Assembly (NCBI GenBank): GCA_964347045.1 | Contig: CAYFXC010000005.1 | Coordinates: 27,227 to 91,226, forward strand | Direction: 5' to 3' | From: an uncultured archaeon | GTDB lineage: Archaea; Asgardarchaeota; Hermodarchaeia; Hermodarchaeales; Hermodarchaeaceae | Length of the DNA stretch: 64,000 nucleotides | Shown here: piece by piece, positions 1-64,000 of the stretch | Position numbering within the stretch: position 1 is the stretch's first letter | Layout of the letters: every line of letters starts with the position of its first letter | The notes under the pieces: model-generated | What the model was told of the DNA's origin: nothing | Databases searched by the model: none | The model's input: the letters and a program-made list of their open reading frames with translations, nothing else | Position numbers and translations under genes: made by a program

Positions 1-854
1 ACAACTTGTGCAACCTTCCAGGCTGAGCTAAGGTGGGGCGCATTTGCATTGGGTCGTTGTGCCCAAGTAACTTTGAACTCCTGGTCGGACTGAATGTCCA
101 TCCAATTCCCAATAATCAGGGGAAGATGGCGGTTTGTTATGCCTAGCCATTCAATGGACCCAAACCATGTCGGGTCAACGGGAATCCATTGGTTTCGAAT
201 CCAGACTTCACTCCAACCATGTCGTTCCCACTTTTTACCCAATGAAGCAAAGCCTGAAATCAGCCGAGCAGGTATTTTCCGGGCACGACATAATGCCGCA
301 AACAACGCTGCGTACTCCGTACAGTCACCAACCCGCTTTTCTATCGCATAAGCTGCTCCTCGCTCATGACGTTGAGGTTCATAGCGGAGGATTTCTGTAA
401 CTGTTCGCATCGCTGCCTTAATGAACGGAACTATCTCTGCATGCTCTTTCGCAATATCACGGGCTAAATCCTTAATCAAGTGATGATGCGATTCGATGAA
501 GTTTTCGGGTTTTATATAGGATTGGAGCTGGCTAGGAATGGACTGATTTTGGACAAACGAGGCTGGTTGATATTGGATTGACCGATTCCGTACTAATGCA
601 GTATATCCGCAGGTGAAGGTTTCGTCTCCCGGTAATCTGTGACATGTAATATCCAACCATTGATTTCCAACTAAATCCGTGGCTTGCAGATCCATAGTTG
701 ATTGGGGATTGAGGTCAATTAGCTGTTGGTAAGGTGGAACGGGAGTAGGAACTGCAATGAAGATTCGAACATTTGTCAAAGGAGCCGTTGCTTTGTTGGT
801 AATTGTGGTTTGGTAGGTTACGCGATGTGTAAGAATCACTGAGCTCGAGGTCAT
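1..854 (-). CDS. Transglutaminase-like (Cys-His-Asp) domain protein, truncated by the window edge; absent from the ORF track
   Basis: Manual translation from ATG 854 gives MTSSSVILTHRVTYQ...GDCTEYAALFAALCRARKIPARLISG...ERHGWSEVWIRNQWIPVDPTW, open to base 1. The ATG overlaps the TGA of the upstream ORF (ATGA). Confidence 0.9.
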   Translation of the reverse strand, partial: MTSSSVILTHRVTYQTTITNKATAPLTNVRIFIAVPTPVPPYQQLIDLNPQSTMDLQATDLVGNQWLDITCHRLPGDETFTCGYTALVRNRSIQYQPASFVQNQSIPSQLQSYIKPENFIESHHHLIKDLARDIAKEHAEIVPFIKAAMRTVTEILRYEPQRHERGAAYAIEKRVGDCTEYAALFAALCRARKIPARLISGFASLGKKWERHGWSEVWIRNQWIPVDPTWFGSIEWLGITNRHLPLIIGNWMDIQSDQEFKVTWAQRPNANAPHLSSAWKVAQV

Positions 855-1237
855 TGTTTTTGCCCGTTATCCTTGTTTTGTACATCGTTATCGGCATTGG
901 CGTTCTCGAGAATAATGACTCTACCACCAGGTGATTGAGATGTGCTAGGTTGAACATCACCGAGGAGAATAACTCTAGAGGGTGCAGTGGAATCGGTTTC
1001 TTTCTGTTCGTTTCGTGGTCCAAGAAAACGAGTGAAGTGAGGCGGATGGGCTTTAACGCCCCGAACTATTGTCCCTGGGCAGATGCCCTGACCCGTTTCG
1101 AGAAATAGAGCACGGCAGGAAGTACAAATGTAGCTACCGCAGGTAGTACAAATCCACCATTGGCTACGTGCCCTTGGGAGTGGAACTTGTGAATCACAGG
1201 CCATACACTTGATATGCGAGGCCCCGTGGATGCTCAC
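851..1237 (-). CDS. RING-like Zn-finger protein (putative E3) with disordered C-terminal tail
   Basis: CxxC-x15-CxxC-x4-CxxC-x11-CP...H pattern (CMAC...WWICTTCGSYICTSC...GICPG...H); translationally coupled to both neighbours. Confidence 0.7.
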   Translation of the reverse strand: MSIHGASHIKCMACDSQVPLPRARSQWWICTTCGSYICTSCRALFLETGQGICPGTIVRGVKAHPPHFTRFLGPRNEQKETDSTAPSRVILLGDVQPSTSQSPGGRVIILENANADNDVQNKDNGQKQ

Positions 1238-1452
1238 TCCTCCTTTTCCTCCTGCTCAGAATGTTTTCGAATGCGGTGAACTGTAACAGAAAAATGAGGC
1301 GAGAAGTTTGGGGGGCGTTCTTCTATAAAAGGAATGTCTCGTTCACGTAAAATTACAATTCGGTTCTCTTTTGATGGATCTTTTAATTGAGGTTGAACGT
1401 CATTCTCTGATTCTTGAGGGGTTTCTTCCTTGTCTGGTGACTTCTCCGACAT
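1234..1452 (-). CDS. Small acidic/disordered protein with RIVIL motif
   Basis: 72-aa ORF inside the operon; GGAGAG-like SD; overlaps the next start. Confidence 0.65.
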   Translation of the reverse strand: MSEKSPDKEETPQESENDVQPQLKDPSKENRIVILRERDIPFIEERPPNFSPHFSVTVHRIRKHSEQEEKEE

Positions 1453-1466
1453 TGATTACTTCTCTC

Positions 1467-2216
1467 CTAGCCATCATCGGCTTCATCCAGAATTCGTCCA
1501 GTTGATTTTTTCTCTGGGTCATCCAGAATCCGAGGAGGTCTTCTATTTGGTTGTTCTTGAGATTGTTCCAGTGATAGAATTTGTACTCGTCCCTGTCTAG
1601 AAGATGCAGGTGAAGTGACTTGGTGTCGTACTTCCCAGAACCGATCTAGGGTTTCGACGATGTTATTTGTGTCTTGCTCATACCATGTCATAGCGGTGCT
1701 GTTTAGTCCATGGTCAGATTGAAACTGAGATGGTGGTTCTACTCGATCTGGTTTTAACAATACAAAGAAAGGCAAATCCTCTAAAATTCGGTCGAGTTCA
1801 CCTCGAACAGAATAACATGCATGACCTGTTCCACTGGTAGCGAGCCGGGGATGATATAGGGGGGTCTCTGCTGCGGGTCGGATAATGCCGATGTTCTGAG
1901 GATACTCTCGTGGTAAATCAAAGACGAATCGATGTTCATATCGAATGGCACCTTCATCAGTCAACGATTTTGGCTGGCGGACAAACCCAGGAAGATTGCG
2001 CATGGTAAATCGAATACGTTTGTAGGCTCCATCTTTGTATCGACCAATAATTTCAACAGTAAAATCGCGGTTACTCCACCTTGTGTTCTCACGTTGGGGC
2101 GGATCCGGGTACCATCCGCGTCTTCCGTACAGATTATTCATCGCGTCAAAAAATGTATGAATTTGAGTTTCAACTCGGGCATTGAAGAGCTCGGGTGAAA
2201 ACACAGGCCGCGTCAA
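1467..2216 (-). CDS. Ubiquitin-conjugating enzyme (UBC/E2)-fold protein
   Basis: FDLPREYP...TPLYHPRL...GHAC (Cys134) and GLNSTAMTWY follow the E2 pattern F-x-LP-xx-YP...T-xx-YHPN...G-x-IC...PLN-x-AA-xx-Y. Confidence 0.8.
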   Translation of the reverse strand: MTRPVFSPELFNARVETQIHTFFDAMNNLYGRRGWYPDPPQRENTRWSNRDFTVEIIGRYKDGAYKRIRFTMRNLPGFVRQPKSLTDEGAIRYEHRFVFDLPREYPQNIGIIRPAAETPLYHPRLATSGTGHACYSVRGELDRILEDLPFFVLLKPDRVEPPSQFQSDHGLNSTAMTWYEQDTNNIVETLDRFWEVRHQVTSPASSRQGRVQILSLEQSQEQPNRRPPRILDDPEKKSTGRILDEADDG

Positions 2217-2270
2217 AGTTCAATCCCTCATCTAAGATTCATTCTACTAAATAAGGCCGACTAGTTAACT

Positions 2271-2591
2271 TCACAAACCTACTTCCGGAACGACATCAAG
2301 AAGGAAGAACTCGTCATCCGAAATTTTAGGATCGAGCTCACCGAAAGTTGCACCGGGGCTAAGTCTTGTGGGTTCAGGGGCTTTTCGAATTAAGACAAAT
2401 TCCGCACGTTGGTCTCCGATTTTAGCTTTAGCCCACTCATCGATGCTTACGCCTTCATCACGCGCCTGGGTAACGAGGGTGCGGATAACTTCTTCCACTC
2501 GGGTTTCCTCATCAATGCCAATACGGAATTCTTTTTGGCGGGGCTCAACGTCGACTATGATTGAGCGCCAAAAACCTTCTTCACTACTCAT
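2271..2591 (-). CDS. Putative ubiquitin-like (beta-grasp) protein, C-terminus ...VVPEVG-L
   Basis: 106 aa; strand-strand-helix pattern (SIIVDVE/KEFRIGIDEETRVEEVIRTLV), TFGEL..ISDDEFFLLDV and penultimate Gly; first gene of an E2/RING operon; SD AGGTGA. Confidence 0.65.
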   Translation of the reverse strand: MSSEEGFWRSIIVDVEPRQKEFRIGIDEETRVEEVIRTLVTQARDEGVSIDEWAKAKIGDQRAEFVLIRKAPEPTRLSPGATFGELDPKISDDEFFLLDVVPEVGL

Positions 2592-2827
2592 GGTTATTCA
2601 CCTACAAGGTGAGGGTTATAGCATCCACTTTAACTTTACTCGATGGTTAGACATCTTCTTGTCCTTCTTTATTTATGAAAGAGAATAGGTCGGCTCAAAA
2701 TCATAAGTAAATGGCGCCCACTCCTCTGTTGGAGTGAAAGTTTAAGAGTCATAGACTAGTTTGACTTAGTGTACTTAGACAATCAAGTCATCTGCTCAGA
2801 ATAACCCGCGGGAGCTCATTCGATAAA
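2592..2827. promoter_or_regulatory. Divergent promoter region shared by the Ubl-E2 and SMC operons
   Basis: 236-bp gap between head-to-head starts; BRE/TATA-like GAAAGTTTAAGA on plus (~2736-2747) and AAAGTTAAAG on minus (~2628-2637); inverted repeat CACTCC-N6-GGAGTG at 2719-2736. Confidence 0.45.
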
Positions 2828-5722
2828 ATGACAACTAGGCATGAGACAACCCCTTTAACCCCACAGGTTGTGTTTCGTTCAATTCGTTTAGTGAACTTTG
2901 TCATTCATCGCGAAACCTCCATCCAGCTCGATAACTCGCCAATTGTACTCATAACAGGCTCGAATGGTAGCGGTAAAACCTTGATTCTTGATGCCCTTTT
3001 ATTGGCTATTGGAGTTGAATCCCGTCGGGCTCAACGCCAACGTAACTCTGCCTTCATTGGGCGTTTCGGTAAATATGCTGAGGTTGAGCTGGAACTCAAT
3101 AATTTCCAGCTCAATGGTCGACGAGTGCTACGCAGTCCTGATCCCGCTTTAAGCAAGCTCCTGGAAAGAGATATAGTATCAATTCGCCTGCGAATTCATG
3201 ATTCGAATCGAATTTCATATTGGTTGAATGGACACCGCTCAGTGAATGGTCATCAAATAGCACGGAAAGATATTCGAAGACTCTTCCAAGCTGCTGGTCT
3301 CTTTGGTGAATCCCCGCTAGCCGTAACGGAAGCAGAGACATTAGACCATTTTGCCTCTCAGTCCCCTCGACGGAAATTCGAGACATTGCTCAATGAAACT
3401 GGTTTACGGAATTGGATGGAAAAACTCGAAGAAGCCCGTTTGCTCGTACTCCAGGCTAAAGCAAATATCAAACCTCTTGAATACCGAATTCGTCACGAGG
3501 AACAACGGCTGCAAGTATTGAAAGCTGCTTATGAAGCGTATGAACAAAAACAGCAGCTCCAAAGACGACAAAAACAACTCGATATTGAAGCTGCTTGGGC
3601 TGAAGTTGTATATCGTGAAGAACTGGCAGCTCAGCTTCAATCACAAATTACAACATACAATAAACAGCTATCAGTTGAAAATAAGAAACTAGCATCGCTT
3701 GATCAACGTAAAGTTGAGTTAAAATCAAAGTTTGATTCGATTGAAGCAAAACGTGAGAAATTACTCACAACTATGAACTCTCTACGCGATCACCAAATGC
3801 AAACGCAAGGGCATCGACAAGGTTTAGAAAATGAACTCGAAGTCCTTACTGCTCGGAGTGAACGGTTTGCAAAAGATCACAAACCAAGCGAAGCAAACGT
3901 TGCAAATATTCAGAAAGAATTAGATTCCCTTGTGGCTAAACGGAATCAATTAGATGATCAGCTTACTCAAATTCGGCAAGACATTGCGTCAACAGAAGAA
4001 AGGATTTTCACGCAACCCCAGCGATATCCACAGTTTGAGGAAACCATTCTCCGCGCTTGTCAGCGTTATCGTTCCGAACTAGACAAATTAGCTCTATCGG
4101 ACTCAGTCATTGGACCACTTTTCACCCTTATCCGAATGAAACCCGAATATGTTCATCGCGAAACTGCAGTAAAGCTTGCTTTGGGTCGTTATGTTTATGC
4201 ATTTATCGCGTTAAATCGGGCTGTCTTTATTGAAGCAAAAAACCTCTATGATCGACTCTGGCCTCACGAAAAACCTGATTTAGTTGTTGCCCGTACTAAC
4301 CCAACTACTGCGATTACCAAAGAACGACCTCCCGTTTCATCACCGGTAATAGGCTGGGCTGCAGATCTCATTGAAGGTGATGTTTACGCTGTTAGCTTTC
4401 TTAGTCGTGTCGTGAATACAGCGATCGCTGAGGAGGGAGCCGATCCCAACACTGTGGTAGATGCCTCTCAACAGCTCAAAGGAAATATTATCACTAGTGA
4501 TGGCAACAGCCACTATCTCCGAATAGGAGCTTTTACTCGACCTCCTCGTCCGGTAACAGTAGGCTTTGATATTTCACTCGATGAGCTTGGATTAGCACAA
4601 GACACCAATGAATATCGTCGTATACTGCGAGAACTTCGAGAACAAGAAGCACAGCTTATGCGGGATCGAATGCGAATAAATTCTGAAATAAGTCAACTCC
4701 GATCCACACTTCAAGACTTACAGCAGGAGCGCACCCTCAAGCTTTCTCAGGAAGAAAGAAATAGTAGAGTCATTGATTCAGAACGCCGGATCAATGAGTT
4801 AAAACAACAAATACTGGAGCTTGATACTAGAAGCGACACTCTAAGCCAAGAATATCAAGATTGTAAATCGGATTTATTTCCGTTTAATTCACGCCAACAA
4901 AAAGTCACTGAGCAACTTCAAAATCTCGAATCTCAGCGGTTACGGCGTCAAGCAGAAATTGATCGTATATCCGCGGAAGTCAAACAACGAGAAGATGAAC
5001 ACCTTCATCTTATGAAACAAACCAAAGATTTTCAAAAAGCAGCAACCAAACTTGCAGATCGTCCTGATGTCGTTCGTGAGCCTGCTGCAATTCGTGATGA
5101 TCAAATACAGGTTCAAGCAATGATCGATACTATTACAGCAACTGCCAAGGATCATCAAGCCTTTGAAGAACAAGAAAAAGTTGTATCACAACTCCAAGAA
5201 TATATAAAACAACGTCAACTTCATCTTGAGAATCTTATGACCGACGTTGATCGACGACTCGTCGAATGGCGACGTCAACTCGAAGAGACTGTTGAAACTC
5301 TTAACCAACGAATGAATCAATTACTCAGCCACTTTCTCAAGCAAGTCAAACTTCTTATTCGGTATCCCGATGAACCCAGCCGAGCTGAGCTCCATCTTCA
5401 ACTTGCTATCAACCGTAAAGGGGATTGGAGAACCTATCAAGAAATGTCCGGTGGCGAACGGGTTCTGGCTACCCAAACCTTCATACTTGCCCTTCACACG
5501 TTAGCAAAAAGCCCACTCCATGTGATCGACGAATTTACCCAACGCCTTGATGAAGCGAGCCGCGCAGCGATTTTAAATGTCGTTCAAAGGGCCCTCGACC
5601 TGACCCAGCAAGAATCGCTAATACATCCCCAGTTTCTTTTAATGGCTCCATCAACGGTCGGGCTCCAAATACCCGAGACTATGAATCATGTAGTTCTGAT
5701 TAAAGGACAGGTGAAAAAATAG
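2828..5722 (+). CDS. Smc5/6-like SMC ATPase (coalescin/Smc5-6 clade)
   Basis: Walker A GSNGSGKT; long coiled coils; central hinge (VIGPLFTLIRM...ALGRYVYAFI); signature MSGGERVLATQTFILAL; Walker B SPLHVIDEF; QFLLMAP in place of the H-loop, as in Smc5/6 (QFxxxTP). Confidence 0.88.
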   Translation: MTTRHETTPLTPQVVFRSIRLVNFVIHRETSIQLDNSPIVLITGSNGSGKTLILDALLLAIGVESRRAQRQRNSAFIGRFGKYAEVELELNNFQLNGRRVLRSPDPALSKLLERDIVSIRLRIHDSNRISYWLNGHRSVNGHQIARKDIRRLFQAAGLFGESPLAVTEAETLDHFASQSPRRKFETLLNETGLRNWMEKLEEARLLVLQAKANIKPLEYRIRHEEQRLQVLKAAYEAYEQKQQLQRRQKQLDIEAAWAEVVYREELAAQLQSQITTYNKQLSVENKKLASLDQRKVELKSKFDSIEAKREKLLTTMNSLRDHQMQTQGHRQGLENELEVLTARSERFAKDHKPSEANVANIQKELDSLVAKRNQLDDQLTQIRQDIASTEERIFTQPQRYPQFEETILRACQRYRSELDKLALSDSVIGPLFTLIRMKPEYVHRETAVKLALGRYVYAFIALNRAVFIEAKNLYDRLWPHEKPDLVVARTNPTTAITKERPPVSSPVIGWAADLIEGDVYAVSFLSRVVNTAIAEEGADPNTVVDASQQLKGNIITSDGNSHYLRIGAFTRPPRPVTVGFDISLDELGLAQDTNEYRRILRELREQEAQLMRDRMRINSEISQLRSTLQDLQQERTLKLSQEERNSRVIDSERRINELKQQILELDTRSDTLSQEYQDCKSDLFPFNSRQQKVTEQLQNLESQRLRRQAEIDRISAEVKQREDEHLHLMKQTKDFQKAATKLADRPDVVREPAAIRDDQIQVQAMIDTITATAKDHQAFEEQEKVVSQLQEYIKQRQLHLENLMTDVDRRLVEWRRQLEETVETLNQRMNQLLSHFLKQVKLLIRYPDEPSRAELHLQLAINRKGDWRTYQEMSGGERVLATQTFILALHTLAKSPLHVIDEFTQRLDEASRAAILNVVQRALDLTQQESLIHPQFLLMAPSTVGLQIPETMNHVVLIKGQVKK

Positions 5723-6513
5723 TGATTGCTAATGATACATCAGCATTTCTTCGGGCTTTTCCCCGTCGTAAAGCTTGGTATGATAGTTTCCAAAATAACT
5801 ACAAACGAAACCGTCTAACACGTTTTGGTACAAAAAGTGTCATTATTACCCTTTGGAATCTGACTAAAAAATATGAAGTTGCACTCAAACATCATGATGT
5901 GGTTCCTGTTAAAGAAGCGGAATTAGACCGTGAGGAGGTCACTGATGCTTTTCGTGTTCTCGATACTCCCTGGGAACGCAATCTGGATGGGCGATTCTAC
6001 TACACCCTCGCCTCAATGCAACACCGCCGTGACGCTCAATTCGCTGCACCTGAAATTGCTCCCGAAGAATGGATTTCTCAATTCGCCAATGAGGTTAAAC
6101 GTCGAGCCACTCCTATACTCTTCTTAATTAATCAAGAGCGTACCATCCCTCCCTTTGATTTGCCTCCAGCTGATATGCCAATGGCAATGGATGTAGCACC
6201 ATCTCGAGATGATCAGCAGGCAATACGGAGACATCGAGTTCGCTTCGAAGAAATTTCAATTGCTAGGCTTGATGCTCGTCGAACTTCCATTCTGGAACGT
6301 CTAAGAGGAAAACGATACAGCTTCACAGCATTATCCAATCTTCTAACTAACTGGGAATTAGATTTGTTGAGCCAGATGATCCGTGATGATTTGCTTCCTG
6401 CTACATTCGAGAAAACCGCTATTGTCTTTCAGAAGCCATCGCAATCTCAAAAAGCTGGTATTAGATTTAGTGCTGTCGCCATTCCTGCAAAAAATCATGA
6501 GGAGATTCATTGA
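5722..6513 (+). CDS. Putative kleisin/Nse4-like subunit with C-terminal winged helix
   Basis: GTG overlaps the SMC stop; helical N-terminus, Pro/acidic linker and C-terminal WH-like segment (LLSQMIRDDLLPATFEKTAIVF); function inferred from context. Confidence 0.5.
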   Translation: MIANDTSAFLRAFPRRKAWYDSFQNNYKRNRLTRFGTKSVIITLWNLTKKYEVALKHHDVVPVKEAELDREEVTDAFRVLDTPWERNLDGRFYYTLASMQHRRDAQFAAPEIAPEEWISQFANEVKRRATPILFLINQERTIPPFDLPPADMPMAMDVAPSRDDQQAIRRHRVRFEEISIARLDARRTSILERLRGKRYSFTALSNLLTNWELDLLSQMIRDDLLPATFEKTAIVFQKPSQSQKAGIRFSAVAIPAKNHEEIH

Positions 6514-7160
6514 CAGTGACATCTGATCAAGCACCTCAAGACTCAATTTCACCTTCCTCTGAGGAAAACGAAGAAGAATTCGAGCAACATCATCTGTTAG
6601 GTCAACTCTTTGCTGCTCTCACTGCTCGATTTCGTAATGAGGATGGTCAATTGACCATCGGTGTCAAACGACAGGATTTGCTTCAAGCCCTTCATATTAA
6701 CAAAGCTGGATTAACTCGTCTACTCGATTTACTTCGCCAACAGATAACTCCGCTCGGATTGGAATTAGTTGAATATCGGTTAGGTCGAGATACACTCTAT
6801 TGTATCCGTACAATCTATGGAGTTCCTGGAGAACTCACAGATCCCGAATACGCAGTCCTTGGTGTCATAATTTCGACCATAGAACGGGCAAGCAAACATC
6901 GTCGTCCTCGCAGAGTTGCAACAAAAGACATCGAAACTATTCTCGTTGCTCGGGGACGCCTATCCCGCTACCAGCTAGATAAAATACTTCGACGTTTAAC
7001 TGAACTAGGTTACATCACACGAACAGCACGACGAATTGTATATGGTCCACGGCTGGAATTGGAATTTGATGCTGAACGTCGCGAAGCCATTTCTAACGCC
7101 GCTACTCTTTTTCTTGCGGGTGCAATTGCTGAATCGGAGGACATAAAGAATGAAACTTGA
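6510..7160 (+). CDS. KITE (tandem winged helix) protein, Nse1/Nse3(MAGE)-like
   Basis: LRQQITPLGLELV, YAVLGVIISTI and LDKILRRLTELGYI...YGPRLELEF recall Nse1/MAGE motifs (xGPRAxxE); lies in the SMC operon. Confidence 0.75.
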   Translation: MTVTSDQAPQDSISPSSEENEEEFEQHHLLGQLFAALTARFRNEDGQLTIGVKRQDLLQALHINKAGLTRLLDLLRQQITPLGLELVEYRLGRDTLYCIRTIYGVPGELTDPEYAVLGVIISTIERASKHRRPRRVATKDIETILVARGRLSRYQLDKILRRLTELGYITRTARRIVYGPRLELEFDAERREAISNAATLFLAGAIAESEDIKNET

Positions 7161-7611
7161 CCTTTCCACCGTTGGTATCAGCTGTGTTGCCTGTGGTACA
7201 CGAACAACACTCGAGCAGGCAATCCAAAATGACTGGCATCAGTGTCTCCGTTGCCAATTCTTTATTGATCCTCATTGCCTTGAAATTGTACAAAACACGA
7301 TGGGCGGAGTTTGCCCCTCTTTCAGTCAGGGAGTATCCCGGCATTCTCTACAACAAGCAGATATCCCCTCTGAACAAATCCTTATTTTCGTTAAAGATCA
7401 ATATCAGAAAGGTCGAATAGGGGTTCTCATCGACACACTCTTCTATACAAAACCATCTGCTCTTGAAAAACCTCAACATAAAAGTGAACTACAACCCCAT
7501 TTCGAAGAAGCCCTTACTCGCGAAGAAATCTGGCAACGATATGGTCTTGTATTAGTGCAACGATCCCATGGTAAATGGAAAACTTGGGAAAAAGTTGGTA
7601 GTACAGGATAA
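7150..7611 (+). CDS. RING-like Zn-finger protein (Nse1-RING-like), paralog of 851..1237
   Basis: CVAC...WHQCLRC..FIDPHC...GVCPS...H; aligns motif by motif with the 128-aa protein. Confidence 0.7.
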   Translation: MKLDLSTVGISCVACGTRTTLEQAIQNDWHQCLRCQFFIDPHCLEIVQNTMGGVCPSFSQGVSRHSLQQADIPSEQILIFVKDQYQKGRIGVLIDTLFYTKPSALEKPQHKSELQPHFEEALTREEIWQRYGLVLVQRSHGKWKTWEKVGSTG

Positions 7612-7651
7612 AATGCATTAAAGGCGGAAATTATTTACCCCCTACAGTATA

Positions 7652-8026
7652 ATGGCATCTCAATCTGTATCCATAGCGATAGGCTCGGAGCTGATGGGTG
7701 TGGTTGATGAAAAATCTCCAATTTGGGTAAAGCATGCCATCCGGCGATGGAAACAGTTCTATCATGAAATCCAATATGCTGATGGGCAAATTGATATTTC
7801 GAACCCCTTGAGTACAATCTTTCGCAACGAATCTCAAATGGCAAAATTAGCTGTTGAAGGTAGCTCTGTATCAACTGAATCTATTCAGACAAAAAAAGAG
7901 GACTCAACAAAGTCTCAACCAGAGAAGATACCTTCTTCGAAACCTGAACAAAAACAGAGTAAGGGGCGGTTTCTCTTTAAAATAAAGGAACTCCAGTTCC
8001 TTTCTACTCCGCTCAGCTTTTTTTGA
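7652..8026 (+). CDS. Hypothetical protein, possibly last gene of the SMC operon
   Basis: 124-aa ORF 40 bp after the RING gene; low-complexity S/K/E linker. Confidence 0.55.
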   Translation: MASQSVSIAIGSELMGVVDEKSPIWVKHAIRRWKQFYHEIQYADGQIDISNPLSTIFRNESQMAKLAVEGSSVSTESIQTKKEDSTKSQPEKIPSSKPEQKQSKGRFLFKIKELQFLSTPLSFF

Positions 8027-9014
8027 TATGTTTTTGGGCATTTTCGTCTATTCCGAGTTCAGCCAGAATTTTATCAATAATATTGCTTGCCGCTCGCTTT
8101 GTCTCCTTTGATTCGGTTACCGCTTCATCTCTGATATCCTCAGGCAGTTGTGGTAATCCAGCAAGTTTTCTGATGATTCCCGAGATTGCATGTTTAGCAA
8201 CTGACTCCTCAGATCCTCCGGATAGCAATACCACCAACCGACCTGAACACATTTCATCCGCCGCCTGTAGTAGAATGCCTGTCATAGCTGGAAATGCTCG
8301 TAGTGATAGATTGAAGCCACCATAATCTAAGGCATGTGCATCATGTCCCATATTCCACAATATTATTTCAGGACGACAAAGCCGAGCCCAGGGAAGTACT
8401 AATCGGCGTACGGCTTCTACAAAGGACTCGTCACTGCTACTGCTGGGAAATGGAATGTCGACATGGTGCATACTAACTGTGTCTATGCTCTCCCGAAAAC
8501 TTGCCTCAAAGTTGAGGTGAAACACGCCTTCATCATGACCAAGTATATCACGTGTTCCATCACCAGGATGGGGGTCTGTATCAACAATGAGAAACCGCTT
8601 TACATCGTGGCCTTGCTGTAAATGACGTACAAGCAACGCTGTATTGTTATAGTAGCAAAATCCCCAGAACGAATCACGGCTAGCGTGATGACCCGCACAC
8701 CCCGTAAATGCAAAAGCGTTCGCTGCTTCACCGACCCAAACGGCCTCTCCCGCTCTAACAGCAGAGCCACCCGATACTAAGGAGGCTGGATCATATCCTG
8801 ACCCTTTCACTTGCTTAATATGGTCAGGCGTATGAACTTTCAACAGCAACCTCTCACTTACTTCTGGGGCTTCTTCAACTCTGACTTGGGCGGAATCGAA
8901 GGTGCCTGTTTCTTGCAAATAGTCAAATGCGGGCTGTACCCGACCGGCTAAAACAGGATATCCTTCGACAGCCATTAAAGGATGGTAAACAACAAGAGTT
9001 GGCTTCTTTTTCAT
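8013..9014 (-). CDS. Histone deacetylase family (Zn-dependent amidohydrolase)
   Basis: GHHA...GFCYYNN, IVDTDPHPGDGT and GHDAH..D motifs. Confidence 0.9.
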   Translation of the reverse strand: MKKKPTLVVYHPLMAVEGYPVLAGRVQPAFDYLQETGTFDSAQVRVEEAPEVSERLLLKVHTPDHIKQVKGSGYDPASLVSGGSAVRAGEAVWVGEAANAFAFTGCAGHHASRDSFWGFCYYNNTALLVRHLQQGHDVKRFLIVDTDPHPGDGTRDILGHDEGVFHLNFEASFRESIDTVSMHHVDIPFPSSSSDESFVEAVRRLVLPWARLCRPEIILWNMGHDAHALDYGGFNLSLRAFPAMTGILLQAADEMCSGRLVVLLSGGSEESVAKHAISGIIRKLAGLPQLPEDIRDEAVTESKETKRAASNIIDKILAELGIDENAQKHIKKS

Positions 9015-9087
9015 AATAATTCCAGCTTACTACATTTGAGCAAAAAAGGATATAACAGGATGTCTTATTCTACAGAACCACCCAAGG

Positions 9088-10296
9088 ATGAGATTTACAT
9101 TGGAAATTCGAAAAATTACAAACAAAGAACGCAGTACGCTCATGGATCTTTACCGGTATGCCTATACTGAATGGTCAGACCAACCAATCAAGAGCGAAGA
9201 GCTGGATGAAATTATTTCTGAAGAGACATTAGGCTTTTTCGAAAACGGGCGATTAATCTCATCACTTCGTGTACATGACTTTCAGCAATCCATCCGGGGA
9301 GTCCTCAAAGATTGTGGAGGCGTTGCAGGTGTAGCCACCTACCCTGAAGCCCGAACCAAAGGGTATGTTCGCCAGTTAATGCAAGCAAGCTTCAAACAAA
9401 TGCGAGAACAAGGGCAATCAGTAAGCATGCTTGATCCCTTCAAACAAAGTTTCTATGAGAAGTTTGGATTTGTCGCTGCAAACGCCGCCTATGTGGTTCA
9501 AGCTCCTATCAAGCAGCTTCAATATTGGAAAAAAGAAAATCAAAGCACTGATTGGACCTTTGAAAGGGTACGAGCTGTTGATGCGAAGGATATTCTGCTA
9601 AAATTTATCCGAGAAGTGGGACCAAAGCAGTATCATGGATATATCATTTTCAAATCTATTCCTGCCGGTATGTGGAAGCAACGAGTGAAAGACAGTATAG
9701 TTGTCTTTGTTCGGAATGAAGGAAAAATTCAGGCGGTCAGTCGGTATAGGATTAAAGGGGAACGGATTCAAGGAAGTTGGCAAAACAACCTTACCGTTAT
9801 CGATAGTCTCTGGCGAACACGTGAGGCTCGAGACCAACTTTTCAGCTTTTTTGCTAGACATCAAGACCAAATTCACAATATCATTATACATGCTCCTTTC
9901 GAAACCAAGGTAGATCACTGGTTTAAAGATGTTCGAATGAAAGTGGAACGAAAAACTACTTGGATGGTTCGATTAGTAGATGTCAAAAAAGCTATTGATA
10001 AGCTTCCTGGAGAAGGCGAGGATATCATCACGCTTGAACTTACCGATTCAGACTGTCCATGGAACAATGGCATATTCACCATTCAATCAGAAAAGGGTGT
10101 TTTGCGTATGACTAAAAGCTCGGGTAATCCAATCGTGAAAATCTCTATTGAAGCGCTTTCCTCTTTGGTTTATGGAACTCAACCTCTCGAAGAAATAGAA
10201 TTCCAAGAAAAAATTACAATTTCAGAAGATTGGGCAAGGCACACTTTGCAAAGGTGGTTCCCCCCCCTTCCTCTGTATAATGTCGTCTACTTCTAA
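9088..10296 (+). CDS. Eis-like GNAT acetyltransferase with C-terminal SCP2-like domain
   Basis: GVAGVATYPEARTKGY, FYEKFGF, RLVDV, DCPWNNG; 402 aa with terminal aromatic residue. Confidence 0.88.
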   Translation: MRFTLEIRKITNKERSTLMDLYRYAYTEWSDQPIKSEELDEIISEETLGFFENGRLISSLRVHDFQQSIRGVLKDCGGVAGVATYPEARTKGYVRQLMQASFKQMREQGQSVSMLDPFKQSFYEKFGFVAANAAYVVQAPIKQLQYWKKENQSTDWTFERVRAVDAKDILLKFIREVGPKQYHGYIIFKSIPAGMWKQRVKDSIVVFVRNEGKIQAVSRYRIKGERIQGSWQNNLTVIDSLWRTREARDQLFSFFARHQDQIHNIIIHAPFETKVDHWFKDVRMKVERKTTWMVRLVDVKKAIDKLPGEGEDIITLELTDSDCPWNNGIFTIQSEKGVLRMTKSSGNPIVKISIEALSSLVYGTQPLEEIEFQEKITISEDWARHTLQRWFPPLPLYNVVYF

Positions 10297-10358
10297 TAGA
10301 TGTACTTACAAGAGGTTTTTTAGGTAGAAACATCATTGAGTGGATTCGCTGGTCTGGG

Positions 10359-10760
10359 GTGTTGTTAATGAGTATTGAACTTCCCTTCGATCAAATCCGC
10401 GAAACGATTAAGCAGCATTTGGTATTTACACCTGACCCAAACGCTCGTACCATTAAACTTGAGTTCAAAGGATCCATTTATGAGGAAATGCCTTTTGGTG
10501 ATATGCTTGAAGATGAGGAGGGGCTAAAACGAATGGCAAAGAACTTCATGGATGAAGATATTGAATATACAGCTGAATCTCTCTCTGAAGGAAAAGGGGT
10601 CCTCCTCCATTTCCAGTCAACCGACGAGTATCAGAAAATGTATAATTTCATCGATGGCATTTTGAACGGAGATCTACTCCAAGAAATCATGGCAAAAATT
10701 ATGAAATCCATGTTTTCGGCTATGGACGAAGATCGCTCTGATTTCGACAATACTACATAA
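10359..10760 (+). CDS. Hypothetical acidic protein
   Basis: 133-aa ORF, likely starting at ATG 10368; co-directional with neighbours. Confidence 0.7.
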   Translation: MLLMSIELPFDQIRETIKQHLVFTPDPNARTIKLEFKGSIYEEMPFGDMLEDEEGLKRMAKNFMDEDIEYTAESLSEGKGVLLHFQSTDEYQKMYNFIDGILNGDLLQEIMAKIMKSMFSAMDEDRSDFDNTT

Positions 10761-10833
10761 AAAAATGCTTAACTCCCCCAAAACAACTATCGAATGGTGT
10801 TCAAGACCTCCAAGCTAAAGGGAAAATGACCTG

Positions 10834-12189
10834 ATGATTCGGAATTATTCAGCTTTGATCAAAGGGTCCACCCAAACCCAACAAGCTAGATGTATTGTCT
10901 TAGACCTCATTAACGCCACTCTGAAGGCCATTGATCCAAAACACCTAGTTCGTAAGGCTCTCAAATACAAAAATCGCTCATTGCATCTTGCTAGGAAGCA
11001 AATTGGAATAAATGATGTAAATGGAATATATGTAATCGGAGCAGGTAAAGCCACGGGACGAATGGCGGAAGCTGTCGAAGCCATCCTTAAAGACCATATA
11101 TCAGGTGGGCTAATCATTGTTCCAGAAACCAACATCAACGACTACAAACTAGATGATGTGCAAGTACACGGTGGGGGACATCCCTTTCCAACGAAATCAA
11201 GCATTAACGCAACACAAGCACTGCTAGCGGTCGTTTCTCAAAGTCCTGCTGATGCACTCGTGATTAGCCTGTTTTCTGGTGGAGGCTCCGCATTGCTAGC
11301 TCTTCCCGCTCCTTCCATCACACATCAAGACCTCCATCAAACCACTAAAATGCTATTGTTTTCAGGATTACCAATTGATCAGATTAACACGGTTCGGAAA
11401 CATCTTTCACAAGTAAAAGGAGGTCAGCTGGCACTTCACGTTTATCCTCGGCACCACTGGAGTTTGCTTATCTCCGATATTCCCGGTGACCAACTCGATA
11501 TGATTGCCAGCGGACCCACCCTACCAGATCCTACGACCTATCAAATGGTATCCGCCATTTTTGGAACTCACCAACTTTGGCAACATGTTCCCCAATCGGT
11601 TCACAATCATATCAAATCTGGAATTAAAGGGCAAAGAAACGAAACACCCAAACCCCATAACCCAATCTTTTCTCAGAATCACCTTCAACTTATTGGAAGC
11701 AACCGTACCGCCTGTGAAGCGGCCCAACTACACGCCTTACAATATGGTATCAAAGCCCGCATTCTAACAACCGACTGTCAAGGCGAAGCTCGTAATATTG
11801 GAACCCAAATCGCCCAAATTGCCTGTAATCTCACAAAATCTAATCACGCCTTCATCATCGGATCTGAAACCACCGTCACCCTAAAACACCCTGGAAAAGG
11901 TGGACGAAACACTGAACTTCTTACTGCCGCCCTACCAGGAATTCAAAACCAAAAAGGACTCATCATTGCAAGTATCTCTACCGATGGCCTCGACGGCAAT
12001 ACTCCGTATGCTGGAGGTATTATCGATGGTTCTTCCTTCTCGCGTGCCTCTATTCTCGGGCTAGACACTGAACAAGTTCTAGAACAAAATAATACGTTCT
12101 CATTATTTGATGCCTTAGGTGACCACATTGATACAGGACCAACTCACACGAACGTTCGAGATCTCACCCTGATTCTTAGAGCCAATTAG
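10834..12189 (+). CDS. Glycerate kinase (class II, MOFRL/TtuD family)
   Basis: GAGKA, SGGGSAL, VRKHLSQVKGG, IASGPT, GGRN, TDGLDG and TGPTHTNVRD motifs. Confidence 0.92.
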   Translation: MIRNYSALIKGSTQTQQARCIVLDLINATLKAIDPKHLVRKALKYKNRSLHLARKQIGINDVNGIYVIGAGKATGRMAEAVEAILKDHISGGLIIVPETNINDYKLDDVQVHGGGHPFPTKSSINATQALLAVVSQSPADALVISLFSGGGSALLALPAPSITHQDLHQTTKMLLFSGLPIDQINTVRKHLSQVKGGQLALHVYPRHHWSLLISDIPGDQLDMIASGPTLPDPTTYQMVSAIFGTHQLWQHVPQSVHNHIKSGIKGQRNETPKPHNPIFSQNHLQLIGSNRTACEAAQLHALQYGIKARILTTDCQGEARNIGTQIAQIACNLTKSNHAFIIGSETTVTLKHPGKGGRNTELLTAALPGIQNQKGLIIASISTDGLDGNTPYAGGIIDGSSFSRASILGLDTEQVLEQNNTFSLFDALGDHIDTGPTHTNVRDLTLILRAN

Positions 12190-12242
12190 TGCAGATTGAC
12201 GCGTAAAAGAGGTAATTTCGGAATTTGTCCTCAAAACGAAGA

Positions 12243-12363
12243 GGAACACTGGGACTTATGGCGGATTAGGCACCTCCATAAAAAGGACACAATTGGAGGG
12301 GAGAGGGAATGGTTTTCTAGGGGGGAGGGAAGTGCCAAGATCTATCGCCAAACCCAATGTTCC
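12243..12363 (-). ncRNA. Candidate structured small RNA, copy 1 (paralog of 37657..37766)
   Basis: Nested stems whose mismatches become G-U pairs on the minus strand; 28-nt core identical to copy 2; TATA TTTAAATA about 22 nt upstream on minus. Confidence 0.65.
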
Positions 12364-12385
12364 CACATACACCGCTCATTTTTGT

Positions 12386-12399
12386 TATTTAAACATTTC
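12386..12399 (-). promoter_or_regulatory. Archaeal BRE/TATA box for the candidate sRNA
   Basis: Minus strand reads GAAATGTTTAAATA, 22 nt upstream of the stem start. Confidence 0.55.
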
Positions 12400-12485
12400 A
12401 TTGTGTGCTACTTTTTAAAATACTTTACCACAATAAGAACCTACGTAACCAGGTATCTATACCCGCTTTAATAGACTTCTAAAAC

Positions 12486-13949
12486 TTATTTAAGTATTAG
12501 ATCTGGAGGAATCGGAAGCTTGGGATGTCGCTGATAGTATTCATAAATCAGCTTCAGGATATCAGCCGCTTCTCCGATATTTGAAAAGACAGGAAGGTTT
12601 GCTTTGCGAAACTGATTGCGTGTGGCAAGATTTTCTAGTGGATAGCCGATGGCTGGAACAGCTACTAAAAAGGGTTTGTGAAGCTCTTTAATGCAATATT
12701 GCCCGGCTTTAATCATCTTATCCCAGTAAAGAGTCGCCATATCCTTCATGTCCATGTGATTTGCCATGAAGTTAACATAATGCGGAGCCGCTTCGATGAT
12801 TATCGCATCTATTTTCTTATCTTCCGCGACATGACGGATTGTTTTTACAGTTTTTTCGGGATAGAAGTAACTGGATGCCATATCAATGGGATTTTTGATG
12901 TTGGTTCCCACTGCATCGATGACATTAGAAAGCGTTTGAATGGTTTCTGGAGAAAGGCGAGGAATTTCAAATCCGTATTGGGCAAGTGAATCAGTTCCTG
13001 CAACGCCTGCCCCACCACTAATGGCAACTAAAGCGACTCGTTTACCCGGTGGTGGTGGGCATCGAATGAATGTAATAACTGTGTTGATGAGCCGTTCAAA
13101 ACTATCCACGGAAACTGCACCTGTTTGGCGAAGGAGGGCATTCCATATATTAGTGGAACCTGCTAGGGCAGCACTGTGACTGGAAACAGCCCGTTTTCCA
13201 GCTCCTGTGACACCCGCTTTCCAGACTACAATGGGTTTGTCTGGAGCACATGCGTTTATGGCTTTTCGGAGTCTCGGGCCATCACGAACTCCTTCAATAT
13301 AGATTCCGATGACTTGTGTTTTGGAATCTTGGTGCAGGTATTCTACGAGCTCCCAACTAGTGATGTCGGCTTCGTTGCCATAGCTGAATACTTTGCTTAA
13401 TCCGAGATTAGTTTCTGTTATAGCAAGATATGCATCTATTGCTTTTCCACCAGATTGGGATACGAGTCCAACTGGTCCATGGTTCGGTTTCAGATCAGGT
13501 CGAAAAGCGAAATGAGTTTCAGGACATGCTAAACCAATACAATTTGGACCAAACGCTCGCATGGGGCTAGCCTTAATTTTTTCCGTGATTTCTTTCTCTC
13601 GGCGAAATCCTTCCTTGGTTCCAAGTTCCCTAAATCCGCTAGCAAAAATTGTGACGCATTTGACACCTTTAGCAATGCATTCATCTAAGACTCCTGGAAC
13701 ATTGTGTGCAGGGACTCGAAGAATTGCATAGTCAACGGGATCAGAGATATCGCTCAAAGATTTGTAAAATTTTAAACCCAAAGCTTCATCAATTTTCGGG
13801 TTCACGGGATAAATCTTTCCTGGAAAGCCATAATTAAGAAATGATTTGAGCCAATAGAACCCGGCTGACTGGCTAGTTCCCACTATTGCAACAGATTTAG
13901 AATGAATGAAGCTTTCGAATTGTTGAAAAGTCTTTGCATCCATAGGCAT
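12486..13949 (-). CDS. Acyl-CoA synthetase (NDP-forming) alpha-subunit-like CoA-binding protein
   Basis: YPVNP, GPNCIG, VSQSGG, GNEADI and AVSSHSAALAG (phospho-His) motifs. Confidence 0.88.
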   Translation of the reverse strand: MPMDAKTFQQFESFIHSKSVAIVGTSQSAGFYWLKSFLNYGFPGKIYPVNPKIDEALGLKFYKSLSDISDPVDYAILRVPAHNVPGVLDECIAKGVKCVTIFASGFRELGTKEGFRREKEITEKIKASPMRAFGPNCIGLACPETHFAFRPDLKPNHGPVGLVSQSGGKAIDAYLAITETNLGLSKVFSYGNEADITSWELVEYLHQDSKTQVIGIYIEGVRDGPRLRKAINACAPDKPIVVWKAGVTGAGKRAVSSHSAALAGSTNIWNALLRQTGAVSVDSFERLINTVITFIRCPPPPGKRVALVAISGGAGVAGTDSLAQYGFEIPRLSPETIQTLSNVIDAVGTNIKNPIDMASSYFYPEKTVKTIRHVAEDKKIDAIIIEAAPHYVNFMANHMDMKDMATLYWDKMIKAGQYCIKELHKPFLVAVPAIGYPLENLATRNQFRKANLPVFSNIGEAADILKLIYEYYQRHPKLPIPPDLILK

Positions 13950-14016
13950 CCCAAGTGATGACTCGTATTATAAGCCGATGGGCTTTGTCATACTATTATT
14001 TTATGCTTCGCAAAAG

Positions 14017-14520
14017 TCAGGATTCCCTGGGTTCTACAAAGATTTGAGGAAGTGCTCTCTCGACTGCAAACATAACAGCAATACCAATAGCACAAAGAAT
14101 GGCTGTACTGATTAGTATTCCAGGCATTAGGAGAAAATATGGTGTGAAGACAAGAAACTGGAGATAGGCAGGAACACCTAACCCGATTATAACAGTTGGA
14201 TATAACCAAGCGAGAATCCAATGGGGACAGGTTTTTCGGTTCATCACCAAAATACCCGCAAGTAAGTTTAGGAGGCTCCCAAAGGTGACATCAATCAAAA
14301 GAAGTCCCCCGAAAATGTTGGCGACGAATCCCCCAATAAATAAAGCAGAAGCCATTGGCCAACCAAAGATAAAAGGGAAGGGTAATAGTACATCAGCTAC
14401 GCGAAATTGGATGCTATAATAACTGAAAGATCCCAACGCAATGGTAACTGCTGCATAAACTGCAGACATAATTGCCATCAAGGCAATGCTTTGTGTTCGA
14501 TTAAATCTAGCTTGTTTCAT
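14017..14520 (-). CDS. queT: QueT family transporter (ECF S-component, queuosine precursor)
   Basis: AVYAAVT...SYYSIQFRVADVL, GGFVAN..G...IDVTFGSL; multiple TM helices. Confidence 0.85.
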   Translation of the reverse strand: MKQARFNRTQSIALMAIMSAVYAAVTIALGSFSYYSIQFRVADVLLPFPFIFGWPMASALFIGGFVANIFGGLLLIDVTFGSLLNLLAGILVMNRKTCPHWILAWLYPTVIIGLGVPAYLQFLVFTPYFLLMPGILISTAILCAIGIAVMFAVERALPQIFVEPRES

Positions 14521-14527
14521 GGTTTAG

Positions 14528-14591
14528 AAACCTCGCAGCCCGGGGTTTGTATATTTGAGCGGAGCACGGTGCGAGCATCCCACCCGCTCAA
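14528..14591 (-). promoter_or_regulatory. Candidate cis-regulatory RNA (riboswitch-like) in the queT leader
   Basis: Two hairpins (UUGAGCGG/CCGCUCAA; AAACCCCG/CGAGGUUU); the second buries the SD GAGGU; CUCGCA in hairpin 1 is complementary to UGCGAG overlapping the SD. Confidence 0.5.
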
Positions 14592-14738
14592 CCATCGCCA
14601 TGTTTTCTATCCTTATATTTGCTTTGTCAGCGCAACTAGCATCCATAAAAAGGAGAAGCGTGTCTGCTTCGAATCCCCAAACTTAAAGCGAACTTCTAGT
14701 TATAAAAGAACTCAATACAGAGTCAATAACAATTAACG

Positions 14739-16670
14739 GTGGGCGACACAGTGCCAATTCATATCGAAGATGACCTGTTTTTTGACGAAAAGAATGTCAC
14801 CCGCAATCCCAACGACCAGTGGTTTGAAAAATACCTTAAACCATATTATGTGCAACCTGTTGATGGACAATACTTGTTTTGTAACATGCAAGTTGGGCGA
14901 CGACCCGATCGGGTATTCTATATGATTTCTGAGGGCTATAAACTAGGGAAGGGTCAACGAACCTTCGATCGCGAGATTGGATTGAAACTCTATGAGGTTG
15001 TCCTTCGTTATCTTCAAACAGCTAAAGTAATCGTTCAGGATGGAATACAAGGGGAAGCGGGATATAAAACTGGGCTCCGCATTGTGCTCAGCGTAGAAAA
15101 TCCACATATTGCATATATTACCTGGTTTGGCCGCTTGATGATCTACCCCCCTGAAAAAGAAATGCAGATTCACTGCTGGAACTACATTGTTCAAGAACGC
15201 CTACCTGACGAGGTAATTAGCAAAATTCGGTCATTTTGGCCGGATTTCGACCCAGAGGAACCACTAACACTCTATGATTTGACTCGAATGGATCAAGATC
15301 ATCGCCGTGTCATGAGTTTACGTGTTGACTATTTTGGCGGGGCTTTTAAGAAGCCGAATCTCACCATGGTTTGGAATCGTGGTGAAGCTGATGGGTGTGT
15401 TTCGTATCACGCTGGTTGTACAAGGACTCGTGTTCTTAAAGGGCTCTCGGGCACGGGAAAAACAACACTCACGGTAGGGCCTCAACTTGAACAGGATGAC
15501 GCCATCCTTGGATTACTCAAATATAATGCAACATCGAATATCAACGAAGTTCAACTCATTGGGCTTGAAGCTGCCTCCTACGCAAAAAGTGAAGGATTAG
15601 TTCCGGATAGCCCTGAGTGGCCTGGTCTCATGAAATCAAAGCAAATCCAGGCCAATGGCTCAAAACCAGTGGTTCTTGCTCAAAACATCGACTGCGAAGG
15701 TATCGAATATCGAATCGAAGAAATCGCTGGTTACGACGTGAAAGTTCCACGACCCCTCGCAGGCCAACAAGTTGGTCATCTTCTTCCCACTCGGTATGAA
15801 CAATCAGGAACCACAAATGGTCGATTCGTCTTCCGATTCTATGATTTGAATCCGGATTGGACACCGGGGTCACCCAAAAAACTTCGGACAGAAATGCTTT
15901 CATTTCGACGATTTGACATCTTTCCCTTGGTTGTGCGTATCACTGATCCCGCCATGGCCGTCGCACTTGATTCAGCCTGCGAGTCTGTTATTACCTCAGC
16001 GATTGGTGGCAAAATCCCGGGTACGCGAGTTCGATCCTATGCCGCAACTGACTTCATGGCCCGCGAACAAAGCCATCAAGCACTCCTTAAACTCAAAATG
16101 TATACTGATATGAACCTTGATTTTGATGGACAATTGGTCTTTGCCATCGTGAATTCAGGTTATGTGGGTGAATATGACCTCTCTGGAAACCAACGGCGTC
16201 GCCTTGATGAGAAAGGGACACCAATAGTGAAAATCGACGAGGCGACAGGTAAACCTTATCTCAACGCTCAAGGAAAGCCTGTCTACTTGGGTCTGGGTGA
16301 AAAAGTCAAAGTCAACGATACAAAACTCCTCGTGAAACTCACCGAAACCCGTGCAATCAAAGCCTGGCTCCCGCATCCTGTCTTCGGAGATGCTTATCTT
16401 ATACCTGACCCCCTTGAATTGGAAGAAACACATGGGCTTATAAATTACCGGCAACGTTTCAATCCACTTCGTTTCTATTCAGCTAAAGAATATCTGAAAT
16501 TTTGTCAACGCGATATCGATGAGCGAACAGCGTATCTTGCAGACCTCTTCTCTGAGCAGGAACACGCAGAGAAGCTTCACTGCATTATCAACGTCTGGAA
16601 GAAAGTTACCCTCCCCTCAGAGAAAGCCGTCCAAAACTTCTATGAAACTCACTTCGGTAATCAAAAATAA
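14739..16670 (+). CDS. pckA: Divergent ATP-dependent phosphoenolpyruvate carboxykinase-like protein
   Basis: YFGGAFKK, YHAGC, GLSGTGKTTLT, QDD, EAASYAK and TTNGR correspond to PEPCK-ATP motifs. Confidence 0.7.
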   Translation: MGDTVPIHIEDDLFFDEKNVTRNPNDQWFEKYLKPYYVQPVDGQYLFCNMQVGRRPDRVFYMISEGYKLGKGQRTFDREIGLKLYEVVLRYLQTAKVIVQDGIQGEAGYKTGLRIVLSVENPHIAYITWFGRLMIYPPEKEMQIHCWNYIVQERLPDEVISKIRSFWPDFDPEEPLTLYDLTRMDQDHRRVMSLRVDYFGGAFKKPNLTMVWNRGEADGCVSYHAGCTRTRVLKGLSGTGKTTLTVGPQLEQDDAILGLLKYNATSNINEVQLIGLEAASYAKSEGLVPDSPEWPGLMKSKQIQANGSKPVVLAQNIDCEGIEYRIEEIAGYDVKVPRPLAGQQVGHLLPTRYEQSGTTNGRFVFRFYDLNPDWTPGSPKKLRTEMLSFRRFDIFPLVVRITDPAMAVALDSACESVITSAIGGKIPGTRVRSYAATDFMAREQSHQALLKLKMYTDMNLDFDGQLVFAIVNSGYVGEYDLSGNQRRRLDEKGTPIVKIDEATGKPYLNAQGKPVYLGLGEKVKVNDTKLLVKLTETRAIKAWLPHPVFGDAYLIPDPLELEETHGLINYRQRFNPLRFYSAKEYLKFCQRDIDERTAYLADLFSEQEHAEKLHCIINVWKKVTLPSEKAVQNFYETHFGNQK

Positions 16671-16692
16671 CCACTTTGTTAAGTGTAATATA

Positions 16693-17442
16693 ATGATTTA
16701 TCGCGATTTCGCAAGCTTGTATGCAACAGGAGATTTCCCTCAATTTAGCGTACGAGTTGCTGAACTCCTTCCTGCCCTTTTTGAGCAATATAACATTCAA
16801 CCCGACACAATCCTCGATCTGGCTTGTGGTGAAGGCTCCTTTGCCATAGCAATGGCTAAACAAGGATTCAAAGTGACTGGCGTCGATATATCAACTGAAA
16901 TGCTCGATTTTGCGTGTAAAAAAGCTCAAGTTGAAAATGTACAAGTTTCCTTTTTGGAGATGGATATCCGTCAGCTCGACCTGAATGCCACCTTTGATTT
17001 GGTGACTTGCTGGTTTGACAGTCTAAACTATTTACTTACACTTGAAGACCTTGAAGCCACGTTTACTCGCACAGTCCAACACCTAAACCTTGGTGGATTC
17101 TTCATGTTCGACATGAACACTATTCACTGGCTAACCACCCTTGCTAAACGTCATTCTGTAACTCTTGAACGTGAAACAGAAGACATCTTCCAAGTGCATC
17201 GTCATTCCTATGATGAAGATAGCCACATTGCGACTTTCAAAATCACTGGGTTCGTTAAAGACAATGACACATGGGTTCGCCGTGTTGACGAAACCCATCA
17301 AGAACGCGGTTACACCCTCGAAGAAATACGCTTATGTTTGAATAAAGCTGGACTACGTGAAGTCGCTTGTTGGAACAGCCTTGAAGAGCGTCTACCCATT
17401 GCACCTGATAGCAAGCGTGTGTGGTTTATAACTCAAAAATAG
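16693..17442 (+). CDS. Class I SAM-dependent methyltransferase
   Basis: ILDLACGEG, GVDIS, FDLVTCWFDSLNY; start moved to ATG 16693 to avoid overlap. Confidence 0.9.
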   Translation: MIYRDFASLYATGDFPQFSVRVAELLPALFEQYNIQPDTILDLACGEGSFAIAMAKQGFKVTGVDISTEMLDFACKKAQVENVQVSFLEMDIRQLDLNATFDLVTCWFDSLNYLLTLEDLEATFTRTVQHLNLGGFFMFDMNTIHWLTTLAKRHSVTLERETEDIFQVHRHSYDEDSHIATFKITGFVKDNDTWVRRVDETHQERGYTLEEIRLCLNKAGLREVACWNSLEERLPIAPDSKRVWFITQK

Positions 17443-17447
17443 TTGAA

Positions 17448-17792
17448 CTATTTTTCCAACGCCAAGGCGTTTTGATAGCTTTTCATTACTAACCCCATCA
17501 CCGCGTTTAATGCAGTGTGATCTTTGACAGGTAGACGAACCCACTTTTTGATGACACGCTGGTTGTGCTCAAAAACTTGCGCACCTGAAACATTCAATGC
17601 ATCTATTCTGTCATTGTCAGATAATCGGGTTAGCACAACACCATTGGCTACAAGGAAGGCGAACAATTTCTCTTTTACTGTGTAGCTTGGGCACCCAAAC
17701 ATTTTCTTTGTCGCCACATGGGGGCACCGCAAAATCTCCTCTTCAAATTCTTCACGAATCATCTTCATTTGGCTCTCAGAGTAGAATTTCAT
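17448..17792 (-). CDS. TfoX N-terminal-like small protein
   Basis: KKMFGCPSYTVKEKLFA...KKWV motif; start uncertain. Confidence 0.6.
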   Translation of the reverse strand: MKFYSESQMKMIREEFEEEILRCPHVATKKMFGCPSYTVKEKLFAFLVANGVVLTRLSDNDRIDALNVSGAQVFEHNQRVIKKWVRLPVKDHTALNAVMGLVMKSYQNALALEK

Positions 17793-17899
17793 GAATAACA
17801 ACTCGGGCATTACTAGCCTGGTATGGCAAGTATCGCACAGATAATTATAACAATCTAGACGCCATAAGAAATCCCACGCCCACAACTTCTTCGAATGAG

Positions 17900-19108
17900 G
17901 TGAAGCAAATGGAAATTCGAAAAATCACTAAAGAAGACCTTACCCAAGTCGTCAAACTGCATCAATATGCCTATGGCTTTTGGACCGATCAAGAAGTTCG
18001 AGATGAAGATTATAATTACATGATTCCCGAAAACATCATCGGGCTATTTGAAAATGACACTCTCCTATCAGTTCTCACCATTATGCCAACTAAACAATCG
18101 ATCCGCGGAGTTCTCAAAGGGATGGGTGGCATTTCTATGGTGGGCACCTATCCCGAAGCCCGAATGAAAGGTTATGTCCGTTCAATCATGCAGAGGGCCT
18201 TTTTAGAAATGAAAGAAACAGGTCTTTCTGTTAGCATGTTGGAACCATTCCGTGAAACATTCTACTCACGACTGGGCTATGTTCCTGCCTATGAAAAATA
18301 CCAGCTAAAAGCACCTCTCGATGGCTTGCGGGTTTCTCCTGATAAGGCAATTGGCGACGAATGGATTTTTGAACGCGTACCAGGACACAAGGCGAAAGAT
18401 GCCTATATGACCTTCATCCAAGACTTCGCCCCAACCACCTTCCACGGCTATGCCTTCAATCCGCTCATTCGCGATGAAGAATGGACCCACCGGAATAAAA
18501 ACCGACACTTCATCTTTGTTAAGAAAGCCGGCAAAGTTGAAGCTCTCGCTCGTTATCAACTCAAAGGCTATATGCACTTTGATGAAACAGGGCAACTTAT
18601 TGTTGAGGAAATGTATTGGCGTTCCCTGTCAGCTCAAGCAGCACTTTTCAACTTCTTTGGCAAACACAGAGATCAAATCCAAACGCTCCGAATGCTAATA
18701 CCTTTCGGAACCAATTTTCAACACTGGTTTGAAGACCTCAGAGATTGGGTTGAAATCAAAGTATGGCACCCATGGATGGTTCGCATTATTGACGCAAAAA
18801 ACACCCTAACAGGTCTTCCAACACCTACCAATGGTGAAATAACCATCACTGTTAGCGACCCCCAGTGTGGATGGAATAACAATACCTATCTTCTCCAAGC
18901 CGGAAATGGTCACCTCGAAGCAAGTGTAACAAAACGGACTGGCAAACTTGAAACAAACATTCACGGTTTAACTGCCCTCGTCTATGGTACTCATCCCCTA
19001 GAAGTCCTCGAATACGCTAACTGGATCAAAGGGCTCAACGAACAGACACGCAACCTACTTAAAAGTTGGTTTCCGCCCCTACCACTCTATAATCCCTACA
19101 CCTACTAG
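17900..19108 (+). CDS. Eis-like GNAT acetyltransferase (paralog of 9088..10296)
   Basis: GISMVGTYPEARMKGY, FYSRLGY, DPQCGWNN, WFPPLPLYN. Confidence 0.88.
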   Translation: MKQMEIRKITKEDLTQVVKLHQYAYGFWTDQEVRDEDYNYMIPENIIGLFENDTLLSVLTIMPTKQSIRGVLKGMGGISMVGTYPEARMKGYVRSIMQRAFLEMKETGLSVSMLEPFRETFYSRLGYVPAYEKYQLKAPLDGLRVSPDKAIGDEWIFERVPGHKAKDAYMTFIQDFAPTTFHGYAFNPLIRDEEWTHRNKNRHFIFVKKAGKVEALARYQLKGYMHFDETGQLIVEEMYWRSLSAQAALFNFFGKHRDQIQTLRMLIPFGTNFQHWFEDLRDWVEIKVWHPWMVRIIDAKNTLTGLPTPTNGEITITVSDPQCGWNNNTYLLQAGNGHLEASVTKRTGKLETNIHGLTALVYGTHPLEVLEYANWIKGLNEQTRNLLKSWFPPLPLYNPYTY

Positions 19109-19227
19109 TAGATTGAATTTAAAGGAGAAATACAGAGCCAAGCTTCTCAATCTACTTTATTATCTTCTACCCCGTAACAGTGATAAAGCTCAAATTGTAG
19201 CTGTTGCTCGGGAGGCGCAACAACTCC

Positions 19228-21237
19228 GTGGCCACATCGCGAAAATTCAAACTCAACCCAGACTATACCCCACGCGGTGATCAACCCAAAGCCATCCAGA
19301 GACTAATTGATGGCTTTGAACGAGGAAAAAATCAACAGACACTATTAGGTGTAACGGGCTCAGGAAAAACTTTCACGGTAGCCTCGGTTGTTGAAGCTCT
19401 CCAAAAACCAACGCTGGTTATTGCCCCAAATAAGACACTAGCGGCACAATTAACGAGTATGTTCCGTGAATACTTCCCCGAGAACGCAGTAGAATATTAC
19501 ACATCCTATTATGATTATTTCCAACCCGAAGCCTACATGCCAACATCAGATGTGTATATCGAAAAGGATGCATCCATTAACGAAGAAGTTGAACGCATGC
19601 GATTGTCCGCAGTCGCTTCTCTCGCTGTTCGAAATGATGTCCTCATCGTTGCCACTGTCTCATGCATCTATGGAATCGGAGCACCTGGGTCATACCGAAA
19701 CTTAGTAGTAGAGCTAGAACAGGGACAAGACATCCCACGAGACGAGCTTTTCGCTCGCCTTGTTCATATTAACTATACTCGCAATGATTTCGATTTTCAT
19801 CGAGGAACATTTCGGGTTCGCGGTGAAGTAATCGAAGTCTTTCCGGCGTATGCGAATCATCCAATTCGACTAGAAACCTTCGGGGATACAATTGAACGTA
19901 TCACAGACATCGCACCTGTGAAAGGCACAGTACTCTATGAACGAGAAAAAGCCAAAATCTTCCCCGCCAAACAATTCACCACAGATCAAAAGATATTACC
20001 AGAAATTTTAGAACAAATAGAAAACGAACTAGATGCCCGCTTAAAGGAATTAGAAGAGCAAGAAAAAATACTGGAAGCAGACCGACTACGTCGGCGAGTG
20101 AAATATGATATCGAAATGATGCGCTCCGTTGGCTGGACCGGAGGCATCGAAAACTACTCTAGATATTTTGATGGACGCAAGGAGGGTCAGAAACCTTTCT
20201 GTCTATTAGATCACTATCCTGAAGCTTTTCTCCTTGTAATTGATGAATCTCACATCACCGTTCCACAGATCGGTGGCATGTACTATGGTGATTTATCCCG
20301 AAAACGCAACCTTGTGGATTATGGGTTCCGGTTACCCTCAGCATTTGATAATCGTCCTTTAACCTTTGAAGAATTTGAACCCTATATGCGAACCGTACTC
20401 TATACTTCCGCAACACCCGCTGGTTATGAAAGAAAGCATTCGAATGAGATCGTTGAACAAATCGTTCGGCCCACAGGTCTAGTTGACCCGAAAATCATTG
20501 TACGTCCTACGGAAGGGCAAGTGGAAGACTTATTGGGAGAAATCCGTGACCGCGCGAAAAAGGATGAGCGTGTTCTGGTAACCACATTAACGAAACGCAT
20601 GGCTGAAGACTTGGCTGATTATATGGTGCACGCGGGTGTCAAGGCGGAATATCTACACTCAGAAGTGGGAACTCTCGAGCGAATTGAAGTACTACGAAAT
20701 CTTCGGCGCGGGAAACATGAGGTTGTAGTGGGAATTAATCTTCTACGTGAAGGACTCGATCTTCCTGAAGTCTCGCTTGTAGCTATTCTAGATGCAGATA
20801 AGGAGGGGTTCCTACGTTCTGAAACAAGTTTGATTCAGATTATGGGGCGAGCTAGCCGCAATGTTAGCGGGACAGTTATTTTGTACGCAGATCGAATGAC
20901 TGAATCAATGAAACGAGCAATTGGTGAGAATAATCGACGCCGAGATATGCAAATTGCCTATAACAAGGAGCATGGCATCACAGCAACAACCATTGTTAAA
21001 TCCATTTCCGATATTGCAGAAGGTGTTGAGCGGCTTACTGCAGATTCACGTACACAAGTGAAGGTACCAAAGAATTGGCGTAGTGCTAATGAAAGTGATT
21101 TGGCCCTATTAATCGTTGAATTAAGAGAGGAGATGCTACAGGCAGCAGAAGACCTAGAATTTGAACGCGCAGCTGAGGTTCGGGATTTAATTAACGAGAT
21201 TGAAGCCTATTTGGGACTTCAGACAAAGGTTTCATAG
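19228..21237 (+). CDS. uvrB: Excinuclease ABC subunit B
   Basis: GDQPKAI, GVTGSGKT, YYDYFQPEAY, DESH, INLLREGLD, C-terminal UVR domain; GTG start after GGAGG. Confidence 0.97.
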   Translation: MATSRKFKLNPDYTPRGDQPKAIQRLIDGFERGKNQQTLLGVTGSGKTFTVASVVEALQKPTLVIAPNKTLAAQLTSMFREYFPENAVEYYTSYYDYFQPEAYMPTSDVYIEKDASINEEVERMRLSAVASLAVRNDVLIVATVSCIYGIGAPGSYRNLVVELEQGQDIPRDELFARLVHINYTRNDFDFHRGTFRVRGEVIEVFPAYANHPIRLETFGDTIERITDIAPVKGTVLYEREKAKIFPAKQFTTDQKILPEILEQIENELDARLKELEEQEKILEADRLRRRVKYDIEMMRSVGWTGGIENYSRYFDGRKEGQKPFCLLDHYPEAFLLVIDESHITVPQIGGMYYGDLSRKRNLVDYGFRLPSAFDNRPLTFEEFEPYMRTVLYTSATPAGYERKHSNEIVEQIVRPTGLVDPKIIVRPTEGQVEDLLGEIRDRAKKDERVLVTTLTKRMAEDLADYMVHAGVKAEYLHSEVGTLERIEVLRNLRRGKHEVVVGINLLREGLDLPEVSLVAILDADKEGFLRSETSLIQIMGRASRNVSGTVILYADRMTESMKRAIGENNRRRDMQIAYNKEHGITATTIVKSISDIAEGVERLTADSRTQVKVPKNWRSANESDLALLIVELREEMLQAAEDLEFERAAEVRDLINEIEAYLGLQTKVS

Positions 21238-21426
21238 GCTGAATTACTTACACTCTGGTCTCCCTTCCTCTTATATGTTTAAACAAACCTCTGGAGTGAG
21301 AAAGCTGATAAAACAGGTCAGCTAACCTGGCACGCTGACGCACTATATGGTTGGGCTGGGTGTAGAACCGTAACTCTTATGGCAGCTGGTGCAATCGGTG
21401 CCGCGGACAAAATAGGTGACACATGG

Positions 21427-24357
21427 GTGAGCGACAATAAGTACATTACAGTCAAAGGCGCCCGCGTACACAACCTAAAAAACATCACTGTGCAGATTCC
21501 GCGGGACAAATACGTAGTTATCACTGGACTCTCTGGTTCCGGCAAGTCCTCATTAGCGTTTGACACTCTCTTCGCTGAAGGACAACGACGATACGTTGAA
21601 TCTCTATCTGCATATGCTCGACAGTTCTTAGGTCGGATGGACAAACCCGATGTCGATTCAATTGAAGGACTAAGTCCAGCAATATCAATTGACCAACGGT
21701 CTGCAGGTGGTAATCCCCGTTCCACAGTAGGTACAACCACTGAAATTTATGATTATATGCGGCTGCTTTGGGCCCGAATCGGAATTCCTCATTGCCATCA
21801 ATGTGAGCGGCGCATTGCTCCCCAATCAGCTCAACAGATTGTCCGACAAATCTTGGAATTTGAGGAAGGCAAACGAGTCCGAATCCTTTCACCAATTATT
21901 CGAGGACGAAAAGGCACGTATAAAGCACTCTTTAATAAGCTACAAAGCGAAGGCTTCATCCGCGTTCGGGTTGATGGAGAAGATCATCGATTAGATACAG
22001 CTGACATCGAACTAGACCGCTATAAAATACACAATATCGAAATCATCGTTGACCGATTGGTGCTCAAACCATCCGTTGAACCACGCTTGACTCAGTCTGT
22101 GGAAACTGCCCTTGAATTTGGCGAGGGCCTTGTTATAGTTGATGTTCAAGGTGAACAAGAATACTTATTCAGTGAATCCGCCGGTTGCCCCGTGTGTAGC
22201 ATTAGCTTTCCTGATCTAGCTCCACGGCTCTTTAGCTTCAATTCACCTTATGGTGCTTGTTCAGAATGTAAAGGATTAGGTTACACCCTTGAGGTTGATC
22301 CAGACCTCGTAGTGCCCGATCCAACCAAGTCGATCCGCGAAGGCGCAATCACTCCCTATCATGTGCCACTAAATGGATGGCGTTTACGAAGCCTTACTAG
22401 CATAGCCAACCATTACAGGTTCAGCCTCGATACTCCCTTCAAGGATTTAGATCCCGAAATTCAGCGAATCCTCCTTTATGGTTCCGGTGAAGAAGAAATA
22501 CGATTTGAACATCATGGTGTCACTCAGTCCGGACGCAAATGGGAATGGATTAGCGAAAAACCTACCATGGGCGTCATTCCCGGCCTAAAACACCGATACA
22601 AGAATACAAGTTCTGAAATTGTTCGGGATTCCATTACACGCTTTATGGCCCAGTTACCTTGTCCAGTTTGCCAAGGTCGCAAGTTACGCCCCGAAGCCCT
22701 CGCAGTCACAATAAATAACAAAAGTATTGATCATGTGACAAATCTTGCCATTGATGAAACCTTGAGCTTCTTTGATACACTTAAGCTCACGAAAAAGGAA
22801 GCCACAATTGCCCGTCAGACACTTCGGGAAATCAAACAACGTCTTCAATTTCTCTCTTCGGTCGGGCTGGATTATCTCACTCTAGACCGACAATCTGCAA
22901 CGCTGGCAGGGGGTGAAGCCCAACGCGTCCGACTCGCAACTCAAATTGGCTCCCGCCTAGTGGGGGTGACCTATATTCTCGACGAACCCAGCATTGGTCT
23001 CCACATGCGTGACAACCAACGCCTCCTATCAATGCTCCTCCAATTACGTGATCTTGGTAACACCGTACTGGTTGTAGAGCATGACGAGGGCTTCATCCGT
23101 GCCGCAGACTGGGTAATCGATCTTGGACCTAGCGCAGGTATTCATGGAGGACAGGTTGTAGCTGAAGGCACCGTCGCAGATATTGAAGCGCATCCGAAAT
23201 CAATAACTGGGCAATATCTCCGCGGGGACAAGGTCATCTCTGTACCTCCCACCCGTCGCATTGGGAATGGAGCAAGTATTCAGATCAAAGGGGCTCACCA
23301 TCGGAACCTCAAAAATATCGATGTGATATTTCCACTCGGCACCTTCATCTGCATCACTGGCGTCTCTGGATCCGGAAAAAGCACCCTCATCACAGATACC
23401 CTGTATCCAGGCATAATCTGGCAATTTCGCCAACGCCGCCGACGTCAATCTGACGCGATATTAGCTAGCTCGATCCAAAAGCCAGGACCCTATAAGGCTA
23501 TCCAGGGAGTTGACCTGATTGATAAAGTCATCTTAGTCGACCAATCACCCATCGGACGTACACCACGTTCCAATCCTGCAACGTATACTCAGGTTTTCGG
23601 ACCGATTCGTGAATTATTCTCAAAAACCGTAGAAGCTCGAAAACGCGGGTATCAACCAGGTCGCTTCAGTTTCAATGTCAAAGGTGGTCGATGTGAAACC
23701 TGTAGTGGAGCCGGGGTACTTCGAATTGAAATGCAGTTTCTACCTGATGTATACGTTGTGTGCGATGAGTGCCATGGTAAACGGTTCAATAAAGAAACCC
23801 TACAAGTTCGATACAAGGGTAAGACCATCTATGAAGTGCTTCGAATGACAGTAGACGAAGCTGCGGAGTTCTATAAGAACATTCCAAAGGTTATACGGAT
23901 CCTCGAAACACTTCAAAGAGTAGGACTAGGATACATGGAGTTGGGTCAACCCTCGCCTACGCTGAGTGGTGGTGAAGCCCAACGCATCAAGTTGAGTCGC
24001 GAACTAGGTAAGCGTAGCACTACCCAAACCCTCTACATCTTAGACGAACCGACTACAGGACTCCATCTTGCGGATGTCCAGAAACTGCTCGATGTATTGA
24101 ACCATCTTGTTGATGCGGGAAACACTGTCATTGTTATTGAACATCAACCCGATGTGATTAAGGGTGCAGATTATATTATCGATTTGGGGCCAGAAGGTGG
24201 TGACAAGGGTGGGTTTATTACGGCACAGGGAACGCCTGAACAAGTGGCACGGAATCGTACATCACACACCGGTTCAGTGCTTCGTAAGGCGCTTGCGATA
24301 AAAACTGAACGCGATTCGCAAGAATCCAGTGGACGTATGGAAATCCTTTCCCGGTAA
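21427..24357 (+). CDS. uvrA: Excinuclease ABC subunit A
   Basis: GARVHNLKN, two ABC domains (GLSGSGKSS; GVSGSGKS), Zn fingers, LSGGEAQR; GTG start after AGGTGA. Confidence 0.97.
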
Positions 24358-24395
24358 AAGCGAACCTTTCTTCAATCCCAATGGTGTTTTATTAG

Positions 24396-26234
24396 GTGAT
24401 TAGGGCGATGAATCTTGAACAGGAATTGAAGGATTTGCCCGACGCACCCGGCGTCTATATTCTTTACGACGCCAATGATATGGTCGTCTACGTTGGGAAA
24501 GCCCGATCTCTAAAAAAACGGGTTCCCGCCCATTTTCGGGGCATTGGGGGTGGCAATGTTTTCTCACCCATTGGTCAAGAGGTTACCGAACTTGAGTATA
24601 TGGTCACGGCTAACGAATCCGAAGCCCTAGTTCTCGAAGATAATATGATCAAACGCCATAAACCCCGTTATAATATTCGCTTGAAAGATGACAAGAGTTT
24701 CCCTTATGTTCGTATCACCCTTCAAGATGATTTTCCACGAGTTGAAAAAACCCGAAGCTTGGTCCATGATGGCAGCCGCTATATTGGTCCTTATTCCAAC
24801 GTGAAAGCGTTGGATGGACTCCTTAAATCGATTAATCGCATCGTTCCGCTTGCCACGTGTAAACCCACCATTGTTCCAGGCAAACGAAAACGTGCATGTC
24901 TTAAGCATGACATCGGATACTGTCCTGCACCCTGCATCAATAAGATAAGCAAAGAAGATTATGCTGAGCTCGTTCAAGAATATGTACTTATGCTTACTGG
25001 GCAACACGATCAACTCGAAACCCATCTTCAACGGCTCATGACTAAAACCTCAGAAGCACAAGAATTCGAAAAAGCGGCTCGATACCGTGATCGATTACAT
25101 GCAGTACAACGTGGACGGCAAGCTCAGCGCGCGACCTATTGGAATCAACTGCCAGGTCACCGTGATGTTTTGGGGCTAGCCCGTGCGGGTCCTGATGCAT
25201 TGGTCCAATTACTTGTCGTTCGAGAAGGGCGGGTCGTTGGACAGCAACCCTTCCCTCTAAGTGCACCCTCCGAGCTTCCAGACGAAACGGTATTAGAAGC
25301 CTTTCTCAAACAGTACTATCTTCGGGCTACTGAGATTCCTGAAGAAGTCATTGTTTCGGTACCAGTTTCCGATAGTCAATTTCTTGAAGAATGGCTAACA
25401 CAACGCCGCGGCAATGAACATCATGTCAAAATTCACCATCCTACCAAAGACCCCTTCTTTAGTCTAATCCAAATGGCTAATGAAAACGCCCAATTCCATC
25501 TCCATCAACTCATCGAACGCATGGCAAGAGATGAAGGTCGCAAACAACAAGCTTATAATGACCTTATAGAAGCCCTCCAACTTTCTGGAGAACCTACTCA
25601 TATTGAAGGCTTTGACATTTCCACCCTTCAAGGTACCGAATCCGTTGGTGTATGTGTTGTATTCAAAGAAGGAATTCCATTCAAGAAAGGATATCGACGA
25701 TTCAAAATCCGTGATGTGGAGGGTCAAGATGACTTTGCGATGATGTACGAAGTAGTTCAACGAAGATACAGCCGATTAATAGCTGAGAAGAGTCACCTAC
25801 CCAATCTCATTGTCATCGACGGTGGGCGGGGACAACTGAGTATGGCTCTCAAAGCCTTAGAATCAGTTGGAGCTACGGATATTCCTATGATTGGATTAGC
25901 GAAAGCAGAACGACCCGATCCTGATCTCGTCTATCTCCCAAGTCAGAAAAACCCGATAAACTTGCCTGCTGATAGTCAGGGGCTGCGACTATTACAGCGC
26001 GTACGAGATGAAGCTCATCGTTTTGCAATTGCTTATCATCGAAAGATTCGCCAGATAAAAGGTTTGAAATTAACATTGACGGATATTCCCGGTGTTGGAG
26101 TGAAACGTGCTACTCTCCTTCTACAGCATTTTGGCAATAGAGAGAACTTGTCAAAAGCATCAGTCGAGGAAATTGCTGCAGTGCCTGGTATTACAAAAAG
26201 TCTCGCTAAAGAGATTTTAGAGCATTTCACATGA
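24396..26234 (+). CDS. uvrC: Excinuclease ABC subunit C
   Basis: GIY-YIG (GVY...YVGKA), FDIS, IDGGRGQL, RDEAHRFA, C-terminal HhH. Confidence 0.96.
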   Translation: MIRAMNLEQELKDLPDAPGVYILYDANDMVVYVGKARSLKKRVPAHFRGIGGGNVFSPIGQEVTELEYMVTANESEALVLEDNMIKRHKPRYNIRLKDDKSFPYVRITLQDDFPRVEKTRSLVHDGSRYIGPYSNVKALDGLLKSINRIVPLATCKPTIVPGKRKRACLKHDIGYCPAPCINKISKEDYAELVQEYVLMLTGQHDQLETHLQRLMTKTSEAQEFEKAARYRDRLHAVQRGRQAQRATYWNQLPGHRDVLGLARAGPDALVQLLVVREGRVVGQQPFPLSAPSELPDETVLEAFLKQYYLRATEIPEEVIVSVPVSDSQFLEEWLTQRRGNEHHVKIHHPTKDPFFSLIQMANENAQFHLHQLIERMARDEGRKQQAYNDLIEALQLSGEPTHIEGFDISTLQGTESVGVCVVFKEGIPFKKGYRRFKIRDVEGQDDFAMMYEVVQRRYSRLIAEKSHLPNLIVIDGGRGQLSMALKALESVGATDIPMIGLAKAERPDPDLVYLPSQKNPINLPADSQGLRLLQRVRDEAHRFAIAYHRKIRQIKGLKLTLTDIPGVGVKRATLLLQHFGNRENLSKASVEEIAAVPGITKSLAKEILEHFT

Positions 26235-26278
26235 TTTTACCATTTAAACTGAACAACGTTGATAATCTAACACAGATT

Positions 26279-26992
26279 TTAGAAGATGTAGATTGTTACA
26301 CTAAGGGAAAGTAGGAATAAGGCAAGATTGTATGTGGGAAAGATGAAGAGTTCAGCTTTGTTAAAATGATGGTGGAATTCCTTGATGAAAAGAGCTAGGT
26401 CTGAGATGACAAAGAAAAACGCACCAAGTACCGGTATGAATCCGAGCAGAACTCCTGATGTAAGCCATAGCATTAAGGCGCTACAAAATGTGAGGGAAAC
26501 GGTAACCGAATAGACAAAGATCGGGATCTTCATTTTCCCAAAACCATTTTCTCCGGATTCAATATATTGGGTATTAAAGATGATTATCAACAACCATCCT
26601 ATAAACCCTGCAACAAATGCCGCGACTGGGAGAAAAGAAATACCGAGGAGCACACTTTGCCAGATGAAGATCCCAATGAAGAGGATTTGAGCGACTAAGA
26701 AGAGAACACCACCGACTAATAATTTGATTTCCATACCGATATCACCAAATAAGCAGAAAATGAATGCAGCGGCTAAGAGAATGTAAAACAAACTAGTCGT
26801 TAATCGAAAAACAATAACGACGATAGCAGCACTAAGAGCAGGTAGGAATTTGATTACTATGAATAGGTGTGTTGGTAATTTGGATAATCGTTCTTTTTGA
26901 AAGGTTATTTCATTTTCACGAACTGATTTAATGAGTGTTGACACAAATGCAATAATCCAAAAGATTATCGCATACGGGATCAGGTACAACAT
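26279..26992 (-). CDS. YhhN/lysoplasmalogenase family membrane protein
   Basis: IKFLP, CLFGDI, FLVAQ, FVISD and PTYNLA motifs; about 8 TM. Confidence 0.8.
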   Translation of the reverse strand: MLYLIPYAIIFWIIAFVSTLIKSVRENEITFQKERLSKLPTHLFIVIKFLPALSAAIVVIVFRLTTSLFYILLAAAFIFCLFGDIGMEIKLLVGGVLFLVAQILFIGIFIWQSVLLGISFLPVAAFVAGFIGWLLIIIFNTQYIESGENGFGKMKIPIFVYSVTVSLTFCSALMLWLTSGVLLGFIPVLGAFFFVISDLALFIKEFHHHFNKAELFIFPTYNLALFLLSLSVTIYIF

Positions 26993-27041
26993 GTCGTAAA
27001 GTTAAGGAGAATATTGCTTAAGAGTGTTTGATTTTAGCTGA

Positions 27042-27563
27042 TTATCGGGCTTTTATTTTATTTTTAAGGAGTGGTATGGCTCCTCCTGCCTTAAGGTATT
27101 CAAGAAGAAAAGGAGGGATTTTTGCAAATTGATAGGTCCGTTTTGTTCGTTGGTTTGTCAGGGTGCCGCTTGAGAGCATAATTTCGATAATGTCGCCCTC
27201 ACGGATTATTTCTGGGTTCTTTGCGAGGTCAGGAAATTCAATTGCAGGAATGCCTAAGTTGAACGCGTTCCGATAAAAAATCCTAGCAAAGGAAGTAGCC
27301 ACAATTGCACCTAGACCGAGTTGACGTAGGATGGCTGGAGCTGATTCACGGCTCGAACCAATTCCAAAATGGTCATCAGCGACGATGATATCGCCAGATT
27401 TGACATTCTTAGCAAAATCGGGACGAAGATGCTCAAAAACGTAGGGCGTGATCTGGGCAATGGAGATTTTGGTCAGATGGGTGCCGGAAATAATATCATC
27501 TGTACTGATGTTGCTAGCAAACCGCCACACTTTGCCGACAATTGGTGTTTCCGACATAAGCAT
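27042..27563 (-). CDS. leuD: 3-isopropylmalate/homoaconitate dehydratase small subunit
   Basis: NISTDDII, FGIGSSRESA, SFARIFYRNAFNLG; substrate (Leu vs Lys pathway) not resolvable by eye. Confidence 0.85.
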   Translation of the reverse strand: MLMSETPIVGKVWRFASNISTDDIISGTHLTKISIAQITPYVFEHLRPDFAKNVKSGDIIVADDHFGIGSSRESAPAILRQLGLGAIVATSFARIFYRNAFNLGIPAIEFPDLAKNPEIIREGDIIEIMLSSGTLTNQRTKRTYQFAKIPPFLLEYLKAGGAIPLLKNKIKAR

Positions 27564-27568
27564 CTTCT

Positions 27569-28831
27569 CTATTTTTCTAAATGCGGATCAGTAATTTTTC
27601 CTGATATGGCGCTCGCTGCAACAGTGGCAGGTGACGCTAAATAGATTTGAGCATCAGCACTTCCCATGCGACCAGGAAAATTCCGGTTTGATGTACTTAT
27701 GCACACCTCACCGGGAGCTAGTAATCCGCAATGTCCCCCAAAACACGCTCCACAGGTTGCAGGTCCAATTGTTGCGCCTGCTTTTGCAAGCGTACCAATA
27801 ATTCCTGCTTCGAGAGCGCTGTGATAAACTCTCCGACTGGCAGGGTTTACAATTAGTCGCACGCCTTCTGCAACCTGTTTTCCCACGAGTATTTGAGCCG
27901 CTATCTGGAGATCTTCGAATCGTCCATTAGTGCAAGAACCAAGGTAGGCCTGGTCAATGGGTTTTCCTGCTACCTCGGAAACTGGCACAGCTTGAGTAGG
28001 AAGTGAGGGTGTTGCAATCTGTGGGGTAAGATTCGAAATGTCAAAATCAAGGGTTTGGTTATATTTGGCAGATTTATCAGGATAAACGGGCGTGAAATCT
28101 TTCTGAGTCAGGGTTTTAATGTATTTGATAATTCGGTTATCCGGAGGGATTAGGGCTGCCATAGCGCCCGTTTCTACTGCCATGTTTGTGAGGGTCATCC
28201 AGGCATCTAAGCTTAGCTGGGCGAGGGTTTTTCCATGGTATTCGAGTGCTTGAAAGGTTGCGCCTTCCACACCGAGTTGGCCGAGGGTATAGAGAATGAT
28301 ATCTTTTCCCATTACCCTTCGTGGAATGGTACCTGAATAAGTGATCTTTATGGTTTCAGGAACACGGAACCATAACCGCCCCGTCGCTAGTACAATTGCC
28401 ATGTCCGTTGCACCAATTCCCGTTGCAAGCGCCCCAAAGGCTCCTGCTGTCGTTGTATGAGAATCAGTACCCACCACTAATTCTCCAGGTCGAATATGTC
28501 CCTCTTCAACTAGGACCTGGTGGCATATTCCACTCCCAACATCATAGAAATTCTTAATTTGAAATTCTTTGATGAATCGTCGAACCCGTTGGTGAATGGT
28601 TGCTGCTTCAACGGAAGGTGCTGGAGCCCAATGGTCAAGAATGATGACTACTCTGCTGGGATCCCATATTTTCTTGACTTCTGTATTTGTGAGATGCTGG
28701 AGAACGCGGGTTCCCATCATCTCATGTGACATCGCAACATCGATTGAGGCTTCGATAATCTCTCCGGGTTCTATCTTCTTTTTATCTGTATGGCTAAGAA
28801 AAATCTTCTCTGCCATAGTATGACCGGTCAT
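27569..28831 (-). CDS. leuC: 3-isopropylmalate/homoaconitate dehydratase large subunit
   Basis: GICHQ, DSHT, GSCTNGR, CGACFG, STSNRNF. Confidence 0.88.
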   Translation of the reverse strand: MTGHTMAEKIFLSHTDKKKIEPGEIIEASIDVAMSHEMMGTRVLQHLTNTEVKKIWDPSRVVIILDHWAPAPSVEAATIHQRVRRFIKEFQIKNFYDVGSGICHQVLVEEGHIRPGELVVGTDSHTTTAGAFGALATGIGATDMAIVLATGRLWFRVPETIKITYSGTIPRRVMGKDIILYTLGQLGVEGATFQALEYHGKTLAQLSLDAWMTLTNMAVETGAMAALIPPDNRIIKYIKTLTQKDFTPVYPDKSAKYNQTLDFDISNLTPQIATPSLPTQAVPVSEVAGKPIDQAYLGSCTNGRFEDLQIAAQILVGKQVAEGVRLIVNPASRRVYHSALEAGIIGTLAKAGATIGPATCGACFGGHCGLLAPGEVCISTSNRNFPGRMGSADAQIYLASPATVAASAISGKITDPHLEK

Positions 28832-28838
28832 CTGCGTC

Positions 28839-30017
28839 TCATAGCTCCTTCAATTGTTGTTGAATTAACTTTCTTATGGTTGTTCCCACTTGTTTCGTTG
28901 TTGAAGGTTTCACATTAGCATACGCTCCAACGCATAGATCATAGGTTCTAACTTGGCCCTCACTCAACACTTGAATAACAGCCGCCTCAATTATCGAAGC
29001 GGCTTCTAAGGCTTTTTGGTCCTGGTGTTGTTCACCGAGCCATTCAAGCATCATCTTTCCAGCCAAAATGGCTGCAATCGGATTAGCTCGGCGTTTCCCA
29101 GCATGACGCGGGGCTGATCCATGAATGGGTTCAAACATCGCATGCGTGTTACCTATGTTACCACCTGCAGCAACACCCATTCCTCCCTGAATTCCTGCTC
29201 CTAAATCAGAGATTATATCACCATACAAATTTGCAGTTACGACCACATTGTAATATTCTGGTCGACGAAGGCACCACATCGTCCATGCATCGATATACGC
29301 GAAATCGGGAACAATCTTAGGAGTTTCACGAACCAATTCCTGAAATACACGGCGAAAGAGTTGATCTCCAATTAGAACGTTACTTTTATCAACACATGTG
29401 ACTCGTCTTTGTCCATCGTGAGGTGCACCTTGTCTCCGTTTCAGAGCCAGCTTCAGAGCATATTGAATGACACGTTCTGATCCAAGCCGGGAAATTGGGC
29501 GCATGTCAATCGCTAATTCTTCCCGTTCGCTTTCACCGTAATGTTTCCCAATGCCTGCATACAAACCTTCAGTATTTTCTCGAATGATTACAAAGTCGAT
29601 ATCTTTAGGTTGTTTCTCTGCCAAAGGAGATGGAACGCCTGGATACAGTTTCACTGGCCGCACATTCGCATACAATTCGAGTTCACGGCGCTGCCCCAAA
29701 ACAATCGATACTCCTGCTAATTGCCCATCATTGCGACGCACAGGTTCCCCCGGTGTCTTCTCCCATCCAACAGCACCTAGCAGAATGGCATCAGCCTCCT
29801 GCTTAGAAAATATTTCAGCTTCACCCGACCATTCAACACCTGTCTCCAGATAGTATTTACCTCCGCAAGGAAACTCATGAAAAGAGAGGTTCAAACCAGA
29901 AATTCCTGCGGAAATTACTTTTAATATCTTCACAGCTTCTTGAATGACTTCGGGTCCAATCCCATCGCCTGGTAACACTTGAATCTTATAGGTACGTGTC
30001 ACAAGAATCCGTTCCAC
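28839..30017 (-). CDS. leuB: Isocitrate/isopropylmalate dehydrogenase family protein
   Basis: LPGDGIGPE, IRENTEG, DKSNV, NLYGDIISD, FEPIHGSAP. Confidence 0.85.
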   Translation of the reverse strand: MERILVTRTYKIQVLPGDGIGPEVIQEAVKILKVISAGISGLNLSFHEFPCGGKYYLETGVEWSGEAEIFSKQEADAILLGAVGWEKTPGEPVRRNDGQLAGVSIVLGQRRELELYANVRPVKLYPGVPSPLAEKQPKDIDFVIIRENTEGLYAGIGKHYGESEREELAIDMRPISRLGSERVIQYALKLALKRRQGAPHDGQRRVTCVDKSNVLIGDQLFRRVFQELVRETPKIVPDFAYIDAWTMWCLRRPEYYNVVVTANLYGDIISDLGAGIQGGMGVAAGGNIGNTHAMFEPIHGSAPRHAGKRRANPIAAILAGKMMLEWLGEQHQDQKALEAASIIEAAVIQVLSEGQVRTYDLCVGAYANVKPSTTKQVGTTIRKLIQQQLKEL

Positions 30018-30127
30018 AAACTTGTTCGTCTACAGCTATACAAAGTTTGCGACTCGTAAGGTTCCAGAAGATTTGGGTCTTATACCTATACATAAATTAA
30101 CTGTATAGGTATAGGATGCTGAAGAGT

Positions 30128-31387
30128 TTATTCAAGAGCATTCTCAACGAACTGAATCAAATCCACCATTTTCAGCTTGGACTCGCTCTTTTCGATCGCA
30201 AGTTGAAGACTTGTTTCACAGAAGGGACAAGCACTAACTAGGTGTGTTGCACCTGTTGCTTCGGCTTCTTTGATGCGTTCAATAGAAGTTTCAAGTGTCC
30301 AATCAGGAAACTGCGCTCGGGCTCCGCCACCGGCACCACAACACCAGCTGTTTTCGCGATTGCGAGGCATTTCAACGAAGTTATCACCGAGAAGGGTGCG
30401 AAGAATGGTTCGCGGAACTTCAAACCAGGCCGCCTTTTCCTTGCGGTTTTTAATTAATTCACCAATGTGGCGACCATAATGACAGGGATCATGGTACGTA
30501 GCTTTAACCCTTTTTAGTGGTTTCAGCTTCCCTTTACCCGCTTCGAGTGCTTCCGCAATAAAATTCACGCTGTGCTTGACTTCAAAGGGTAACGGACCAT
30601 AATATTTGGGCCAGTCTCGTTTCATTGTACGGAAGCACCCAGCACACGATGAGACGACAACTTTTGCACCAGAATTCTTGAAGAGCTCCACATTATGAGT
30701 TACATAATCTTTAACCAAATCCAGTTTGCCCACACGCATTAGTGGTGAACAACAACAGTATTCATCCTCTTTGACCGTAAAATCTGTACCCAGTTTCTCC
30801 ATCACTCGTAGAGTAGAAACTGCAAGTTCTTGTAACCGGTAGGATGCCGTACAGCCCACAAAGTATATTACATCGGCTTGATCTTTCAGCTTGAACTCCT
30901 TCGGAATCCAATCTGTCCGACAGGCATGATCCTCGTTGTATGGATTGCGCTTCACCTCTGTCGCTTTGGAATATCCCTGTTGTTTATCGAGGGGTCCAAC
31001 GCCCGCCTTAACAGCTTCAGCCCGCATTGCTTCAATGATGTCAACTGTTGGTAGCTCGTTTTCACATTGTGACTCACAATTACCACAAGTGGAGCAACGG
31101 AAAAGAAGGTCACCAATATCTTCGTTAATTTTGTAGTTACCATTGAGGATGGCTCGTGCAAGCCACATTTTCGCACCGCCACTGTATGCTTCCCATTCCA
31201 TGGCATTCCAGGCAGGGCATCCTGTTTCAAAGCCACCATTGGGGTTAGCGGCGTCTGCAATGGTGCATGCCTTGCAGTGGATGCAACGGGCGATTTCGAG
31301 TTCGTAATCCTTCAGTTCGGTTTTTGGTTTTTCAGTTTCGGTCATTGGGGAGTCCTCCGAAATGTGAGGAGAATTGCTGAGTTCCAC
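30128..31387 (-). CDS. (Fe-S)-binding oxidoreductase with CCG domains (GlcF/HdrD-like)
   Basis: CIHCKAC...CP, CSTCGNC...C, CCCS, YHDPC, CCGAGGG, SACPFC. Confidence 0.9.
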   Translation of the reverse strand: MELSNSPHISEDSPMTETEKPKTELKDYELEIARCIHCKACTIADAANPNGGFETGCPAWNAMEWEAYSGGAKMWLARAILNGNYKINEDIGDLLFRCSTCGNCESQCENELPTVDIIEAMRAEAVKAGVGPLDKQQGYSKATEVKRNPYNEDHACRTDWIPKEFKLKDQADVIYFVGCTASYRLQELAVSTLRVMEKLGTDFTVKEDEYCCCSPLMRVGKLDLVKDYVTHNVELFKNSGAKVVVSSCAGCFRTMKRDWPKYYGPLPFEVKHSVNFIAEALEAGKGKLKPLKRVKATYHDPCHYGRHIGELIKNRKEKAAWFEVPRTILRTLLGDNFVEMPRNRENSWCCGAGGGARAQFPDWTLETSIERIKEAEATGATHLVSACPFCETSLQLAIEKSESKLKMVDLIQFVENALE

Positions 31388-31485
31388 ATACGTTTGACCC
31401 TTTTACAGTTTGCCTTTTTTCGAAAAATTCACGCTACTAAATTTTACTCGATATATTCGTCTGGAGTCTTGTATGTTATGGCCTC

Positions 31486-32940
31486 CTAAACCTCGAGTCT
31501 TCCGGGGTGCATTATCCCATTCGGGTCCCAAAGATCTTTTAGTTCTTTGAGCATCTTCACATATTCGGGCATCAAGGGTCTCATCGCAGGCCAATGAATG
31601 AAGGCGTTTGGACGATAATTTAACCAGCCTTTCTTAAGGGCAATTTTAGTGAAGTATTTATCCCAGGCTTCAGCTTGTTCATAGCCTTTTTCGGTTCGGC
31701 TATCGAAGGTGATAATTGGCATTGAGATACACTGTCGCCCCTGCTCGATACTTGCTACCCATTGGACGGGTGGAATATCGAATTTCTCCATGGTCTCTAC
31801 AGAAATCCGGGAGATTTCAGCGCAATCCTTCCAGGGACAGTACCATGTAATGAATACGTAGCCAGCTCGGTGCATAGCATATGGAACTGCGATAAGGTTA
31901 GGTTTAGTAAGGCGTACGGCTTTGGCGCGGGGGTGAAGTTCCATGGGGTCGGCTTTGCCACCGGTTTCTCGGATTTTCTCTGCTTCTTCTTCGATGATGT
32001 CCATTTGGCTTTGCATTTCTTTTTCGGTGTTCGCCCAGAGCTCGTAGTTCATAAGCCATTCAGGAATGTAGTATTTCGTTTCTCGCCATTCTTCTAGAGT
32101 TGTGGGGACTTCCCGCTCATCCTTTCGGCTGGGGACTAGCCACCAGTTACCCCCTTGTACCATGACACCGACTTCTTTCTTTAAAACAGCCATTGAATGG
32201 TTTTGCATATCTTCAGGGGTATCATAATCATAGGCGACCAAGTCAATATAGGGGGGATGGGGGATGATACGTATTGCGGCTTTTGTGATGATGCCCATGG
32301 TGCCTTGAGCACCAAGAAAGAGACCCGTGAAGTCGGGTCCAGGTCCCCACGGGTAATAGGGTTTGAAACCCTTCAGAGCCCAGCTACCTGTGTATATGAT
32401 GTCGCCACGAGGGAGAATGACTTCAAGACCGTTGATCATTCGTCCCTGGGGACCATACTTGCTTGTGACTAAGCTAAAACCCCGTTCGAGTGCATCACCG
32501 ATGAGAGTGGCACGTGGTGGGGCACCATCTGGGACGGGCGGAGCCCATTCTGGGTGGTGTTTCCGGAAATATGTCCATACCTGCCCTGAAGTAACGCCTG
32601 CTTCCACAATGACATATCGGGCATCTTCGTCGACTTCGATGATTTTATTCAATCGTACCAAGTCTAAAATAATGCCTTCGGGTTTCAGAGGCTGAGCATA
32701 TCCGCCACTCAATCCTCCGGAATATGGACTGATAGGAATCTTATATTTGTTACAAAGGTTAACGATTTCTTGGATTTCATCCCGATTGCCCGGTTTCACA
32801 ATCGCTTCCGCGACAGCTGCTCGAATACCCATCACAGATCGCGCCATGTAACTATGGCGCATCGCAAGGTTAGTGGTAATATGATCAGGACCAATAATTT
32901 TGGTGGCTTCATCAACGAATTTATCAATATTGCCAGGCAC
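31486..32940 (-). CDS. FAD-linked oxidase (GlcD/VAO family)
   Basis: VEAGVT, FLGAQGTMGIITK, WDPNGIMHPG. Confidence 0.9.
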   Translation of the reverse strand: MPGNIDKFVDEATKIIGPDHITTNLAMRHSYMARSVMGIRAAVAEAIVKPGNRDEIQEIVNLCNKYKIPISPYSGGLSGGYAQPLKPEGIILDLVRLNKIIEVDEDARYVIVEAGVTSGQVWTYFRKHHPEWAPPVPDGAPPRATLIGDALERGFSLVTSKYGPQGRMINGLEVILPRGDIIYTGSWALKGFKPYYPWGPGPDFTGLFLGAQGTMGIITKAAIRIIPHPPYIDLVAYDYDTPEDMQNHSMAVLKKEVGVMVQGGNWWLVPSRKDEREVPTTLEEWRETKYYIPEWLMNYELWANTEKEMQSQMDIIEEEAEKIRETGGKADPMELHPRAKAVRLTKPNLIAVPYAMHRAGYVFITWYCPWKDCAEISRISVETMEKFDIPPVQWVASIEQGRQCISMPIITFDSRTEKGYEQAEAWDKYFTKIALKKGWLNYRPNAFIHWPAMRPLMPEYVKMLKELKDLWDPNGIMHPGRLEV

Positions 32941-33232
32941 GCTGGACGCCTCCGTTAAGGGGAATCAAGGTGTTGATGCCGACAACGTGTGACCGCCAGT
33001 ACATAAGCGTTACAGTCGTTAGAATTGTAATACATAAGTAAAACATGGAGTTTGTTCGAACAAACTTACGAGGTAAAATGAAATTCTGTTATGTTCAGAG
33101 CCACAGATCCTTGAATTGCTTATTTCGGTTAATATGAGTATATTTCAAATGTGATCCCAAGAAATCACACGTATACTTAATTTTCGTTGTTAATCTGAAA
33201 ATGACAAAAGATGAATTTGCTGCATTCAAACT

Positions 33233-34495
33233 TTAAGCTAATTTCTTCATTGCCTTCACGATGAGAAAGTCGGGTACCATATGATCATCGAGGTAAGCTT
33301 TTCGTGGGAATTGTTGAACCACTTCTTCAGAGGCCTTCGGTTCACTCACCTCAACAAGCACGAAATTATTTTTAATTAGTTCATTGAGATATGCGCTTAT
33401 CGGTCTGGGGAAAGTAATTGTTGGTGGATGATCGGTATTGAGCATTGGTCTTTCATCGAAGTAATCGATGACAACTTTCATCCGGTCTTCATTTCTTTGG
33501 CTATCTCTGGGAACTCTGATCGTATTGCATGCTGGCCAACTGAATGCCGGATGGAGAATACTAAACACAAAGATGCCCCCTTCCTTCAACACCTGGGATA
33601 TCTGCTGGATGGTCGTTTTATAATCTTTAATGTCCATTAGCGCCATATTGCAGATTACTTTGTCAAAAGAGGCTTCGTCGAACTTGTCTGTAAGTTGTTC
33701 AGCGTTGAGTCTCACATAGCTAATGCCCAATTGCTCTTTTTCTTCTCTTTCGATGGCAAAATCAAGCAATTCAGAAAGGTCAATCCCGGTGACCTTTGCG
33801 CCATTTCTGGCTAGATGGCGGGCCACGTTTCCTTCGCCACAAGCAACGTCTAATATTGTCTCGTCCTTTTGTAAATCAATCAAGTGATATAATACTGGCA
33901 AAATGATGTACTTATGATGGTAATCCCCGCCTTCCCCAGCAAAAGACACCCAGGTGGGAGCTGCATTGTCCCAGAAGGTTATTAGACTGATTTCATCAAT
34001 CGATTCTAGCCTCTCCCAGAATCCACATCTTCCTAGCGTGAGAACCCGTTGACGCCCCCAAGCCTTATGGGGAAACTCTTGTGATGCGATTTCATCCGTC
34101 GGGCTAGGTTTCCAGATAACAAGGCTTTCTTCTGGTTGAAGGGCTCCAACTTGGAAGGGATGGGTTCCATCATATTCCGCGAAATCTAATGCTGGATTCA
34201 TCTTCCCACAGTTCGCACAAGGAATGGTGTAGTAGTTGTCATAAATCAGGAATTCGTTTTGGACCATTTTTTCTTCGACACAGGCTAGACATGTAAAGGT
34301 CTTACAGGCAGAACACCAGGCAATTCCGTTGAAGTGTCTCAGTTCTCCACATGTGTTACATTCATATTTCCAGTGCAAAGAACAGCGCGGAGTAAAGGAG
34401 ATTACTTCATGGGACGCATCGTTTAAGGGATAGCCCTTGACCACTTGTGCATATTCAGAACAATAGAAACACGAAACACCCTCTAAAGAAGTCAT
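33233..34495 (-). CDS. SAM-dependent methyltransferase with Cys-rich N-terminal domain
   Basis: ILDVACGEG, FDKVICNMALMD, FSILHP; N-terminal CxxC motifs. Confidence 0.85.
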   Translation of the reverse strand: MTSLEGVSCFYCSEYAQVVKGYPLNDASHEVISFTPRCSLHWKYECNTCGELRHFNGIAWCSACKTFTCLACVEEKMVQNEFLIYDNYYTIPCANCGKMNPALDFAEYDGTHPFQVGALQPEESLVIWKPSPTDEIASQEFPHKAWGRQRVLTLGRCGFWERLESIDEISLITFWDNAAPTWVSFAGEGGDYHHKYIILPVLYHLIDLQKDETILDVACGEGNVARHLARNGAKVTGIDLSELLDFAIEREEKEQLGISYVRLNAEQLTDKFDEASFDKVICNMALMDIKDYKTTIQQISQVLKEGGIFVFSILHPAFSWPACNTIRVPRDSQRNEDRMKVVIDYFDERPMLNTDHPPTITFPRPISAYLNELIKNNFVLVEVSEPKASEEVVQQFPRKAYLDDHMVPDFLIVKAMKKLA

Positions 34496-34919
34496 AAGTA
34501 AGGAAATCAAAGAAAGTATAAAAAAAGCCCGCCGCCTTCCTAAAAGGTGCATTGAAAGTTAAACCGATTCTAGTGAGAGGTCTAAAAATTTTTGAGGTCT
34601 TTCTAATACCACATATGGGATATTCTTGAAAACTGCTGGTGATATGCCTACAATGACCAACCGTCGTGCGTATTTAACCATATTTGTTTATGTCAAACAA
34701 ATCTGTCATTTGCGTTGCAGTCGTTTTGGATTCTTAGAAAAACGTAAGTCAAAATAGAATGATGCATTTTTCTAGCAAAGCTAGTTACGTATGTCAATAA
34801 TTTCAGGCATGATTGTCAAGCTTAAAAAATGACTCTTTCGAAACAACGGGAACTATATAAAAGGGACATGTGTGCGTAATGAAGAGTTCCTAAAATTAGA
34901 TGAAATCTAAGGTGTTCTT

Positions 34920-37232
34920 ATGGTTGGATTCTTCTCGACGTTCCTCAGCCTCTCGCCATTTGAGCAAGCAATGCTCTATTTTGTTATCATTGCCGCCATT
35001 ATCAGTCTTATCTACGCCTTATGGCTTCGGCGTGATGTTCTCAAACACGATAAAGGCACCCCCGAAATGCAGGACGTTTGGGGCGCAATCAAAGAAGGAT
35101 CCAATGCTTACCTCTCCAAACAACTACGCACCATCCTTCCTATCATTTTCCTCCTCACTTTTGTTCTCTTTCTTTCGGTCTATATTATTCCCCCAAGCCC
35201 TGAAGCTGTTGATGTCTTTCCTCCAGGGTTGTATAGTACCAGTCTTATCATTGCCACTGGCCGCTCGATTGCCTTTATTATGGGGGCTCTCTCCTCCCTC
35301 TCTGTAGGTCAATTGGGTATGCGCATAGCCATTGAATCAAACATCCGTGTTGCCTCAGCTTCTGGACGTAGCTATCGTGAGGCTCTCAAAATCGCATATC
35401 ATGGTGGTACTTTCACTGGCATGCTCACTGATGGTCTTGGTCTTCTCGGCGGTACTCTCATATTCATCGCCTTCGGCATCAGCGCCCCTGATGCTCTCCT
35501 CGGCTTCGGACTCGGTGGCACACTTCTTGCTCTCTTTATGCGTATCGGTGGTGGTATTTATACAAAAGCCGCTGATGTCGGGGCCGACCTCGTCGGAAAA
35601 GTCGAAGCTGGGCTTCCCGAGGACGACCCACGCAATGCCGCTGTTATCGCTGACCTTGTTGGAGACAATGTTGGGGATTGTGCTGGTATGGCCGCTGACA
35701 TTTTCGAATCCTACGAAGTCACAATCGTATCTGCCCTTATACTTGGTGTCGCTCTTTTCGCTATTACTGGTCAAATCTTCTGGATTATTTTTCCCCTCGT
35801 TGTGCGAGCCATTGGTGTCATCAGTAGCATTATTGGGACCTTCATGGTTGCCGTCTGGCGAACTGACAAAGCCGAAAAAGCCATGTTCTACAGTTATGAA
35901 GTGAGTAGTGCTTTCACAATTATTGTGTCCAGCATCTTTGCTTTCGTATATACGGGGGACGTTCGACTCGGCATTCTAGTCGCTGTCGGTGTCCTTCTCG
36001 CCGTTAGCTTCAACCCTCTTACCAACTATTTCACCAGCCATCGCCATCGTCCTGTCGAAGAAATCGTTGAACAAGCTCACGGTGGACCCGCCACCATTGT
36101 ACTTAGCGGAATTAGCACTGGTTATGAAGCAGCTGTCTGGATCACAATAGTGATAGTCGCTTCCTTCATTGCCTCATGGCTCATCGCACCTGAATATGTC
36201 CTCTATGGTATCGCGCTCGTCGGTATTGGGATGCTAAGTCACACAGGCAATAACGTTGCAATGGATAGCTACGGACCCATTGCCGACAACGCTGGTGGTA
36301 TTGCCGAGTTAACGAATATGTCTGATGAACCACGGAAAGTTCTTGCAGATTTGGATGCAGTGGGTAATACGATGAAAGCGATTACAAAGAATGTGGCGAT
36401 TGCCTCCGCCGTGGTTGCTGCAAGTGCACTTTTCTACAGTTTTGTGGTTGATGTGACCCGTGCTGCAGAATTCTGGGGTATCATAAACCCATTGGCATTT
36501 GGGATTCAAGTGAATAATCCTGTGGTATTAGCTGGCCTCTTAGTTGGAGCAGCATTACCGTGGTTGTTCTCAGCCTTAGCAATTCGAGCCGTTAGTCGGG
36601 CCTCCAGTCAAATTATTGATGAAGTTCGAGAGCAGTTTAAGATTCCAGGTGTAATGGAAGGAAAGGTGAAACCACACTATGATCGAGTCGTCTCTATTAC
36701 AACAGCTGCAGCACAAAAAGAGCTCATTAGTTTAACGATTCTCGCGGTAGTTACTCCTTTGGTCGTTGGACTATTATTGCAGCTTGAGGCTCTAGGTGGA
36801 TTTCTGGCGGGTTTAATTGCGTCTGGGTTACTCCTTGCTGTGTACATGTCAGTTGCAGGGGGCGCGTGGGATAACGCGAAAAAATACATTGAAGAAGAAA
36901 TCTGTGCACCCCAGGAAGGCACTGGTAAAGGTTCTGAGCGACATAAGGCTGCCGTGTGTGGAGACACAATTGGTGATCCTCTGAAGGATACAGCTGGTCC
37001 AGCTTTGAATCCGATGATAAAGGTAGTTAACTTGGTAGCATTGATTGTTGCACCAGTTCTATTGATTTATCGGTTCAATCCACCTCCGACTTGGCCACCG
37101 AGTCCAGATTGGATGATTTTGACACTTATAATCAGCGTTGTTGTCATGATCTTTGTGACATTACTGATTTGGTCCTTCCGTCGAAGTCGGCGTTCCATTC
37201 CGCCTTTAGCTGAATGGGAAAGCAAAGATTAG
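34920..37232 (+). CDS. hppA: Membrane-bound H+-translocating pyrophosphatase, K+-independent type
   Basis: GGGIYTKAADVGADLVGKVE, EDDPRN, GDNVGD, GNTMKAITK (Lys at the K+-determining site), GDTIGDPLKDTAGP. Confidence 0.95.
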   Translation: MVGFFSTFLSLSPFEQAMLYFVIIAAIISLIYALWLRRDVLKHDKGTPEMQDVWGAIKEGSNAYLSKQLRTILPIIFLLTFVLFLSVYIIPPSPEAVDVFPPGLYSTSLIIATGRSIAFIMGALSSLSVGQLGMRIAIESNIRVASASGRSYREALKIAYHGGTFTGMLTDGLGLLGGTLIFIAFGISAPDALLGFGLGGTLLALFMRIGGGIYTKAADVGADLVGKVEAGLPEDDPRNAAVIADLVGDNVGDCAGMAADIFESYEVTIVSALILGVALFAITGQIFWIIFPLVVRAIGVISSIIGTFMVAVWRTDKAEKAMFYSYEVSSAFTIIVSSIFAFVYTGDVRLGILVAVGVLLAVSFNPLTNYFTSHRHRPVEEIVEQAHGGPATIVLSGISTGYEAAVWITIVIVASFIASWLIAPEYVLYGIALVGIGMLSHTGNNVAMDSYGPIADNAGGIAELTNMSDEPRKVLADLDAVGNTMKAITKNVAIASAVVAASALFYSFVVDVTRAAEFWGIINPLAFGIQVNNPVVLAGLLVGAALPWLFSALAIRAVSRASSQIIDEVREQFKIPGVMEGKVKPHYDRVVSITTAAAQKELISLTILAVVTPLVVGLLLQLEALGGFLAGLIASGLLLAVYMSVAGGAWDNAKKYIEEEICAPQEGTGKGSERHKAAVCGDTIGDPLKDTAGPALNPMIKVVNLVALIVAPVLLIYRFNPPPTWPPSPDWMILTLIISVVVMIFVTLLIWSFRRSRRSIPPLAEWESKD

Positions 37233-37344
37233 TGAATACCTATTTAGAATTATGCAACTACGTTGCTAGCAGTGGCGGTTCCTTTAGGAAGCAACATAAC
37301 ACCCAAAAATACGTATGGTATAATGATAGATAGTACATTTTTGG

Positions 37345-37533
37345 GTGAGCCTTATGTTCTCACAGCCACAGTATGTATTAATTCTAATTTTTATTGGTAT
37401 CGTATTCATCTTTGCAGGGTTTGGACTCTTATTGATACCCATTCTGGGCGCTCAATCCTATGTAGCATCGATATTCCTTCTAGCTGTGGGCGTAATTGCG
37501 CTCATCCTAGCAGGATGTCTAAGCCGACGCTAA
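37345..37533 (+). CDS. Small two-TM membrane protein
   Basis: 62 aa; two hydrophobic helices and a basic C-terminus. Confidence 0.5.
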   Translation: MSLMFSQPQYVLILIFIGIVFIFAGFGLLLIPILGAQSYVASIFLLAVGVIALILAGCLSRR

Positions 37534-37656
37534 AACTCCTTATCTAAGCCGACTCAAGCGTTTCTAGGATAATCTTATCAGAAATTTCAATTACTTCAGA
37601 ATAACAGAACGCTCATATGAAATCAATTAGATGAATGGAAAGATAGTTGTATATGA

Positions 37657-37766
37657 GTCACTGGAGCATTGGCGGATTAGACACCTCGAAGATAATAAAA
37701 ACATCGGAGAGGGAATGGTTTTCTAGGGGGGAGAGAGGTGCCAACACTTCTCACCGCTCCAGTGAC
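37657..37766 (-). ncRNA. Candidate structured small RNA, copy 2
   Basis: Perfect 11-bp terminal stem GTCACTGGAGC/GCTCCAGTGAC; inner stem GGCACCUC/GAGGUGUC; 28-nt core identical to copy 1. Confidence 0.65.
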
Positions 37767-37933
37767 CAATGCAGAAATCATGACGACACTAGCCCGTTTC
37801 TCAGATGAAAATCGCGTTGGCGACATATAAAGGTATATACTCGCTCTTTGGTTAGTTTTATTGTCAGCACGAGCTACACACTTTTAAGCGGTATTTCTAA
37901 CTAGTCGCCAAACTTATTCCGAGGCTGAGATTA

Positions 37934-39205
37934 ATGGTGGATTTTGCACTTTCCAAAAGGGAACAAGAACTCTTTGATACAGCTATGGCTTTTTCCAAGA
38001 AATGGATCGTACCCTATGCTCGTGAACTCGAAGAAGCCGACGAATTTCCTTGGGAATTGGCTCAGAAAGCCTATGATGCTGGACTGATGAACTCTCATGT
38101 GACAAAAAAGTATGGTGGACCCGCTCATTCGATGGTCGAAGAAACTCTTATCGGCGAAGCCATAGGCTACGGTGATGGAGGAATTGCCACTACTATTCTA
38201 GCAAATAACCTAGCACTCACACCCTTGCTCATTACGGCGACTCCTGAACAGATGGAAAAATACATCAAACCCTTTGCCACTGGGAAGAAACCTAAATTTG
38301 CGGCTTTTTGTCTAACCGAACGTGAAGCTGGTTCCGATGCAGCGGCTGTGAAGACCTCAGCTACAAAAGATGGGAATAATTGGATTATCAATGGGAGAAA
38401 GTGCTTCAGTACGAATGGACACATAGCAAAATATCATACTGTCTTCACCACCATAGATCCCGCCCTAGGATACAAGGGTATGGCAGTGCACCTAGTTGAC
38501 ACAGAACTCCCAGGTATTGAAATTGTAATGCTTGAAGACAAACTTGGGCAGCGAGCGTCCTTCCAAGCTGAAGTCGAATATAATGATGTTCGCATTCCTG
38601 ACGACTGCCTTTTTGGTGAAAAAGGAAAGGGTTTCAAATATGCTATGCAAACTCTAGACCGCACACGGGCTGGTATAGCTGCACTTGGTGTTGGTATTGC
38701 CCAACGCGCCGTAGACGAAGCAGCTATATTTGCAAATTTCCGGCGACAATTTGGCAAACCCATTGGTGCATTTCAGGGCATCAGCTTCATGATCGCTGAT
38801 ATGGAAGCACGTGCCATGCACGCTCGCTGGGCGACCCGTTACTCTGCTTGGTTAGTGGATCAGGGACAACGCAACACCAAAGAATCCAGCTGTGCCAAAT
38901 TCTTCGCTACCGATGCAGCCATGCAAAATACATTAGATTGCATCCAAATCATGGGCGGGTACGGCTATGCTAAGGAATATCCTGCTGAACAAATGATGCG
39001 AGGAGCTAAACTCACTCAAATCTATGAAGGTACAAATCAAATTCAACGATTAGTCGCTGGGCAGGCAATCCTAAAGGAAGCCCAAGTTACTGAGCTCGAT
39101 ACTGGATTCCGACTGCAATATTCCGGTAAAGATTATCCTGATCCCTGGGGTCCACGTGAAGGCGACGTCCCTGATTTCTGGGGAAAGAAGAAATCCAAGA
39201 AATAA
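37934..39205 (+). CDS. Acyl-CoA dehydrogenase
   Basis: FCLTEREAGSD, INGRKCF, KLGQRAS, RRQFGKPI, GGYGY, IYEGTNQIQR. Confidence 0.95.
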   Translation: MVDFALSKREQELFDTAMAFSKKWIVPYARELEEADEFPWELAQKAYDAGLMNSHVTKKYGGPAHSMVEETLIGEAIGYGDGGIATTILANNLALTPLLITATPEQMEKYIKPFATGKKPKFAAFCLTEREAGSDAAAVKTSATKDGNNWIINGRKCFSTNGHIAKYHTVFTTIDPALGYKGMAVHLVDTELPGIEIVMLEDKLGQRASFQAEVEYNDVRIPDDCLFGEKGKGFKYAMQTLDRTRAGIAALGVGIAQRAVDEAAIFANFRRQFGKPIGAFQGISFMIADMEARAMHARWATRYSAWLVDQGQRNTKESSCAKFFATDAAMQNTLDCIQIMGGYGYAKEYPAEQMMRGAKLTQIYEGTNQIQRLVAGQAILKEAQVTELDTGFRLQYSGKDYPDPWGPREGDVPDFWGKKKSKK

Positions 39206-39299
39206 ATCTGATTTACTTCCTTTTAAAAAGAAAGTGAAAGAGCCGACATTGGGTATTCCATTTGTCGACTCTTGGAGTTTTCGAGTGGAGCAAAGATAA

Positions 39300-40280
39300 T
39301 TACTTGTTCTTTTTCTTTTGACGTAATTGCCTAGCAGCGGTTGGTTGTCCCCCACCAACAAGTCCTGTGAGACCCATAATCTCGCCTTTCACCATGTCCA
39401 TTGGGATGGCGAAAACGATAGTGTTGCTTTGATCGAAACTGATGTCTTCAAGACTAGAAAGAGTTCGTAAGTAGAGCGCCTGTGTGCTCATCTGTTGTAC
39501 GGCTTCTTCAAGGTTTCGAGCTGCAACAAGTTCGCCTTCACTTTTAATGATGACGGCACGGCGTTCTCGTTCGGCTTCTGCCTGACGGGCAATCACTCTT
39601 TTCATATCTGTTGGGAGTTCGATGTTTTGGAGGTTTACACTGATGATGTCAACGCCCCAATCTTCGGTTTCTTTATCAACAATTAATTTAATGCGATCGG
39701 CGATTTGATCACGCTTCGCAAGGAGGTCGTCGAGTTCTACGTTTCCAATGACGTCCCGCATGGTTGTCTGTGCATATTGGACTGTGCTCGTTCTCACATC
39801 TTGGATGTTAATGAGGCTTTTTGGTACGTTTACGACTTTCATGAAAACCACAGCATCCACCATGAGGCTGATGTTATCTCTGGTCATTAATTCCTGTTTC
39901 ATTACATCCAAGTTTTGGATTCGCACATCTTGACGAAGGAATTTTTCGGCTCCAGGCCATTTAAAGAAGATCCCAGGTCCAACTAATCGTGTGAATTTAC
40001 CAAAGCGTAACACGATTGCTTCCTGCCATTGCTTGTTGACTGAAATTGTCATCGGAAGAAGGATGATAAAAATTACCCCAAAAAATCCGAAGACGACTGG
40101 TATGAATAAGGCAACCCAGCCGAGAATTGGTGCAAAAATTGGGATTGCAAATATTGCCAGTGCAATAAAAAGCAAGAATAGGAAGAGAAAGGTCAAAAAT
40201 GGAGCTGGCGATCCTCGATATTCGTACATTCGTTTTTGTTCTTTATCACTTAGGGTTTCTTCACCCATTTTATTCACCAA
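39300..40280 (-). CDS. SPFH/stomatin (band 7) family protein
   Basis: LRFGK...GPG, TRDNISL.VDAVV, AQTTMRDVIG, ARQAEAERERRA, LRTL. Confidence 0.93.
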   Translation of the reverse strand: MVNKMGEETLSDKEQKRMYEYRGSPAPFLTFLFLFLLFIALAIFAIPIFAPILGWVALFIPVVFGFFGVIFIILLPMTISVNKQWQEAIVLRFGKFTRLVGPGIFFKWPGAEKFLRQDVRIQNLDVMKQELMTRDNISLMVDAVVFMKVVNVPKSLINIQDVRTSTVQYAQTTMRDVIGNVELDDLLAKRDQIADRIKLIVDKETEDWGVDIISVNLQNIELPTDMKRVIARQAEAERERRAVIIKSEGELVAARNLEEAVQQMSTQALYLRTLSSLEDISFDQSNTIVFAIPMDMVKGEIMGLTGLVGGGQPTAARQLRQKKKNK

Positions 40281-40537
40281 TACAACTCAAAGGAATCAAA
40301 CGGATCTTTCAACTTGCTTTCCTATCAAGCTGAATATAGACAGCATTTTGATTCACTCTGAGATTGAGAAGATATTGAGCACCGAGACTATGTGTAAATG
40401 ATGTAAATAAACGTCTGTGAAGCACAATTTGTCAAAGTGTAAAACCCGTACCAGGTTCGAATATCCCTCATAATAGACAGCAAAAGTTCATGCATTTAAA
40501 ATTTCGGAGTGGAATTTAATGTGCGAGTCATACGCTA

Positions 40538-41542
40538 TCAATCATCGATTTGTAAATGAGGGTAATTTGGGTCTAATTCGAGGACTCGATTAAAGCAAAT
40601 CTGAGCTTCTTCTTGACGTTTTAATTCAAGGAGGATGCGACCTCTCAGATATATTCCATTAACGTAGTTGGGTGTTTTTTCAAGGAGCCTGTCTACCACG
40701 TCAAGGGCGTCTTCGAATCGTTGGAGTTTACGAGCTAATGTATTGGCAAGGTTGTAAAGGGTGAGTGTATCAAGAGGATTGATTTCGATTGCTTGGTTGT
40801 ATGCGTCAATGGCCTCATCGTGTTTCTCGAGCATTCCTAATGTTACCCCTTTGTCATACCATGCCCGAGCATTCTCGGGTTCAAGGGCAATAACCCGCTT
40901 GAAAACCTTAAGCGCTTCATCTAAGCGATTCATCTTTCCAAAGAGTTCACCCATGTCGAGCCACGCTTCAATGTGATCTGGAGCAAGTTTGGTAGCTTTC
41001 TTGTAACAGATGAGTGCTTCTTTATTCTGACTTAACTGCTCATGAAGGACTCCCCGATAATACCATGCCCTAGCGTCTCCTGGATTAACAGTCACTGTTT
41101 CAATAAAACAATCAAGTGCTTCTTCAAAGCGTTCCAAATCAGCTAAAATGACTCCTCGGTTGTACCATGCGTTAGCATAATCAAGGCGATTTGATGTACG
41201 CGTTCGAGTAGCTTTAATAAAGCTCTGCAAAGCGTCTTCCCTTCTATTCAGTTCTTGATAGGCGGTACCTAGATTATTCCATGCTTCAGTGTAATTGGAA
41301 TCAAGTTCTGTGGCTCGTTGATAGCAATCTAAAGCTTCATTGATTCGTCCCAGCTCATCAAGTACTAATCCCTTGTTAAACCAACCAGTGGCATCTTGTG
41401 GTCGAAGTTCAGTTGTTGAGGAAAAAGCCTCCAGGGCTTCTTCTAATTTTCCATCCTCTGCCAGAGATATACCCAAATTGAACAAGTCTTCAGCTGTCAT
41501 TTTGGATATTTCGCGTTTCTTCTGTGACACAGGCTCACCCAA
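40538..41542 (-). CDS. Tetratricopeptide repeat protein
   Basis: About 9 consecutive 34-aa TPR units (AWxNxG..L..L.R..EAL..Y..A..L.P). Confidence 0.92.
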   Translation of the reverse strand: MGEPVSQKKREISKMTAEDLFNLGISLAEDGKLEEALEAFSSTTELRPQDATGWFNKGLVLDELGRINEALDCYQRATELDSNYTEAWNNLGTAYQELNRREDALQSFIKATRTRTSNRLDYANAWYNRGVILADLERFEEALDCFIETVTVNPGDARAWYYRGVLHEQLSQNKEALICYKKATKLAPDHIEAWLDMGELFGKMNRLDEALKVFKRVIALEPENARAWYDKGVTLGMLEKHDEAIDAYNQAIEINPLDTLTLYNLANTLARKLQRFEDALDVVDRLLEKTPNYVNGIYLRGRILLELKRQEEAQICFNRVLELDPNYPHLQIDD

Positions 41543-41936
41543 TTTGTTGAAACACTCGCATCATCAATTGTCCCAATGGGACAGATTCATGTCCTGCTCC
41601 AATTATAATAAGCTCCCACTTTTTCATTAAATCACGAAAGTTGGCCTGTCCCGTGAAGAGGCTCATTAGTGTCTTGGTTGTTGCTTTATAAATCACTTCA
41701 GGGGATGGATAGCTCCCATTCTTTAATTCCATAGTGCCCTGTCGATGTAATATTATGTGAAACGTTCCTCTGTCGGTTTCAAGCTGTAGAACCTTCCCTT
41801 GATATGGACCAACCCAGTTCCGGATGAAATCATGGTATTCTGGTGTTGAATTTACTTTTGTAATTAATTGCTCAAAGATCTGAATTAGCTGATTTGTCAC
41901 AAACTTCACCCACGATTTCACTTTTTCTCTAGCCAC
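41535..41936 (-). CDS. SCP2 sterol-binding-domain-like protein
   Basis: MELKNG...PEVIYKATTKTLMSLFTGQANFRDLM...LIIIG pattern. Confidence 0.6.
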   Translation of the reverse strand: MAREKVKSWVKFVTNQLIQIFEQLITKVNSTPEYHDFIRNWVGPYQGKVLQLETDRGTFHIILHRQGTMELKNGSYPSPEVIYKATTKTLMSLFTGQANFRDLMKKWELIIIGAGHESVPLGQLMMRVFQQIG

Positions 41937-42226
41937 GCTTCTAACGCTTCTACTACCACTTCATTGACATATCGTGCTCGAATGTCGCCTTTTCGCTCTC
42001 TTACCTTTTCTAGAAATTTCTGATACATCTGTTGCTCCATTAATACAACAACACGTCCTTTTCGATTATTAACTAAAGCTTCAGCAATGTATTTGTTCTG
42101 ACGGATTGTTAAAGTCTCAATATCATTTAACCGTAAATTTGGATAACCTGGCCATTGCCCATCAGAGGCTTTCTTATATCTTGGCATTTTGATTTCCTCC
42201 TTAGGGTGCTCCTCTGTTTCCTTCAT
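41918..42226 (-). CDS. Hypothetical protein with C-terminal ribbon-helix-helix-like segment
   Basis: RVVVLMEQQMYQKF...YVNEVVVEALEAWL; true start may be MPRYK (ATG 42187). Confidence 0.55.
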   Translation of the reverse strand: MKETEEHPKEEIKMPRYKKASDGQWPGYPNLRLNDIETLTIRQNKYIAEALVNNRKGRVVVLMEQQMYQKFLEKVRERKGDIRARYVNEVVVEALEAWLEKK

Positions 42227-42479
42227 CGATTGATTGGTCTCCTGGGATTTTCACAAGCCCTGGTTGAAAAGGCCAATCAACAACATATCGCATACCCTTT
42301 TTCCCATTCTTATCACCCCGTCTCCATGTGCCAACATAGATACCACTCCCATAAACGCGTACATATTCAGATAAGATTAAGATTGCAGCGGCTTCAGGGC
42401 TGATATTTGCTTCCTTGGCTTTCTCAACTAGTCCATTGTGAATTTCTTCGGGCAGATCTAGTTTCAAATTTCCGTTCAC
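42201..42479 (-). CDS. Hypothetical protein with N-terminal ribbon-helix-helix-like segment
   Basis: LKLDLPEEIHNGLVEKAKEANISPEAAAILILSEY; GTG start just after the nitroreductase stop. Confidence 0.55.
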   Translation of the reverse strand: MNGNLKLDLPEEIHNGLVEKAKEANISPEAAAILILSEYVRVYGSGIYVGTWRRGDKNGKKGMRYVVDWPFQPGLVKIPGDQSIDEGNRGAP

Positions 42480-42483
42480 CACT

Positions 42484-43272
42484 TCATTTGGATTTTTTTT
42501 TCTTTGGTTGCTTCTTTTGATTTCGAAATGCAATTCGTCTGTAGGGAACACCCCATCGTTCTGCATAAAAGCTCCCTTCTAGAGGCCACCGTGAGGGACC
42601 TAACATGCGTGGCTGTTCAGGGATGCCTATACAAAATGCTGCGATTGGTGTCCATGTTCGAGGAATGCCCACTTTGTCACAGATTAATTCAACGTGCCGT
42701 TTATCCGCAAAGGGGACTGCCTGATAGGCACACGCGTAACCCATCGAATGGGCAACCAACCACATATTCATGACGCCCATGGCGACAACAACGCTTCCAC
42801 AGAGTTCATTAGGATACATGGCAGTGCTATCATGCCAGGTTTCAGAGGCACAGCAGATAATTACCGCATCTGCTTTCTCAGGATACCTGAAAAGTGAGCC
42901 ATCCCGCATTTCTTCATACGTGCCTGGACGACTAGCATCGGGTAAATACCACAAACGACCTTGTGTCGCTTCATAGGGGAAATTCCCGAACACGTATCTA
43001 GCTGCCTCCTGACTAATATCGGCGATGATTCGTTTCATTTCCATATCATCTCGAATTAGAACATAGCGCCACATTTGCATATTCTCTGGTGATGGTGCAT
43101 ATCGGGCGGCATCTAAAATTAGTTCTAAATCTTCGTCGGGAATTCTTTCTCCAGTCATATGCCGAATGCTTCGTCGCATCCGTATCAGCTCAACAAGTTG
43201 TTGTGTCGATTGTGTAAGACCACTAGATTCAACTTTGGCGGTTGTTGAACTTTTTCGTTTAACTTCTGTCAT
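42484..43272 (-). CDS. Nitroreductase family protein
   Basis: IRMRRSIR, ARYAPSPENMQMW, MWLVAHSMG, IGIP. Confidence 0.9.
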   Translation of the reverse strand: MTEVKRKSSTTAKVESSGLTQSTQQLVELIRMRRSIRHMTGERIPDEDLELILDAARYAPSPENMQMWRYVLIRDDMEMKRIIADISQEAARYVFGNFPYEATQGRLWYLPDASRPGTYEEMRDGSLFRYPEKADAVIICCASETWHDSTAMYPNELCGSVVVAMGVMNMWLVAHSMGYACAYQAVPFADKRHVELICDKVGIPRTWTPIAAFCIGIPEQPRMLGPSRWPLEGSFYAERWGVPYRRIAFRNQKKQPKKKKSK

Positions 43273-43390
43273 TTGTTGAACACCTTTTCTCTTGTATCGG
43301 TTTGTATTCTAATGATATTAAATGATAGCTCCACTCTCAAAGAAGAGAATTTCATAGTTTAATTGGGAGAAAAAACATCAATTCATATCG

Positions 43391-44128
43391 CTAGGAAGAC
43401 CGGATATGCATATTCAATTCTTCTAATTTCGCAACAACGGTTGCCACAGTATCTGGCGGTAAATCTGAAGGGCTGGATTTCAGGAGAGCGATAAGCTCCT
43501 TGTATACACTGGCAGCTTTTGCTCGGCTACTTAGATTATTCATTGCAGTATCACGAGCCTGTTCAATAAGTGGCTTCAGATATTCTCGTTGAACCTTTTG
43601 TCGGTTTTTCAAATCGTTAATGATAGTTTCGTTAGCTTCGATAACAATAGCAATTTTAGTGTCTGGGATATCAGAGGGACGATGTTGTGCTGGTGCGAGT
43701 GCTGGAGCTGGGGTTGAGATAGGAGCTGAAGTAGGTGCAGGCGCTGGTGCAGGTTTGGGGGCAGGAGCGGGTGCTGGTGTGGGGGCTGGTGAGGCTATTT
43801 TTATTTGGGGAATTATTTGTTCGGTCATTGCAGATTGAATAGCTTTGTCTATCACTTCAGCCAATGTAGTTTCAATGGGAGCTAGTCCATCTGCAACGGC
43901 TTTTCCTGTCGCTGTCATAACATTACCCACAGCCTTATCTAGGGCATCAATGCGTTTCTCAATATTGATCAATTGCACTGCTAATTTCTTCTGTGCTTCA
44001 TTCAAGTGGCTGATATAGGAAATGATTTTCTTCAACTCTGCCTCAATTCCACCTTTCGCCGCGGGTTTTGCCGCTGTTGCTTGTGCAGGAGTGGGTGCAG
44101 GTTGGGCTGCTTGTGGATCCCTAGACAT
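43391..44128 (-). CDS. Hypothetical coiled-coil protein with Pro/Ala-rich linker
   Basis: 245 aa; PAPTPAPAPAPKPAPAPAP low-complexity segment. Confidence 0.75.
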   Translation of the reverse strand: MSRDPQAAQPAPTPAQATAAKPAAKGGIEAELKKIISYISHLNEAQKKLAVQLINIEKRIDALDKAVGNVMTATGKAVADGLAPIETTLAEVIDKAIQSAMTEQIIPQIKIASPAPTPAPAPAPKPAPAPAPTSAPISTPAPALAPAQHRPSDIPDTKIAIVIEANETIINDLKNRQKVQREYLKPLIEQARDTAMNNLSSRAKAASVYKELIALLKSSPSDLPPDTVATVVAKLEELNMHIRSS

Positions 44129-44258
44129 CTGATATCAATCTCCATAAACTCCTAATAAATAGAAGTAGGTTGCAAAGAGTATAACCCTTCCGTTCTCATC
44201 TGTTCCGTAGATTCCAGATAAATGTTTAGCTCAATTTCTGGAAAAAGTCGGGTTGAAA

Positions 44259-44717
44259 TCAGGTTCTTTGAAGAATTTCCACATTCACTGGTATCCCTTG
44301 TCGAACAGATGCAGTAACAATGCAGTAATTCTCGAAAATATCTACGCATCGCTGAAACCGTTTCGGATCCTCCTCAATGGTTTTAATGTAAATCTTAGCA
44401 TCCAAATGAGGAATCCGCCAACGACCCTCTTCATTCCGTGCAGTCGTTGGTGTTACCTCGATGCGAATCGACTCAACCATCAATTTGCTTCTCTGTAAAC
44501 AAAACATCAAACTTGCTGAGAGACAATTTCCAATTGCGACTGCAAGTACACGTGTTGCATTGGGACCCTTATCCTGACCCAATGGTGGCGGTTCATCTAA
44601 GGTCCACTCAGAAAACTCAGGTTTATCAAAACGAACCCGAAACTCATAATTTTCCACACGTTCAAGGATAATCGAATAGCTCCGTGGCTTTTCTTTGTCT
44701 GACATACAAGGCACCAA
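44259..44717 (-). CDS. OsmC/Ohr family protein
   Basis: DEPPPLG..GPNA...AIGNCL and ENYCIVTASV (two conserved Cys). Confidence 0.88.
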   Translation of the reverse strand: MVPCMSDKEKPRSYSIILERVENYEFRVRFDKPEFSEWTLDEPPPLGQDKGPNATRVLAVAIGNCLSASLMFCLQRSKLMVESIRIEVTPTTARNEEGRWRIPHLDAKIYIKTIEEDPKRFQRCVDIFENYCIVTASVRQGIPVNVEILQRT

Positions 44718-44794
44718 CCATGGGTATTCACTACTGAGCTATATAGCATTTAATATAGTAAGGCAGGATTTGCAAATCTTTTGTTTCTATGGTT

Positions 44795-46474
44795 CTATTC
44801 ACGATTGAAAATAGATTTCAAACCCATTTTTTCCAGTTGTTCCTCTTGGAGCACCCGACGGAGAACCTTCCCTATCATCGATTTGGGTAAGTCGTCTCGG
44901 AATTCTACAAATTGAGGTCGTTTGTAGTAGGCGAGTTTATCTTTGGTATATTCAATGATTTCCTCGGAAGTAGCTTCTTCGCCTTCTTTCAGAACGACTA
45001 TTGCCATCACAGTTTCCCCGCGCTGTTCATCTGGAATACCAAATACGGCCGCTTCTGTGATCTTTGGGTGGTCATAGAGAACTTCTTCAACATCACGTGG
45101 CCACACTTTGAAACCAGCGCGGTCAATCATTTGCTTTGCCCGATCAACAATATAGAAGTAACCGTCTTCATCCATTTTGGCGATATCACCGGTACGCAAC
45201 CATCCGTCTTCCATTAATTGTTTATCAGTTTCTTCGGGTTTGTTCCAATAGCCTTGCATGACCTGAGGACCCTTAATGACAAGTTCGCCCTCTTGTCCAG
45301 GTGGCAAGTCTTCGCCAGTATCGAGGTCAATGATTTTTGCTAATGTGCTTGGCATCGGGATACCAACGGAACCTTCGCGTTTCTTGTCAAAGGGGGGTTT
45401 TTCTTGGATGGGGTTGGCATGGGTAACTGGGCTTGCTTCCGTCAATCCATACCCTTCAACGATGTTTGCACTTGCAATATCTTCGAAAGCTTTTGCAACA
45501 GCCATGGGAAGAGGAGCGGCTCCTGATAGACAAGCTGTGACAGAACTCAAATCGTATTGATCAAGATCATCTCGTTGTAGGAGTGATGCATAAAGCGATG
45601 GGACACCCGGGAAGAATGCCACTTTGTGACGAGGGATATCCAGCAAGATTTGATCCAGGTTGGGACGAATGTGCAATACTAGTTTTCCACCAAGTAAGAC
45701 AGTAATTAACATACCGACAGTAAGTCCAAAGGAGTGGAAAAAGGGTAATACCGCGAGGGTTCCTGCATTGTCTCCATGTTTTGCAAAGGGAATCCAATTT
45801 CGGCATTGATATGCATTGGCAACAAGATTGTAATGGGTAAGAATAGCTCCTTTTGGAACGCCGGTCGTTCCACCAGTATAAAGTAAAACTGCTGGAGTGT
45901 CTTTTGGTTTTACTGAAATCTTCTGTGGTTTCGGTTCATACTTTTCAAGGAGTTCACCCCACATGTGATATCCCTCAACATCAGGCGGTGTAAAACTGAC
46001 ACGCATACCAGGAAATGAATCTGCCAACGTGGTAACGATAGTGGTTTTGACCTTGGTATTATCCCTGATTTTTTCATAGTTCTCATGCATGATGTCAACA
46101 AGGATAATCGCTTTCGCACCAGCATCATTGAGTTGAAACTTAATTTCTGGTGCTTGATAAAGTGGGTTAATGAGTGTGAGAATCGCTCCGGCTTTCAGTC
46201 CACCAAAGAATGCGACTAGGAATTGGGGCATGTTTCCTAACATAATTCCAACCACGTCACCTTGCTTGATGCCTAGTTTGTTCAAGGCATTAGCCAGGCG
46301 ATCTGCTTCTTCGTTAATCTGTTTGTAAGATTTTTCAATTCCCATGAACGCGGTTAAGGTGTTATCCGGGAAATCCTTCGCAGTTTTTTCGAGGAGTTGA
46401 TACAGGGGGATTTCAGGGATCTCGATGGTTTCGGGAACATCGGGTTCATAAAATTTCAACCAGGGTTTTTCCAT
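44795..46474 (-). CDS. fadD: Long-chain fatty acid--CoA ligase
   Basis: YTGGTTGVPKG, EGYGLTE, GPQVMQGYW, LRTGDI, LPKSMIGK. Confidence 0.92.
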   Translation of the reverse strand: MEKPWLKFYEPDVPETIEIPEIPLYQLLEKTAKDFPDNTLTAFMGIEKSYKQINEEADRLANALNKLGIKQGDVVGIMLGNMPQFLVAFFGGLKAGAILTLINPLYQAPEIKFQLNDAGAKAIILVDIMHENYEKIRDNTKVKTTIVTTLADSFPGMRVSFTPPDVEGYHMWGELLEKYEPKPQKISVKPKDTPAVLLYTGGTTGVPKGAILTHYNLVANAYQCRNWIPFAKHGDNAGTLAVLPFFHSFGLTVGMLITVLLGGKLVLHIRPNLDQILLDIPRHKVAFFPGVPSLYASLLQRDDLDQYDLSSVTACLSGAAPLPMAVAKAFEDIASANIVEGYGLTEASPVTHANPIQEKPPFDKKREGSVGIPMPSTLAKIIDLDTGEDLPPGQEGELVIKGPQVMQGYWNKPEETDKQLMEDGWLRTGDIAKMDEDGYFYIVDRAKQMIDRAGFKVWPRDVEEVLYDHPKITEAAVFGIPDEQRGETVMAIVVLKEGEEATSEEIIEYTKDKLAYYKRPQFVEFRDDLPKSMIGKVLRRVLQEEQLEKMGLKSIFNRE

Positions 46475-46726
46475 TGTACCTTGTCCTTCCTAAACAGAAT
46501 AGCACTAATATGGCATTTATTAAAGGAAAAGGCTTGCCATTATCATGCATAATAATGAATTTGACTTTCAAACGATCAGATCGAAATAACTGCTTTAAGA
46601 AAATAATCAAAAAAATAAAATCTTCCTAGGAAATCTCGATAGTCTTGATTGCTCAGAGTCTAGTTACTGACACTTAAAAGTCACCTTGGCAATGAATAAC
46701 TTGGATTCTGGCGAGGATGCACATGA

Positions 46727-47902
46727 ATGGATATTGCTGACTTACGGCACCATATCGCAGATTATTTGGACTGTGTTCGAGAGTTCAATCAAAGTGTTGT
46801 ATTAATTGATACTGGTGTTTTTCATCCTGCAGACTATCATGATCTAATCACACATCCTGAAGCGGTGTTAAATATAGAGAATCAATTTGTCAGTGAGCTC
46901 GTTCATCTTCTCAACGAATTAGATCGAGCTCTTCGTCATGCACGGGATTGGCGCCTTCATCTTGAGGATTTGACGCGAAATCTGTATTTTTCACCATTAG
47001 AGCAAACAACACTCTTTGAACGGAAACAGAAGGCAATACACATTCTCTCCCAAGATGAAATCAAGGCACGAATCAAATCTCAGACTGATGGCTTAGGATA
47101 TCTGCGGTGGGTTGTTGCGGATACTGGTGGCGAACTTGAGCGGTTACTAATTGATATGCGGAATCTTGGTGTCACGGATCATGGATTTCGGAATCTATTT
47201 GCGAAGTATCAATCACCAGAATTAATTCGCTGGGAAAAAGCACTCGATGCATGGTTAGATCTAGATATTGAAGCTCTAATATCCGCTTTACAAGGCTTCC
47301 TCGACGATGCAAGTAGTGGTCTATTCGATCAGGCAATCCATGCCCTTGCAAGTTATATTGATGTGATTGTAAATCTCCTTGCGCAATTTTCAACCTTCAG
47401 TGGCAATTTTGCATTCCTTTCACTGGAATGGGTGTCTAAAGTTCAAATCCAATTTGACCTATTGACCGAAGCCAGCGTAGCATTGCATGAACTTCTGTTG
47501 CAACGAACACAAATGGGAATGCTTTATGTTGACCATGAAAGAGCCATTCTTCATGCAATTCTACCATCCGAAATTGACGTCAATGATTGGTATGCTATGT
47601 TCGCTACGAATCCTACAAAATCCGCACACGAGCTTTTACCCACCGAAATTCGCGTCGATGCCTTGTCCTATGCCATTCGTCAATCGGAAAATGCCCTAGT
47701 GTCGATGGATGATCAGGTGCAAATTGGTGGATATTTACTTAAATCTGTAGAAGTACTACCCGAATTGTTGAAATCCCCGGTAGTCGCGAAATTTTTAGAT
47801 GCTGATCGACAACGACTTGAATTATTTCGAACGGGCCGTCATGAACTTTTGCGACGATTACGTCAATTACGACAATATGCTAACTCAATTGAGGTTACTT
47901 AG
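46727..47902 (+). CDS. Hypothetical all-helical protein
   Basis: 391-aa ORF with GAGG SD; no motif recognised. Confidence 0.75.
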   Translation: MDIADLRHHIADYLDCVREFNQSVVLIDTGVFHPADYHDLITHPEAVLNIENQFVSELVHLLNELDRALRHARDWRLHLEDLTRNLYFSPLEQTTLFERKQKAIHILSQDEIKARIKSQTDGLGYLRWVVADTGGELERLLIDMRNLGVTDHGFRNLFAKYQSPELIRWEKALDAWLDLDIEALISALQGFLDDASSGLFDQAIHALASYIDVIVNLLAQFSTFSGNFAFLSLEWVSKVQIQFDLLTEASVALHELLLQRTQMGMLYVDHERAILHAILPSEIDVNDWYAMFATNPTKSAHELLPTEIRVDALSYAIRQSENALVSMDDQVQIGGYLLKSVEVLPELLKSPVVAKFLDADRQRLELFRTGRHELLRRLRQLRQYANSIEVT

Positions 47903-48123
47903 TCGTATATTTCGGGAATTCCTGCCGTAATTAGGAAAATACGCTTAATTGTGCTCTTTTTGTTCATTGGGAACTATTTGAGCCATCTAGGTAAATGATT
48001 TTAAAGCGAGATTGACCTAAAAGAGTGCTAGGCGACAACAGCGGGAGGCTTTTACGCTTTAAGTTTAGCATAAGCTTTCCAGCAAAACTCTTGGTAATAA
48101 TGGCTCCTTAGGAATTTGATATT

Positions 48124-51100
48124 ATGAAACATTCTTTTACGAAATTGTGTGGAATTCCATTAATCCTTCTGCTTACATTCACTTTGTTTTTTCCTTTGAT
48201 AACTCCAACTTCATTTTTGCCGTCGAATAAGGCACTGTTTTCAGTGTCCCCTCTTGATTTTCGTTCATTCGAGCCAACTGTGTCCCAACCGGCGTCTCCA
48301 GAATATCTAATTATCACGCCAAACAGTGCGTGGGTTCAATCATTCGCGGAATGGAAAAACCTGAAAGGGGTTCCAACGCAAGTAGCTAATGTGAGTTGGA
48401 TACAAGCAAACTATCCGATATCTGCCACGGTTCGGGATAAGGCTGAGCAGATTTGGACGTTCATTGAAGATGTGTATGATAATGTGTCACCTGCAACTCT
48501 TCAATGGGTTCTTCTCATTGGCGATAATACCACCATTCCCTCGCGCTATGTGTATTTACCTGATACTGCTGAATGGATTGGTCAAGATCCTAATCTGAAA
48601 CCCACTGACTTCTATTACTCTGTCATGGGTGATTCAGATTGGGATGATGATAACGACGGACGTTGGGGTGAATGTGCTACCTTCAACATTGGTGGTCCAG
48701 GCTACGATGAAATTGGAGATTGGCTACCTGATCTCTATGTGGGACGAATTCCGTTCAATGATCAAAGTAACGTATCAAGCATATTGGCTAAAAGCCTGAA
48801 TTATGCACGTAGCCCCACAAGCTTTTCACCAACCGGTTGGGATTCCTTTCTCCTCGGTGGTGCTATCAGCAATTATGATGAAGAATTATGGGCTTGGTTG
48901 GATCAAGATTACACTGATGAAGCCGAGCTCAGCGACTACATTGATGCAAACCACATTCCCGGTTACTATGATATCTACCGTTTCTATGAAGATCGGGCTT
49001 TCTTCTGGAACTATACATCTCCCAATACTTTTCAGAAATTAAATGAAACCGCCATAATCCAAGGCATCAACCAGTATTCACCAGCCCTCATTAACCTCGC
49101 AGCCCACGGCAGCCCCACCGACATTCAACGGAAGTACGATCCCTGGGGCTTTCCATATGGAAATACTTGGTCTAGCGCAACCGCTGGATGGAACACTCCA
49201 GTAACCGGTGTAGCTATTGGTGACCCCAATAATGATGGCAACAACGAGATTGTTTACACTCTTGGTTTAGGTGGAGGTGTTGGTTTACAAAATGGTACAA
49301 TCTGGCTCCGTGATGCAAACACAATGTTGGATACCTTAATTTGGGATCTCTGGACTATGCCCGTCGATGGTTTTCCGACCTTTGCAACATGCGTTGATAT
49401 TGGAGACGTCTGGAACAATGGCACCATTGCAGTTGTCGTGGGAACTTGGTCCGGTTCAACAGTCATCTTTACTTACTGGATGAATACAATATGGACTGCT
49501 ATCCTAGTTAGTGGTCCTGAAGTAACTGATCCTGTATTGTGCATTGAAGTCGGAAATGCTGATAATGTACTCGAACCTCATGGCTACGGAGGAAGTACTA
49601 CTCCTGCCACAAATGTTGATATCGCCTGGGGTCACTTCAGTGGATGGACCTTTATTGCAACCTGTTTTGGTGCACCAGGTGTATTGAACCATGTTATTTT
49701 CGTAGCAAATGTTCTGAATATCGGACAATCCGTATACTCTATAGATGTAGGTGATCCAGATGATGATGGGCTGGGAGAAATCACCTGTGGCACTGGTTAT
49801 AAGAACGCGAGTGTACTTCAGGGTGATTGCTATCAGCTTTGGTACAACCCAGGAATCCAGTGGAATCAACTCGTAATAGAAAAATCCCTAGGTGGGTTTG
49901 TCTATGGGGTTGACACTGGAAATGCAGCGAACGATGGGTATAACAAAGTGGTCGTCGGGGTTAGTAATGGCGCTATCTACATGTATGAATCCGGTTGTAT
50001 TCCTCTTGGACAAACCGGCTTCAAAGGACCTGGTGGCACTGATGTAGGTACTAAACAAACTGTCACTAGCTCAGGTGCGAATGCAGGTATGGTAAGATGC
50101 CTTAATATTGGCTATGTTGACGATAATGACCTTGTATCGACCTATCCGACGCCTATTGAACAGTATTCAATTATTGCTGGAAATCAATACGGTGGTATTT
50201 GGAAATACCATGCAAACAATGTTACTGGATTTCTTGACTCCTATCATATCGCAATTGAAAACTACATGTTTGGTGTCAATGTCACTGACCTAGATGTTGG
50301 CGAACTCAGCCATGTCACGGGTGAAACAACTCCCAATGAGGAGGTCGCAGCGGGAAGTGAGGTTGGCTTAATGCCTCTTTCCTTTGTTTATTGGTTTGAG
50401 TGGCCCTGGAATCTTTGGGGGAATATGTTGAATACCACTCAGGTTAATGCATCAACAGCCAGTATCCCTGCACTCGTTTATGCTGATTCATGTCATACGG
50501 CTGGATACGATTATGCTCAAGAAGCATTAGCCGAGACCTTTATTCGAAATATGGCTATTGGTTACATTGGCTCCATGCGAATTAGTTGGTATTATCGAGG
50601 TCCCGTGTCGAACTCCTTTACGTGGGGTCTAAATCGATATATGTCTCAAGACTTCTGGAATCTTTTCTTCAGTGGAACGACAGGTTATCGACCGGGTGCA
50701 ACACTCTATCAGAACAAAATTGATTACCAAACAACATTCGCTTCCATTGCTTCAACCTTTCCAGCAACATGGGAAACGTTTCATCGTAAGAATCTTCTCA
50801 GCTTTGCACTGTTTGGAGATCCTGAAGTTGATGTGTTCACAAATAATCCAAGGACACTTTCTGTTAACCATCCCGCAAATGCCAACTTTAATGGCGACAC
50901 GCTCTTTCGTGTCATGGATGGCACTTCACCAATTGCAGGCGCCACCATCTGTTTGTGGGATAAAGACGGATCTTATTACGAAGTTCAAATCACAAACAGC
51001 TCAGGCTATGCCATTCTCCATGTAACTGCTTCGGTGCCAAATTCCATCAATGTGACAGTGACCGCCCATGATTATGTACCCTACGAAACCATCATTGGAA

Positions 51101-51570
51101 CTCAGCATTGGCTCGATGTCACTCGTCCCCTTGTTTCCTATACTCCAGCGACATCACTTCTTGATATTACTAGTGTTACGGCTACCTGCAGCAATTCAGC
51201 ACATGGCACACTTGACGATGCTGAAGCCTCAACCAACACCTACGCAATCTACGATGACACGACTGGCCTAATAACAACTCTATCAGGTGCACTTACTTGG
51301 TCCGGAAGTGAATGGCAATACATTAGTCTGGATGTCTCATCACTTCCCCATGGGTCCTATTATGTTATCTGTACCTTTGCGGATGCGGATGTCAGTGACA
51401 CGAACAGTCCACGCTCTGCTGTCTTCACAATTGGTCCAGTTGGACCACCACCGTTTGACCTTTTCCAGTGGCTGCTACAGAATTGGCTTATCGTCGTTAT
51501 GGCAATTGTCATCATTCTTTTGCTGATTCTAATAGTTGTGCTATTACGGCGAAGAAAATCAGTTGAATGA
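48124..51570 (+). CDS. Secreted, membrane-anchored C25 (gingipain) family peptidase with inserted FG-GAP-like repeats
   Basis: Signal peptide; FAEWKNLKG, VLLIGD, TDFYY, PDLYVGRIP, AHG (His328), DSC (Cys790), LFGDP; C-terminal TM followed by RRRK. Confidence 0.85.
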   Translation: MKHSFTKLCGIPLILLLTFTLFFPLITPTSFLPSNKALFSVSPLDFRSFEPTVSQPASPEYLIITPNSAWVQSFAEWKNLKGVPTQVANVSWIQANYPISATVRDKAEQIWTFIEDVYDNVSPATLQWVLLIGDNTTIPSRYVYLPDTAEWIGQDPNLKPTDFYYSVMGDSDWDDDNDGRWGECATFNIGGPGYDEIGDWLPDLYVGRIPFNDQSNVSSILAKSLNYARSPTSFSPTGWDSFLLGGAISNYDEELWAWLDQDYTDEAELSDYIDANHIPGYYDIYRFYEDRAFFWNYTSPNTFQKLNETAIIQGINQYSPALINLAAHGSPTDIQRKYDPWGFPYGNTWSSATAGWNTPVTGVAIGDPNNDGNNEIVYTLGLGGGVGLQNGTIWLRDANTMLDTLIWDLWTMPVDGFPTFATCVDIGDVWNNGTIAVVVGTWSGSTVIFTYWMNTIWTAILVSGPEVTDPVLCIEVGNADNVLEPHGYGGSTTPATNVDIAWGHFSGWTFIATCFGAPGVLNHVIFVANVLNIGQSVYSIDVGDPDDDGLGEITCGTGYKNASVLQGDCYQLWYNPGIQWNQLVIEKSLGGFVYGVDTGNAANDGYNKVVVGVSNGAIYMYESGCIPLGQTGFKGPGGTDVGTKQTVTSSGANAGMVRCLNIGYVDDNDLVSTYPTPIEQYSIIAGNQYGGIWKYHANNVTGFLDSYHIAIENYMFGVNVTDLDVGELSHVTGETTPNEEVAAGSEVGLMPLSFVYWFEWPWNLWGNMLNTTQVNASTASIPALVYADSCHTAGYDYAQEALAETFIRNMAIGYIGSMRISWYYRGPVSNSFTWGLNRYMSQDFWNLFFSGTTGYRPGATLYQNKIDYQTTFASIASTFPATWETFHRKNLLSFALFGDPEVDVFTNNPRTLSVNHPANANFNGDTLFRVMDGTSPIAGATICLWDKDGSYYEVQITNSSGYAILHVTASVPNSINVTVTAHDYVPYETIIGTQHWLDVTRPLVSYTPATSLLDITSVTATCSNSAHGTLDDAEASTNTYAIYDDTTGLITTLSGALTWSGSEWQYISLDVSSLPHGSYYVICTFADADVSDTNSPRSAVFTIGPVGPPPFDLFQWLLQNWLIVVMAIVIILLLILIVVLLRRRKSVE

Positions 51571-51632
51571 CCAAACATTGCTATTACGTCTCTCTCCTGC
51601 AGGAGATAGCCTGTGGGAGAGTCCTTTCTCTT

Positions 51633-52478
51633 TTATTCTCTTAATCCTACATCGCGACGATACGAAGTATATGCTCTAACTGCTTTGAGCGAGATCTGAC
51701 TAGTAATAAACTGTTTTCTCTTATCTTGAATAATTCGCAGAGCTTGAGTGTTTGGTCCTTCGGAATTTAGAAACCGAATAGATGGGTCTGCAATACAAGA
51801 CCCCCCACAAGTGAAAACACCAGGAGCATATTCATGTGACGCTTGATCCGTGCTAACGATGGGAATTGTATATTCTTTGGCTCGCACAGAAACTAATGAT
51901 TGCCAAGCCCATTGCCCATACTCGATATGCAGGTTATTTAGAACCGTGGTCATTGTAGGAACCGCTAGGAAATCCACTTCTGGTGCATAATGAGACACTA
52001 AGTCGTGGTACCATAGGTCTGAACAGATAAGAACTGCCATTCTAAGATCCCCAATCTTGAAAGTTGGAAGCAGGGTTCCGGGTTCTAGGCCCAACTGCTT
52101 TTCAACACGGAAGGGATGGGATTTATCATATGAACCTAAAATTTTTCCCGAAGCAGAAAAGACAAAACTTCGATTTCTCCATTTGTTCTTATCCGTTCGA
52201 AAAGGAATAGAACCTGCAACAAAGGATACCTTATGTTGTTGTGCTAGATTGGTAATGTTAGATTGAATTTGTTCAGTAATTTGGTCGCTGTCCTGTTTTG
52301 CAGTTACCCATTCACGCAAGGTTCCAAACGCATACTCAGGTAAGACCACACAATCCAACATCCCCATTTCTGAGAAGGCTTGTTTAAGAAGCGTTTGAAT
52401 TTGGAGAAATGTATCGGATAAATTACTAGCTGGTTTAATTTGAAGTGCTGCGAGATTCAAAATTTCTTTTTGATTCAT
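51633..52478 (-). CDS. Carbon-nitrogen hydrolase (nitrilase superfamily)
   Basis: E-K-C triad in VLPEY, YDKSHPF and LICSDLW. Confidence 0.9.
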   Translation of the reverse strand: MNQKEILNLAALQIKPASNLSDTFLQIQTLLKQAFSEMGMLDCVVLPEYAFGTLREWVTAKQDSDQITEQIQSNITNLAQQHKVSFVAGSIPFRTDKNKWRNRSFVFSASGKILGSYDKSHPFRVEKQLGLEPGTLLPTFKIGDLRMAVLICSDLWYHDLVSHYAPEVDFLAVPTMTTVLNNLHIEYGQWAWQSLVSVRAKEYTIPIVSTDQASHEYAPGVFTCGGSCIADPSIRFLNSEGPNTQALRIIQDKRKQFITSQISLKAVRAYTSYRRDVGLRE

Positions 52479-52543
52479 AGATACTCACCTCTATAATGAA
52501 AGTCTTGAATATTGGTTTCAATTTAGTCAGGTACGTTTTTGAA

Positions 52544-54217
52544 TTACTCTTCGATGGTTTCTAACGTTTCGCCAGGCTTAGGAATCATATTGCCTGGATT
52601 TAAAAGCCACTCCGGATCCAGCGAACGTTTTACAGCTGCCATTTCGTTGAGTCCCTCTTCCCCGTACATGATTTTAAGAAATGGACGTTTGAGTTTTCCG
52701 ATTCCATGTTCGGCACTTACAGTGCCACCAAGCTCAACGGCTTTCTTAGCAAATTGCTTATAGATTTTCATTCCCTGATCGACTTCTTCATCCGTTCTAG
52801 GAAGTATATTCACGTGGAGATGGTTATCGCCGATGTGACCGAACATGATGTATTCCATTCCCGCTTCATCCAGGATCTCTTGGTAATAGTCAATAATCGT
52901 TTCCAGATGTTCGTCGGGAACTGCCATGTCTGTACCGAGTTTATGAACACGAGGATATTGCTGTTTACGCTGAGCAATAAGTGCGTTCACTGTTTCAGGG
53001 ATTAGATGCCTTACTGCTTTCATTTTCTCCAAATCACTGGGGTCGATTCCTGCCCATGTATCCTCTATCCCGATACCATATTTTCCTAGCAGTTCTTGAG
53101 CTCTCATGAGAGTATTTTCCATCTCCGCTTCCAGAAAGGGAATTTCGAAGAAAATAATGGCTTCTGCTTTATCAACTTGAGGAGGAACAGTAACACCGGC
53201 TAAGCCTTTAGCTCGAGCGTCTCTGAGCATTTGCACAGCATTGGAATCGAAATACTCAACTAGGGTTGGTTGCACTGGGCTGGATTCACTTCGTACATCG
53301 ATTACAAAGTTGAGAGCTTCTTTTTCAGTGGGAAAGAAGGCAAAAATGGTCAAACTCCGTTCAGGATAGACTTCTAGCCAGACTTCGGCCAGAGTGATCA
53401 CTCCAAGAATTCCTTCTGAACCAATGAATAAGTCGATGAGATCCATTCCTTTATGTGAAAATAATCCCGCAGCGTTTTTTGTTGATGGCATCACATAGTC
53501 AGGTATTTTGATTTGGCAGATTGTACCGTCTGTTAATTCGATTTGAAAAATCCCATCTTTTGCGAACACATTTCCACGGGAGATATCGAGGACATCGCCA
53601 TTGGCTAATACAATACGGATCCGTTTTGTCCATTTACGAATTGCTTCATATCGAAAGGATCGAGCCCCTGAGGCATTGGCCGCGAGAGAACCACCAAGGT
53701 GGGCTGTCATCTCAGTGGGATCGGGAGGGAAGAAATAGGTAGTTGATTCGGCAAGGAATTTATCCAAAGCCGCCTTTTCTGCGTCTGAACCTAGCTCTTT
53801 CAAGGAATTGAGTTGGCGTTTGTAAACCACTGAGTTAAGGGTTTCAAGTGTAATGCCCGGTTCTGCACGAAGATACCATCGGTTTTGCGTTTCGTCAAAA
53901 TTAAGACCACGAAGGTTGTGCATGTTTTCAAGTGAGAGCAAAACACCCCCTTGGGGTACAGCACCACCAACTAATCCGGTTCGTCCTGCTGAGATGGTGA
54001 TTGGGGTTTTGGTTTTATTTGCCCATTGAATTATAGCAACTACGTCTGTTTCCGTTTTTGCGTAGAAGAGCCGTTCGGCGTAGCCATCACCAAAGCGCGC
54101 TTCATCCGTTAGATAGTCACTGCAACTTTCACATATCGCCTCTTCACCATCAATCACTCGAATGGCATCGAGCTCCGAGGGTATGACGTGTTCTGCCTTG
54201 ATTCTATTGTTTGCCAT
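52544..54217 (-). CDS. FAD-linked oxidoreductase (D-lactate dehydrogenase/GlcD family)
   Basis: AGRTGLVGGA, PPDPT, GSEGILG, GHIGDNHLH, SAEHGIGK, LNPG. Confidence 0.92.
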   Translation of the reverse strand: MANNRIKAEHVIPSELDAIRVIDGEEAICESCSDYLTDEARFGDGYAERLFYAKTETDVVAIIQWANKTKTPITISAGRTGLVGGAVPQGGVLLSLENMHNLRGLNFDETQNRWYLRAEPGITLETLNSVVYKRQLNSLKELGSDAEKAALDKFLAESTTYFFPPDPTEMTAHLGGSLAANASGARSFRYEAIRKWTKRIRIVLANGDVLDISRGNVFAKDGIFQIELTDGTICQIKIPDYVMPSTKNAAGLFSHKGMDLIDLFIGSEGILGVITLAEVWLEVYPERSLTIFAFFPTEKEALNFVIDVRSESSPVQPTLVEYFDSNAVQMLRDARAKGLAGVTVPPQVDKAEAIIFFEIPFLEAEMENTLMRAQELLGKYGIGIEDTWAGIDPSDLEKMKAVRHLIPETVNALIAQRKQQYPRVHKLGTDMAVPDEHLETIIDYYQEILDEAGMEYIMFGHIGDNHLHVNILPRTDEEVDQGMKIYKQFAKKAVELGGTVSAEHGIGKLKRPFLKIMYGEEGLNEMAAVKRSLDPEWLLNPGNMIPKPGETLETIEE

Positions 54218-54380
54218 TTATTTCACCATTGATTCTAGGTGAATTCGATGACTTCGACTATTTCATAGCCATATATCTTTTTGTTATGAGAAGAGATTCC
54301 TCTTTTACAGGAATGAACATATTTATCTAGCCAATATTAGTCCATCAATAAATGAGGGAATCGGATAGCATGAAATATTC

Positions 54381-54989
54381 GTGGATTCAGATTATGGAAT
54401 CAGTATTCGCGGTAGTAATCTTCTCTGCATTAGGGATTCTATTGTTTCTTCCACCCCAGGCTTTTGCCTTTTGATAGACCCCGTGCATAATCGTTGTGTT
54501 TTATGCACCTATGAGCTCGTCATAGTGCTGAGTTTGTGTGGGTTTGGTGTGTTTGCAATCCTGCAGACTGTGACTCGTTTTCCAAATGTACACTCTAGAT
54601 TCATCATGCTGATGGCTCTGTTGGGCTCCTCTGTCTTTGGAATCAGCATTATAGTGGTTTGGATGTTCCTCTCCACAGGCCAGTTAGTTATTACGGGGGG
54701 TTGGGTCCTTACTTTGTTGACTTTCAGTATTGGGGTTGTCCTCCTCCTTGATGGTCTTCATTGGATTTTGCCAGTGGTTTATCGAGTTGATTTCGTTCGG
54801 GACCAATCTAGTCTTGGCTGGTCATTAATAGTCCTTGGTCTTGTTGAGATTCTCCTTGCGAGCCTAGTGTTTCTAAATTTAGAGATTATATGGTTTTTAA
54901 TCTACTTTACAATCCTTCTTAGTGCCATTAACTTGGCTCTTAGTTCCCAGATTCAGACTAGCTCAGATTGGATTGAATCTGAAGCTTAA
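54381..54989 (+). CDS. Hypothetical multi-pass membrane protein
   Basis: At least 5 hydrophobic segments; start uncertain. Confidence 0.55.
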   Translation: MDSDYGISIRGSNLLCIRDSIVSSTPGFCLLIDPVHNRCVLCTYELVIVLSLCGFGVFAILQTVTRFPNVHSRFIMLMALLGSSVFGISIIVVWMFLSTGQLVITGGWVLTLLTFSIGVVLLLDGLHWILPVVYRVDFVRDQSSLGWSLIVLGLVEILLASLVFLNLEIIWFLIYFTILLSAINLALSSQIQTSSDWIESEA

Positions 54990-55094
54990 ATAGGATTGCA
55001 TGAGGTTGGATAGTTAATCATGTCATAAAAAATCATAAAACTCTCTTATGTCCAAACTCCAGTTGACAAAAATGGCTATCCTTATATCTTGTGC

Positions 55095-55292
55095 TTAGAC
55101 TTCAACACTTTCTCTTCTTGCACGTCGGGTTTTAATAGGAATCATCCGTACAGGCTGTTGAGATAATGGTGGGGTTCCAATTGCGATGAATAGGCATCCC
55201 ATTATAATTCACAATACTGCCAAGATTTGATATGGTTTGTTGGTGCTTAAGATCCATAATTTTGGAGTATAATCACCATAAGTTTCCCCCAT
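55095..55292 (-). pseudogene. Possible small membrane-protein gene remnant with in-frame TGA
   Basis: GGAGG SD then ATG 55292; MGETYG...ILAVL*IIMGCLFIAIG, with TGA at 55209-55211 inside a hydrophobic helix. Confidence 0.3.
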
Positions 55293-55579
55293 TGTTGTAC
55301 CCTCCATAGTTAATGTACGAGATTAAGAATAAAAATCCACGTAATCAAGACTCATAGACGAAATGCTTTTTTGCTGCTTAATATAGCATCACCTTGCTGA
55401 AATAAACCTGATTTAAATTGAAGAAGTAAATCAGGTTACGAAGAACCCTAACAATTTCTTATACTCACTCGCATACTAGCAGATCTAGCTTTACTCCTAT
55501 CTTGTGGGTATACTGATTTCTAAATGGATGTTATACGAGATGGTTTTCATTTCTTTCTCAATCAGTTTGGCTTTGTACT

Positions 55580-56086
55580 TCAATCTTTGTTGTTAGTCAA
55601 TATAAGCTCATAAAGTTCAACATCAACACCCCAGAAATGTTGGCGAAGAATGCCTGATTTTTGAAATCCTAGTTTTTGATATAGGGATATCGCTCCTGTG
55701 AGGTCGGGGACTGTATCCAACCAAACCTTTGTTGCATTGTGTTTCTGTGCAAAATTTATCACTTGTCTTGTAAGAGCTGTACCAACCCCTCGTCGTTGGT
55801 ATTTCTGGTCAACAACCATGTGTTTCAACATACATGTTCCATGAATTAATGAACATCCCACAACTCCAATAATCTGATTTTCAATCTTAGCGACAAAATG
55901 AGTATACCGATCTAGTCGCTCTTTGACTTCTGTGGGAGAGGGCTGTCGTGAAATAATAAGTTCTTCAGGTAACTTGTCTCGATAGTCGTCTAAAACCTGT
56001 TTATAGAGTGCTGAGATCTTTTCAATATCATTAAAATCTGCTTGTAAGATCCTAAAACCAAGACGCTCAGACTTTTTTTCTCTCAT
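55580..56086 (-). CDS. GNAT family N-acetyltransferase
   Basis: VVDQKYQRRGVGTAL and AISLYQKLGF motifs. Confidence 0.9.
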   Translation of the reverse strand: MREKKSERLGFRILQADFNDIEKISALYKQVLDDYRDKLPEELIISRQPSPTEVKERLDRYTHFVAKIENQIIGVVGCSLIHGTCMLKHMVVDQKYQRRGVGTALTRQVINFAQKHNATKVWLDTVPDLTGAISLYQKLGFQKSGILRQHFWGVDVELYELILTNNKD

Positions 56087-56394
56087 GATGTAGTTTGTGT
56101 CAATTTCTGGCTATTAAGTATCTGGGATAAAACACAAAGAAAAAAAGTGATCCTAAAAAATCTTCAACTAGCCCTACTTCTGAACCTTGATTGTATTTCG
56201 GATTCAACTGGTCTTTATTTCACTGATCACTACTGTCGACATTATTTTTGGTGATGCATTTTCGAATAACATTCCAATTTAATATCCCTTATTCCTCACT
56301 TGATTTGTCATTTTTAGAATGAGAACCAACTAATTTCTAAAAATTGGTTATCCTCATATTTTTTGTGTAAGAATGAATTCGAGGTAATTGCGGT

Positions 56395-56808
56395 TCATTT
56401 TTCTTCCTTTTCTTGATTTAATAAACCAACTTGAATTGTTATATCATTATTTTGTTTTGGCTTGAGTTGTTCCATTCTTTCCTCAAGAATCAATTTCACA
56501 TGCTTTGGCTCTTTAACTGATAGGAAAATCCTGTTCCAGCGTCCATTTCTAAGAATAAGCCTTATTCCTTCATCTCGAATTGCGAAGTATTTTTCTCCTT
56601 TTATTCCATATCTTAACCCACGACCAATCCACCTTGGAATTTTTTTTACCAATTCTACAAATTCGATATCCAAAATGGGGATTACTTGGTGATGGGTAGC
56701 GAAACATGCCTCAACTCTGTCCAAATAGACTTTGAAATAATATGTTCAGTGCTAAATCCGTCCCCTTTCCTCGTAAAGAGGAATCAATTTATTATTAAAC
56801 GTGATCAC
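56395..56808 (-). pseudogene. Probable pseudogene (PH-like small protein) with two in-frame stops
   Basis: The 109-aa ORF frame continues upstream as VITFNNKLIPLYEERGRI*H*TYYFKVYLDRVE (TAG 56752-56754, TGA 56746-56748), with a GAGGAG SD. Confidence 0.5.
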
Positions 56809-56909
56809 TCCTCAATGAAATTTTGATAGGTCACCTATAGATAGTTGAGTGGAATTTTTCGGACTAAAATTACATATCCGTTTCAGCTCTCACCTTACTC
56901 TATTTTAGT

Positions 56910-57677
56910 CTATACTGTGATGAAGGTATACGACTCAAAATAGTTGAGATTTATGATTGCGCACTCAGTGATTTCAGATCCATACGTTTCAACAAAATAG
57001 TCATTCATATCCAAATTAAAATGGTACAAAATTAGGTATTCGGGTTGAATAATTTGAACTGCTTCAACGATGTCATCCCCGACGTATGTTAAATAGTAGG
57101 GGAGCATGACCACGTCTATTAGCCCATTGAGTTCATCGTATTCCTCGATGGCGTAGGCATCACCCGCGTGAAAAATTGTAAACCCATTGATGTCGATGAT
57201 ATAACTTGTCCAATTTGCGTTTTCCGGATGACTAGAGATAGCTGGGGGTAGATACATGTAGAACGCGGTAACGTTAATTGGTCCCACTCGAAATTGTTCT
57301 CCAGGAACCACGCCAATGCCACTATGTTGAATGATCTCTGTGGACATGCTTGCTGGGAATACGTTGTGTGTGCCTTCTTTTTGAAGCATATTGATTGTGG
57401 CAGCTTCATAATGATCACTATGTGGGTGAGTTATCAAAACCGCATCAGCTGGAGCGAATTGAAAATTTTGTGGGAGATTAATCGGGTCAATATAGATTCG
57501 TACTCCCTCTGCCTCAATCATCACTCCAGCATTATCTAATAACTGTAGATATATTGAATTGGTGTTCATTGGTGGGGAAAAAAGAAGATTCGAAGCTAGA
57601 AAGGCAAAACCAAAACCGACTAACGTGATGACGAAAATTGAGCTAGCGATAATTTTGGTGCGCCTTGAAAGGGACAT
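56910..57677 (-). CDS. MBL-fold metallo-hydrolase with N-terminal TM anchor
   Basis: IDP, ITHPHSDH, FHAGD, LYH motifs. Confidence 0.88.
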   Translation of the reverse strand: MSLSRRTKIIASSIFVITLVGFGFAFLASNLLFSPPMNTNSIYLQLLDNAGVMIEAEGVRIYIDPINLPQNFQFAPADAVLITHPHSDHYEAATINMLQKEGTHNVFPASMSTEIIQHSGIGVVPGEQFRVGPINVTAFYMYLPPAISSHPENANWTSYIIDINGFTIFHAGDAYAIEEYDELNGLIDVVMLPYYLTYVGDDIVEAVQIIQPEYLILYHFNLDMNDYFVETYGSEITECAIINLNYFESYTFITV

Positions 57678-57826
57678 ATTTCTTTTGTTGTTGATACTAA
57701 ATTTTATGGGCTTGGATACCGGTCGTATCGGAATTAGACAATTTCAAATAAAGCATTGCTTCAGAATCGAACTCATCAGTTCAGGATTAGACATCACGGG
57801 TCTTTCGGAAATATGTAAGTGCCAGC

Positions 57827-58969
57827 TCATTTGATTTTAATTTCATCTTCTTTGAGAAGATAATCTTGGAGGTGGTCTTTGGCTTTTTCTCGTCGCTTCT
57901 GGTGTTCAGTTAGATATTTTATTGCAAGGTCGATGCTGATGTTCTTACATTCGCCGCAGAGCATATCACCACTTCGGCATCGTTGTTCAAGGGCTTCAAG
58001 TTTGTCTTGTTTTGGAATAAACAAAAGTTGATAATTATCGAAAATTGAGCAAATTTCAGGCTGTCCGCCCAGTTTTCGTTGTTCTGCAGCATTTCCTCGA
58101 CCCCCCGTAAATGCATTCTGGAGTTTTTTCTTGATGACTGCAGGTGGATCCACGGTAAACAGGGCTGAGTCCGGATCAGAAGCTGACATTTTGCCTCCTT
58201 GTTGGAGTCCACGGAGAAACTTTGAGTGTAATATTCCTGGTTTTAGATATCCTAGTTTTGGAAGAACATCTCGGGCAGCTCGGAAGTGGGCGTCTTGGTC
58301 AATAGCTAGCGGAATGACGCAGGGAACATTATAGCCCACGCGGACTGAGTGGAGGAATGCAGGGACGGCTTGGAAACTGGTAAAGAAGATTGATCCAATG
58401 TTATTTGAATTTGTGAAGCCGAAGACGGCTTTTGCTGTGGAGAAGGTGATGCGCTTGGCTACTTGAATGGCTAAGGGATAGATGGTTCGTGCATGATAGG
58501 AATCCAGGATGATATGTGTGTTCTTGGGGTCAAATCCGATGGCAATAAGGTCCAAGGCATTCTCCTTGGCGTAGTAGCGTGCTTTGTCGAGTTCGAGGTC
58601 GAATTTAAAGAGGAATTTCTCATCGTCGGTGAGTTGGAAGTAGTAGGGGCATTTGAATTTGTCTTGCATCCATTTCGTGAAGATGAATTGGGTCAGGTGT
58701 CCGATATGGGTATGTCCACTGGGTCCCCGACCATTGTATAAGAAGAAGGGATTACCTTTCTCATATTCGTCGAAGATGAAGTTCATATCACGATGGCTGA
58801 AATAGATGCCACGTTTCAGTAGATAGTGTAGTTCACCTGCATGCTTCTGAAATCGGGCGAGTAGTTTTTCGTCGATGCGCTCTGTGCCAAACTGCTTGAT
58901 TAGTTTATCGTAATCAATGTCACCTTTCACTTCCCATGGGGTTACTACAAATTCGTCATCACCGGGCAA
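57827..58969 (-). CDS. trpS: Tryptophanyl-tRNA synthetase (archaeal/eukaryotic type)
   Basis: VVTPWEV, GRGPS..HIGH, TDDEKFL, AIDQD, KMSAS. Confidence 0.96.
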   Translation of the reverse strand: MPGDDEFVVTPWEVKGDIDYDKLIKQFGTERIDEKLLARFQKHAGELHYLLKRGIYFSHRDMNFIFDEYEKGNPFFLYNGRGPSGHTHIGHLTQFIFTKWMQDKFKCPYYFQLTDDEKFLFKFDLELDKARYYAKENALDLIAIGFDPKNTHIILDSYHARTIYPLAIQVAKRITFSTAKAVFGFTNSNNIGSIFFTSFQAVPAFLHSVRVGYNVPCVIPLAIDQDAHFRAARDVLPKLGYLKPGILHSKFLRGLQQGGKMSASDPDSALFTVDPPAVIKKKLQNAFTGGRGNAAEQRKLGGQPEICSIFDNYQLLFIPKQDKLEALEQRCRSGDMLCGECKNISIDLAIKYLTEHQKRREKAKDHLQDYLLKEDEIKIK

Positions 58970-59210
58970 AATGAGTCACAACTCCTTTTTTTGGGTAATT
59001 CAACTTTGGTTTGGCTCTTCTTGGCGAATCTCAGATTACTCTTAGAAAAGGTGCACTTAAAGACTTTAAAAGTTGATTCGGTAGCAGAGCTAGCTAGGCG
59101 ACAAGAAGAGAACAAATTATGCAATAAGCCAAAAACGATCGCCTTTCATTATTAACTACCAGGGGCAAATCACGAGTACTCGTATTTAAATCGTGTGCCA
59201 TCAACCCCCG

Positions 59211-59225
59211 AAAAAACCTTTAAAT
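59211..59225 (+). promoter_or_regulatory. BRE/TATA promoter of tRNA-Trp
   Basis: AAAAAACCTTTAAAT about 35 nt upstream of the tRNA 5' end. Confidence 0.55.
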
Positions 59226-59259
59226 CTCATGCATCAGACCATAGGCTCGTTTGTCAATC

Positions 59260-59404
59260 GGGGTCATGGCCTAACCAGGTATGGCAACGGGCTCCAGAAG
59301 AAGCCACCAGAAATACAAACTGACCGGATGCTCGGGATGACGATGTTCTGGAGCGACCTGGTGAAACCCGTAGATTCTGGGTTCAAATCCCAGTGACCCC
59401 ACCA
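59260..59404 (+). tRNA. trnW: tRNA-Trp(CCA) with ~68-nt intron at 37/38 (about 59298-59365) and encoded CCA
   Basis: Acceptor GGGGTCA/TGACCCC-A-CCA; anticodon stem ACGGG/CCCGT; anticodon CCA 59294-59296; T-loop GGTTCAAATCC. Confidence 0.93.
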
Positions 59405-59468
59405 CAATTTCATTTAGTCAACTTGGTGATTTTCTGACGCTATTTCTGATCCTAAAATCAAGAAGTGG

Positions 59469-60242
59469 TCATTCGTCTTGGCCGTAGCTTTGCCATTTAC
59501 TAGCTCGCGCAAATCCTCTCATATATCCAACTTTGTGATTTACGCTGAGAACTGTGCCTTTGGTATGGCCCCGGAGAATTACTGCCGTTCGTCGTGTTTT
59601 AGGATCGATATATAATGGGCCTCGAATTGAGTTCCAAAGAAACTCACTGAAATATGCGGTTAGTAAGCTTATGGTTGTTGATATTGCACAAAATGATGTG
59701 ATAACCATTACTGCCATTAGGAGAAAGAGCCAAGGAGATGTAAGCCATAGAAGCATTTCGTAGGGTGAAGTGTATCCATACATGCCTGCAATGATGGAGA
59801 ATAGCATATTCATATTTATCATGTCGATGAGGTAGGCGTTCGAGTAAAAAACCGCAAATAGAACGGCTCCCAGTAGGCGATGACGGAAGGAATGAGAATC
59901 TATGAGTGGGATGAAAATTGCTGCGGATATGCCGATGCTGAAACTCATGATAAGAGGAATGGGTGATGAGGGTATAGAGACTATTTGAATGGAATAGCTT
60001 GAACCTGACCCTGAAGAGATTTCTTCTATAAAAACGGTGGGTGGGATGAAAATGGCGATGCTAAGAAGGATTAAACCTGCTATGCCCGAAATTAGAATGT
60101 ACAAAAAAACTCCGCTATCGGAAATCCAGCTTCTTTTAGGGATTGAATAGGTGGTTGGAAAATCACGCGCCATGGATGGCGGCATGGGGCAAGCTTTGTA
60201 AGATTTCTTCAATGCATTTTTATTTAATGGGTTATTTTCCAT
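59469..60242 (-). CDS. Hypothetical membrane protein
   Basis: About 5 TM segments; start set to ATG 60242 to limit overlap. Confidence 0.65.
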   Translation of the reverse strand: MENNPLNKNALKKSYKACPMPPSMARDFPTTYSIPKRSWISDSGVFLYILISGIAGLILLSIAIFIPPTVFIEEISSGSGSSYSIQIVSIPSSPIPLIMSFSIGISAAIFIPLIDSHSFRHRLLGAVLFAVFYSNAYLIDMINMNMLFSIIAGMYGYTSPYEMLLWLTSPWLFLLMAVMVITSFCAISTTISLLTAYFSEFLWNSIRGPLYIDPKTRRTAVILRGHTKGTVLSVNHKVGYMRGFARASKWQSYGQDE

Positions 60243-60718
60243 CCTAATTGCTCCCTGATCTGAGTCAACAAGTGGAGAGCATTCTCGGAGGGTGTATGGT
60301 TGGGTTGTAGTAAGACTTGCCACTCTTTGGCTAGTTGGTTGATGGTATCAATGCAATTATCCTGGGCTTCACAATTGTTACAGGCGCCATTATGTTCAAA
60401 CCAAGTTTGGATTCCGAGTTTGAGTGAGTAAAAAATATAGGCTTGGCTTTTGGTGCTGGGATTGTAACCAACAGCGAATCCATGTCGGGGGCTAGAATGT
60501 TGGATATGAATACGGTTGACTGCTGCTGAATATTGGATGAGTTGTTTAATCCTTGTTTCGGCCTGTCGTTGAGCCTTACTGATGAATGGGCGAGAGACGC
60601 CAAATTTCTCTGCAAGTTTAGAGGGGCGGATTTTTTGACGCCTTTTCAACCAGATGTGATTTTGCTGCTTAGTGGGGTATCGCAGGTTAGGAAACATCAA
60701 ACAAACTCTTCCATTCAT
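60224..60718 (-). CDS. HTH DNA-binding protein with C-terminal Cys cluster
   Basis: PSKLAEKFGVSRPFISK HTH; H..AC..C....C motif. Confidence 0.7.
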   Translation of the reverse strand: MNGRVCLMFPNLRYPTKQQNHIWLKRRQKIRPSKLAEKFGVSRPFISKAQRQAETRIKQLIQYSAAVNRIHIQHSSPRHGFAVGYNPSTKSQAYIFYSLKLGIQTWFEHNGACNNCEAQDNCIDTINQLAKEWQVLLQPNHTPSENALHLLTQIREQLGWKITH

Positions 60719-60908
60719 TTCTTTGGTTCTCTGAACTATTATACATAATTTAGATACATAAATTAACCTGTTTTGGGTTAACTCTTCAAATGTAATATAA
60801 ATTTTGTAAAATGAAATTCCGTTTCATCCAAAATTTGGTTAGCAAAACCAATAGTTACTTAATATCCTGTTGGCATTTTGCCATATCTTTCATTGGAGGA
60901 ATTTTCTT

Positions 60909-61455
60909 AATGGTTAAAGATATGACAGAAGCCAATTTGCGCAGTGCATATGCTGGTGAAAGTCAAGCGCATATGCGATACCTCATTTACATGGATATGG
61001 CAAATAAGGAAGGCTTTCCGAATGTTGCGCGTCTTTTCCATGCTGCTGCTTATGCCGAACGGGTTCATGCAAAAACCCATTTCAAGCATATCAAGACGAA
61101 AGGTGACTTCCAAACCGTCGGTGGTGCTATCTTCGGTACAGAAAACACTTCTGAAGCCCTTCAAGCAGGAATTGATGGAGAAAGTTTTGAAATCGAAGAA
61201 ATGTATCCCGCTTATCGTACAGTTGCACAAGCCCAGGGTGAAAAGGGTGCCGATACAAGTTTCTACTGGGCAATGGAAGCCGAAAAGAACCACCTGCGTC
61301 TTTATGAGAAAGCGAAGAAAGCCGTCGATGCCGGAAAGGACGCAGATTTCAACGATATTCAAGTATGTCCTGTTTGTGGTCACACAGTAGAGGGTGCAGC
61401 ACCAGACTCTTGCCCTATATGTAAAACACCAGGATCGAAGTTTAAAACCTTCTAG
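60909..61455 (+). CDS. rbr: Rubrerythrin
   Basis: AYAGESQAHMRY, AERVHA, ESFE...MYP, AEKNH; C-terminal CPVCG...CPIC; GGAGG SD before ATG 60909. Confidence 0.93.
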
Positions 61456-61581
61456 CTGTTTTATGTTTTTAGCTATAACCTGTTTTTACAGGTTTGGCTT
61501 CTCTCCATCTTTATTTAATGTCCTACTAATTTTTAGCCATTAACCACTAGAAATTAGTTCCTCTTTGGAGGTTAGTTTAAG

Positions 61582-62496
61582 GTGGTGTTCTTTGATCCTG
61601 GCATTATCATCTTTCTTCAGACAATATTTCCATATGCAGTTTGGGAGTTATTGAATCTTTTTGGTGAACCGATTTTCTATGTGATTGTACTCGGTACCTC
61701 CTATTGGTGTCTGAACAAACGGGAAGGAAAAATAGCGATAATATTGGTAATGTTTTCTAATTTCATCAATATCATACTGAAATATGCATTCAAAATACCA
61801 CGCCCTCCAACAGAACTTCGTCAAAATCCTGAATACGCCGCAGATCAATCCTATGGATTTCCGAGTGGTGCGACACAAACGGCTACAACATTCTGGGGAT
61901 GGGTTATGCTACGTCTGCGCCGATGGTGGATCGTGACGGTAGGAGTTATGATCATTATTATCACAGCACTTGCTCGCATGGGTCTAGGAATGCACTATTC
62001 AGGTGATGTAATTGGTGGGATAATATTTGGAGTCATTCTCGTTACTTGGGCATTTTTTTTAGTACCATATTTTGAGCCACGCTGGAAGCGTATCCCTGAA
62101 TATCTCCAAAATTGGTTACTACCTAGCATAGCGCTGATATTCTTTCTCATTTATTTCACGGCCTATGCAACTGGGCTACCCTACTTCCCATCAGAGAATA
62201 TTGCTCTTTCAATGGGCATCGTTTTTGGTTTCTGTACCGGACTTATACCAGAAAAGCGTTATGTGGATTTCAGTACAAAAGTTTCAAGAAATACAAAAAT
62301 TATACGAGCAATTTTAGGTGTTTTTGTTGCCTTTATCATCTACTTTGCATTGACTGCGGGATTCTCACTCATTCCCGGTCTTCCGCTCCTTGACTATACA
62401 GCACGATTTATCCGGTATATTATTGTCGGCTTCTTTGGAGCCTTTATCATTCCCCTTATGTTTTCCTATATTGAAAAGTGGAGAGGGCTAACATAG
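61582..62496 (+). CDS. PAP2 family membrane phosphatase
   Basis: K...IPRP, FPSGA (usual His replaced), ARMGLGMHYSGDVIGG. Confidence 0.85.
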   Translation: MVFFDPGIIIFLQTIFPYAVWELLNLFGEPIFYVIVLGTSYWCLNKREGKIAIILVMFSNFINIILKYAFKIPRPPTELRQNPEYAADQSYGFPSGATQTATTFWGWVMLRLRRWWIVTVGVMIIIITALARMGLGMHYSGDVIGGIIFGVILVTWAFFLVPYFEPRWKRIPEYLQNWLLPSIALIFFLIYFTAYATGLPYFPSENIALSMGIVFGFCTGLIPEKRYVDFSTKVSRNTKIIRAILGVFVAFIIYFALTAGFSLIPGLPLLDYTARFIRYIIVGFFGAFIIPLMFSYIEKWRGLT

Positions 62497-62550
62497 CTGG
62501 CTTGAAAAATGAATTATGTCTATCAAGAGAAATAATTTGATGGTGTTGGG

Positions 62551-63084
62551 TTACCGCGCTTTAATACCTATGTTAAACACAATTTCCCCAAACATTTCTT
62601 GTTTGGCTTGGCAAATTGGGCACTTAAGGGGTGCTTCTTCCCGGAACGCAACGTAGCCACAAATTTTGCAGTAATAGAGTTTACGGTTGGTATCCGATGT
62701 TTCAGCAGTTTCTGAACTGGTCGATATGGATTTCGTAGTTTTTCCCATGGCTTGATCAACTTTAGCCTGGGGACGTCTTTCAGGAATTGGTTCCATGGGT
62801 TTGATTCCATCAAAGACATCTTTGTTGACATACAGGGCACAATAACATTGCCCAAACTCCTCAATATCTGCGTCACGATAATCACAAGGACAGATAATAT
62901 CTCGGTCCCATTCAAAATTCCCTGAAGCTAGTCGGCAGGGGCAAGCCCCGTATCCATACCTTTCTTCGTTTTCCTTTAGTCCTTCAAAGAGGTTTTGGAG
63001 AAACTCGGGGTCAGGAGTTAAGAAATAGCCATGTGACTTCGCATTGGCTTCACAACGACGTTTTATATTTTCAATACTGGTCAT
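62551..63084 (-). CDS. Ferredoxin:thioredoxin/disulfide reductase catalytic subunit with C-terminal rubredoxin
   Basis: CPC, CPC and CYC motifs; CKICG...CPIC. Confidence 0.9.
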   Translation of the reverse strand: MTSIENIKRRCEANAKSHGYFLTPDPEFLQNLFEGLKENEERYGYGACPCRLASGNFEWDRDIICPCDYRDADIEEFGQCYCALYVNKDVFDGIKPMEPIPERRPQAKVDQAMGKTTKSISTSSETAETSDTNRKLYYCKICGYVAFREEAPLKCPICQAKQEMFGEIVFNIGIKAR

Positions 63085-63365
63085 AATCCCAACGCCTTAG
63101 TCAGTTCGTCCTTCTTGAAGCCTGTGATTATCGTCTTATCATCAATGATTATGGTTGGAAAGGCAATACGGCCTCCCCGGTTTCTAATGTCCTGGTTGAC
63201 AATTTCCTTATCAGCATGATCTTGTTTGTCGACATCGATATATTCGTATTCTACGCTATTGTCTCTAAGAAAGGCTTTGGTCATTTTACACCAGCCGCAC
63301 GTGCTCAAAGCATAGAGGAGGACTTGGTGATCTTTTCGGTCACCTTGTACTTTCTTCCGTTCCAT
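63081..63365 (-). CDS. Glutaredoxin-like (NrdH-type) redoxin
   Basis: YALSTCGWCK, FPTI, GFK. Confidence 0.9.
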   Translation of the reverse strand: MERKKVQGDRKDHQVLLYALSTCGWCKMTKAFLRDNSVEYEYIDVDKQDHADKEIVNQDIRNRGGRIAFPTIIIDDKTIITGFKKDELTKALGL

Positions 63366-63528
63366 GATTATCGTCCCTCGGCACCTCCTCGTGCTTTGAC
63401 TTTAAAAGAGTTATCAACTTACGTGATATTGTTAGATCCATTTCTTACCGTTGTAACCTCGATATATTGAAAACATAGGCTCGCAATAGATAAGATGTTT
63501 GAACCTATTCTACTGAGGTGTATTCTAA

Positions 63529-64000
63529 ATGAAGTTTGAGCTCATCAGTTCACCAGGAATTGCACATAAAAGTTATTTCATGGCAGATAAGGGCGAAGCT
63601 TTTGTTGTTGATCCACGACGCGATGCCAATATATATCTTGAATTGGCAAAAGACGCCTGTGCGGATATCATCTATATATTTGAAACCCATCGCAATGAAG
63701 ATTTCGTTGTTGGTTCGCTAGAATTACAGAACCTATGCGGGGCTGAAATCGTTCACAGCCGCGAAACACCATTCAAATATGGCGAGCATGGCGTGAAAGA
63801 TGGAGATAAATTCAAAGTCAGCCGATTTCATATAGAAACGCTTCATTCTCCAGGGCACACAGACGATTCCATCTGTTTTTCCGTTACTGATCCAGCCAAT
63901 AGTAGGAAACCTTTCATGGTTTTCACTGGTGATACTTTATTCGTAGGGGATATTGGACGTACTGATCTCCCAGGGCTCGATATCTGGGAGAAAATGACCG
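63529..64000 (+). CDS. MBL-fold hydrolase (glyoxalase II/persulfide dioxygenase-like), truncated by the window edge; absent from the ORF track
   Basis: Manual translation MKFELISSPGIAHKSYF...VDPRRD...ETHRNED...SPGHT...FTGDTLFVGDIGRTDL; GAGGTG SD. Confidence 0.88.
   Translation, partial: MKFELISSPGIAHKSYFMADKGEAFVVDPRRDANIYLELAKDACADIIYIFETHRNEDFVVGSLELQNLCGAEIVHSRETPFKYGEHGVKDGDKFKVSRFHIETLHSPGHTDDSICFSVTDPANSRKPFMVFTGDTLFVGDIGRTDLPGLDIWEKMT

What the first reader, a model, noticed from the sequence alone, without database searches (positions are those of the whole stretch)
1..854. Unlisted transglutaminase-fold protein in the Ubl operon: candidate maturase, deconjugase or E1-independent ligase
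Seen: intact Cys178-His212-Asp227 triad, translationally coupled (ATGA) to the RING gene; no JAB or E1 gene in the visible part of the operon. Established: this fold includes cysteine proteases, PNGase and isopeptide-bond-forming enzymes. Inference: it may trim the terminal Leu from the Ubl, remove Ubl from targets, or cross-link Ubl to lysines.
Basis: partly seen in the sequence, partly recalled or inferred. Interest (0 to 1): 0.7.

Follow-up and report, generated by a model that had tools for sequence, protein, structure and literature searches.

The report
Transglutaminase-fold enzyme in Asgard Ubl operon
A real gene for a cytoplasmic cysteine enzyme of the transglutaminase/papain fold closes a ubiquitin-like conjugation operon of an Asgard archaeon and stays linked to it in several archaeal families, but an E1 and a JAB protease lie just beyond the window edge, so it is an extra part of the cascade, not a substitute.

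Summary
Window 3..854 (- strand) encodes 284 of the 289 residues of a transglutaminase-core protein (PF01841, E 8e-21). The Cys178-His212-Asp227 triad is intact and the start shares an ATGA overlap with the RING-like gene.

A Prok-JAB gene and a ThiF-type E1 gene converge on the transglutaminase gene, and the E1 stop lies 19 nt from its stop, just outside the window. The enzyme therefore need not replace a maturase or an E1.

The linkage is conserved. All 31 of 301 sampled Asgard genomes with this E2-like gene have an orthologue. It lies next to Ubl-E2 in three families and 8-41 kb away, paired with a RING-like gene, in a fourth.

Heimdallarchaeum genomes keep the orthologue near an SMC5/6-like operon without this Ubl or E2. 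It is therefore not strictly Ubl-dependent.

The window's protein is a trimmed two-domain form of a four-domain protein of about 535 residues. Its closest solved structure is 3ISR, which has no published function.

My best guess is an accessory cysteine (iso)peptidase; a Cys-relay ligase remains possible. The scan found the same thing before on other DNA (e1-5395663).

The parts
3..854 (-). Transglutaminase-fold enzyme gene. This is 284 of 289 codons; the last 5 codons and the stop lie 15-18 nt beyond window base 1, at G000:C5:27211-28080.
   Evidence: ORF. Full gene in L002. PF01841 E 8e-21. AF2 pLDDT 92.2, pTM 0.90. 3ISR Z 24.4.
585..833 (-). N-terminal beta-sandwich domain, residues about 8-90. 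It corresponds to the second Ig-like domain of the long orthologues.
   Evidence: DSSP strands 8-90 in the AF2 model. It aligns to the N-terminal domain of 3ISR. N20, P36, Q43, G63 and N64 are invariant.
3..533 (-). Transglutaminase/papain-like catalytic core, residues about 108-284.
   Evidence: Pfam stretch 129-228. Helices and strands 108-283. Matches to TglA, TG3, TgpA, LapG and PeiW/PeiP cores.
321..323 (-). Catalytic Cys178 codon (TGT), in the GDCTE motif.
   Evidence: Invariant in 31 sequences.
219..221 (-). Catalytic His212 codon (CAT).
   Evidence: Invariant.
174..176 (-). Catalytic Asp227 codon (GAC).
   Evidence: Kept in at least 90% of sequences; one orthologue has Glu.
851..854 (-). 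ATGA overlap between the RING-like stop and the transglutaminase start (translational coupling).
   Evidence: Sequence read. The same or a similar overlap occurs in orthologous loci.
851..1237 (-). RING-like zinc-finger gene (RING1, 128 aa), the most constant immediate partner of the transglutaminase gene.
   Evidence: Weak FYVE/IBR/RING hits. The RING1-transglutaminase pair is kept in f1 and f27. It is a paralogue of the RING-like gene at 7150-7611.
1234..1452 (-). 72-aa protein with no Pfam family, conserved in all four families that carry the Ubl operon.
1467..2216 (-). Divergent E2-like gene (HPR...C134).
   Evidence: No Pfam hit. A profile gives weak matches to the active-site region, and 50 of the 51 hits are E2 enzymes; best E 0.013. 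H122, P123, R124 and C134 are invariant.
2271..2591 (-). Ubl gene. The protein ends ...EVG-L; Val-Gly is invariant and the cap varies.
   Evidence: The Ubl fold itself was not tested here.
2828..7611 (+). Divergent SMC5/6-like operon (SMC, kleisin-sized protein, KITE-like protein, RING-like protein). The transglutaminase orthologues also stay near this operon in f27 and f4.
Evidence: I did not retest it.

Best explanation
The gene encodes a complete, selected, cytoplasmic Cys-His-Asp enzyme of the transglutaminase (papain-like) fold. It has two domains, a beta-sandwich and a catalytic core. It is a trimmed version of a four-domain protein of about 535 residues (Ig-Ig-core-Ig) that is conserved in Hermodarchaeota- and Heimdallarchaeota-type Asgard archaea.

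It is an accessory, fifth gene of a second, non-canonical ubiquitin-like system made of Ubl, a divergent E2, a 72-aa protein, a RING-like protein, an E1 and a JAB. That system is itself tied to an SMC5/6-like operon.

Shown here: the fold, the triad, purifying selection, cytoplasmic location (no signal peptide, unlike its bacterial relatives), conserved linkage, and the presence of E1 and JAB next door.

Inferred: it acts as a cysteine (iso)peptidase. Cys178 would attack an amide or isopeptide carbonyl, His212 and Asp227 would serve as the general base, and the acyl-enzyme would be resolved by water. The substrate would be Ubl conjugates or the proteins that the system marks. That would make it a second deconjugase or processing enzyme beside the JAB metalloprotease, much as eukaryotic Ubl systems combine JAMM and papain-fold proteases. 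It does not replace E1 or JAB.
For: Fold and chemistry:
- PF01841 E 8e-21.
- The triad is invariant or nearly so in 31 sequences.
- The AF2 model has pLDDT 92.2.
- 3ISR, deposited as a 'putative cysteine protease', matches at Z 24.4 over 253 residues and TM 0.71.
- Other structural neighbours include a protease (LapG, Z 8.4) and the isopeptidases PeiW/PeiP (Z 7.2-7.3).
- dN/dS is 0.08-0.09.

Linkage:
- The E2-like gene is found in 31 of 301 sampled Asgard genomes: f1 18/18, f5 1/1, f27 9/11, f29 2/2. All 31 also have the orthologue.
- Gene orders differ between families yet keep the enzyme: f1 has Ubl-E2-72aa-RING1-TGase converging on E1-JAB; f5 and f29 have Ubl-E2-(72aa)-TGase; f27 has SMC-kleisin-KITE-RING2-JAB-E1-Ubl-E2-72aa, then 8-41 kb, then RING1-TGase.
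- Starts overlap the upstream gene in f1, f5 and f29.
- The linked orthologues form one clade apart from other Asgard transglutaminase-like paralogues (SH-aLRT 88).

E1 and JAB are present and look intact. The genome also has a canonical ubiquitin gene and UQ_con E2 genes elsewhere, so this is a second system.
Against: - No activity has been measured, and the fold cannot tell hydrolysis from acyl transfer. Transglutaminases and TgpA are also structural neighbours.
- The closest structure, 3ISR, has no published function (PMC4866520).
- Heimdallarchaeaceae (f4) keep the orthologue with an intact triad in 25 of 29 sampled genomes. Neither the Ubl nor the E2-like gene was found in 29 f4 genomes with a single-protein query, or in three to five f4 genomes with profiles that did hit positive controls. 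Two of those genomes are single-contig. The enzyme therefore does not strictly need this Ubl.
- The Pfam scan (E up to 0.1) returned no known DUB or Ubl-protease family, and no known DUB or Ubl-protease appears in the two structure-search lists.
- No fusion to a Ubl, RING, E2 or JAB domain was found among longer homologues.
- In the reconstituted Caldiarchaeum system the JAMM protease alone matures and deconjugates.
- The orthologue clade has only moderate support (88).
Confidence: 0.42

Rival explanations
1. It is an acyl-transfer enzyme rather than a hydrolase. In one version, RING1 recruits E2~Ubl, the Ubl passes to Cys178 as a thioester, and His212/Asp227 activate a substrate lysine. That would be a split, RBR/HECT-like Cys-relay E3. 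In the other version it cross-links or deamidates a glutamine, as a true transglutaminase does.
For: - The gene is translationally coupled to RING1, and the RING1-TGase pair survives as a unit in f27 even when it lies 8-41 kb from the rest of the system. JAB, by contrast, pairs with E1.
- Transglutaminase chemistry passes through a Cys thioester that is resolved by an amine (established knowledge).
- Animal transglutaminases (Z 9-10) and TgpA (Z 9.5) are structural neighbours.
- From my own knowledge, not tested here: Cys-His-Asp ubiquitin ligases (Legionella SidC) and a ubiquitin transglutaminase (MavC) exist.
Against: - f5 and f29 have the enzyme directly after E2-72aa with no RING1.
- f4 has it without this Ubl, E2-like gene or RING1.
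- Most prokaryotic members of this superfamily are predicted or shown to be hydrolases.
- There is no four-domain animal-type architecture (TM about 0.2-0.37).
Confidence: 0.2
2. Its substrate is not the Ubl. It is a protease or amidase that acts on the SMC5/6-like complex or on another chromatin or cellular target. It sits with the Ubl genes because both modules serve the same SMC5/6-like pathway.
For: - In f4 (including the complete Heimdallarchaeum aukensis and H. endolithica genomes) the orthologue lies 5-8 kb from RING2-KITE-kleisin-SMC in at least 16 loci, and this Ubl and E2-like gene were not found.
- In f1 and f27 the SMC5/6-like operon is adjacent to, or fused in one direction with, the Ubl genes.
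- The extra Ig-like domains of the long form look like substrate-binding modules.
Against: - In f5 and f29 the enzyme follows Ubl-E2 directly, and no SMC operon was detected within 10 kb.
- f4 is a single family with general synteny, so it counts as one observation.
- f4 genomes still have canonical ubiquitin and E2 genes on which the enzyme could act.
Confidence: 0.2
3. It is an unrelated housekeeping gene trapped between two convergent transcription units. The linkage would be inherited synteny without shared function.
For: - Within f1 the whole neighbourhood (helicase-like gene, HAD hydrolases, malic enzyme, Ras-like GTPase) is syntenic, so f1 loci are not independent.
- Transglutaminase-like paralogues are common in Asgard genomes: 212 of 301 have some match.
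Against: - Four families with different gene orders keep it beside or near the Ubl genes.
- Start-stop overlaps occur with three different upstream genes: RING1, the 72-aa gene and an E2-proximal ORF.
- Co-occurrence is 31 of 31.
Confidence: 0.1
4. One reading: it is the system's only maturase/deconjugase, or an E1-independent ligase that replaces missing JAB and E1 genes.
For: No JAB or E1 gene lies inside the window near the operon. The Ubl carries a one-residue cap.
Against: - JAB and E1 lie immediately beyond window base 1 and look intact. They are conserved there in all f1 loci and upstream of the Ubl in f27.
- The Ubl cap is absent in many genomes that keep the enzyme.
Confidence: 0.03

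Closest known systems
PDB 3ISR, Cytophaga hutchinsonii 'transglutaminase-like enzyme, putative cysteine protease' (COG1305-type two-domain protein)
   Same: It has the same two-domain build, an N-terminal beta-sandwich plus a transglutaminase core. Z 24.4, rmsd 3.0 over 253 residues, TM 0.71, profile E 4e-22.
   Different: Identity is only 18%. It is bacterial and a structural-genomics entry with no published function. No Ubl context is known for it. The window's protein gave no PF08379 (Bact_transglu_N) hit at E up to 0.1.
Transglutaminase-like cysteine hydrolases with known activity: LapG/BTLCP proteases, pseudomurein endo-isopeptidases PeiW/PeiP, vasohibins
   Same: They share the core fold and a Cys-His-(Asp/Ser) triad: LapG Z 8.4, PeiW 7.3, PeiP 7.2. 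PeiW/PeiP cleave an isopeptide bond. Vasohibins remove a single C-terminal residue (own knowledge; family assignment in PMC4866520).
   Different: The structural similarity is low and covers the core only. The domain contexts differ, and they act in the periplasm, on the cell wall or on tubulin. None is linked to a Ubl system.
Animal transglutaminases (TG2, TG3, factor XIII) and Pseudomonas TgpA
   Same: They share the catalytic core and triad (Z 9-10). The long orthologue is also a multi-Ig-plus-core protein.
   Different: The domain order and packing differ (TM 0.16-0.21 for the long form). Cross-linking activity was not tested.
Caldiarchaeum subterraneum E1/E2/RING/Rpn11 ubiquitylation operon (Hennell James et al. 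2017, PMC5654768)
   Same: It is an archaeal operon with a modifier, E2, E1, a small RING protein and a neighbouring JAMM protease. The modifier is made with a C-terminal cap.
   Different: That system has no transglutaminase-fold gene, and its JAMM alone matures and deconjugates. Here the Ubl ends in a single Gly, the E2 is too divergent for Pfam, and the system coexists with a canonical ubiquitin/E2 set.
Eukaryotic papain-fold Ubl proteases (Ulp/SENP, UfSP, Atg4, UCH/USP/OTU)
   Same: This is what it may work like: a Cys-His-Asp hydrolase that matures and removes a Ubl beside JAMM enzymes. Eukaryotic SMC5/6 also works with SUMO and ubiquitin ligases (own knowledge).
   Different: It is not a member. 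The Pfam scan (E up to 0.1) returned none of these families, and none appears in the structure-search lists. The resemblance is functional analogy only.
PNGase / Rad4-XPC transglutaminase-fold domains that bind the Ubl-UBA protein Rad23
   Same: They share the superfamily (PNGase Z 6.5, Rad4 Z 5.2) and a link to the ubiquitin world.
   Different: The match is weak and limited to the core. I did not see the Zn-binding N-terminal domain that Krishnan et al. (PMC6222260) describe for the PNGase lineage. Rad4 is catalytically dead, whereas this protein keeps its triad.

Membership tests
Transglutaminase-like superfamily (Pfam PF01841, papain-like clan) | HMM score above the curated cut-off | tested here: met
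   74.8 bits against a cut-off of 23, E 8.1e-21, covering the full profile 2-108.
Transglutaminase-like superfamily (Pfam PF01841, papain-like clan) | Cys-His-Asp catalytic triad in the canonical order | tested here: met
   C178, H212 and D227. C and H are invariant and D is kept in at least 90% of 31 sequences.
Transglutaminase-like superfamily (Pfam PF01841, papain-like clan) | Alpha/beta core fold shared with solved members | tested here: met
   AF2 pLDDT 92.2. Matches to 3ISR, TglA, TG3, TgpA, FXIII and LapG at Z 8.4-24.4.
3ISR/COG1305-type two-domain putative cysteine proteases | N-terminal beta-sandwich packed on the core, with full-length structural match | tested here: met
   Z 24.4, 253 of 284 residues aligned, TM 0.71.
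3ISR/COG1305-type two-domain putative cysteine proteases | Bact_transglu_N (PF08379) sequence signature in the N-terminal domain | tested here: not met
   No PF08379 hit at E up to 0.1. I did not check whether 3ISR itself carries that domain.
Protein-glutamine gamma-glutamyltransferases (true transglutaminases) | Sandwich-core-barrel-barrel architecture of the animal enzymes | tested here: not met
   The short form has two domains. The long form is Ig-Ig-core-Ig, with TM 0.16-0.21 to TG2, TG3 and FXIII.
Protein-glutamine gamma-glutamyltransferases (true transglutaminases) | Gln-Lys cross-linking or amine-incorporation activity | not testable with these tools
   This needs an enzyme assay.
Known deubiquitinase / Ubl-protease families (UCH, USP, OTU, Josephin, Ulp/SENP, UfSP, Atg4) | Sequence-profile membership | tested here: not met
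   The Pfam scan at E up to 0.1 returned only PF01841, PF13471 and three unrelated weak hits.
Known deubiquitinase / Ubl-protease families (UCH, USP, OTU, Josephin, Ulp/SENP, UfSP, Atg4) | Structural match to a solved member | tested here: inconclusive
   None appears in the top 50 of either the Foldseek or the VIA-align lists. Absence from a list does not exclude a match.
Known deubiquitinase / Ubl-protease families (UCH, USP, OTU, Josephin, Ulp/SENP, UfSP, Atg4) | Binding and cleavage of the cognate Ubl | not testable with these tools
   This needs an assay.
Peptide:N-glycanase (PNGase) lineage | Close core similarity plus the N-terminal Zn-binding domain | tested here: not met
   Z is only 6.5, far below 3ISR. 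The N-terminus is a beta-sandwich.
Archaeal E1/E2/RING/JAMM Ubl operon (as a component) | Conserved co-occurrence and gene linkage with the Ubl, E2, RING, E1 and JAB genes | tested here: met
   Co-occurrence is 31 of 31. The gene is adjacent or nearby in f1, f5, f29 and f27. The exception is f4, which keeps it without this Ubl or E2.
Known anti-phage Ubl systems (Bil, CBASS Cap2/Cap3) in PADLOC | Match of the transglutaminase, E2-like, Ubl or RING1 proteins to defence-system models | tested here: not met
   There were no hits for these four proteins. Only generic E1 and JAB domain hits appeared.

The most novel reading that the evidence does not exclude
RING1 and the transglutaminase-fold enzyme together form a two-piece ligase that uses a catalytic-Cys relay, analogous to RBR/HECT, or an ATP-independent transamidase. 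It would attach the non-canonical single-Gly Ubl to the SMC5/6-like complex. That would be a ligation chemistry not known in any Ubl pathway of the cell's own, found in the archaeal lineages closest to eukaryotes.
Probability: 0.12. Interest if true: 0.85.

Novelty: new variant of a known kind. Interest (0 to 1): 0.55.

Why it matters
Described archaeal ubiquitin-like cascades consist of a modifier, E1, E2, a small RING protein and a JAMM protease. This finding adds a papain/transglutaminase-fold cysteine enzyme as a conserved extra gene of one such cascade in Hermod- and Heimdallarchaeota-type Asgard archaea. That cascade is physically tied to an SMC5/6-like operon.

In eukaryotes, Ubl pathways combine JAMM and papain-fold proteases, and SMC5/6 works with SUMO and ubiquitin ligases. 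If the enzyme is a deconjugase, the pairing of a metalloprotease with a cysteine protease would predate eukaryotes. If it is a ligase, it would be a new Ubl-transfer chemistry.

Either outcome can be tested with five or six small recombinant proteins. I found no paper in the searchable library that links a transglutaminase-like protein to an Asgard Ubl operon. This covers only the library searched.

Tried and rejected
- Complex prediction of the enzyme with the Ubl, both given as alignments, gave no verdict (score 0.27 against a mark of 0.32). It counts neither for nor against binding. The first attempt failed because the machine was busy.
- I looked for fused forms among longer homologues. 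Only PF01841/PF13471 architectures appeared, with no fusion to Ubl, RING, E2, ThiF or JAB.
- A PADLOC scan found no defence-system model for the enzyme, the E2-like protein, the Ubl, RING1 or the 72-aa protein.
- NCBIfam gave only a far sub-threshold hit to a transglutaminase-related lipoprotein family.
- PNGase/Rad4 ancestry was considered because of the Rad23 link. I rejected it as the closest relation, since Z is 5-6.5 against 24.4 for 3ISR.
- The conserved 616-646-aa protein with no Pfam family downstream of the enzyme in f27 has no homologue in the window's genome. It is not a general partner.
- Literature searches for Rv2569c, for Asgard + ubiquitin + transglutaminase, and for transglutaminase-like + ubiquitin-like + operon + JAB found nothing on this linkage.
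- The look-up of sequencing runs and the protein-atlas search were closed, so I could obtain no expression evidence and no atlas look-up.
- The Ubl profile found no solved relative.
Full report
**1. What is at the coordinates**

The minus strand of window 3..854 carries an ORF of 284 codons that runs off the window's first base. The window is G000:C5:27227-91226. I fetched the 15 kb before it. The gene there is L002:14985-15854(-), 289 aa, so only five codons were missing. Four of them read X because ten bases there are masked.

Pfam places residues 129-228 in Transglut_core (PF01841, E 8.1e-21, 74.8 bits against a cut-off of 23). Their codons are at 321-323, 219-221 and 174-176. The start shares ATGA with the stop of the RING-like gene at 851-1237.

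**2. What lies beyond the edge**

Two genes converge on the transglutaminase gene from the + strand. One is a Prok-JAB gene (PF14464, L002:13537-14127). It overlaps a ThiF-type E1 gene (PF00899, E 2.6e-34, L002:14048-14965), whose stop is 19 nt from the transglutaminase stop.

JAB keeps a Glu and an HSHP...SSTD motif. E1 keeps GAGAVG and the CxxC motif. The enzyme therefore does not have to stand in for either.

**3. Structure**

With a 31-sequence alignment, AlphaFold2 gives pLDDT 92.2 and pTM 0.90. The model is a beta-sandwich (residues 8-90) packed on an alpha/beta core.

The best solved match by far is 3ISR, a Cytophaga 'putative cysteine protease' (Foldseek E 9e-18, TM 0.71; VIA-align Z 24.4, 253 residues, rmsd 3.0). 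Its function is unpublished (PMC4866520).

The next matches cover the core only:

| Structure | Z |
|---|---|
| TglA | 11.2 |
| TG3 | 9.7 |
| TgpA | 9.5 |
| FXIII | 9.3 |
| LapG protease | 8.4 |
| PeiW/PeiP isopeptidases | about 7.3 |
| PNGase | 6.5 |

The fold therefore spans hydrolases and transferases and does not decide between them. There is no signal peptide, whereas the bacterial relatives in the alignment start with hydrophobic segments.

**4. The window's protein is a trimmed form**

Most orthologues are 510-600 aa. A model of the 534-aa orthologue (pLDDT 85, pTM 0.85) shows four domains: Ig-like (7-95), Ig-like (117-219), core (232-416) and Ig-like (432-533).

The 289-291-aa forms lack the first and last domains. 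In a maximum-likelihood tree they sit inside the f1 clade. They are under purifying selection (dN/dS 0.08-0.09).

**5. Is the linkage conserved?**

I sampled 301 genomes of the phylum. The E2-like gene occurs in 31 of them: f1 18/18, f5 1/1, f27 9/11 and f29 2/2. All 31 have a transglutaminase orthologue.

Gene orders differ between families:

| Family | Taxon labels | Gene order |
|---|---|---|
| f1 | Hermodarchaeota-labelled MAGs, including Hermodarchaeum yapensis | Ubl-E2-72aa-RING1-TGase, converging on E1-JAB, and divergent from SMC-kleisin-KITE-RING2 |
| f5 | Asgardarchaeum abyssi | Ubl-E2-(72aa)-TGase, with overlapping starts |
| f29 | a Heimdallarchaeota MAG | Ubl-E2-(72aa)-TGase, with overlapping starts |
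| f27 | Heimdallarchaeota MAGs | SMC-kleisin-KITE-RING2-JAB-E1-Ubl-E2-72aa in one direction, then 8-41 kb of unrelated genes (aromatic-amino-acid lyases, HisRS), then RING1-TGase |

Within f1 the whole region is syntenic, so f1 counts as one observation. That leaves four independent arrangements. The orthologues form one clade, separate from other Asgard transglutaminase-like paralogues (SH-aLRT 88).

**6. The exception**

Heimdallarchaeaceae (f4) include the complete genomes of Heimdallarchaeum aukensis and H. endolithica. They keep the long orthologue with an intact triad in 25 of 29 sampled genomes. It lies 5-8 kb from RING2-KITE-kleisin-SMC in at least 16 loci.

The E2-like gene was not found in any of the 29 f4 genomes. 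Profiles of the Ubl and of the E2-like protein found nothing in three to five f4 genomes, although they hit positive controls at E 1e-46 to 1e-110. These genomes do carry a canonical ubiquitin gene and UQ_con E2 genes, as does the window's genome on another contig.

Two conclusions follow. The operon here is a second, non-canonical Ubl system. The enzyme is not strictly dependent on it.

**7. The Ubl end**

The Ubl ends in an invariant Val-Gly followed by nothing, or by L, K, F, I, IK or FSS. The enzyme is present where no cap exists, so cap trimming cannot be its only role. In the reconstituted Caldiarchaeum system the JAMM protease removes the cap and also deconjugates, and that operon has no transglutaminase-like gene (PMC5654768).

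**8. Reading**

Shown here:
- a real, selected, cytoplasmic Cys-His-Asp enzyme of the transglutaminase fold;
- conserved linkage to a Ubl/E2/RING/E1/JAB system and to an SMC5/6-like operon;
- it is not a substitute for E1 or JAB.

Inferred, with my estimated probabilities:

| Reading | Probability |
|---|---|
| Accessory cysteine (iso)peptidase acting on Ubl conjugates or on the system's targets | about 0.4 |
| Acyl-transfer enzyme working with RING1 (Cys-relay ligase or transglutaminase) | about 0.2 |
| Ubl-independent enzyme of the SMC5/6-like pathway | about 0.2 |
| Mere neighbour | about 0.1 |

**9. Novelty**

I found no paper in the searchable library that links a transglutaminase-like protein with an Asgard Ubl operon. 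The SMC evolution preprint describes the SMC5/6-related operons but not these neighbours.

The scan itself had already reached the same conclusion on another genome (e1-5395663). My result is independent and agrees with it. It adds three points: the trimmed two-domain form, the f27 one-direction SMC-to-Ubl arrangement, and the f4 exception tested with positive controls.

Noticed in passing
L023:21-6136, L024:8-5138, L026:10-5590 (Heimdallarchaeota MAGs, f27): The SMC5/6-like operon and the Ubl system form one co-directional string: SMC-kleisin-KITE-RING2-JAB-E1-Ubl-E2-72aa. This is a tighter coupling than the divergent arrangement in the window.
   Followed up: partly
G000:C8:42607-44895 (same genome, another contig): This is a canonical ubiquitin gene (PF00240, E 2e-11) flanked by two UQ_con E2 genes. 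The genome therefore has two separate Ubl systems, and the one in the window is the non-canonical one.
   Followed up: partly
   Followed up: yes
window 851-1600 (tails of the E2-like, 72-aa and RING1 proteins): Short R-[VI]-x-[IL]-[IL] strand-like motifs recur in the low-complexity tails of three adjacent proteins (GRVQIL, RILD, NRIVIL, SRVILL, GRVIIL). They are kept in orthologues (RVxIL, RILD, VKIL).
   Followed up: no
L019:1942-3660: This is an aromatic-amino-acid lyase (PF00221, E 1e-168) with a rubredoxin domain inserted at residues 277-324. It lies between the Ubl genes and RING1-TGase in f27.
   Followed up: no
L011:10494-12344, L012:6677-8617(-), L019:10305-12173, L022:3475-5343(-): A 616-646-aa protein with no Pfam family always follows the transglutaminase gene in f27. 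No homologue was found in the window's genome.
   Followed up: partly
L002:11922-13397 (1.6 kb before the window): An SF2 helicase-like gene (ResIII + Helicase_C) sits next to JAB-E1 in every f1 locus.
   Followed up: no
L045-L061 record titles: MAGs of one family that carry near-identical loci are labelled in their records as Hermodarchaeota, Promethearchaeota, Thorarchaeota, Odinarchaeota or simply 'archaeon'. An f27 contig is labelled Bathyarchaeia.
   Followed up: no
L002:14991-15000 (just before window base 1): Ten bases read N (withheld) inside the last codons of the transglutaminase gene. Its last residues are therefore unknown in this genome; orthologues end ...VVGIHPS or similar.
   Followed up: yes

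Follow-up and report, generated by a model that had tools for sequence, protein, structure and literature searches.

Near the beginning of the 64,000-nucleotide stretch of Hermodarchaeaceae DNA analysed here (the window), three adjacent genes encode proteins with tails in which a short aliphatic peptide recurs, and the question raised by this locus is whether these peptides are copies of one docking motif and, if so, what they dock on. The initial annotation had placed six such peptides, all of which were recovered at their positions, all on the minus strand, in a coordinate check, and it had described them as a repeat common to an E2-like enzyme, a 72-residue protein and a putative RING protein, which holds with three, one and two copies, respectively. 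In our analysis the best explanation of the six peptides is that they are copies of one short linear candidate docking motif.

Six copies of a motif in three tails

The motif core has the form ψ-x-ψ-ψ, which is mostly V or I, any residue, I and L, and it is usually preceded by K, R or G-G and often followed by D or E. In the E2-like enzyme the copies are RVQIL (1575..1589, coordinates checked), which is kept as GRVxIL across 25 aligned homologues; PRILD (1521..1535), which is P[RQK][IV]L in most of the 25 homologues and is missing from rows P0044, P0048 and P0050 of that alignment; and GRILD (1485..1499), for which orthologues mostly have RVRILD. The 72-residue protein has RIVIL (1348..1362, coordinates checked), and the tail of the Zn-finger protein has RVILL (962..976), conserved as [VI]x[ILF]L[x]D among 12 sequences, and RVIIL (908..922), of the form GG[RK]V[IV]IL. 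The residues D, E, K, R, S, T, N, Q, P and G account for 40 of 51, 40 of 53 and 29 of 36 residues of the three tails, and nearly all of the aliphatic residues fall within the motifs. Judging from this polar, proline- and glycine-containing composition and from the low conservation of the linkers, the tails are probably disordered.

The proteins that carry the motif

The first carrier is a 249-residue E2-like enzyme (1467..2216, minus strand) with the sequence HPR at residues 122-124, Cys134 and a 51-residue tail (residues 199-249 plus the stop codon, 1467..1622, minus strand) in which three motif copies are set in a polar linker. Both HPR122-124 and C134 are nearly invariant in the E2 family. 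When the family profile was compared with the PDB, 57 of the 60 matches listed were to named E2 enzymes (best E-value 0.0093), with PreYP...HPR...C of the family aligned against PxxYP...HPN...C of the solved E2s. The protein itself has no Pfam match, UQ_con included, and the ESM-Atlas feature clusters near it are labelled UQ_con with a score of 0.93.

The 72-residue protein (1234..1452, minus strand) consists of a probably disordered N-terminal part, one motif copy and the module ERDIPFxEERPPNFSPHF, and its orthologues are present in 11 loci of the same genus and in families f21 and f5. No match was found in Pfam or NCBIfam. The module belongs to a conserved 25-residue segment (residues 36-60, 1273..1347, minus strand) that follows directly after the motif with a column identity of 0.87, and within it PPN[FHY]xP[HY]F is kept in family f21 and in genome G022.

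The third carrier is a 128-residue protein (851..1237, minus strand) with a binuclear Zn finger and a 53-residue tail. It has eight conserved Zn ligands, and C11, C30, C33, C38, C41, C53 and H64 are common to a paralogue at 7150-7611. Nothing in Pfam reaches its cut-off against this protein, the nearest being FYVE with 16.8 bits against a threshold of 27.8 (E-value 0.007) and IBR with 14.3 against 24.3 (E-value 0.045), and the best PDB matches are weak ones to fragments of RNF31 from the RBR RING2-LDD region (E-values 0.038-0.056). The name of RING protein that it was initially given is therefore not established by these sub-threshold Pfam scores and a best PDB relative at an E-value of about 0.04, and we call the finger RING/IBR-like only. 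The names initially given to the neighbouring genes are plausible for the E2 (HPR...Cys and the matches to E2 structures) and for the ubiquitin-like protein, Ubl (a Val-Gly end), with E1 and JAMM genes nearby. The last gene of the operon encodes a transglutaminase-fold protein (3..854, minus strand; Pfam Transglut_core, E-value 8.1e-21) that contains no copy of the motif.

Conservation and statistical support

In the three tails of the window the pattern [VIL]x[VILF][VILF] occurs four times, compared with 0.56 expected from composition-preserving shuffles, and four matches were reached by 6 of 5000 shuffles; if the post-hoc variant R[IV]L[DE] is included there are six matches, a number reached by none of 5000. 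A prediction attached to the initial annotation was that the motifs would be conserved in orthologues against divergent linkers, and this is what the alignments show, with the motifs standing out as conserved islands. For the E2 tail, column identity among 25 homologues is 0.83 in the motifs and 0.36 in the linkers, and the aliphatic fraction is 0.51 and 0.05, respectively. The corresponding identities are 0.75 and 0.47 for both copies of the Zn-finger tail taken together (12 sequences), and 0.87 and 0.46 for the motif and the preceding linker of the 72-residue protein (12 sequences).

Across 2712 crude open reading frames of the genome, [VI]x[ILF]L occurs 2670 times, and in 22 cases it is isolated within polar flanks, 3 of the 22 being in this operon. 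Ten other isolated islands that we listed lie, by eye, mostly within ordinary enzymes or long, apparently folded proteins. By this genome-wide scan for isolated islands, the motif lacks the proteome-wide spread of eukaryotic SUMO-interacting motifs (SIMs).

In the Asgard family f21, in which the E2 is about 36% and the Ubl about 50% identical, the copy numbers of three, one and two are also kept, with copies that read IRII, IKIL and VKIL and that have K-rich flanks or the chain end beside them and no acidic flank. Among more distant tail-bearing E2 homologues the motif is present in 18 of 25, compared with 4.65±1.9 expected, and none of 2000 shuffles reached 18; the strict pattern is unmatched in the other 7, and a few distant tails have F at motif position three or four. 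In 12 of the 18 matching tails the last copy ends no more than two residues from the C-terminus, and over 24 motif copies in the distant tails D or E follows 12 and a basic residue precedes 14. Most members of the E2 family have one terminal copy, and the homologues from Planctomycetota and Coatesbacteria terminate in GG-V-x-I-[DE]. That the motif exists, is conserved, clusters non-randomly and is spread over these lineages is thus directly observed. On this sequence evidence, we take it to be the C-terminal hallmark of a separate family of non-canonical E2s, whose members come from some Asgard archaea, Planctomycetota and Coatesbacteria. The ancestral E2 seems to have had one copy at its very C-terminus, and in the Asgard lineages the E2 copies appear to have been multiplied to three, with the motif also present on the 72-residue protein (one) and the Zn-finger protein (two).

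The remaining possibility, that the resemblance is a chance or low-complexity artefact of unconstrained tails, draws on the fact that four-residue aliphatic patterns are common, as the 2670 occurrences in this genome illustrate, but it is refuted by the shuffle tests, by positional conservation across families and by conservation into bacteria, and we regard it as practically excluded.

The ubiquitin-like protein

The candidate receptor of the motif is a 106-residue Ubl (2271..2591, minus strand) that ends in PEVG plus one variable residue. The C-terminal Val-Gly is invariant among homologues and is followed by 0-3 variable residues, some homologues ending at the Gly, as UFM1 does in maturing to a C-terminal Val-Gly. 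The Ubl has no sequence match in Pfam, NCBIfam or the PDB, and Ufm1 (PF03671) has no match anywhere in the genome. The ESM-Atlas feature clusters nearest to it, which serve as a lead only, are Kindlin_2_N, PI3K_p85B, FERM_f0, RA and TUG-UBL1, which we take to be ubiquitin-like folds, and a β-grasp fold is accordingly a lead that is suggested by the genomic context, the C-terminus and the language model. Natural fusions of Ubl and E2 occur in P0088 and P0095.

Identity over 10 loci of the same genus is 88-97% for the Ubl, the highest in the operon, compared with 73-82% for the E2, 53-61% for the Zn-finger protein and 45-65% for the 72-residue protein, and so strong a constraint would fit a surface that serves many partners. 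In our own alignment, where position 25 of the Ubl (predicted to be in the middle of strand β2) is G, A or S, the fourth motif residue is hydrophobic in 9 of 9 pairs, and in all 8 pairs with Arg at that position the motif has E, D, S or R in fourth place and never a hydrophobic residue. This split is consistent with a contact between Ubl and motif, although it probably reflects one evolutionary divergence. The two groups are also distinguished by many further residues of the Ubl. Charge complementarity between the β2-α1 region of the Ubl and the E2 tail was not significant (rho -0.39, p 0.11, over 18 non-independent pairs), and over the whole Ubl domain rho was -0.02.

Genomic context

The genes for the E1, a short ThiF/MoeB-type protein of 305 residues, and for the JAMM protease lie just outside the window and adjoin the Ubl/E2 operon, and all complete loci observed have the genes for E1, JAMM, Ubl and E2 side by side. 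In family f21 and in the high-GC metagenome contigs L074, L076, L080 and L082 these genes form a co-directional row SMC-kleisin-KITE-RING2-JAMM-E1-Ubl-E2, and in the window the Ubl/E2 operon and the SMC-module operon are divergent neighbours. Nine of the 10 E2-holding genomes checked also contain homologues of RING2 and KITE, even where these are unlinked. In Asgard archaea and some bacteria, a second, non-canonical Ubl cascade is thus accompanied by an SMC5/6-like complex. In G022, in Coatesbacteria G400 and in Planctomycetota G401 the SMC module is unlinked and the motif is still on the E2 beside the Ubl. None of the SMC-module proteins carries the motif; RING2 has a conserved C-terminal domain that looks β-rich by eye. 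Since the SMC5/6-like module co-occurs with the E2, the phyletic data do not single out the Ubl, and the patterns do not separate it as partner from the SMC5/6-like module, the E1 or the JAMM protein.

The same genome has a canonical ubiquitin/E2/E1/RING cluster on contig C8, in which there are no such motif tails, and the Pfam models UQ_con and ubiquitin detect this canonical pair and not the E2 and Ubl of the operon. Because the canonical cluster lacks the tails and 3 of only 22 islands genome-wide fall in this operon, the motif is specific to the non-canonical system.

Candidate partners of the motif

Our best reading, to which we give slightly less than even confidence, is that the motif docks on the operon's own Ubl in the manner of a SIM, UFIM or LIR. 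One argument is parsimony, in that the Ubl is the component handled by the E2, the E3-like finger and the accessory protein alike. Each copy would fold upon binding and add a β-strand to an exposed edge strand of a common partner, most probably to β2 of the 106-residue Ubl and its β2/α1 groove, as SIMs do on SUMO and the LIR/UFIM of UBA5 does on UFM1. The tails would then hold Ubl that is free, linked to the E2 or linked to a substrate; Ubl held in this way could prime the E2~Ubl thioester, and the E2 and Zn-finger protein could act processively on Ubl-bearing targets, presumably at the co-encoded SMC5/6-like complex, with the 72-residue protein as a putative adaptor.

The same tails might instead tether the E2, the Zn-finger protein and the 72-residue protein to the SMC5/6-like complex, through SMC, kleisin, KITE or the RING-like fourth subunit, and so deliver the conjugating enzymes to their substrate, in a manner comparable to the anchoring of Nse2 on Smc5. 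This is unlikely in our estimate, although gene rows, divergent operons and 9 of 10 genomes place the E2 family and the SMC module together and the C-terminal domain of RING2 could accept a strand. Against it, ψ-x-ψ-ψ strands are archetypal ligands of β-grasp modifiers, and we know of no described mode by which such short strands bind SMC, kleisin or KITE proteins; the motif is absent from all of the SMC-module proteins, and in G022, G400 and G401 it is the Ubl and not the SMC module beside which the motif-bearing E2 stays. Docking on another enzyme of the cascade, which would join the enzymes in one complex, we judge decidedly unlikely, whether the site is the E1, the JAMM protease or the back of the E2, the last being a variant in which self-inhibition would be lifted by the accessory proteins. 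Canonical E1s have a ubiquitin-fold domain on which the E2 docks, for which the 305-residue E1 appears too short, and the E2 would therefore need another handle; the adjacency of the four genes and the apparently ancestral single copy at the E2 C-terminus would also suit an enzyme-enzyme tether. It leaves unexplained why the motif is on the E3-like finger and the 72-residue protein as well, and why the copy number rose to three and two, since multivalency better suits a multi-copy partner such as a modifier. As far as is known, the tails of non-canonical E1s (UBA5) and of E2s either use helices for binding or have the Ubl itself as their ligand.

Short aliphatic, β-prone segments between polar linkers, several to a chain, could also act as stickers that bind each other, so that the three proteins co-assemble or condense. 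We consider this very improbable, in that most family members have one terminal copy, which is unable to build a network, and the conserved flanks (basic before the core and acidic after) suggest a specific pocket.

If, as we prefer, the Ubl is what the motif binds, the use of motifs to read a ubiquitin-like tag, and the connection of such reading with SMC5/6, would predate eukaryotes, and even with a different partner the motif is a clean handle for identifying the docking site of an uncharacterised E2 family. In eukaryotes, Nse2 connects Smc5/6 with SUMO, whose signalling depends on SIMs. A tentative and rather doubtful extension is that a non-covalent reader code of the SUMO type existed before eukaryotes, in a prokaryotic Ubl system coupled to an SMC5/6-like complex. 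In this code, Ubl-binding β-strand motifs borne by the E2 would serve as an intrinsic E3 that closes the E2~Ubl thioester and holds a second Ubl, a role comparable to that of the SIM pair in ZNF451 and of the SIM-like regions in Nse2, and Asgard archaea would have multiplied the motif onto a Zn-finger ligase and a small adaptor for multivalent reading of Ubl-modified targets in a chromatin complex. In a preprint on SMC evolution, the RING of Nse1 is regarded as new in eukaryotes and Nse2 as a component that the complex recruited (10.1101/2024.01.07.573240).

Comparison with known systems

The Caldiarchaeum E1/E2/RING system (PMC5654768) and the bacterial antiviral ubiquitination-like operons (PMC10557695) are likewise prokaryotic E1-E2-Ubl-JAMM sets, whose abstracts make no mention of a tail motif, and they differ from the present system in that the E2 and Ubl here escape the Pfam UQ_con and ubiquitin models.

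A STUbL reads one modifier and writes another. The comparison with STUbLs made in the initial annotation has a basis in the Zn finger followed by two tandem motif copies in a probably disordered region, and RNF4 and Slx5-Slx8 are described as a RING with several SIMs (PMC8161396). The label is not supported, as the finger is RING/IBR-like, and cross-talk between two modifiers is not indicated because it lies in the operon of the same Ubl that it would read. Cross-talk with the canonical ubiquitin system is possible, since the genome also encodes the canonical cluster on contig C8, although gene order ties the finger to the non-canonical Ubl operon.

The LIR/UFIM of UBA5 and the shuffled AIM motifs of C53, which bind ATG8 and, at β2/α1, UFM1 (PMC10183829), resemble the present motif in being short sequences in the tail of a cascade enzyme, a tail that is probably disordered here too, and they contact their modifier on its β2/α1 face; Asgard archaea are reported to have UFM1-like proteins (PMC12962969). 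Those motifs depend on aromatic residues (Trp in the C53 motifs, PMC10183829), whereas the motif here is purely aliphatic, and the aromatic anchor of a UFIM or LIR (W, F or Y) is absent from all six copies in the window. The Ubl also has no match to the Pfam Ufm1 model, and the motif is carried by the E2 and not, as in UBA5, by the E1.

The closest comparison is with the SIM, described as a four-residue core with at least three V, L or I plus an acidic stretch, which is disordered until bound and then adds a β-strand (PMC12751080). At least three V, L or I are present in four of the six window copies (VQIL, IVIL, VILL and VIIL), PRIL and GRIL having only two, and at the third E2 site most orthologues read VRIL; D/E or S is found within two residues after the core in all six. 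The likeness to SIMs initially proposed thus fits the description in PMC12751080 in core form and, in the window, in the acidic or Ser flank and the probably disordered setting, but here the core is preceded by a basic residue and often contains one, in contrast to classical SIMs, in which the residues beside the core are acidic, and the f21 copies lack an acidic stretch. The candidate partner is no recognisable SUMO, with its Val-Gly end and lack of a Pfam match, and the motif is confined to proteins of the operon, whereas eukaryotic SIMs are spread through the proteome. SIMs are reported from SAE2, a subunit of the SUMO E1, and from the E3s PIAS/Siz, RanBP2, ZNF451 and Nse2, with two in ZNF451 and SIM-like regions in Nse2/Mms21, which is on Smc5/6 (PMC12751080). 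In both systems the motifs are found in tails of pathway enzymes, disordered for SIMs and probably so here, and in tandem copies; here, however, it is the E2 itself that bears the motif, usually at its very C-terminus, and both systems are linked to an SMC5/6-type complex.

Organization of the Ubl operon

The Ubl operon consists of five genes on the minus strand, tightly packed or overlapping, which encode in order the 106-aa ubiquitin-like protein (Ubl; 2271-2591), a 249-aa E2-like protein (1467-2216), a 72-aa accessory protein (1234-1452), a 128-aa Cys-rich Zn-finger protein (851-1237), and a transglutaminase-fold protein (3-854; Pfam Transglut_core, E 8.1e-21). A JAMM-type gene and a 305-aa ThiF/MoeB-type E1 (adenyl_thiF, E 2.2e-23) lie just before the window and are convergent with the operon, and a set of SMC, kleisin-like, KITE-like and RING-like genes at 2828-8026 is divergent from it. 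The genome bin of the window is Asgard archaeal, 2.58 Mb in size and 88.9% complete, and close homologues of the window proteins are labeled in public records as Promethearchaeota, Hodarchaeota, Hermodarchaeota or Odinarchaeota. The same genome possesses a canonical cluster on another contig (C8:39700-46000), which encodes an 82-aa ubiquitin with a GG end, a 153-aa HPN-type E2, a 347-aa E1, a 120-aa RING protein and a UEV-like 251-aa protein, with neighbors that by eye appear ESCRT-related. The tail motif discussed below is absent from all proteins of that cluster, so that with the Ubl operon the genome has a further Ubl system, of non-canonical type.

The E2-like protein has no Pfam or NCBIfam match, and its residues HPR122-124 and Cys134 are nearly invariant. 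A profile of the close family gave only chance acyl-carrier matches in the PDB, so a wider family profile was needed, which aligned the PreYP...HPR...C pattern with the PxxYP...HPN...C of solved E2 structures; 57 of 60 chains among the matches listed are named E2, with E values from 0.0093 upward. Its ESM-Atlas feature neighbors are clusters labeled UQ_con (score 0.93), which we treat as a lead only. The 72-aa protein was without a match in an NCBIfam search. The Zn-finger protein shares ligands C11, C30, C33, C38, C41, C53, and H64 with a paralogue in the SMC operon (7150-7611), and both paralogues have the C-x4-C-x2-C spacing of IBR-type fingers; no cysteine in either aligns with the RBR catalytic cysteine. 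Because the Pfam matches to FYVE (E 0.007) and IBR (E 0.045) fall below the cut-off, and the best solved-structure match of both fingers, the RNF31 (HOIP) RING2-LDD fragment, is weak (E 0.038), we designate the protein RING/IBR-like on its sequence features.

The Ubl shows the strongest conservation in the operon (88-97% identity); near its C terminus a Val-Gly pair never varies, and 0-3 variable residues come after it. In family f21 and in genomes G022 and G113 the encoded protein ends exactly at the Gly, which suggests that C-terminal processing would occur in family f1 only. In two distant E2 homologues, P0088 and P0095, the Ubl is fused to the N terminus of the E2. There is no sequence match for the Ubl in Pfam, NCBIfam or the PDB, where its profile returned a single chance match, eS25 (E 1.1). 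Its ESM-Atlas feature neighbors, again a lead only, carry Kindlin_2_N, PI3K_p85B, FERM_f0, RA, and TUG-UBL1 domains, all of which we take to be ubiquitin-like folds. Pfam Ufm1 has no match anywhere in the window's genome; Ufm1-like proteins are described in nine Asgard clades in a 2026 paper (PMC12962969).

Two further genes were noted, one in the window and one in family f21. A 124-aa ORF at 7652-8026, which follows the Zn-finger gene of the SMC operon, combines an extended polar linker with a C-terminal KGRF..K[IL]KE[IL]Q segment, conserved where an orthologue was found (three of seven same-family loci); it was considered as a motif copy and rejected, as it looks like an amphipathic helix. 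In two f21 loci (L044:9237-10964 and L047:9242-10960) a 572-575-aa gene that resembles histidine/phenylalanine ammonia-lyases, with a GASGDLA segment and an inserted Cys-rich stretch, directly follows the homologue of the 72-aa protein and comes between the E2 section and the Zn-finger/transglutaminase pair.

A recurrent motif in three adjacent tails

The initial annotation had described a SIM-like motif recurring in the disordered tails of three adjacent proteins, and all six of its quoted peptides are present in the window. Their cores, on the minus strand, are RVQIL (1575-1589), PRILD (1521-1535) and GRILD (1485-1499) in the E2 tail, RIVIL (1348-1362) in the 72-aa protein, and RVILL (962-976) and RVIIL (908-922) in the Zn-finger tail. 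The three motif-bearing segments are composed largely of polar, Pro or Gly residues (40/51, 40/53, and 29/36). The pattern [VIL]x[VILF][VILF] occurs four times in these segments, compared with a mean of 0.56 in shuffled sequences, of which 6 in 5000 reach four; with the variant R[IV]L[DE] added post hoc, six occurrences are observed and none of 5000 shuffles reaches that number.

In a crude genome-wide set of 2712 ORFs, [VI]x[ILF]L is flanked on both sides by polar sequence in only 22 of 2670 occurrences, three of which belong to the Ubl operon. A proteome-wide network of such motifs was therefore rejected, as the islands are few and isolated, and most of the ten inspected by eye outside the operon fall in ordinary enzymes or other long proteins, such as an ABC-ATPase-like protein with two P-loops and an FtsZ/tubulin-like protein. 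A 112-aa ORF elsewhere in the genome (C1:150749-151087), whose K/E-rich N-terminal region contains EVIEILE as an isolated island, is plausible as the only motif-like candidate outside the operon.

Conservation of the motif

The expectation that the motif would be conserved in orthologues against divergent linkers was borne out in all three proteins. Across 25 E2 homologues with 63-83% identity, the consensus at the three sites is GRVxIL, P[RQK][IV]L[D..], and RV[RK]IL[DE], with intervening spacers that vary in both sequence and length, and the middle copy is missing in three; column identity is 0.83 in the motifs versus 0.36 in the linkers, and the aliphatic fraction 0.51 versus 0.05. At 11 loci of the same genus, [VI]x[ILF]Lx[DN] and GG[RK]V[IV]IL are retained in the Zn-finger tail (identity 0.75 versus 0.47 in the linker), and the 72-aa protein retains [NSK][RGQ]IxIL (0.87 versus 0.46 in the preceding linker), directly followed by a 25-residue module, ERDIPFEEERPPNFSPHF, that is conserved as strongly as the motif. 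The Arg emphasized in the initial annotation did not hold for the first Zn-finger copy, where S, T or K occur, and the constant part is ψ-x-ψ-ψ. The two accessory proteins also each contain a P-H-F segment, HPPHFTRFL in the Zn-finger protein (residues 64-72) and FSPHFSVTV in the 72-aa protein (residues 50-58), possibly another element that they have in common; the f21 equivalents are less alike.

The E2 profile, searched against 1.84 billion representative sequences, matched 49 proteins, of which 24 had E values up to 1e-30, and we examined 30 fuller-length proteins with E up to 4.6e-12, leaving out in that range P0049, which represents the query's near family, and the fragments P0102 and P0104-P0106. 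After exclusion of tails shorter than 8 residues (P0082, P0088, P0089, and P0092) and of P0091, the pattern is carried by 18 of 25 distant tails, compared with 4.65±1.9 in shuffles, none of 2000 reaching 18. The final copy ends no more than two residues from the C terminus in 12 of these 18, of 24 copies, 20 have K, R or G before the core and 12 have D or E after it, and several of the seven non-matching tails hold near-variants such as RVTIEG, PKIL, and PVIL. The excluded P0091 has a long polar tail that finishes in a hydrophobic segment resembling a membrane anchor, and from this feature it may be a tail-anchored E2.

Within the phylum the E2 is present in 32 of 400 genomes searched, in four families (f1, 18/18 genomes; f5, 1/1; f20, 2/2; f21, 10/12). 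Family f21 is considerably diverged from the window, with about 36% identity in the E2 and about 50% in the Ubl, and its motif copy numbers are the same: three in the E2 (GGIRII, AVRII, and a terminal GGIRII-COOH), one in the longer homologue of the 72-aa protein (TIKIL, then E[KR]D..PPN.SPYF), and two in the Zn-finger protein (TVKIL and SIKVI). E2 homologues are also found in Planctomycetota and Coatesbacteria bins, and the E2s there terminate in KKVSIIE, KPKVTFL or, in high-GC contigs, GG-V-[REKH]-I-[DEGS]. With BLAST, six bacterial loci (L074, L076, L080, L082, L053, and L058) yielded no homologue for any of three operon members: the 72-aa protein, the Zn-finger protein with the tail (851-1237) and the transglutaminase-fold protein. 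This conservation across distant Asgard and bacterial tails argues that the motif is a hallmark of the C terminus of this E2 family; in Asgard lineages the motif is multiplied on the E2 and is also present on the two accessory proteins. It is a real, deeply conserved docking motif with a plausible but putative mechanism. A literature search, supplementary files aside, turned up no publication that describes this E2 family or the motif in its tail.

Candidate binding partners

Our tentative choice of partner, to which we give not quite an even chance, is the Ubl of the operon. The form of the motif fits the published description of SIMs and the way in which SUMO-pathway enzymes themselves bear SIMs (PMC12751080), the UBA5 and C53 motifs are bound at the same β2/α1 surface of UFM1 (PMC10183829), the Ubl is the one component handled alike by the E2, the E3-like finger and the accessory protein, and multiple motif copies would suit a partner that itself exists in several copies. 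In our alignment the pairs divide cleanly at Ubl position 25, which is predicted to lie mid-way along β2: all those with a hydrophobic fourth motif residue have G, A or S there (9/9 pairs), and all those with E, D, S or R as the fourth residue have Arg (8/8 pairs); this split probably reflects a single divergence, as many other residues differ between the same two groups. Charge covariation between the E2 tail and Ubl residues 17-47, a region picked by eye as β2-α1, is not significant in either nine pairs (rho -0.64, p 0.06) or 18 non-independent pairs (rho -0.39, p 0.11; whole domain, rho -0.02).

The motif could instead dock onto the SMC5/6-like complex, a possibility that we consider unlikely but deserving of attention. 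Its genes form a single row with JAMM-E1-Ubl-E2 in family f21, the order SMC-kleisin-KITE-RING2-JAMM-E1-Ubl-E2 is co-linear in the bacterial-looking high-GC contigs L074, L076, L080, and L082, and homologues of RING2, the RING-like fourth subunit, and of KITE occur in nine of ten E2-holding genomes, so that looking for genomes with the E2 but not the complex did not eliminate it as partner. The exception is a Planctomycetota genome, G402 (L055, L061), in which RING2 and KITE queries found neither; it has one E2 with a replaced, divergent N terminus and a 66-residue C-terminal E2 fragment, and these copies are possibly decaying. In two bacterial bins, that of Coatesbacteria and the Planctomycetota bin of L053 (loci L053 and L058), neither RING2 nor KITE is linked to the Ubl-E2 locus. 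Binding to the E1, the JAMM protein or the E2 itself is a rather doubtful proposition, self-association of the motifs is very improbable, and that the resemblance among the tails is due to chance can practically be dismissed. Two other readings of the peptides were rejected: a ψKxE-like conjugation site, because the x position in this family is R, Q, V or I, and a PDZ-type C-terminal carboxylate ligand, because some copies are internal and most of the terminal ones are trailed by 1-3 residues.

Comparison with known ubiquitin-like systems

The suggestion that the RING protein has a STUbL-type architecture does not hold up, as two defining features of STUbLs, RING identity and the reading of one modifier while writing another, are at most putative for the Zn-finger protein. 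For the SMC5/6 complex, a preprint on SMC evolution regards the RING of Nse1 as an innovation of eukaryotes and Nse2 as a component that was added by recruitment (10.1101/2024.01.07.573240). The motif is not a UFIM or LIR, since it is without an aromatic anchor. As set out in PMC12751080, the SIMs on the SUMO-pathway enzymes SAE2, PIAS, RanBP2, ZNF451, and Nse2 add a β-strand beside β2, and it is like these that the motif putatively works most closely. Four of the six copies have the hydrophobic core of a SIM and the acidic flank is present in part only, whereas the basic residue beside the core is atypical for a SIM. The motif, SIM-like in form, adds a variant to the linear motifs already known from Ubl pathways.

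Follow-up and report, generated by a model that had tools for sequence, protein, structure and literature searches.

The window, that is, the whole 64,000-nt stretch analysed here, belongs to an uncultured archaeon of the Hermodarchaeaceae and opens with two divergently oriented operons. The reverse-strand operon encodes a candidate ubiquitin-like (Ubl) conjugation system, and the forward-strand operon encodes a second SMC complex. Each contains one small zinc-finger gene, referred to here as ZnF1 and ZnF2.

Gene content and conservation of the locus

3-854, reverse strand: transglutaminase-like protein (Pfam Transglut_core, E 8e-21), running off the window start and overlapping the ZnF1 gene by 4 nt
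851-1237, reverse strand: ZnF1, 128 aa, a finger (residues 11-64, about 1046-1207) followed by a disordered tail
1234-1452, reverse strand: small acidic/basic protein of 72 aa, after the E2-like gene, with no Pfam match
1467-2216, reverse strand: E2-like (UBC-like) protein with an HPR...C motif and sub-threshold PDB profile matches
2271-2591, reverse strand: candidate ubiquitin-like modifier ending in Val-Gly plus one residue, with a weak YukD match
2592-2827, no strand: divergent intergenic region between the Ubl and SMC operons, from the ORF map, with the same layout in locus L040
2828-5722, forward strand: second, non-canonical SMC-family ATPase of 964 aa (Pfam SMC_N, E 1.5e-21; matches to the Smc, Smc3, Smc4 and Smc6 heads in the PDB)
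5722-6513, forward strand: kleisin-sized protein, named only by its position between SMC and KITE
6510-7160, forward strand: predicted KITE (tandem winged-helix) subunit (AF2 pLDDT 84; Foldseek)
7150-7611, forward strand: ZnF2, 153 aa, an N-terminal RING-like finger (residues 12-65, 7183-7344) and a conserved C-terminal domain (7345-7608)

Both finger ORFs named in the original prediction exist, and their description as paralogous, stand-alone two-zinc fingers agrees with several comparisons, with zinc binding predicted from the residues conserved. BLASTP aligned ZnF1 and ZnF2 with 18 of 57 residues identical (32%, E 1e-6), and the two are the sole finger copies in the 2.58-Mb genome, each being the other's only further match. 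Moreover, an HMM built from ZnF1 relatives alone recovered ZnF2 orthologues in nine other genomes (E 3e-15 to 4e-5). The window's ZnF1 and ZnF2 were not sisters in a finger tree of 62 columns, an alignment too short for more resolution, indicating that the duplication was not recent. ZnF2 carries an additional conserved C-terminal domain of 85 aa (conserved residues E126, W128, V134, R138, G141 and W146) that is absent from ZnF1. The finger family is very small: of the 1.84 billion representative proteins in a library at 50% identity, 41 belong to it. Some longer members are fused to a Ras-like GTPase (P0113) or coiled coils (P0101 and P0114), and a SWIM-like region was recognised by eye in P0106.

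In the SMC operon, no Pfam hinge match was found in the ATPase, and the canonical SMC and ScpB of the same genome are located on contig C1. Pfam and PDB profile searches gave no kleisin match for the kleisin-sized protein, and a gene of this size lies between SMC and KITE in every examined locus that extends upstream of KITE. The next ORF had been called a KITE, and its modelled fold supports this, with Foldseek matches to ScpB (5e-6), Nse1 (1.3e-4, TM 0.47), MAGE-G1/Nse3 (1.4e-4), JetB and MukE, which do not single out Nse1 over Nse3 or ScpB. The KITE ORF overlaps the ZnF2 start by 11 nt. ZnF2 directly follows KITE in 29 of the 29 loci with upstream sequence, always as a separate gene, across eight Asgard families of the Heimdall, Hermod, Sif and Asgardarchaeum groups. 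The pairing of KITE with a finger gene right after it is invariant and translationally coupled.

In the Ubl operon, the adjacency of ZnF1 to the transglutaminase-like gene and the place of the 72-aa protein after the E2-like gene are kept in loci L040, L048 and L049. The E2-like family profile gave PDB matches that were sub-threshold (E 0.07) but fell on the HPN-Cys region of UBC enzymes, and its orthologue in family f12 matched UQ_con (E 5.9e-4). The Ubl candidate ends in VG-L or VG-D in the window's own family and exactly in VG in f12. Just beyond the window are genes for a JAB peptidase and an E1 of the ThiF type. In the loci of families f2, f12 and f29 these two directly follow ZnF2, with Ubl and E2 next on the same strand in f12; in f11, JAB directly follows ZnF2 at the contig end. 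The notion of one finger per operon holds in the window's own family and fails in f12, where ZnF1 and the transglutaminase-like gene lie about 9 kb from the Ubl genes.

The finger operon was detected in 63 of 400 genomes of the phylum; its spread is patchy, yet within positive families almost all genomes have it. The E2-like family was found in 32 of the 400; these belong exclusively to families f1, f2, f11 and f12, and the ZnF2 operon is present in each of the four. Meanwhile, the SMC-kleisin-KITE-ZnF2 order is retained in the Heimdallarchaeaceae, in 28 of 31 genomes of which two are complete, and no Ubl or E2 of this type was detected in those with the operon, indicating that ZnF2 has a role independent of the Ubl cascade.

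Metal-ligand positions and predicted fold of the fingers

The candidate ligand positions (ml1-ml8) are C12, C15, C32, C35, D40, C43, C55 and H65 in ZnF2 and C11, C14, C30, C33, C38, C41, C53 and H64 in ZnF1, in which H67 is also invariant. Across the ZnF1 and ZnF2 families, C12, C15, C32, C35, C43, C55, P56, H65, A24, W29 and G61 are invariant, giving the pattern C-x2-[C/H/D]-x15-16-C-x2-C-x4-[C/D]-x2-C-x11-C-P-x8-9-H. The ml1-ml7 spacing (x2, x15-16, x2, x4, x2, x11) falls inside the RING-C2 consensus of PMC5240574, and Asp at ml5 is precedented as the RING-D substitution (Table 1 of that paper). The Asp predicted at ligand 5 of the second copy is real but limited to the ZnF2 proteins of the window's own family, where only the relative P0024 has Cys; all other families have Cys. 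Ligand 2 is C, H or D, rarely another residue, and ligands 2 and 5 were never both non-Cys among 130 distinct fingers. Variation is thus limited to ml2 and ml5, which would share one site under the cross-brace scheme.

The sole conserved candidate for ligand 8 is a His, located 9-10 residues past ml7 in the window fingers and 6-10 family-wide, and the ml7-x2-ml8 Cys pair expected of a RING is absent from the finger family. Conservation therefore bears out the earlier proposal that the last putative ligand is a distal His rather than part of a CPxC. The ancestral set of presumptive ligands is C4-C3-H with RING-C2 spacing, not C4HC3. His30 and His42 were rejected as ligands because they are not conserved.

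The AF2 model of the finger has a pLDDT of about 95. In a structural search against 48,161 chains, repeated once, at least 40 of the best 50 listed chains were RING, U-box or SP-RING E3 domains, for example, U-box 3lrq (Z 5.2), RNF4 (Z 4.9), TRAF6 (Z 4.9) and APC11 (Z 4.8), although the maximum Z of 5.3 lies in the range that the tool itself terms unspecific. Foldseek found no match in the PDB at E ≤ 0.001 (E 0.8 or more). The predicted fold is nearest to the RING/U-box class, in line with the original prediction, and may have a cross-brace topology.

No Pfam RING model scored above threshold on either finger or on the 37 family members scanned. The best RING matches below the cut-off were zf-RING_UBOX (1.9e-4) and zf-C3HC4 (1e-3), in 3 of the 37, and sub-threshold matches across the fingers and these members were spread over RING, IBR, FYVE, C1 and B-box models. 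A search of the finger profile against PDB sequences returned nothing significant; its weak RING matches include NOT4 and cellulose-synthase RINGs. Look-alikes in the ESM Atlas all scored below 0.9 and were uninformative, and in the alignment loop 1 has no conserved hydrophobic residue at the E2-contact position.

PHD and FYVE identities were rejected, as the alignments have neither the C4HC3 set of PHD nor the basic patch of FYVE, R(R/K)HHCR; Pfam FYVE reached only 0.0027-0.007 on the family, below its cut-off. SP-RING (Nse2/PIAS) domains matched the finger structurally at Z 4.1-4.7 with a high rmsd of 6.6-8.5 Å. An SP-RING binds one zinc, whereas the Asgard finger has eight conserved ligand positions, and this identity was rejected as well. 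As part of our best explanation, which we regard as about evenly balanced between right and wrong, ZnF1 and ZnF2 would represent a small family of binuclear zinc fingers that resemble the RING superfamily and are specific to Asgard archaea.

Proposed role of ZnF2 and alternative explanations

The other part of this explanation, held with the same even confidence, is that the ZnF2 finger acts as an E3-like adaptor linking the Ubl cascade and the SMC complex, with ZnF1 as its SMC-free paralogue. ZnF2 would be the fourth, translationally coupled product of the operon for the second SMC, the kleisin-sized protein and KITE, and would most likely attach to the SMC complex via its extra C-terminal domain. 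Its finger could then recruit the Ubl-charged E2 of the adjoining JAB-E1-Ubl-E2 cassette, either to the SMC complex or to the DNA-bound substrates of that complex, a role functionally analogous to those of Nse1 (RING) and Nse2 (SP-RING) in eukaryotic Smc5/6. ZnF1, an old paralogue paired with the transglutaminase-like protein, would assist this Ubl system at sites other than the SMC complex. Because one finger lies in the SMC operon and one in the Ubl operon, a link between SMC, RING and ubiquitin-like proteins resembling that in eukaryotic Smc5/6 may predate eukaryotes.

ZnF2 might instead be a purely structural or regulatory SMC subunit that binds proteins, DNA or Ubl and has no E3 activity, the Ubl cascade being co-regulated or modifying the complex unaided by the finger. 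We consider this possible, though doubtful. The four-gene operon of the Heimdallarchaeaceae, which lack this Ubl and E2, the binding role suggested by the conserved C-terminal domain, the non-significant scores of all RING HMMs and the structural role of the Nse1 vRING itself in the Nse1/3/4 trimer (PMC8750328) are in its favour, but the E2-like family is confined to finger-operon carriers and often contiguous with the operon, the paralogue ZnF1 is located within the Ubl operon itself, and the best fold matches of the finger are E3 domains. A defence function against mobile elements, in which a sensor built on an SMC, as in Wadjet, Lamassu or Smc5/6, would work with a Bil-like Ubl conjugation module and the fingers as effectors or adaptors, appears quite unlikely. 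SMC-based and Ubl-based defence systems are known (PMC10586767), the distribution in the phylum is patchy, and PADLOC matched the E1 to E1-E2 and BilD-type models and the JAB to JAB models. Its JetC, LmuB and other ABC-ATPase models, however, matched the SMC via the generic ATPase head only; kleisin, KITE, both fingers, E2 and Ubl had zero matches; and no defence-system assignment was obtained beyond the generic ATPase, E1 and JAB matches. Additionally, none of the operon genes was identified as a nuclease, almost all genomes of positive families have the operon, there is a single locus per genome with stable synteny, and a histone-deacetylase gene is its neighbour in 16 of 16 own-family loci.

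The label "Nse1-type" did not hold for the fingers. PF08746 (zf-RING-like), searched genome-wide at E ≤ 10, matched neither finger and only an unrelated 55-aa ORF; per-protein Pfam scans at E ≤ 1 did not return it either, and PF07574 (SMC_Nse1) had no match in the whole genome. It is accordingly improbable, in our view, that KITE and ZnF2 represent an ancestral, unfused form of eukaryotic Nse1, the RING of which would have descended from this finger by gene fusion. The order of two winged helices and then a finger, with overlapping stop and start, does match that of the domains in Nse1; Heimdallarchaeia have the operon; and a table in bioRxiv 10.1101/2024.01.07.573240, as we read it, gives one Nse1,3-related kite each for a Hermodarchaeum and a Sifarchaeotum. 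The same work, however, terms the Nse1 RING a eukaryotic innovation. Finger ligand 5 is C or D and not H, ligand 8 is a distal His and not part of a C-x2-C, the 41 library representatives include no KITE-finger fusion (hhalign of the KITE profile against P0114, probability 0.3%), and the Nse1 RING was absent among the best 50 listed structural chains, a search not decisive on its own. Since PF08746, the ligand set, the fusion search, the extra C-terminal domain of ZnF2 and the KITE subtype lend it no support, the unfused precursor of Nse1 is an evolutionary conjecture.

To our knowledge, Smc5/6 is the sole SMC complex of eukaryotes whose E3 ligases are built in. A RING-class finger gene fixed beside the kite in Asgard archaea of the Heimdall, Hermod and Sif groups bears on the account of the Nse1 RING as a eukaryotic innovation. 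A bolder reading of the E3-like adaptor, which we rate as rather unlikely, is that, before eukaryotes, an SMC complex of Asgard archaea with a kite of the Nse1/3-like kind was already equipped with a RING-class E3 subunit and with an E1-E2-Ubl-JAB cascade dedicated to it. Archaea would on this reading have invented ubiquitin-type modification by an SMC5/6-like machine, and the RING of Nse1, or the E3 functions of Nse1 and Nse2, would be its legacy. Because the finger is fixed beside the kite and this Ubl/E2 occurs only with the operon, an SMC-E3 partnership becomes testable in vitro in a small, fully prokaryotic system of nine proteins, or eleven with the 72-aa and transglutaminase-like proteins, all of whose genes are known. 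The fingers also add an unusual variant of the RING, in which ligand 8 is a distal His and one putative zinc site tolerates Asp or His.

Comparison with known systems

The finger shares the ml1-ml7 spacing and the Asp at ml5 with RING-C2 (all-Cys, CNOT4-like) and RING-D domains, but differs in its distal His at ml8 instead of Cys at x2 and its frequent His or Asp at ligand 2; it has no significant sequence match to them, and its family is archaeal and very small. The archaeal SMC5/6-related operons (bioRxiv 10.1101/2024.01.07.573240, PMC8665677) comprise three genes, for an SMC, an Nse4-related kleisin and an Nse1/3-related kite, and likewise add a second SMC complex to the canonical SMC and ScpB. 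The Asgard operon resembles them in having a non-ScpB kite, a likeness in operon make-up. Archaeal kites are described as being without a RING (bioRxiv 10.1101/2024.01.07.573240), whereas the operon here has a finger gene as its fourth member and a Ubl cascade attached to it. No link was found between the finger operon and the Heimdall LC_3 operon MDVS01000027.1_69-67 of that work.

The likeness to Nse1 consists of a tandem winged-helix KITE followed in the same order by a RING-class, putatively two-zinc finger, together with the association with SMC-kleisin and ubiquitin-type conjugation; the spacing around ligands 3-6 of the Asgard finger is C-x2-C-x4-X-x2-C. Nse1 is, however, one chain with a C4HC3 variant RING (PMC8750328), in contrast to two genes, Cys or Asp at ligand 5 and His at x9-10 as ligand 8. 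The C-terminal domain of ZnF2 is not in the Nse1 architecture of PMC8750328, and the Asgard system has, unlike Nse1, a second free finger paralogue in ZnF1. As with the SP-RING SUMO ligase Nse2/Mms21, ZnF2 would be an E3-type finger subunit of an SMC complex, although with eight conserved ligand positions.

The ubiquitin operon of Caldiarchaeum subterraneum reportedly holds Ubl, E1, E2, a JAB peptidase and a small RING-type zinc finger together. In contrast to that operon, the cascade of the window is linked to an SMC operon and accompanied by a transglutaminase-like partner, and its E2 and Ubl have diverged beyond the reach of Pfam.

Two diverging operons and their surroundings

The source organism is an Asgard archaeon (genome 2.58 Mb, 89% complete), the window being contig C5:27227-91226. 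Close homologues were found in MAGs whose labels read Promethearchaeota, Thor-, Hod- or Hermodarchaeia. The zinc-finger genes ZnF1 and ZnF2 belong to two operons, a ubiquitin-like (Ubl) operon and an SMC operon, which diverge from a 236-bp spacer.

Genes of the Ubl operon (ORF map) and the SMC operon, each in transcription order
2271-2591, minus strand: Ubl candidate, first gene of the Ubl operon
1467-2216, minus strand: E2-like protein, second
1234-1452, minus strand: 72-aa protein, third
851-1237, minus strand: ZnF1, fourth
3-854, minus strand: transglutaminase-like protein, last; continues past the window start
2828-5722, plus strand: SMC-family ATPase, first gene of the SMC operon
5722-6513, plus strand: kleisin-sized protein, second
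6510-7160, plus strand: tandem winged-helix protein, third
7150-7611, plus strand: ZnF2, fourth

Successive genes of the SMC operon overlap by 1, 4 and 11 nt. The product of 6510-7160 was modelled as two winged helices (pLDDT 84), and KITE proteins headed its Foldseek matches: ScpB (5e-6), Nse1 (1.3e-4, TM 0.47), MAGE-G1/Nse3 (1.4e-4), JetB and MukE. By its predicted fold this protein is a KITE, with matches spanning the ScpB, Nse1 and Nse3 subtypes alike. The original prediction of a KITE gene followed by an overlapping RING gene was borne out in the KITE fold and the 11-nt overlap. The product of 5722-6513 is a candidate kleisin by gene position alone. Contig C1 encodes the canonical SMC, hinge included, and an adjoining ScpB, so the window encodes a second SMC complex. 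A more distant three-gene operon was found in a complete genome of another Asgard family (locus L056, 6570-10201), encoding an 835-aa SMC, a 218-aa protein and a 172-aa KITE-like protein, with no finger gene after the last.

In the Ubl operon, the E2-like protein has the core LPREYP...HPR...GxAC. Its PDB matches were sub-threshold and nearly all UBC enzymes, and its orthologue in family f12 matched UQ_con at E 5.9e-4. The Ubl candidate ends in Val-Gly-Leu in the window, in Val-Gly-Asp in a sister genus and exactly in Val-Gly in f12, so the one-residue cap is lineage-specific; presumably, either the JAB peptidase or the transglutaminase-like protein removes it. The JAB gene and a ThiF-type E1 gene lie just outside the window start, convergent with the transglutaminase-like gene. 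Directly upstream of this pair, on the same strand, is a ResIII/Helicase_C helicase gene with a weak XPB (ERCC3/RAD25 C-terminal) match (locus L003, 6849-8324, plus strand). The disordered tails encoded in 851-2216 (minus strand) share short R-[VI]-x-I-[LI] motifs, in many cases with acidic residues directly after them, that are kept in relatives: RVQIL, PRILD and GRILD in the E2-like protein, RIVIL in the 72-aa protein, and RVILL and RVIIL in ZnF1. A possible role for these motifs is SIM-like binding of the Ubl by strand addition.

On the other side, in the stretch 8013-10296, a histone-deacetylase-family gene (Hist_deacetyl, E 2.7e-44), followed in the window by a GNAT acetyltransferase gene, converges on ZnF2, as in 16 of 16 loci of the window's family. 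A 142-nt Rfam tRNA match at 59260-59401 (plus strand), missed by ARAGORN, is probably an archaeal tRNA containing an intron.

Paralogy, ligands and fold class of the fingers

ZnF1 and ZnF2 share 32% identity over 57 residues (E 1e-6) and are each other's sole further match in the 2.58-Mb genome. Moreover, an HMM built from ZnF1 relatives alone recovered the ZnF2 orthologues of nine other genomes (E 3e-15 to 4e-5). The two are therefore homologous rather than chance Cys-rich look-alikes, and the predicted paralogy of these stand-alone fingers was confirmed. In a tree from the short alignment they did not group together as sisters, so they stem from an old duplication.

The spacing of ZnF2 is C-x2-C-x16-C-x2-C-x4-[C/D]-x2-C-x11-C-x9-H; ZnF1 differs in having x15 at the second gap and x10 at the last. 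In the joint alignment of 28 sequences, C12, C15, A24, W29, C32, C35, C43, C55, P56, G61 and H65 (ZnF2 numbering) are invariant. His30 and His42 were ruled out as ligands, neither being conserved. The invariance of H65 agrees with the earlier proposal that the last ligand is a distal His rather than CPxC, a role assigned from sequence. The proposed Asp at ligand 5 of the second copy was likewise seen, at position 40, and is confined to the window's family: this residue is Cys in ZnF1, in the relative P0024 and in all ZnF2 orthologues from other families. Judged by conservation, Asp40 is a lineage-specific swap of a true ligand. Variation is also seen at ligand 2, which is C, H or D and seldom anything else. 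Among 130 distinct fingers, the ligand 2/ligand 5 pairs were C/C in 65, C/D in 32, H/C in 15 and D/C in 9, with a non-ligand residue at ligand 2 in 9, and in none of the 130 were both non-Cys. A cross-brace scheme puts ligands 2 and 5 in one zinc site and leaves the other site invariant; the variation fits a cross-brace, short of proof.

From ligand 1 to ligand 7, both fingers fall within the published RING-C2 spacing consensus, and the Asp at ligand 5 of ZnF2 is the substitution seen in RING-D (PMC5240574). Their sole departure from RING is ligand 8, a distal His in place of C-x2-C. No curated model recognised the finger; sub-threshold Pfam matches were scattered over RING, IBR, FYVE, C1 and B-box, and a profile search of PDB sequences gave only weak matches, including the RINGs of cellulose synthase, NOT4, TRIM21 and RAD18. 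An AlphaFold2 model from a 37-sequence alignment had a mean pLDDT of 81 (85-96 across residues 1-80). A helix begins at ligand 6, as the central helix does in RING domains. Foldseek returned nothing significant with this model. In a Foldseek-independent search of 48,161 chains, at least four-fifths of the returned list were RING, U-box or SP-RING E3 domains, which a repeat confirmed; the Nse1 RING was absent among the chains listed.

Structural matches of the finger model (Z values this low are unspecific by the search tool's own warning)
U-box 3lrq: Z 5.2, rmsd 6.1 Å, 74 aligned residues
RNF4: Z 4.9, rmsd 3.3 Å, 62 aligned residues
TRAF6: Z 4.9, rmsd 4.4 Å, 61 aligned residues
APC11: Z 4.8, rmsd 3.0 Å, 63 aligned residues
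Nse2 SP-RING: Z 4.7, rmsd 8.5 Å, 82 aligned residues

Structure prediction thus favoured E3-type domains among the top matches, but at Z ≤5.3 and with nothing significant from Foldseek. Judged from the model, a RING-class fold is likely and short of proof, because the Z values lie in the unspecific range.

Distribution and possible function

ZnF2 was present in 63 of 400 genomes of the phylum.

Genomes with ZnF2 per family
f1: 18/18
f2: 1/1
f6: 1/1
f7: 28/31
f8: 1/3 (remaining two by HMM)
f11: 2/2
f12: 10/12
f29: 1/1

Named carriers include Ca. Heimdallarchaeum endolithica (f7, complete genome), other Heimdallarchaeota MAGs (f6, f12), Ca. Sifarchaeum subterraneum (f29) and Ca. Asgardarchaeum abyssi (f2). 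Strong KITE-profile matches (E ≤4e-24) fell in the same families, and ZnF2 lay directly 3' of the KITE gene in all 29 loci with upstream sequence. In f2, f12 and f29, ZnF2 is followed by JAB and E1 on the same strand, and in f12 the run goes on with the Ubl, E2 and small-protein genes. ZnF1 immediately preceded the transglutaminase-like gene in the f1 and f12 loci examined; in f12 about 9 kb, with housekeeping genes in it, separates this pair from the Ubl genes.

The safest statement is that these proteins form a small Asgard-specific family of RING-C2-like fingers, predicted to bind two zincs. One finger is the constant fourth member of an SMC operon that includes a kite gene, and a paralogue is encoded in the Ubl operon associated with it. 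The role considered likeliest, to which we give about an even chance, is that of an E3-like adaptor, which would bridge the SMC complex and the Ubl cascade. The E2-like family was confined to 32 of the 400 genomes, all in f1, f2, f11 and f12, which form a strict subset of the families with a ZnF2 operon, although this represents only four or five independent lineages, related genomes not being independent. The main rival, a subunit that is structural or regulatory and lacks ligase activity, is possible but clearly less probable; it is favoured by the Heimdallarchaeaceae, in which the four-gene operon is kept and no Ubl or E2 of the window's type was detected.

Family members and comparison with Nse1

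A profile of both finger families retrieved 41 proteins at E ≤1e-3 from 1.84 billion representatives. The KITE-finger fusion sought on the strength of the original prediction was found in none of them; instead, longer members carry the finger fused to a Ras-like GTPase (P0113), a SWIM-like region (P0106) or coiled coils (P0101, P0114), so the module is mobile and not limited to SMC and Ubl contexts. That the Nse1 RING descends from the Asgard finger is not supported by the present data and seems improbable.

The window's own genome also contains a stand-alone 55-aa ORF (L004:1462-1629, minus strand; G000:C10:9710-9820) encoding a classic C4HC3 finger (C-x2-C-x9-C-x2-C-x4-H-x2-C-x8-C-x2-C). Among the genome's matches to PF08746, the Nse1 RING model, this ORF ranks first (E 8.8e-5, 23 bits, below cut-off), and no KITE or SMC gene is nearby.

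In the literature searched, no finger gene or Ubl cascade was mentioned as attached to archaeal SMC5/6-related operons. Such operons with Nse1/3-related kites are already known (PMC8665677; bioRxiv 10.1101/2024.01.07.573240), including, if the table columns are read correctly, one Nse1,3-related kite each for a Hermodarchaeum and a Sifarchaeotum (bioRxiv 10.1101/2024.01.07.573240). According to the same preprint (bioRxiv 10.1101/2024.01.07.573240), archaeal kites lack the Nse1 RING, which arose in eukaryotes. The vRING of Nse1 is of the C4HC3 type, adjoins the WHB, partners with Ubc13/Mms2 and modifies Nse4 and Nse3 (PMC8750328).
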